NCBI GenBank assembly: GCA_947630985.1
Contig: CANRJQ010000009.1
Coordinates: 15,168-39,167 of the forward strand
DNA length: 24,000 bases
Origin: an uncultured Clostridia bacterium
GTDB taxonomy: Bacteria; Bacillota; Clostridia; Tissierellales; Peptoniphilaceae
Direction: 5' to 3'
Positions 1-24,000 of the stretch are shown in pieces. The position numbers and the translations under genes are program-made. The notes below the pieces were generated by a model, which worked only from the letters and a program-made list of their open reading frames with translations, did not search any database and had not been told where the DNA came from. The stretch's first letter is position 1, and every line of letters starts with the position of its first letter.

Positions 1-324
1 TCAAAATTGTATATTGGAGATAAGGGTGAAATAACCTTGTTTGATGAAGAAATAAGTCAAATGGTAAATGTAGATGACTTAAGTCAAGGTACAATTGGGC
101 AAGTTTATTTAGCTTATAGATTGGGATTAATTGTAAATTCAGGTATAGATTTCCCCATATTTATAGATGATGGACTAACTCTTTATGACGAGGAAAGAAA
201 AAAAGCTAGCCTAAATTTGTTAAAGAAAATCTCTAAAGATTATCAAATAATATTTTTTACAAATCATAAAGACATTCTATTTGATAATCAATTAAATGAA
301 GGTATAAACTTAATTAATTTATAG
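1..324 (+). CDS. C-terminal fragment of an SMC/Rad50/YhaN-like AAA ATPase (5' end lies outside the window)
   Basis: The frame is open from nt 1, so the TTG at 7 is only the first possible start in the track. The translation has an ABC/SMC signature-like LSQGTIGQ followed by a Walker B/D-loop-like PIFIDDGLTLYD. Stop is TAG 322-324. Confidence 0.6.
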   Translation, partial: SKLYIGDKGEITLFDEEISQMVNVDDLSQGTIGQVYLAYRLGLIVNSGIDFPIFIDDGLTLYDEERKKASLNLLKKISKDYQIIFFTNHKDILFDNQLNEGINLINL

Positions 325-329
325 GAGAA

Positions 330-1019
330 ATGATGATTTGGAGTATAGGAGACTTGCACTTTGATCATACGAAGTCCAAGTCCATGGATATTTTTGGAGA
401 AAATTGGATTAACCATGAAAAGAAAATAATGGAGTCATGGATAAATAACGTGTCACCTGAAGACCTAGTTTTAGTTCCAGGTGATATTTCTTGGGCATTA
501 AAACTAGAGGACAGCATTGAAGATTTAAAAAAAATTGACGAATTGCCAGGAACTAAATGTTTTATAAAAGGAAATCATGACTATTGGTGGGGAACGAAAT
601 CTAAATTAGAATCCTTGGGGTTCAATTCTATAAATTACATATATAATGATCATGTAGAATATGGAGATTATATTATTAGTGGAACTCGTGGTTGGTACTC
701 TAGGGACTCAGAGATATTTACAGAAGAAGACGAAAAAATCTTTGTAAGAGAAATTAATAGATTAAAACGATCACTGGACAGTTATCGAGGTGATATGAGT
801 GGCAAGAAAAGAATAGTGATGATTCATTATCCGCCATTTAATTGTGCCAAAAGTCCCAACGAATTTTTAGAGCTGATGATTGAATATAAAGTAGATACTT
901 GTGTATATGGACATTTACATGGCGAGGGGCATTATTTTGCAATAGAAGGTAATTTTTCTGGCGTGGAACTTTTATGTGTATCTAGCGATTATTTAGACTT
1001 TAAATTAAAATCAATATAA
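330..1019 (+). CDS. Calcineurin-like metallophosphoesterase
   Basis: All five metallophosphoesterase motifs are visible: GDLHFDH, VPGDISW, GNHDYWW, MIHYPP and YGHLHG. There are tandem ATGs at 330 and 333. With AGGAG at 323-327, the second ATG (333) is the better-spaced start. Confidence 0.8.
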   Translation: MMIWSIGDLHFDHTKSKSMDIFGENWINHEKKIMESWINNVSPEDLVLVPGDISWALKLEDSIEDLKKIDELPGTKCFIKGNHDYWWGTKSKLESLGFNSINYIYNDHVEYGDYIISGTRGWYSRDSEIFTEEDEKIFVREINRLKRSLDSYRGDMSGKKRIVMIHYPPFNCAKSPNEFLELMIEYKVDTCVYGHLHGEGHYFAIEGNFSGVELLCVSSDYLDFKLKSI

Positions 1020-1029
1020 TTAAATTCTT

Positions 1030-1058
1030 TTGGAAATTACTCAGTTATAGGGTATAAT
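1030..1058 (+). promoter_or_regulatory. Putative sigma-A promoter for ppsA
   Basis: TTGGAA (1030-1035), 17-nt spacer, TATAAT (1053-1058), about 35 nt upstream of the ATG at 1093. Confidence 0.4.
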
Positions 1059-1092
1059 TAAACATAGAAAAAAGAAATTGGAGGTAGAAAAT

Positions 1093-3435
1093 ATGTCAAA
1101 GTATAGATATATTAAACGCTTCAATGAAGTAGGGAAAAATGATATCCCAATAGTTGGCGGAAAAGGTGCAAATTTAGGTGAAATGACCCAAATGGGTTTG
1201 GATGTTCCACCGGGATTTTGCGTAACAAGTTCAGCGTATAACTACTTTATTGACTACACAAATTTGAATGAAACTGTAAAAGTATTATTAGAAAGACTAG
1301 ATGTGGACAACCCAGATTCTCTTACCTTGGTTAGCGAAAGATTACAAGCTAAACTAAATGAGAGTAAAATTCCTGAAGACCTTGAGGCAGAAATAAGAGC
1401 TGCTTATAGGGACTTTAGTAAAGCGGTCGATCTAGAAAATCCCCTTGTGGCTGTAAGATCATCTGCTACTGCTGAAGATCTACCAGATGCTTCTTTTGCA
1501 GGTCAACAAGATACTTATCTTCACATTGCTGGAGAAGACGAATTGCTTAAACATATTAGAATGTGCTGGGCTTCTTTATGGACTGCAAGAGCTATATACT
1601 ACAGAGAGAAACAAAAATTTGATCACTTTGATGTAGCGTTAAGTGTAGTAGTTCAAAAAATGGTAAATAGCGAAAAAAGTGGAGTAATGTTCACCGCAAA
1701 TCCAATTTCTCAAAATCTAGACGAAATGATGATAAATGCTAGTTATGGATTAGGAGAGGCTGTAGTTAGCGGTATGGTAACTCCTGATGAATATATTGTA
1801 AATAAGAAGACAAAACAAATTGTAGAAACTACTATTTCTGAAAAAAATGTAATGGTAATTAAAGCTGACGATGGAATAGGTACACGACTAGTCCAAGTAG
1901 CGGATTATCTAGGAAATGAAGCTGTTTCCAGTGAGTGTTTAAGCTCATATGAATTGAGTACTTTGATAGATTATGGTATAAAAATTGAAAATTTATATAA
2001 AAGCATTCAAGATATTGAGTGGGGAATAGATGAAGATACTAAAAAACTTTATATATTACAGTCTAGACCTATTACTACAATAAAAGAAGATGAAAAAGAA
2101 GAGCTTATTGTCTTGGTTAAAGGACTTGCAGCTTCTCCAGGAATCGGAAGAGGAAAAGTAAGAATAGTAGAGGACCTGACCAATATTAACCAAGTTGAAG
2201 ACGGAGACGTACTGGTAACTGGTATGACGAATCCTGACATGGTACCTGCTATGAGAAAATGTGCAGCTGTTGTAACTGACGAAGGTGGAAGAACTTGCCA
2301 CGCTGCTATTGTATCTAGAGAGCTTGGAATTCCTTGTATAGTTGGTGCAAAAAGCGCAACTAAGGATTTGACCGAAGGACAATTTGTTACCGTAGACTCT
2401 ACTAGGGGAGTAGTTTACGAAGGAAATGTTTTAAATAAGAAAACTGATGATGAAAAACCGACTGAGGGAGCATCAGGACCATTTGTCATTACAGAGGAAC
2501 TTAAAAATTATTTAGCTCCAATAACTGCAACTAAGATATATATGAACTTAGGACAGCCTGACTTGATTGAAAAGCATAAGCAACTTCCCTTTGATGGAAT
2601 AGGTCTTATGAGGACAGAGTTTATATTTACCAATATGATTGGCGCGCATCCTATGTATTTGATCGAAACAGGTCAACAACAACTAATGGTTGATAAATTA
2701 GTTGAAGGAATTTATGCTGTAGCTTCTGCGATATATCCTAAGCAATTAACAGTTAGACTTTCAGACTTTAGAACTAACGAGTACAGAGGCCTAAAAGGTG
2801 GAGAAGAAGTAGAGCCCATTGAACAAAATCCTATGATTGGATGGAGAGGGGTATCTAGATATATTTCTCCAGAATATGAAGCAGGATTTAGATTAGAATG
2901 CCAAGCAATTAAAAAGGTTCGAGAAGATCACGGTCTTAAAAATGTAGTAGTTATGCTTCCGTTTGTAAGAACTCCAGAAGAGCTTATAAAAGTCAAGGAA
3001 ATAATGGCTGATGAAGGTTTAGTTCAAAGTGTTGACTTTAAACTATGGATTATGGCTGAAGTACCTTCAGTTGTTATGATGGCAGAAGAATTTGCGCAAT
3101 TGGTGGATGGTTTCTCCATTGGAAGTAACGACTTGACTCAACTAGTCATGGGAGCTGATAGGGATTCTGAAAAAATGAATAACATGGGCTACTTTGACGA
3201 AAGAAATGAAGCTGTTAAAAGAGCTGTAAAGGTCATAATCGAAGCTGCTAAAAAATATGGTAAGACAGTATCCATTTGTGGCCAAGGACCATCACAGTAT
3301 CCAGAATTTGCAGAATTCTTAGTACAAAATGGTATCACATCTATAAGCGTAAACCCAGATACAGTAGAGTACACTAGAAAACTAGTAGCACAAGTAGAAC
3401 AAAAAATACTGTTAGATAAATTGATGAAACAATAA
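1093..3435 (+). CDS. ppsA: Phosphoenolpyruvate synthase (pyruvate, water dikinase)
   Basis: N-terminal PPDK_N/ATP-grasp region. Phosphohistidine swivel motif GGRTCHAAIVSRELGIPCIVG. C-terminal PEP-utilising barrel with ICGQGPS. The track start TTG 1078 overlaps the SD; GGAGGT at 1081-1086 is correctly spaced for ATG 1093 (MSKYRYIK...). Confidence 0.9.
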   Translation: MSKYRYIKRFNEVGKNDIPIVGGKGANLGEMTQMGLDVPPGFCVTSSAYNYFIDYTNLNETVKVLLERLDVDNPDSLTLVSERLQAKLNESKIPEDLEAEIRAAYRDFSKAVDLENPLVAVRSSATAEDLPDASFAGQQDTYLHIAGEDELLKHIRMCWASLWTARAIYYREKQKFDHFDVALSVVVQKMVNSEKSGVMFTANPISQNLDEMMINASYGLGEAVVSGMVTPDEYIVNKKTKQIVETTISEKNVMVIKADDGIGTRLVQVADYLGNEAVSSECLSSYELSTLIDYGIKIENLYKSIQDIEWGIDEDTKKLYILQSRPITTIKEDEKEELIVLVKGLAASPGIGRGKVRIVEDLTNINQVEDGDVLVTGMTNPDMVPAMRKCAAVVTDEGGRTCHAAIVSRELGIPCIVGAKSATKDLTEGQFVTVDSTRGVVYEGNVLNKKTDDEKPTEGASGPFVITEELKNYLAPITATKIYMNLGQPDLIEKHKQLPFDGIGLMRTEFIFTNMIGAHPMYLIETGQQQLMVDKLVEGIYAVASAIYPKQLTVRLSDFRTNEYRGLKGGEEVEPIEQNPMIGWRGVSRYISPEYEAGFRLECQAIKKVREDHGLKNVVVMLPFVRTPEELIKVKEIMADEGLVQSVDFKLWIMAEVPSVVMMAEEFAQLVDGFSIGSNDLTQLVMGADRDSEKMNNMGYFDERNEAVKRAVKVIIEAAKKYGKTVSICGQGPSQYPEFAEFLVQNGITSISVNPDTVEYTRKLVAQVEQKILLDKLMKQ

Positions 3436-3450
3436 TAATTGAAAATGATA

Positions 3451-3478
3451 AAAAAAGACTCCACTGTGAGTCTTTTTT
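3451..3478. terminator. Bidirectional intrinsic terminator between convergent ppsA and the alaX-like gene
   Basis: Perfect 11-bp stem AAAAAAGACTC / GAGTCTTTTTT with loop CACTGT. The A-tract and T-tract flanks let it work on both strands. Confidence 0.75.
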
Positions 3479-3481
3479 AAA

Positions 3482-4678
3482 TCATATATTCAAATTTTCA
3501 AGCTCATTTCTAAAAATATCAATTACATTTTCATTTTTTGAAATATATATAATTCCTTGGAGAAGCTTTTTATTACCTCCACCTCTTAAATTATATTTGT
3601 TTTTTAGCCTATCCATTAAAAGTTCCATATTAATAGTGGTATTGCCACAAGGTTTAATTAAGAATTGAACTAACTCATTGTTTTGATGATATAGAATCAA
3701 TATAATATTATCTTCTTCGAAAAACTTTGAATAATTAATAGCCTCGGAAAAATTAAGTCTATAAAAGTTTTCAAAGAGCAATTTATAATTTCCTAAGTGT
3801 TCAAGATTGGTCATGGAATTTTCTTTTAATAATTGGAAGAAGCTGTTCTTTAATGAGGCGTAATTTTCGGACAAAGAAATTTTAGATTCTACATGCATAT
3901 CGAATTTTTCAATAAGATTGTCGCTATTAGCAGATAGTTTTTCGGCTAAATTATAAACAATATTATTCTTTTTTGTATAATCCAATAATGATTCTTTACC
4001 TACCAAAACCTTTACTCTAGCTTTTCCATTTTGCTTATAAATCTCGATTATTTTTAATAATCCAAGCTCTCCCGTGTAATTTACATGTGTACCGCCGCAT
4101 GCAGAATAGTCTATGGAATCAATTTCTACGACACGCAAGTTTTTATTGACCTTTGGGGATTTTCTAAAATCTATTTTGCTTTTATCTTCTTCTTTAGGAA
4201 AATACGATTTTACTAAAAAATTATTTTGTACTATGGTATTAGCTAATTCTTCTACTTTTTCAGTTTCGTAATTTTCTAAATAGTCAGTATCTAAATCGAT
4301 AGTTATGAACCCATCAGATGCATGAAAGCTAATAGTGGGAATATCAAATAATCTGTGAAAACACGAAGAGATAATATGTTGAGCTGTATGTTGTTGCATA
4401 ATTTGGAAACGATGTTCCCAATCTATTTTAACCAATGCAGTACTGCCGGGAATTTTATCTTTTGTGATATGTATAATTTTCCCATCTTTCTCTATAGATT
4501 TTTCAACGATCACGTCATTTATCCATCCTTTATCGCCTCTTTGGCCACCCACACCGTCAGGATAAAAAATAGTTTTGTCTAAAATCGTATGATACTCATC
4601 TCCTACTTTTCTATTTAGGAGTACTTTTCCTTCTACCTCATTTAAATAAGAGTTAATCATATATAATTTTTCAGTCAT
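3482..4678 (-). CDS. alaX: AlaX-L-type alanyl-tRNA editing protein (Ala/Thr-tRNA synthetase second additional domain plus DHHA1-like C-terminus)
   Basis: Zinc/editing motifs HTAQHIISSCFH and CGGTHV, and a C-terminal GGGNKKLLQG. The track ORF extends to 4786, but ATG at 4678 (MTEKLYMINSY...) has GGTGA 5 nt upstream. The extra 36 codons would overlap comEC. Confidence 0.8.
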   Translation of the reverse strand: MTEKLYMINSYLNEVEGKVLLNRKVGDEYHTILDKTIFYPDGVGGQRGDKGWINDVIVEKSIEKDGKIIHITKDKIPGSTALVKIDWEHRFQIMQQHTAQHIISSCFHRLFDIPTISFHASDGFITIDLDTDYLENYETEKVEELANTIVQNNFLVKSYFPKEEDKSKIDFRKSPKVNKNLRVVEIDSIDYSACGGTHVNYTGELGLLKIIEIYKQNGKARVKVLVGKESLLDYTKKNNIVYNLAEKLSANSDNLIEKFDMHVESKISLSENYASLKNSFFQLLKENSMTNLEHLGNYKLLFENFYRLNFSEAINYSKFFEEDNIILILYHQNNELVQFLIKPCGNTTINMELLMDRLKNKYNLRGGGNKKLLQGIIYISKNENVIDIFRNELENLNI

Positions 4679-4745
4679 TTCAATCACCAAATACATTTTA
4701 TCATAGAATCGTTTTCTTACAAATAGAATCTGATATAATAATATT
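4679..4745. promoter_or_regulatory. Divergent promoter region for alaX (-) and comEC (+)
   Basis: On the + strand there is an extended -10, TGaTATAAT (4731-4739), only 6 nt before the comEC ATG. On the - strand there is TTGTAA (4722-4717), a 16-nt spacer and TGaTAAAAT (-10 at 4700-4695). That -10 lies very close to the alaX SD, so an alternative TTGCGA-16-TATTAT further upstream, inside the comEC 5' end, is also possible. Confidence 0.4.
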
Positions 4746-7067
4746 ATGGAAAATAAGATTCGCAATTGTATGATAGGTTTAATCATAGGGATACTAATAT
4801 TTTTTGAATTGAATATTTATTTTTATTTTGCATTTCTAGTTATTGTTGCAACTTTTGTAATTGCTACGAATTCGCATGATAGCCAGTATTTTCTTTTTGG
4901 TGTCTTGCTTTTATCATTTTATATTATATTTTTCCATAATACTTTTAACTATGAAATAGGACAAGAGATTGAAATCTCTGGAGAAGTTACAAGGGTAAAT
5001 AAAAGATATGATAGTTATCAACGTATAGAAGTATTGACAAAAGGTAATGGAAAATTTTCTATTGCTACTAGAGGAGATGTGAAATATGAGCTATTTGACT
5101 TAGTAGAAGGTACTATTGAGATAGAAGGTATTGGCGGCCATTACAATTTTAATTTTCAAAATCGTGAAGACTACTTTTTTGTGAAAAATATTATTAACAA
5201 TGCAAAATCTTATGACTTAACTAGAGCTGACAATCCATCATTAATAAAAAATTTGAAACTTAAAATTATTGCCAATATAACTTCCATCATAGACAATTAT
5301 TTTTCTGCTGAAAATAGAGGCATAATAAAAAAGATAGTATTAGCTGATGGAAGTGATATGGACGAAGATATTGAAGAATTGTATCAAGAAGGGGGATTAG
5401 CTCATTTACTTGCGATTTCAGGGCTACATATATTCATTCTTATAGGTGTTTTAGAATTCTTATTTATTAAAATGGTAATAAAATACAATTCGAGATTTAC
5501 GATTGTTTTTTCCATTTTAATTTTATACGGATTTATTCTTGATTATCCTCCATCTGTAAGTAGGGCAATGCTAATGTACTTCATAAGAGAAATTTCAGCA
5601 ATTAGCAAATTTAAAATTACATCTACATCGGTAATATATTTAGCTTGTATCATATTATTGACTATTTATCCAAAGTGGCTATATGATTTGGGGTTTCAAT
5701 TAAGTTTTATTTCAGTATATGGTATTTCTATTATGTATGAAAGACTAAACATAAATAAAAATAATTATTTATTAAATTCCTTGGCTTTATATTTAAGTGT
5801 AAATATATTATTATTTCCTTTACTTGTATATAATTTTAATAATTTCAACCTAGTTTCACTAATCGCTAATCTATTTATGACTCCGATTATTTCTTTTGTG
5901 CTAATAGGAACATATATAGGTTTAATTTTGGAAAATTTTCTTGGAATTGGAGGTTTACTATTAAGCACTTTGGATTTACTTCTTGAAGGCTCAAGTTTTT
6001 ACCTAGATCATATGGTATCATTTTTAGATTTTAGATTTAGAATTTATTATCCAGGTATTAATTTTGTGATTATGTACTATGTATTTTTATTTTTGATACT
6101 AAATAAATCTTTAATTAAAATATTTTATAGAAATAGACAGATAATTGGAGTTTCATTTTCTTTAATAATTTTAGCTTCACTAGTTATGGGAAGTGGAAAT
6201 GCCCTTTATTTAGGATTTTACGATGTTGGACAAGGAGATAGTGCTTATATTTTATACAAGGATAAATACATACAAATAGATACTGGTGGCACCATAAACT
6301 CTTCTTATAATCCTGGTGAAGAAGTTACAGCTAGGGGAATGATCAAAAGAGGTATAGATAAAATTGACATATTAATTTTAAGTCATTTTGATGAAGATCA
6401 CACAGGTGGAACCGAAAAGCTTTTGGAAAAAAACTTAGTGGAAAATGTGATAATAAATAAAAAAGAAGTTGGGAACAGAACTTTTGAATCCATTGAAAAC
6501 AGCAATGCAAAAATTTATTATCCTGTAAAAAATACACCTTTGATTATAGATAAAGATTTTAAAATGGAGTTTTTAAATATAAAGCCAGATGAATTTATAC
6601 AATCCAATGACTCATCCCTTATTGTTTTAATTACATATAAGAATACGAAAATTTTATTTACTGGAGATGCTTCATCTAATCTAGAAGATGAATTGCTTGG
6701 AGTTATTGGAAATATTGATATCTTAAAAGTAGCACATCATGGTTCAGAGAATTCTACAAGTAGAAATTTTTCATATTCTACCAGACCTAAATTTAGTATA
6801 ATTTCTGTGGGTAAAAACAACTCTTATGGTCATCCTTCGAAAAAAGTACTGGACAATTTAAATAATATTAACAGTAAAATATTAAGAACGGATTTAGAAG
6901 GGGAAATTATTTTTAAAATAGACGATAAAATATCCTATAAAACTTACAAAAATCCACAAGGGTTAAGAACAGATATGGGATTACAAGTTTTTTCTGCTAT
7001 AATATTTATTATGACCTTGGTACAAATAAAGAAAAATGAGGAGTCAAATGAAATACGGAGAATTTAG
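4746..7067 (+). CDS. comEC: DNA internalisation competence protein ComEC/Rec2
   Basis: Polytopic hydrophobic competence domain (GGLAHLLAISGLH). C-terminal metallo-beta-lactamase domain with DVGQGDSAYI, LSHFDEDHTGG and KVAHHGS. The comEC-holA-rpsT synteny is typical of Firmicutes. Confidence 0.9.
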   Translation: MENKIRNCMIGLIIGILIFFELNIYFYFAFLVIVATFVIATNSHDSQYFLFGVLLLSFYIIFFHNTFNYEIGQEIEISGEVTRVNKRYDSYQRIEVLTKGNGKFSIATRGDVKYELFDLVEGTIEIEGIGGHYNFNFQNREDYFFVKNIINNAKSYDLTRADNPSLIKNLKLKIIANITSIIDNYFSAENRGIIKKIVLADGSDMDEDIEELYQEGGLAHLLAISGLHIFILIGVLEFLFIKMVIKYNSRFTIVFSILILYGFILDYPPSVSRAMLMYFIREISAISKFKITSTSVIYLACIILLTIYPKWLYDLGFQLSFISVYGISIMYERLNINKNNYLLNSLALYLSVNILLFPLLVYNFNNFNLVSLIANLFMTPIISFVLIGTYIGLILENFLGIGGLLLSTLDLLLEGSSFYLDHMVSFLDFRFRIYYPGINFVIMYYVFLFLILNKSLIKIFYRNRQIIGVSFSLIILASLVMGSGNALYLGFYDVGQGDSAYILYKDKYIQIDTGGTINSSYNPGEEVTARGMIKRGIDKIDILILSHFDEDHTGGTEKLLEKNLVENVIINKKEVGNRTFESIENSNAKIYYPVKNTPLIIDKDFKMEFLNIKPDEFIQSNDSSLIVLITYKNTKILFTGDASSNLEDELLGVIGNIDILKVAHHGSENSTSRNFSYSTRPKFSIISVGKNNSYGHPSKKVLDNLNNINSKILRTDLEGEIIFKIDDKISYKTYKNPQGLRTDMGLQVFSAIIFIMTLVQIKKNEESNEIRRI

Positions 7068-8070
7068 AAAACAAATTGAAAATAAAAATATAAATGGAGC
7101 CTATCTATTTACTGGTGAAGAAGGGCTTGTCATGGAAAGGACTATAGAATATATAGTTAATACATTTGTAAACCCAACTTTCAAAGACTTCAATTACACC
7201 TATTTAAATAGTATAGATTTGGAGTTAGATAATTTTTATAGTTCAATAGAAACCCTTCCGTTCATGAGTGACAAAAGGGTAGTGATAATTAATGAGTTAA
7301 ACAACTTGCAAACTAAACAAAATTTAAGTGACGTTTTTTTTGAAACACTAAAAAATATATCTGATGATACGATCGTAATTTTTCATGATTCGGATCAGAA
7401 TCTTAAAAAGAATACTAAACTATATAAATTTTTTAAAGGAATTAATAAAGTGATTGAATTCGACAAGCTAAACAATCACGAACTATCCAAATTTTTAAAA
7501 AAAGAGATATTAAAAAGAGACAAAGCAATTAATGAAGGTGACTTGTCGTATTTTATCATGCTGTCTGGATATCACAATAAAAAAGTAGATGTGAATCTAT
7601 ATGATGTGGAAACAGAAGTGGAAAAATTAATATCTTATTCTTCAAGTGAAAGAATTACAAGAGAAGAAATAAATAAGACAACTGAGAAGGCGAATGACAG
7701 TGATATTTTTAATTTATTAGAAGGGCTTGCTAATAAAAATTCAGCTGATTCCTTAAGATACCTACACGATTTATATGACAAGAACGAATCATTAAATGGT
7801 ATATTGTATATGATTCAAAGAAGGTACAGACAAATGTATAAGTATTCGAGTTTATACCAAGATATGAAAAGTGAAGTGGATATAAAAAAAATTATAGGAA
7901 TTCCTTCTGATTATGAATTTAAAATAGTTTCCAAAATATCTAGAGGGACAGATCTTTGCGATTTAAGAGATAATTTAGAGAAGATATTGGATATAGACAA
8001 GAAGCTCAAATCTACTTCTCAAGACCAATTATTGTTGATGGAATATTTAATAGTGGATATGTGTAAATAA
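7048..8070 (+). CDS. holA: DNA polymerase III delta subunit
   Basis: Size and N-terminal pattern (GAYLFTGEEGLVMERTIEYI) fit HolA, as does its position after comEC. GAGGAG at 7038-7043 favours ATG 7048 over the track start at 7036. The gene overlaps the comEC 3' end by 20 nt. Confidence 0.8.
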   Translation: MKYGEFRKQIENKNINGAYLFTGEEGLVMERTIEYIVNTFVNPTFKDFNYTYLNSIDLELDNFYSSIETLPFMSDKRVVIINELNNLQTKQNLSDVFFETLKNISDDTIVIFHDSDQNLKKNTKLYKFFKGINKVIEFDKLNNHELSKFLKKEILKRDKAINEGDLSYFIMLSGYHNKKVDVNLYDVETEVEKLISYSSSERITREEINKTTEKANDSDIFNLLEGLANKNSADSLRYLHDLYDKNESLNGILYMIQRRYRQMYKYSSLYQDMKSEVDIKKIIGIPSDYEFKIVSKISRGTDLCDLRDNLEKILDIDKKLKSTSQDQLLLMEYLIVDMCK

Positions 8071-8074
8071 AAAT

Positions 8075-8096
8075 AATCCCCTGATTTCAGAGGATT
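8075..8096. terminator. Weak hairpin between convergent holA and rpsT
   Basis: AATCCCCTG / CAGAGGATT form 9 bp with one C-A mismatch and loop ATTT. The flanks are only moderately T-rich. Confidence 0.35.
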
Positions 8097-8100
8097 AAAT

Positions 8101-8367
8101 TTATTTTACTAAAGAATTAAATTTTTTAGTTAATTGTCCAATTTTTCTAGAAGCTGTGTTTTTGTGAAAAACATTTTTTGATTGTGCTTTTCTCAATTTA
8201 CTTTCTGCTAGATTTAGATATTTTTTTGCTTTATCCATGTCAGCGCCTTCTATTGCGTCTTCAAATTTTTTCACATAAGTTTTAATTTGAGATTTTAGAG
8301 ACTTATTTCTAAGAGCATTTCTCTTAGCTATTTCAGCTCTTTTCAATGAAGATTTTATATTTGCCAT
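8101..8367 (-). CDS. rpsT: 30S ribosomal protein S20
   Basis: The 88-aa basic protein MANIKSSLKRAEIAKRNALRNKS... is characteristic of S20. GGAGGTG SD lies upstream on the - strand. Confidence 0.95.
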   Translation of the reverse strand: MANIKSSLKRAEIAKRNALRNKSLKSQIKTYVKKFEDAIEGADMDKAKKYLNLAESKLRKAQSKNVFHKNTASRKIGQLTKKFNSLVK

Positions 8368-8410
8368 TTTAATACACCTCCATACATGTTTAAATCTTTA
8401 CGTAAACTAT

Positions 8411-8439
8411 ATTATAGTAGAACTAATGGAATAATTCAA
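8411..8439 (-). promoter_or_regulatory. Putative sigma-A promoter for rpsT
   Basis: On the - strand: TTGAAT (8439-8434), 17-nt spacer, TATAAT (8416-8411). Confidence 0.5.
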
Positions 8440-8508
8440 TAAATAATTGCAAAGATTGAAGAAAAAAATGTAAAATAGTTCTTGAAGTAGTTGCATAACG
8501 TAAAATAC

Positions 8509-8537
8509 TTTAATAAATGTTTAAATAATGGTACAAT
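8509..8537 (+). promoter_or_regulatory. Putative extended -10 promoter for lepB-lepA
   Basis: TGgTACAAT (8529-8537) with a weak -35, TTTAAT (8509-8514). Confidence 0.3.
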
Positions 8538-8565
8538 ACTATTATTAGAAAGAGGTAGGTTTGAT

Positions 8566-9132
8566 ATGGATAGAGGTAAAGTTTCTGAAAAAGATGCAAA
8601 GAAATCTTTTTTTAGTGAAGTGATTGGATGGGTTATGGCAATTGTTTTTGCTGTGATTCTGGCATTATTCATCAAGACTTTTATTTTTAATACCACAATA
8701 GTTCAAGGAAGCTCCATGTATCCCACATTGGAAAATGGAGATAAGCTCATTTCCCTTAAAATAACACTTTTAATAGACAATCCTGATAAAGGAGACATTG
8801 TCATCTTTGATTCACCTTTAAATCCCCAAGACGATTACATAAAAAGAGTAATCGCAGTGGAAGGGGATGAAGTTAGAATTGCTGATGGCTTAGTTTATGT
8901 AAATGGTAAAAAGCTGGATGAATATTATATAGAAAATGGAATAAGTACACAATTAGATAATAGTATTGACCATTGGAAAATTGGCAAAGACATGGTATTT
9001 GTTTTAGGCGATAACAGGAATTATAGAGCTTCAACAGACTCTAGAGTTTTTGGTGAAATACCATTGGATATAGTAAAAGGAGAAGCGGTATTTAGATATT
9101 ATCCTTTAAATAAAATTGGAGTGATACGTTAA
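8566..9132 (+). CDS. lepB: Signal peptidase I
   Basis: N-terminal TM helix, catalytic Ser box GSSMYPTL, Lys box KRVIAVEGD and GDNRNYRASTDSR. AGAGGTAGG at 8551-8559 fits ATG 8566 (MDRGKV...), so the track start at 8491 is an artificial extension. Confidence 0.9.
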   Translation: MDRGKVSEKDAKKSFFSEVIGWVMAIVFAVILALFIKTFIFNTTIVQGSSMYPTLENGDKLISLKITLLIDNPDKGDIVIFDSPLNPQDDYIKRVIAVEGDEVRIADGLVYVNGKKLDEYYIENGISTQLDNSIDHWKIGKDMVFVLGDNRNYRASTDSRVFGEIPLDIVKGEAVFRYYPLNKIGVIR

Positions 9133-9135
9133 CAG

Positions 9136-10932
9136 ATGAATAATATTAGAAATTTTTCAATTATTGCACATATAGACCACGGTAAATCTACTCTTGCAGA
9201 TCGATTAATTGAGAGCACAGGAGCCTATACATCAAGGGAGATGGAAGCTCAAGTACTTGACAATATGGATTTGGAAAGAGAGAGGGGAATAACAATCAAG
9301 TTAAAGGCAGTGAGATTGTATTACACTTCTGCAGATGGGGAAAAATATATTCTCAATCTAATAGATACTCCAGGACACGTGGACTTTAATTATGAAGTTT
9401 CAAGATCCCTTGCTGCTTGTGAAGGGGCTATTTTAGTTGTAGATGCAGCCCAAGGGATAGAAGCTCAGACACTTGCAAATGTCTATTTAGCTTTGGACCA
9501 AGATTTGGAAATCATACCTGTAATTAATAAAATAGATTTGCCAAGTGCAGACACTGATAGAGTTAAAACGGAGATAGAAGATATTATAGGGTTAGACACA
9601 GAGGATGCACCTTTGGTATCTGCTAAAACAGGATTAAATATCGGCGACGTACTGGAAGCAATAGTGGAAAAAGTGCCAGCTCCTTCAGGAGATAAGGAAG
9701 CTCCGCTAAAGGCATTGCTGTTTGACTCTCTTTACGATCCATATAGAGGAGTAATTTGTTTCATTAGAGTATTTGATGGTGTTATTAAACCAGGTATGGA
9801 AATTAAATTTATGGCAACAGAAGCCAAATTTGAAGTCGATGAAGTTGGCTATATTTCCAAAGGCCAAGTACTTACTGAAAAACTAGAAGCGGGAGAAGTA
9901 GGATTTTTCACAGCTTCTATAAAGGACGTTAAATACGCTAGAGTAGGTGATACTGTTACTGATGGTAAAAATCCTACGAGTGACGCTCTACCAGGTTATA
10001 AAGAAGCAACTTCCATGGTATATTGTGGAATTTACCCAGCCGAAGGTGAAGAATTCACAACGATTAGAGATGCGTTGGAAAAACTTCAAGTTAACGATGC
10101 CGCATTATCTTACGAACAAGAAACTTCACAGGCTTTAGGATTTGGTTATAGATGTGGATTCTTAGGACTTCTTCATATGGAGATAATTCAAGAGAGATTG
10201 GAAAGAGAATTTGATCTAAACATAATAACCACAGCTCCTTCAGTTATATATAAAATTACTAAAACTGATGGAACGGTTCTAGAAATACAAAATCCATCGA
10301 ATTTACCACCTTTAACTGAAATTTCCAAGATGGAAGAACCTATTGTGGAAGCGACCATTATGGCGCCGTCTTCTTATGTGGGTACGATTATGGAATTATG
10401 CCAAGGCAAACGAGGAATATTTAAAAACATAGAATACCTAGATACCACAAGAGTAAGTGTTCACTACGAGCTTCCCCTTAATGAAGTAGTATATGATTTT
10501 TTTGATGCATTAAAATCTAAGACTAGTGGATACGCATCCCTTGACTATGAGATTATAGGATATAGAGAAAGTGATTTAGTAAAACTAGACATACTAATAA
10601 ACGGAGAACTTGTAGACGCCCTTTCACTGATAGTACACAAAGATAAGGCGTATGAAAGAGGTAGAACAATTTGTGAGAAATTAACAGATGAAATTCCTAG
10701 ACATCAATTTGCTATACCTATACAAGCAGCAATAGGAACTAAAATAATAGCTAGAGAAACTATTAGAGCTCTTAGAAAGGATGTATTGTCTAAGTGTTAT
10801 GGTGGAGATATATCTAGAAAGAAAAAACTATTGGAAGCACAAAAAGAAGGTAAAAAACGAATGAGACAAATTGGATCTGTTGAGATACCTCAAGATGCCT
10901 TTTTAGCAGTGTTAAAATATGATGAAAACTAA
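9136..10932 (+). CDS. lepA: Translation elongation factor 4 (LepA)
   Basis: N-terminus [33 protein letters not shown], and the characteristic LepA C-terminal domain. Confidence 0.97.
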
Positions 10933-12073
10933 TTTAGGATTGTATGTTCACATTCCATTTTGTGAACGAAAATGCGACTACTGTGATTTCAATTCAGGTT
11001 GCTATTCAAAGACAATTCAAAAAAAATATTTGGACTCTCTTTTAAGTGAAATTAAATTAGAGTCCAATTTTTACAATGACTATATCCTTGATACTATTTT
11101 TATAGGGGGAGGTACTCCTTCATTATTATCAGTGGAAGAAATAACTCAATTAGTTGAGTCTATTAATGAAAATTTTCATATTAGCAACGACTTGGAATTT
11201 ACTATAGAAGTAAACCCTAACTCAGCTAATTTAGAAAAACTAAGAGCGTATCGTAAGCTTGGAATAAATAGAATAAGTATAGGCGCTCAGTCTTTTGTAG
11301 ATGAAGAACTTAAATTATTAGGACGTCTTCACAATCGTGCAGATATTTACAAATTAGTAGAATTGGCGAAAGAAGTTGGATTTATAAATATTAATTTGGA
11401 CCTGATGACCTCAATTCCAAAACAAACCTTTGATTCCTTTAAATATTCGCTAGATGAAGCTTTGGACCTTGATATTCAACACATCTCTGCATATAGTCTG
11501 ATAATTGAAGAAGATACACCATTTGGAGATATGTATGCACAAGGCAAAGACTTAAATCTACCAACAGAAGATGAAGACCGAGAGATATATCATTTTTTAG
11601 TCAATAAACTAAATGAATTTAAATTTAATCAATATGAGATTTCAAACTTTGCAAAGACTGGATTTGAATGTAGACATAATATTAAATATTGGAGATGTAG
11701 TGATTATTTAGGTATAGGTCTCGGAGCTCATTCAAGAATTCAAGATTTAAGAATGGAAAATTACGACAATATCATGGAATATATAGATAATTTAAGTAAC
11801 GGAGCTCGAGCTACAAAAAATAATCAAGTTTTGAGTAAATTAGATCAAATAAATGAAAAGATTATTATGGGTATAAGAATGAATAGAGGATTGAGTATAG
11901 AGGAAATTAATAGTGAATTTGAAATTGATTTTATAAATGATTACTCTAATGAAATAAATAAGAATATTGAAAAAGGATATATTGAGATAGTAGATGATGC
12001 CATAAAGCTTACAAGTTTGGGCTCAGATTTTTCAAATATAGTAGAATTAGATTTTTATAGATTGGAGGATTAG
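10919..12073 (+). CDS. hemW: Radical SAM heme chaperone HemW (HemN-like, oxygen-independent coproporphyrinogen oxidase family)
   Basis: [14 protein letters not shown] contains the CX3CX2C motif. GGGTPS is present and there is a HemN_C-like tail. The position after lepA is conserved in Firmicutes. It overlaps the lepA 3' end by 14 nt and has no SD of its own, which suggests translational coupling. Confidence 0.88.
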
Positions 12074-12077
12074 AATT

Positions 12078-13103
12078 ATGCTATTTACAAGTTTTGTAAA
12101 TAAAAGAAATAATTTTGAAACTAAAGAAATTTGGGATTATTTGCAAAAATTTGATGTTAATTATGATAACCCAGAAAGAACTGCAGTAGTCAGAGACAAT
12201 GGCAAAATTGTAGGCACTGGTTCAGTCGATGGAAAGGTTATGAAATATTTTTTTATTGATGAAGAATATATGGGCCATGGACTTTTATCTATGATATACA
12301 ATGCTTTACTTAATTTTCTTCTTGAAAATAACAGATTGGGACACTATGTTTTCACAACTCCTAATAACGGTTATATTTTTCAAGGGATAGGACTTACTGA
12401 GGTCGTGTCTACAGATAGAGTATCTTTGTTTGAAGGAGGTTTTTCTTCGTATGATAAGTGGATTAAATCCATAAAAGAAAAATTAAATCCCAAAGCTAAA
12501 ACCAGAGGGGCTGTTGTCGTAAATTGCAATCCTATGACATTAGGGCATAAACATTTGCTTGAGTATGCCAAAAGCAAAGTTGACGAATTGATAGTATTCA
12601 TTGTAGAAGAAGATAAATCTACTTTTACCACTGAAGAAAGATATTCAATTGTTAAAAATGAATACAAAAATGATGATAAGGTAGTAGTGATTTTAGGTGG
12701 GCCATATATAATTTCCCAGGCTACATTTCCAACATATTTTATAAAAAAATTAGATGAAACAACTGACATCTATACAGAACTAGATGCTACAATCTTTTCA
12801 AAAAGAATCGCAAAGGATTTAAAAATAAATATTAGATTTGTTGGTGATGAACCAATTGACCTCATGACTGCTAATTATAATGAAAATTTACTTAAAAGTT
12901 TTGAAAAATACAATTTATTACTTGAAAAAATTGATAGGATTAAGGATAATGGAACCTATATAAGTGCTTCAGTGGTAAGAAGATTAATTGAAGAAGGCAA
13001 AGTTGAAGATGCCTATAAGCTTCTACCAAAGAGTACAATTGATTTTTTAAAAAGTGACTTAGGAAAAAGTAAAATTAAAGAAATACAAGAGAAACGGAGT
13101 TAA
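12078..13103 (+). CDS. [Citrate (pro-3S)-lyase] ligase-like protein (GNAT-like N-domain plus cytidylyltransferase-fold ligase domain)
   Basis: NCNPMTLGHKHLLEYA is the HxGH-type nucleotidyltransferase motif. A late ISASVVRRLI motif is present. The N-terminus is GNAT-like (IDEEYMGHGL). GGAGG SD precedes the ATG. Confidence 0.7.
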   Translation: MLFTSFVNKRNNFETKEIWDYLQKFDVNYDNPERTAVVRDNGKIVGTGSVDGKVMKYFFIDEEYMGHGLLSMIYNALLNFLLENNRLGHYVFTTPNNGYIFQGIGLTEVVSTDRVSLFEGGFSSYDKWIKSIKEKLNPKAKTRGAVVVNCNPMTLGHKHLLEYAKSKVDELIVFIVEEDKSTFTTEERYSIVKNEYKNDDKVVVILGGPYIISQATFPTYFIKKLDETTDIYTELDATIFSKRIAKDLKINIRFVGDEPIDLMTANYNENLLKSFEKYNLLLEKIDRIKDNGTYISASVVRRLIEEGKVEDAYKLLPKSTIDFLKSDLGKSKIKEIQEKRS

Positions 13104-13111
13104 TATAACAT

Positions 13112-14755
13112 ATGAAGAAATTGTTAGTATTTTTGATTGTAATAGGATTAATATTCGGAGGAATATACTTCTTATTATTTAGAGATGTTGAATCCGATGA
13201 AGCTTCAGTTCTATACGTAGATCAAAGATTTGTGTATGAAGGAGATTTACAGCCTATAGAATCAAGTAAAGTAGTTTCAGGTCAGGTTTATTTATCCTAC
13301 GACTTCATTAAAGAAAAATTAGATGAAGATATACATTATGACGAGGGAGAAAAAACAGTAATAATAACATCTCCTAATATGGTCAGAAGGTATAAAGTAG
13401 ATGCTTTGGAAGGTACTGCAAATGATATTCCAATAAATTTGAGAGCTCCTGTAACTGAAATTGACGGAACATTAATGCTCCCTATAGAAGCATTTGTATA
13501 TGACTATCCAGTGGACACCAAATTCAATTCTGAAGAAAATATTGTCACTATGGATAGAACTGATACCGAATATGCTAAGGGTAAAATTATTGTAGACAAG
13601 TCCTCCTTAAGAGAGGAAGCTGATATCGATTCTCCAATAGTAAAAGTATTGACCAAAGACACAGAATTGTATGTATATGGCGAAACAGAAAAATTTTATA
13701 AAGTTAGAGAATTAAATGGCCGTGCAGGCTATGTAAGAAAAAGACATTTAGAACTATCTTATCAATTTGAATCCTTTATTCGTCCTATAAAGTCCGAAGA
13801 AGTAGCTACTTTAGAGGATAAAGAGAAAGTCAATTTAGTATGGGATTACACATTTATTAAAACTGAAAATGGAAATGCAGTAGAAAATCTTGTAGGCGTA
13901 AACGTAATGTCGCCTACTTGGTTTTCTTTAAATTCAGATTTATCAATTACAGATAGATCAAACAGAGATTATATCGCTGCGTGTAAGAGATATGGGTATG
14001 ACGTGTGGCCAATGTTTGATAATAATTTTGAAGAAAGACTTACTGAAAATGCTTTAGCCACCAGTTCTCAAAGGCAAAAAATCATATCAAATATGTATGA
14101 AATAGCTAAGAGTTTGGATGTAGATGGAATAAATATAGACTTTGAAAATATTAATATTCAAACCCGTGATAACTTTACTCAATTTGTTAGAGAATTGTAT
14201 CCTATTTTTAAACAAAGTGATATGGTAGTAAGCGTTGACGTGACTCCTAGGATTTTTAGCGACGTTGAAAAAGAGCCATATGATAGAGCTTCTTTAGCAA
14301 AGGCTGCTGATTATATTATGCTTATGGCATATGACCAACATTGGGCTACTTCGCCTACAGCTGGAAGTGTAGCGGAATATAGCTGGGTTGAAAGTAATAT
14401 GAATGTTTTATTTCGATCTATTCCTATGGAAAAGTTTATTTTGAGCTTACCTTTATACACTAGAATATGGTTTGAAAATGATGGAAAAGTTACATCTCAA
14501 AGTGTATCTATGGAAACGGCAAATGAATATATTAAAAACAACAACATTGAATTGGAATGGGATGACACAGTAAAGCAAATGGTTGGTAAGAAACAAGTGG
14601 GTGGCACAAATGTGAGTATTTGGCTAGAAGATGCTCAATCAATTGCTGCCAAGACTTCGCTAGCTACGAAATATGACATTGCTGGTGTGGCATCTTGGAG
14701 AAAAGGATTCGAGACTCCTAATATATGGAGTGCAATAAATGAAAATTTAAATTAA
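13112..14755 (+). CDS. Membrane-anchored SH3b-domain glycoside hydrolase family 18 (YaaH/YdhD-like peptidoglycan hydrolase)
   Basis: N-terminal signal anchor KKLLVFLIVIGLIFGGIYFLLF. A copper-amine-oxidase-N-like stalk region. An SH3b-like segment (ELYVYGETEKFYKVRELNGRAGYVRKRHL). GH18 catalytic block DGINIDFE and MAYDQHW. Confidence 0.75.
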   Translation: MKKLLVFLIVIGLIFGGIYFLLFRDVESDEASVLYVDQRFVYEGDLQPIESSKVVSGQVYLSYDFIKEKLDEDIHYDEGEKTVIITSPNMVRRYKVDALEGTANDIPINLRAPVTEIDGTLMLPIEAFVYDYPVDTKFNSEENIVTMDRTDTEYAKGKIIVDKSSLREEADIDSPIVKVLTKDTELYVYGETEKFYKVRELNGRAGYVRKRHLELSYQFESFIRPIKSEEVATLEDKEKVNLVWDYTFIKTENGNAVENLVGVNVMSPTWFSLNSDLSITDRSNRDYIAACKRYGYDVWPMFDNNFEERLTENALATSSQRQKIISNMYEIAKSLDVDGINIDFENINIQTRDNFTQFVRELYPIFKQSDMVVSVDVTPRIFSDVEKEPYDRASLAKAADYIMLMAYDQHWATSPTAGSVAEYSWVESNMNVLFRSIPMEKFILSLPLYTRIWFENDGKVTSQSVSMETANEYIKNNNIELEWDDTVKQMVGKKQVGGTNVSIWLEDAQSIAAKTSLATKYDIAGVASWRKGFETPNIWSAINENLN

Positions 14756-14767
14756 TTAATTTCAAAT

Positions 14768-14797
14768 TTGACATAAGTAGTGCACTTATTGTAAAAT
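14768..14797 (+). promoter_or_regulatory. Putative sigma-A promoter with an operator-like palindrome in the spacer
   Basis: Consensus TTGACA (14768-14773), 18-nt spacer, TAAAAT (14792-14797). The spacer holds ATAAGT-N5-ACTTAT (14773-14789), which includes the perfect 8-bp palindrome AGTGCACT (14779-14786). Confidence 0.5.
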
Positions 14798-14819
14798 AAG
14801 GGTAGAAAAATTACAAGGA

Positions 14820-15455
14820 GTGTTGATTATACACACACAGACTCATAAGCTCATAAGCAATCATCTTTATGAGCACATTAAAGACAATTATGGAATAGAG
14901 TTAAATTATGATAGACTAACGTGGGGTTCAATTGCTCCAGATATTTTACCGAAATACAAATTATATAGACATTACTATGATAATAGTATTGATTATATTA
15001 TATTAAGAATAGCTAAACTAATTTTTGTAAATAGGTTTTTAGATTTTACAAATTGCAATTACGTTGCATTAAAGATTTTCAGCAGAGATATTGGAATAAT
15101 TTCTCATTATTTAGCAGATTTTACTTGCAAGGCTCATGCAGATCGTTGGGAAATGCCTAAGTCTTTGGTAAAACACTTAAAATATGAGGTAGAATTAAAT
15201 GAATATTCTAAAACCCATGAATTTTCCAATAATGTAATTTCTTGTGAGTCATTGGAAATCGATGACGAAAACTTATTCCATACATTACCTAAGATTAAGT
15301 CTTATATAGAAGATGTAATTGAAGAGTATTTGGAAGACGAAAGTTTTGGAAGAGATTTGGACTATGCTTTAGCTTTAAACAAAGCTATATTTGAATATAT
15401 TATTGAATCAATTAACGAATATAACGAACAAGGTGTTTTTGCATTTAGTTATTAA
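14820..15455 (+). CDS. Hypothetical His-rich protein, possibly of the zinc-dependent phospholipase C-like family
   Basis: The 211-codon ORF has HTQTH near the N-terminus, WGSIAPDI, and ISHYLADFTCKAHAD. These resemble the metal-ligand motifs of small clostridial Zn_dep_PLPC-like proteins, but the assignment is from memory only. There is no in-frame ATG before codon 111. The candidate starts are GTG 14820, TTG 14823 and ATT 14826, next to AAGGAG at 14815-14820. Confidence 0.45.
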   Translation: MLIIHTQTHKLISNHLYEHIKDNYGIELNYDRLTWGSIAPDILPKYKLYRHYYDNSIDYIILRIAKLIFVNRFLDFTNCNYVALKIFSRDIGIISHYLADFTCKAHADRWEMPKSLVKHLKYEVELNEYSKTHEFSNNVISCESLEIDDENLFHTLPKIKSYIEDVIEEYLEDESFGRDLDYALALNKAIFEYIIESINEYNEQGVFAFSY

Positions 15456-15461
15456 AAAATG

Positions 15462-15500
15462 AAAATAGTTTCTAGTAGATTTTATAGAAACTATTTTTTT
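15462..15500 (+). terminator. Strong intrinsic terminator
   Basis: Perfect 13-bp stem AAAATAGTTTCTA / TAGAAACTATTTT with a 10-nt loop, running into a T-run up to 15500. Confidence 0.85.
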
Positions 15501-15576
15501 ATTGCATTTTCCCTGGAATATGCGGTCATTAGAGTGGGATATATTTTATATTATCAATTAATCTTAATAAATTAGT

Positions 15577-15605
15577 ATCACAAAAGGTGAAAAATATAGT
15601 ATAAT
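15577..15605 (+). promoter_or_regulatory. Possible promoter for the 15631 gene and the downstream ruv operon
   Basis: TATAAT at 15600-15605, about 25 nt before GTG 15631. The -35 region is poor (ATCACA/TATCAC). Confidence 0.3.
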
Positions 15606-15630
15606 GATTTGTACACCAAGGAGGAAAATA

Positions 15631-16362
15631 GTGTTAGCAGAAAATAATAGAAATCTTTCAAATTCTTTAAAGAGAAAATTTTTATATAACAACGACATAA
15701 ATAGCATTCATTTACTTATTAATATTTATGAATCTGAAGAAAATTTAGGCAATATTTTCCCTCAATATCTATCCATGGGCACTCTTAAAAAAATTGTCAA
15801 AAGATCTCTAAGGGGAAGACCAGGTAAAGACTTGGCCGCAAAAAATATTTCAGAACTAATTCATAATGACATCAATCGATTTGAACTCCTAGTATACTTG
15901 GAAGCATATAAAAGTGGTTATCATTCTACTAAGTATGTAAATAAGATAGAGAAAATTGTACTATCCACTTGTGGTGTAAAATCCATTTACACCAAAAATT
16001 ACATTCGCGATACACTTAAGAGTAATCCAGAAATTGTTTTAATAAAAAAAGAACTTATTAATCATATGAAAGAAGAAGTTAAATCAAATGTAAGCTTTAA
16101 TAGATTGGTTAATACTTTCAACAAGAAAATCCTAAAGCCCAAAATATTTAATATTAATAAGTATTTAGATAAGCAAGTTAAGATGGTAGAGGATGAAAAA
16201 GGAAAAACGGTGTTAAAATATGAAAGTAAACCTTTCACTCGAATAGAATTATCTAAAATGTACAGAAGAATAGTTCAAATAATTTTAGATGATGGTGTTA
16301 GAATAATGGCCGATGCTTATTGGTCAGGAATAATAGAAAAAGTAATAAGGAGATACAAATAG
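15631..16362 (+). CDS. Hypothetical basic protein (243 aa), no recognisable family
   Basis: Long ORF with coding-like composition. AAGGAGG at 15618-15624 is 6 nt before GTG 15631, and the track ATG at 15604 sits inside the promoter -10. The protein is Lys/Ile/Asn-rich and I recognise no catalytic or metal motifs. Confidence 0.6.
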   Translation: MLAENNRNLSNSLKRKFLYNNDINSIHLLINIYESEENLGNIFPQYLSMGTLKKIVKRSLRGRPGKDLAAKNISELIHNDINRFELLVYLEAYKSGYHSTKYVNKIEKIVLSTCGVKSIYTKNYIRDTLKSNPEIVLIKKELINHMKEEVKSNVSFNRLVNTFNKKILKPKIFNINKYLDKQVKMVEDEKGKTVLKYESKPFTRIELSKMYRRIVQIILDDGVRIMADAYWSGIIEKVIRRYK

Positions 16363-16396
16363 GCTAGGTTAGTTTACTTAGCCTATATTGAATTTA

Positions 16397-16891
16397 ATGA
16401 GAATATTAGGAATAGATCCAGGATTAGCGCTAGTTGGGTATGGACTAATAGATGTTGAAGGGAATAATTTTAACGTAGTAGATTATGGAGTTATTACCAC
16501 AGAATCTACATTAGATCTACCTACGAGACTTGAAAAAATATATGAATTGCTCCTTCAATTAATAGATACATATCAACCTCAAGATTTAGCCATAGAAGAA
16601 CTTTTTTTTAACAAAAATGTCAAAACAGCTATAACAGTTGGCCATGCACGAGGTGTAGAAATATTAGCTTGCAAATCTAGAGGTTTAGAAATTTATGAAT
16701 ATACACCGCTACAAATTAAACAAGCAATCACAGGATATGGAAGAGCAGAAAAATCTCAAATCCAAGAGATGATTAAGATGCTACTAAATTTAGAAGAGAT
16801 TCCAAAACCCGATGATGCTGCAGATGCTTTAGGTGTTGCGTTGACACATGGGTGCGCATTAAAGTTTAAAGAAATGTATAGGATGAGATGA
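16397..16891 (+). CDS. ruvC: Holliday junction resolvase RuvC
   Basis: MRILGIDPG, AIEELFF and PDDAADALGVA supply the catalytic acidic residues. Homologues start at MRILG, so ATG 16397 is preferred over TTG 16388. Confidence 0.93.
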   Translation: MRILGIDPGLALVGYGLIDVEGNNFNVVDYGVITTESTLDLPTRLEKIYELLLQLIDTYQPQDLAIEELFFNKNVKTAITVGHARGVEILACKSRGLEIYEYTPLQIKQAITGYGRAEKSQIQEMIKMLLNLEEIPKPDDAADALGVALTHGCALKFKEMYRMR

Positions 16892-16892
16892 A

Positions 16893-17474
16893 ATGTATGA
16901 TTTTATAATAGGAAAAATTGAAAATAAAGAATCTGACTCCCTTGTAGTACTCAATAATGGAATAGGATATAAAATATTGGCATCAAAAAGTACCTTATTG
17001 GATTTGGAATTAGGTGATACATCAAAGATATATATCAATATGGTAGTTAGAGAAGATGATATAAGTTTATATGGATTTTCTTCAACAAAAGAAAGAGAAG
17101 TTTACAAATTACTTACTACTGTAAGAGGAATAGGTCCAAAGGTTGCTATAGGAGTTTTATCTGGAATCACAATAGATTCTTTAATTTTAGCTATAAGAAA
17201 TTCTGATATAAATCTATTGACTACTGCCCCGGGAGTTGGAAAAAAAACAGCAGAGAGAATAATATTGGAATTGAAGGATAAGACAGAGCATATCCCTGTT
17301 GAAGCTGTAATGGGTATTCAAGTCGGAAAAGGAATCTTACAAGAGGCTGAAGAAGCTTTAGTTAGTCTGGGGTATAGTAGCTATGAAGTCTTAGATGTGC
17401 TAGAATCAGTGTATTCAGAAGGAATGAGTATAGAGCAGCTGATAAGAGAAGGTCTGAAGCAAATGACTAGGTAG
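16893..17474 (+). CDS. ruvA: Holliday junction branch migration complex subunit RuvA
   Basis: MYDFIIGKI..., helix-hairpin-helix motifs ([18 protein letters not shown]) and a C-terminal domain III. Confidence 0.95.
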
Positions 17475-17481
17475 GTGTTTA

Positions 17482-18519
17482 ATGGATACAGAAAATAGAA
17501 TTATAAGCTCTATAGAAAGAGTTGAAGATATAGAAAATGAAACAGACTTAAGGCCAAAATGGCTGGAAGACTATATTGGGCAGCCAAAAGTTAAAGAGCA
17601 ATTGGAAATTTTTATAAAAGCTGCGAAATTAAGATCTGAATCTTTAGATCATTCACTTTTATATGGACCACCAGGTCTAGGGAAAACTACTTTAGCAAAT
17701 ATTATAGCTTCTGAAATGGGAGTGAATATTAGAATTACTTCTGGTCCTGCAATAGAACGACAGGGAGATTTGGCTAGTATATTGACTAATTTAATTGAAG
17801 GAGACGTTTTATTTATCGATGAGATTCACAGATTGAATAAAACTGTTGAAGAAATCTTATATCCTGCTATGGAAGATTTTGCCATAGATATTATTATTGG
17901 AAAAGGACCTACAGCTAGATCTGTTAGATTGGATTTGCCAAGATTTACTTTAATAGGTGCCACCACTAGAGCAGGTTTGTTGACAGGTCCATTAAGAGAT
18001 AGATTTGGAGTATTATTAAATTTAGAGTTATATGATATTGACGATTTAATAAAGATTGTCAATCGAAGCGCTGGTATATTAAATATCCAAACAGATAAAA
18101 AAGGTGCTGAAGAAATAGCTAGGAGATCTAGAGGAACTCCTAGAATCGCAAATAGATTATTAAAAAGAGTTAGAGACTACGCTGAAGTAGTTGAAGATGG
18201 CTATATAAATTATAAAGTAGCATGTGATGCTATGGACTTACTGGGGATAGATGAATTAGGGCTAGACGGAACTGATAGAAAAATACTTATGACTATGATT
18301 GAAAGTTTTCCTAATAGACCGGTAGGACTTGATACTTTGGCAGTTACTACGGGGGAAGATAAAACCACTTTGGAAGATGTATTTGAACCCTATCTAATCA
18401 GATTAGGATTCGTACAGAGAACACAAAGAGGTAGAGTAGTGACGAAAAGAGCTTACGATCATATGGGCATAGCTTATAATTTAGAAGATGTAGAGCAAGA
18501 ACAATTATTTTTTGAATAG
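17482..18519 (+). CDS. ruvB: Holliday junction branch migration DNA helicase RuvB
   Basis: Walker [10 protein letters not shown], Walker [10 protein letters not shown], sensor and arginine motifs ([34 protein letters not shown]). Confidence 0.97.
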
Positions 18520-18528
18520 AGGTTAATT

Positions 18529-20693
<2,165 letters not shown>

Positions 20694-20695
20694 TT

Positions 20696-20974
20696 TTGCC
20701 ACAAGAATATTATAGCATTTTGATGATGGTAGCTATGTTTGCATTTTTCTATTTATTTATGATGAGACCTCAAAAGAAAAAAGAAAAGGCTATTGCAGAA
20801 ATGCGTTCAAACCTAAAGGTCGGTGACAATGTCATAACCATAGGTGGCGTAGTTGGTACTATCGTTTTATTAAAAGAAGATTACGTAACAATAGAAACCA
20901 GTGGTATGAAGACTAGAATCGAATTTACTAAGTGGGGAATTAGCTCAGTAAATAATATTACACCTGGAGAGTAA
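20696..20974 (+). CDS. yajC: Preprotein translocase accessory subunit YajC
   Basis: 92 aa with a single N-terminal TM followed by MMRPQKKKEK and the VxTxGGxxGxV block (VITIGGVVGTIV). TTG start after GGAGGG. Confidence 0.9.
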   Translation: MPQEYYSILMMVAMFAFFYLFMMRPQKKKEKAIAEMRSNLKVGDNVITIGGVVGTIVLLKEDYVTIETSGMKTRIEFTKWGISSVNNITPGE

Positions 20975-20985
20975 TGGAGGATATC

Positions 20986-21135
20986 ATGACACATATCAAA
21001 ACACTTACTAAAAAGAGTTTAAAGGATACACGTTCATATGCAGGATGTGGCGAATGCCAAACATCATGTCAATCAGCGTGTAAAACATCTTGCACTGTAG
21101 GAAATCAAAAGTGCGAAAATGAAAAAAGAGACTAA
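20986..21135 (+). CDS. scfA: SCIFF (six cysteines in forty-five residues) ranthipeptide precursor peptide; absent from the supplied ORF track
   Basis: ATG 20986 lies 5 nt after GGAGG (20976-20980); stop is TAA 21133-21135. The 49-aa product is MTHIKTLTKKSLKDTRSYAGCGECQTSCQSACKTSCTVGNQKCENEKRD. The GCGECQTSCQSACKTSCTVGNQ core is the SCIFF family hallmark, and a cognate rSAM/SPASM gene follows immediately. Confidence 0.9.
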   Translation: MTHIKTLTKKSLKDTRSYAGCGECQTSCQSACKTSCTVGNQKCENEKRD

Positions 21136-21138
21136 TTT

Positions 21139-21161
21139 GAAGTGGGTCACCACTTCTTTTT
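21139..21161 (+). terminator. Intercistronic hairpin plus T-run, likely a partial terminator or attenuator between precursor and maturase
   Basis: GAAGTGG (21139-21145), loop GTCA, CCACTTC (21150-21156), followed by TTTTT (21157-21161). The scfB SD AGGAG at 21166-21170 lies just downstream. Confidence 0.6.
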
Positions 21162-21175
21162 AGTTAGGAGAAAAA

Positions 21176-22519
21176 ATGATACACAAATATTATTTAAATG
21201 ACAATTTCATAGTATTAGATGTCGAAAGTGGTTCTGTTCATGTGGTTGACGAATTGACCTATGACATACTAGACGACTATACTATACTAGATAAAAATGC
21301 ATTAATTTCTAAACATTCAAAAAAATACAATAAGTCGGATATTGAAACGGCAATTGGAGAAATTGAAATATTAATTTCAGAAGAATTACTTTTTTCTGAA
21401 AAAACTAATTATGAAGATATTGAATACAATCCAACTAATATAGTTAAAGCTATGTGTTTACACGTTGCCCATGATTGTAATTTAAAATGTAAATATTGTT
21501 TTGCAGCTCAGGGAAATTTTAAAGGCGAAAGGGCATTAATGTCTTTAGAAACTGGGAAAAAATCTTTGGAATTTCTTGCAAAGAACTCAGGAAATAGAAG
21601 GAATTTAGAAGTTGACTTTTTCGGCGGCGAACCATTGATGAATTTTGATGTGGTTAAAGAGCTAGTCCATTATGGAAGAGAGCTAGAGAAAATATATAAC
21701 AAAAATTTTCGATTTACCATAACTACAAATGGAGTATTACTGACTGACGATAAAATTGAATTTATTAACGAACATATGGATAATGTCGTGCTTTCTTTAG
21801 ATGGTAGAAAAGAAGTAAATGATTATATCAGACCTACACTCAATGACAAAGGAAGTTTTGATTTGATAGTTCCTAAGTTTAAAAAATTAATAGATACTCG
21901 TGGCGAAAAAGATTACTATATTCGCGGAACCTTTACAAAGTTCAACAAAGACTTTAGAAAAGATTTAAAAGCCTATTATGATTTAGGTTTTAAAAAAGTA
22001 TCTATTGAACCGGTAGTTACAGATCCAAATGAACCTTATGCTTTGACCGAAGAAGATTTGTATGAAATATTAAAAGAATACGAAGAATTTTCAAAAGATT
22101 ATTTAGATATTCGAAAAACAGACAAGGACTTCCTATTTTTCCACTATATGATAGATCTATCCCAAGGACCATGTGTAGTTAAAAGGCTAGTAGGGTGTGG
22201 TGCCGGAAGCGAATATATTGCAATCACTCCTGAGGGTGATATATATCCTTGTCACCAATTTGTTGGAGAAAAAGAATTTTTAATGGGGAATCTGGAAGAA
22301 GGAATTACAAATATTAAACTTAGAGATAATTTCAAATGCGCCAATGTTCTAAACAAAACAGAATGTGATAATTGCTTTGCTAAATATTATTGTAGCGGAG
22401 GATGTCACGCCAATGCATTTTTTAATAATGGAGATTTCTTAAAACCTTATGAACTTGGTTGTGAAATGGAAAGAAAGAGAGTCGAGTGTTCTATTTCAAT
22501 CTTAGCAAACGAAATATAA
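21176..22519 (+). CDS. scfB: SCIFF radical SAM/SPASM maturase (thioether-forming, CteB/Tte1186 family)
   Basis: CX3CX2C motif CNLKCKYC (about nt 21476-21499), GGEPL, and a C-terminal SPASM domain with CGAGSEYIAITPEGDIYPCHQF and CX2CX5CX3C (CDNCFAKYYCSGGC, about nt 22364-22405). It lies directly downstream of the SCIFF precursor. Confidence 0.9.
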   Translation: MIHKYYLNDNFIVLDVESGSVHVVDELTYDILDDYTILDKNALISKHSKKYNKSDIETAIGEIEILISEELLFSEKTNYEDIEYNPTNIVKAMCLHVAHDCNLKCKYCFAAQGNFKGERALMSLETGKKSLEFLAKNSGNRRNLEVDFFGGEPLMNFDVVKELVHYGRELEKIYNKNFRFTITTNGVLLTDDKIEFINEHMDNVVLSLDGRKEVNDYIRPTLNDKGSFDLIVPKFKKLIDTRGEKDYYIRGTFTKFNKDFRKDLKAYYDLGFKKVSIEPVVTDPNEPYALTEEDLYEILKEYEEFSKDYLDIRKTDKDFLFFHYMIDLSQGPCVVKRLVGCGAGSEYIAITPEGDIYPCHQFVGEKEFLMGNLEEGITNIKLRDNFKCANVLNKTECDNCFAKYYCSGGCHANAFFNNGDFLKPYELGCEMERKRVECSISILANEI

Positions 22520-22534
22520 AATGGTAAATAATAA

Positions 22535-22563
22535 TTGACTTTTTTATAATTAAATGGTAACAT
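22535..22563 (+). promoter_or_regulatory. Putative sigma-A promoter of the rplU-prp-rpmA operon
   Basis: TTGACT (22535-22540), 17-nt spacer ending in TG (22555-22556), -10 TAACAT (22558-22563). This leaves an untranslated leader of about 75 nt before ATG 22644. Confidence 0.5.
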
Positions 22564-22643
22564 AATTTGTTGTGAGCCGCACTATATAGGTTTTAAACAT
22601 AAAGTACCTTATTAGGCGAGACTGGTTAAGAGGAGGTGCCCGC

Positions 22644-22952
22644 ATGTACGCAGTTATAGAAACTGGTGGAAAACAATACAAAGTTGAAAAAGGCGATGTA
22701 TTGAAAGTCGAAAAATTAGACGCAGAAGTTGGCGAAAAGATTGTTTTTGATAAAGTTTTCTTAGTTGCTAATGGAGAAGATGTAAAAATCGGAAGTCCAT
22801 TTGTAGAAGGAGCAAAAGTTGAAGCGAATGTTGTAGAACACGCTAAAGGCAAAAAAATCATCGTTTACAAATACAAAGCTAAGAAGAATTATCGTAAGAA
22901 ACAAGGACATAGACAACCATATACAGAAATTGAAATAGCAGAAATAATCTAA
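22644..22952 (+). CDS. rplU: 50S ribosomal protein L21
   Basis: [25 protein letters not shown] is a canonical L21 N-terminus. A strong SD, AGAGGAGGTG, lies upstream. Confidence 0.97.
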
Positions 22953-23299
22953 TGCTAAATATTAAACTGATAAAAAGTAAAGATTTTTTTACTGGATTGT
23001 TTATCTCTGGTCATGCTTTCATGGGTGAACCAGGAGAAGATATAGTTTGTGCATCGGTTTCCACATTGGGAATTACTCTGGCAAATTATTTGGTGGAAGT
23101 ATTAAAAATTTCTGAGGAAATGCTTGGTATACATGCAATAGAAAACGATGAAGCATCTATATTGTCGATAAATATTGAAGATGAAAATATCATAGAAAAA
23201 AATGAAGTCCAAAATGGATTTAAATTCTTTGAAATAGGGATGATATCCTTATTAGAAGATTACAGTGAATATATTGAATTAATTTACCAGGAGGTGTAA
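22952..23299 (+). CDS. prp: Ribosomal-processing cysteine protease Prp (YsxB family)
   Basis: It sits between rplU and rpmA. The catalytic His/Cys context is GHAFMGEPGEDIVCASVS. The TAATG junction overlaps the rplU stop by 1 nt. Confidence 0.88.
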   Translation: MLNIKLIKSKDFFTGLFISGHAFMGEPGEDIVCASVSTLGITLANYLVEVLKISEEMLGIHAIENDEASILSINIEDENIIEKNEVQNGFKFFEIGMISLLEDYSEYIELIYQEV

Positions 23300-23302
23300 T
23301 TG

Positions 23303-23581
23303 ATGATAAAATTAAACTTACAGTTTTTTGCCTCTAAAAAAGGAGTAGGAAGCTCTAGAAACGGTCGTGACAGTGAAGCTAAAAGACTTGGTGTTAAAAG
23401 AGGAGACGGTCAATTCGTAAGTGCAGGAAGCATTTTAGTAAGACAAAGAGGTACTAAAATTCACCCTGGAACTAATGTTGGTCGTGGAGGAGATGACACT
23501 TTGTTTGCGTTAATAGATGGAGTTGTTAAATTCGAACCAAAGGGCAAGAAAACTAAACAAGTAAGCGTATACGACGCATAA
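23303..23581 (+). CDS. rpmA: 50S ribosomal protein L27, with the Firmicute N-terminal propeptide
   Basis: [39 protein letters not shown] at 23290-23296 favours ATG 23303 over the track TTG at 23300. Confidence 0.97.
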
Positions 23582-23596
23582 TTATTTGAAACTGAG

Positions 23597-23624
23597 ACCT
23601 AGCCATTGATGGCTGGGTTTTTTT
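23597..23624 (+). terminator. Intrinsic terminator after rpmA
   Basis: ACCTAGCC / GGCTGGGT stem (one G-U pair), loop ATTGAT, followed by a run of seven T's ending at 23624. Confidence 0.85.
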
Positions 23625-23644
23625 GTGGAATTGCTACAATATAA

Positions 23645-23673
23645 TTGTTAGAATGTTATTTTCGTGTTATATT
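23645..23673 (+). promoter_or_regulatory. Putative promoter for obg
   Basis: TTGTTA (23645-23650), 17-nt spacer ending in TGt, -10 TATATT (23668-23673). Confidence 0.4.
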
Positions 23674-23698
23674 ATAATAAAAAGAAAAGGTGTAAAAG

Positions 23699-24000
23699 AT
23701 GTTTATAGATGAAACTAAAATAACTGTTACCGCTGGGAATGGTGGTGATGGTGCTGTTGCATGGAGAAGAGAGAAATTTGAACCCTCAGGAGGACCAGCA
23801 GGTGGAGATGGCGGAAACGGTGGATCCATCATTTTAGTGACTTCTGAAAACATTCATACTTTAATGGACTTTAGGTACAAGAGGATTTACAAAGGGAACA
23901 ATGGTGAAAATGGAAGAAATAAAAAACAATTTGGAGCAAATGGTGAAGATATTGTTTTAAAGGTTCCAATTGGTACTCTTGTAAAGGATTCTGTTACTGG
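23699..24000 (+). CDS. obg: GTPase Obg, N-terminal part (3' end outside the window; not in the ORF track because no stop is reached)
   Basis: ATG 23699 follows AAAGGTG. The translation [46 protein letters not shown]... is the glycine-rich Obg fold, and the frame stays open to nt 24000. Confidence 0.95.

Follow-up and report, generated by a model that had tools for sequence, protein, structure and literature searches.

Evidence for a canonical SCIFF ranthipeptide gene pair, scfA-scfB, with a conserved type of spacer hairpin in an uncultured Tissierellia bacterium

The closest described systems to the gene pair considered here are CteA/CteB (thermocellin) of Clostridium thermocellum and Tte1186a/Tte1186 of Caldanaerobacter subterraneus. 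According to reviews, Tte1186 and CteB each install a single thioether running from Cys32, the fourth cysteine of the precursor peptide, to a threonine, and it is on account of the acceptor findings for these products that SCIFF products are now classed as ranthipeptides. The acceptor in CteA was assigned to Thr37 by in vitro studies, as these reviews summarize them, and reportedly to the C-gamma of Thr34 by Hudson et al. 2019, who used co-expression of CteA with CteB in E. coli. In the crystal structure of CteB, an N-terminal recognition domain is described as binding the CteA(1-21) leader as a beta-strand, and one iron of an auxiliary cluster as having an open site. Se-EXAFS on Tte1186 found that, ahead of cross-linking, the donor residue is bound to the corresponding iron, that of auxiliary cluster 1. 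On the side of function, Chen et al. 2020 reportedly link SCIFF peptides, by means of a knockout, to quorum sensing and to sporulation gene expression. The quorum-sensing proposal derives from the phenotype of a gene-pair disruption in Clostridium beijerinckii, in which sporulation-gene expression reportedly goes down and agr expression goes up, and a regulatory, quorum-sensing-like role is the best published lead for SCIFF function.

We analyzed a 24-kb stretch of DNA (the window) from an uncultured Tissierellia bacterium, in which a small gene, scfA, lies on the + strand at 20986..21135. Read directly from the sequence, this gene starts with ATG (20986-20988), ends with TAA (21133-21135), and stands behind a Shine-Dalgarno sequence, GGAGG (20976..20980, + strand), from which it is separated by the 5-nt spacer ATATC (20981-20985). 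Its 49 codons translate to MTHIKTLTKKSLKDTRSYAGCGECQTSCQSACKTSCTVGNQKCENEKRD (49 aa), with cysteines at residues 21, 24, 28, 32, 36, and 43, i.e., C-x2-C-x3-C-x3-C-x3-C-x6-C. A leader of approximately residues 1-19 is followed by an invariant core, G20-Q41, and then by C43 and E44. An earlier reading of the window made from the letters alone (the sequence-only reading) had proposed this ORF together with its GGAGG, its 5-nt spacer, and its six-cysteine spacing, and direct reading and translation bore out every one of these details.

A mechanical ORF list gives a longer version of the gene, with the scfA frame open from an ATG at 20974 (53 aa) that overlaps the stop codon of the upstream gene yajC as TAATG. 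We dropped this start. When the homologous genes were aligned (n=81), their starts fell on ATG 20986, as ATG in 76 and as GTG in 5, and the homologous SCIFF peptides open with M-K/T-H-I-K-T-L. Because the homologous starts align at this position and the Shine-Dalgarno sequence lies between the two ATGs, ATG 20986 is taken to be the right start.

The 49-aa peptide was assigned to the SCIFF family by two models, both of which aligned to it without gaps and over nearly their whole length: TIGR03973 'six_Cys_in_45' (80.7 bits against a cut-off of 50, E = 5e-23) and PF13165 SCIFF (82.9 bits against a cut-off of 27, E = 1.5e-23). The sequence-only reading had called the product a SCIFF-type RiPP precursor and had named TIGR03973 six_Cys_in_45 as the profile to search; the accession and name were correct, the peptide passed the search, and the assignment is confirmed by scores above both family cut-offs. 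The core matches the consensus of 77 homologues at each invariant position (GCGECQTSCQSACKTSCTVGNQxCE). A search of solved structures with the 49-aa peptide gave chance-level matches to ferredoxin-type cysteine motifs only, and did not retrieve the CteA 1-21 fragment of 5WGG/5WHY. We conclude, with a probability of about 0.93, that this uncultured Tissierellia bacterium carries here a canonical scfA-scfB gene pair of the SCIFF ranthipeptide type; no observation speaks against the identification.

The pattern of codon variation further supports scfA as a protein-coding gene. Across core codons 20-41 in 81 genes, mean entropy is 0.02 bits at position 1, 0.04 bits at position 2, and 1.21 bits at position 3. 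Near-fixed first and second positions beside a free third position amount to strong purifying selection on the amino acids, and thus the comparison across genes shows scfA to be translated, with selection acting on the protein and not on an RNA element or a chance ORF. In 73 of the 77 peptides from related loci, residue 21 is the first cysteine. The stretch G20-Q41 hardly varies among them, and all 77 have C32, T34, and T37, these loci being the best matches to the query, which somewhat flatters the conservation. The window peptide departs from the consensus only in its leader, with T2 in place of K, S17 and Y18 in place of K and K, and A19 in place of G, and in a slightly longer tail (49 aa in total, against 46-48 in most homologues).

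The gene pair is widespread. In a scan of species-representative genomes, with each species represented once, at least 590 encoded SCIFF relatives came up, and the relatives among the matches listed come from Peptoniphilus, Tissierella, Lachnospiraceae, Oscillospiraceae, and others. In GenBank, a sequence identical to the scfA peptide is entered as NLD16696.1, 'six-cysteine peptide SCIFF [Tissierellia bacterium]', the neighboring enzyme is GenBank NLD16697.1, 'thioether cross-link-forming SCIFF peptide maturase', and an exact-sequence look-up located the same sequence in the public contig JAAZCH010000109.1 (GCA_012513395.1). Public gene calls include the small gene on all six contigs, and on the contig of the exact match they list a 49-aa SCIFF at this position. 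Since the pair is widespread and an exact copy already bears its name in GenBank, it is an ordinary find, present in hundreds of Clostridia-type species. The description of scfA as a hidden gene in the sequence-only reading does not stand: the gene was absent only from the ORF track supplied to that reading. What the absence does illustrate is that a length-thresholded ORF track misses real, strongly conserved small genes.

Several observations on deposited relatives of the peptide are recorded here. In the Logan assembly SRR9333256, from the same organism, a homopolymer near the 3' end of scfA (21122-21127) reads A7 instead of A6, which changes the tail from ENEKRD to ENEKKRLI and gives a peptide of 51 aa that is also deposited as MFB0971993.1. 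This change falls past the last cysteine, and either genuine variation or a sequencing error in the homopolymer may account for it. A SCIFF gene accompanied by scfB is found in CAVFXS010000046.1 (4001-4141), titled 'Bacteroidales bacterium H4', and its peptide is identical to one from a contig labeled uncultured Clostridium sp.; this is probably a mis-binned or mislabeled assembly rather than a case of SCIFF in Bacteroidota. Also listed in the 90%-identity cluster of the 49-aa peptide is an unrelated protein of 827 aa, rich in Ala, evidently a clustering artefact of the protein collection. We would also like to note that unrelated Streptococcus 'subcutaneous fitness' genes bear the same names, scfA and scfB.

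Starting 40 nt past the scfA stop codon, scfB (21176..22519, + strand) encodes a 447-aa radical SAM/SPASM protein, identified as a thioether-forming SCIFF maturase per TIGR03974 together with PF04055, PF13353, and PF13186, and is preceded by its own Shine-Dalgarno sequence, AGGAG (21166..21170, + strand), which direct reading places 5 nt before the ATG. ScfB scores 679.8 bits against TIGR03974 (rSAM_six_Cys; cut-off 425), whereas its score against NF040492 not_ScfB, a model for look-alike orphan proteins, is 572.9 bits and lies below the cut-off of 855. These two results uphold the claim that the adjacent enzyme is the cognate SCIFF maturase. The SPASM region is recognized by PF13186 (27.3 bits, cut-off 21.5) and TIGR04085 (67.5 bits, cut-off 27), and the next-best families, NF047865 PapB (267.4 bits) and TIGR03906 QhpD (262.8 bits), fall below their cut-offs of 340 and 453, respectively. 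Among 77 homologous loci, scfB follows scfA at a distance of no more than 600 nt in 75.

ScfB was further compared to CteB (PDB 5WGG/5WHY), to which it aligns with E = 1e-165 and 53.9% identity over 447 aligned columns. The radical-SAM motif C101-x3-C105-x2-C108 is conserved, and ScfB residues C333, C341, C359, C397, C400, C406, C410, C429, and C438 align to CteB cysteines, such that all nine C-terminal (SPASM) cysteines of CteB are conserved and every Fe-S cysteine is aligned. Residues 1-85 of ScfB align without a break to the N-terminus of CteB, which a review gives as the site of the CteB recognition domain.

Given 54% identity to CteB and the conservation of all cluster ligands, the same reaction is expected of ScfB, i.e., by analogy with CteB, an S-C(gamma) thioether on the scfA peptide. 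By homology, the N-terminal domain of ScfB would bind the M-x-H-I-K-T-L leader as an added beta-strand, and the donor cysteine, which is Cys32 in the homologues, would be a ligand to the open iron in auxiliary cluster 1. Cleavage of SAM by the radical-SAM cluster would then give a 5'-deoxyadenosyl radical, which would abstract a hydrogen from the side chain of Thr34 or Thr37. The product predicted on the basis of CteB identity, the conserved cluster cysteines, and Tte1186 biochemistry would carry an S-C(gamma) thioether and show a 2-Da loss. The sequence-only reading had stated that Tte1186 and CteB make a Cys-Thr thioether, with the products classed as ranthipeptides, and the reviews uphold this, the thioether being a single one; it had also described Cys32 and Thr37 as conserved, which is true of the window peptide and of all the homologues compared. 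Its use of Thr37 as the acceptor is in part sustained, agreeing with the in vitro assignment and disagreeing with the Thr34 C-gamma found in E. coli. As both threonines are conserved in the peptide, the acceptor is not callable from its sequence.

Upstream of the pair, yajC, encoding a preprotein translocase subunit, lies at 20696..20974 on the + strand (TIGR00739, 79.1 bits against a cut-off of 44.2; PF02699, 99.6 bits). Its stop codon, TAA (20972-20974), ends 11 nt before the scfA start, and a consensus scan found no terminator-like site between the two genes. From this close spacing and from the absence of a terminator between the genes we infer that scfA is probably transcribed with tgt and yajC. 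We treat yajC as a probable co-transcription partner outside the RiPP system. The sequenced window otherwise carries housekeeping genes, namely a PEP-utilising enzyme (pyruvate phosphate dikinase / PEP synthase type), comEC, holA, lepB, lepA, hemW, ruvCAB, queA, tgt, and yajC, then scfAB, and then rplU, prp, and rpmA. The order queA-tgt-yajC-scfAB-rplU was rejected as a trait of the family: yajC lies within 300 nt upstream of scfA in 5 of 77 loci (within 2.5 kb in 17 of 77), and in none of the 77 related loci is rplU found within 3.5 kb downstream of scfAB.

The spacer between scfA and scfB contains a terminator-like stem-loop, GAAGTGG-GTCA-CCACTTC followed by TTTTT (21139..21161, + strand), found by a consensus scan and by RNA folding. 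The stem-loop proper (21139-21156) begins 3 nt past the scfA stop codon and consists of a 7-bp stem with four G-C pairs and a 4-nt loop, with a core energy of -11.1 kcal/mol. The region 21130-21180 folds at -16.4 kcal/mol (z = -3.8), and none of 200 shuffled sequences is as stable; a longer fold of 21130-21165 adds a 6-bp lower stem that takes in the scfA stop codon. The element has the form of an intrinsic terminator or attenuator, and termination is predicted from that form. No Rfam family matched the window at gathering thresholds, and none of the matches gained by relaxing the thresholds touched scfA or the spacer hairpin.

Spacers of this kind are structured in most other loci as well (n=74), where 86% fold at z < -2 (median -3.9) and 71 of 74 have a hairpin of at least 7 bp (median 13 bp). 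In 24 of 74 spacers, such a hairpin is followed by 9 nt of which at least 5 are T, against 3% of shuffled spacers. The close relative Peptoniphilus lacrimalis is an exception, its spacer being without a stable hairpin (z = +1.33). Hairpin sequences differ between lineages, the type in Lachnospiraceae spacers being AAGCAGCGG...CCGCTGCTT, and thus it is the structure that is conserved and not the sequence. Given that a clear U-tract occurs in only about one third of homologous spacers, the hairpin could be an RNA-stability or processing signal in many lineages. In the window, the distance from the end of the T-run (21161) to the scfB ATG (21176) is 14 nt, which is taken up by the scfB ribosome-binding site, and a scan of the + strand over 20920-21253 gave no promoter-like site; for these two reasons, scfB would be expressed by read-through. 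Altogether, the conserved spacer hairpin suggests attenuated read-through, with the hairpin serving as an attenuator or transcript-stabilizing element that would set a high precursor:enzyme ratio. Under this model, scfA is translated from ATG 20986 behind its GGAGG, a start that homology shows, the stem-loop and T5 would probably terminate or stabilize most transcripts, and read-through into scfB would leave more precursor message than enzyme message. We found no discussion of the scfA-scfB spacer hairpin in the reviews and papers on SCIFF that were consulted.

The same hairpin could be a full terminator of the tgt-yajC-scfA transcript, in which case scfB would be transcribed on its own. Such a role would suit the fit of hairpin and T5 to the intrinsic-terminator consensus, as well as the near-universal occurrence of hairpins in the scfA-scfB spacer. 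It is unlikely, however, in view of the short gap behind the T-run, filled as it is by the ribosome-binding site, the lack of a promoter-like site in the scanned region, and the modest size and stability of the stem. A second alternative concerns the chemistry of the product, which could be a sactipeptide, with a sulfur-to-alpha-carbon thioether, in place of a ranthipeptide. According to reviews, alpha-carbon links were assumed when Tte1186 and CteB were first studied in vitro, and a 2021 review still places SCIFF among the sactipeptides. Against this, deuterium labeling and fragmentation of CteA, as summarized in reviews, showed a gamma-carbon link without fragmentation of the sactionine type, and enzymes of the ScfB type belong with QhpD and PapB, whose links go to beta and gamma carbons and which are also the next-best family matches of ScfB in our searches. 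We consider a sactipeptide product extremely improbable, and retain the ranthipeptide assignment.

A further alternative is that SCIFF is not a free product at all, but a putative intracellular cysteine-rich factor binding metal or an Fe-S cluster (ferredoxin-like, a cofactor or a chaperone) that would be tailored by ScfB and would act in the cell beside housekeeping machinery. Residues 18-41 of the peptide (21037-21108) weakly resemble the ferredoxin-type cysteine motif of the epoxyqueuosine reductase QueG (5D6S), at E = 0.0087 for the whole sequence. Searches of the 24-kb window and of the longer public contig found no protease or exporter gene, and none for a transporter near scfAB, and the core is invariant across several Clostridia orders, which would be unusual for a secreted signal or a bacteriocin. 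Reviews add that the CteB crystal structure shows a cysteine of the substrate as a ligand to an Fe-S cluster, and that only one of the six SCIFF cysteines is known to be cross-linked. However, over the aligned stretch the QueG likeness is no better than chance (E = 0.18), and the SCIFF spacing, C-x2-C-x3-C-x3-C, is not the ferredoxin spacing, C-x2-C-x2-C-x3-C-P; on account of this spacing, a ferredoxin identity of the core was rejected. The gene does lie just past the queuosine genes queA-tgt (18529-20693), but the queA-tgt-yajC neighborhood is lineage-specific, and published SCIFF knockouts point to a phenotype of the signaling type. Because the cysteine spacing differs and most SCIFF loci are without the queA-tgt-yajC linkage, we judge the QueG resemblance and the proximity to queA-tgt to be coincidence. 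A metal- or cluster-binding factor of this kind is in our estimation highly improbable. A broader proposal, that SCIFF is a housekeeping intracellular peptide handling thiols, metals, or Fe-S clusters, is in our estimation quite improbable. Were it true, the 22-residue core would be invariant because it binds a partner conserved in the cell, the near-universal hairpin past scfA would set the dosage of the peptide relative to its maturase, and SCIFF in this lineage would be wired into a neighborhood of tgt-yajC and ribosomal-protein genes. The reading that we prefer remains that of a canonical SCIFF ranthipeptide gene pair.

Elsewhere in the window, a few features are worth recording in their own right. 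The 125-nt gap between scfB and rplU contains, at 22578-22623 (+ strand), a low-scoring hit to L21_leader of Rfam (RF00559; 20.9 bits against a gathering threshold of 36, E = 0.55), in a place where such a leader is expected, and the match may represent a divergent ribosomal-protein leader. At 15604-16362 (+ strand), ruvC and a zinc phospholipase C-like gene flank a 252-aa Lys/Ile-rich ORF that matches nothing in Pfam or NCBIfam; a gene of 243 aa is called at this place in the public record as well, likewise without a Pfam match. The window is co-directional, with GC skew positive almost throughout, apart from two ORFs on the minus strand, the only ones there that were taken as genes in the 24 kb: one at 3482-4786 encodes a 434-aa AlaX-like protein with an alanyl-tRNA editing domain (NF040865, 137 bits against a cut-off of 300), and one at 8101-8367 is an 88-aa ORF that by eye resembles ribosomal protein S20. 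Finally, the product of 12078-13103 (+ strand) is citrate-lyase-ligase-like, scoring 243.5 bits against TIGR00124, just under the cut-off of 262.1. No citrate lyase subunit genes were found near it, and its substrate may differ for that reason.

The locus itself adds little, being one more orthologue of a curated and already annotated family. The family is still of biological interest. The statement in the sequence-only reading that SCIFF function is largely unresolved needs qualifying, as it passes over the functional data that Chen et al. 2020 do provide. The one slightly new point is the conserved spacer hairpin, which offers a testable handle on the balance between precursor and enzyme.

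In RiPP and bacteriocin operons, such as at the junctions of lantibiotic structural and modification genes, stem-loops stand between the cistrons for precursor and enzyme, and such a stem-loop is presumed to set a high precursor:enzyme ratio via read-through. The scfA spacer is similar in that a hairpin directly follows a short precursor gene; the difference from these stem-loops is that only about one third of SCIFF spacers have the clear U-tract. Among enzymes, PapB of the PapA/PapB system (freyrasin, Paenibacillus polymyxa) and QhpD are homologous radical SAM/SPASM formers of thioethers. The links made by PapB are six, run from Cys to the beta carbon of Asp, and fall on CX3D motifs; such motifs are absent from the window peptide, whose core is that of SCIFF.

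The Tte1186a/Tte1186 system shares both TIGR03973 and TIGR03974 with the window pair, the likeness having been drawn through these family models. Its single Cys-Thr thioether, with the donor cysteine on auxiliary cluster 1, is the chemistry that would by analogy be expected here. CteA/CteB (5WGG, 5WHY) has the same two-gene order, precursor and then maturase, and its peptide is in the same register, with the first cysteine at 21, the fourth at 32, and threonines at 34 and 37. In contrast to CteA/CteB, the window pair comes from a different order, as part of an uncultured Tissierellia MAG, and is known here from sequence. Its peptide differs from CteA in the leader (T2, S17, Y18, and A19) and in a slightly longer C-terminal tail, while ScfB has an additional cysteine, Cys388, where CteB has Asn, and is without the Cys233 (chain numbering) of CteB.
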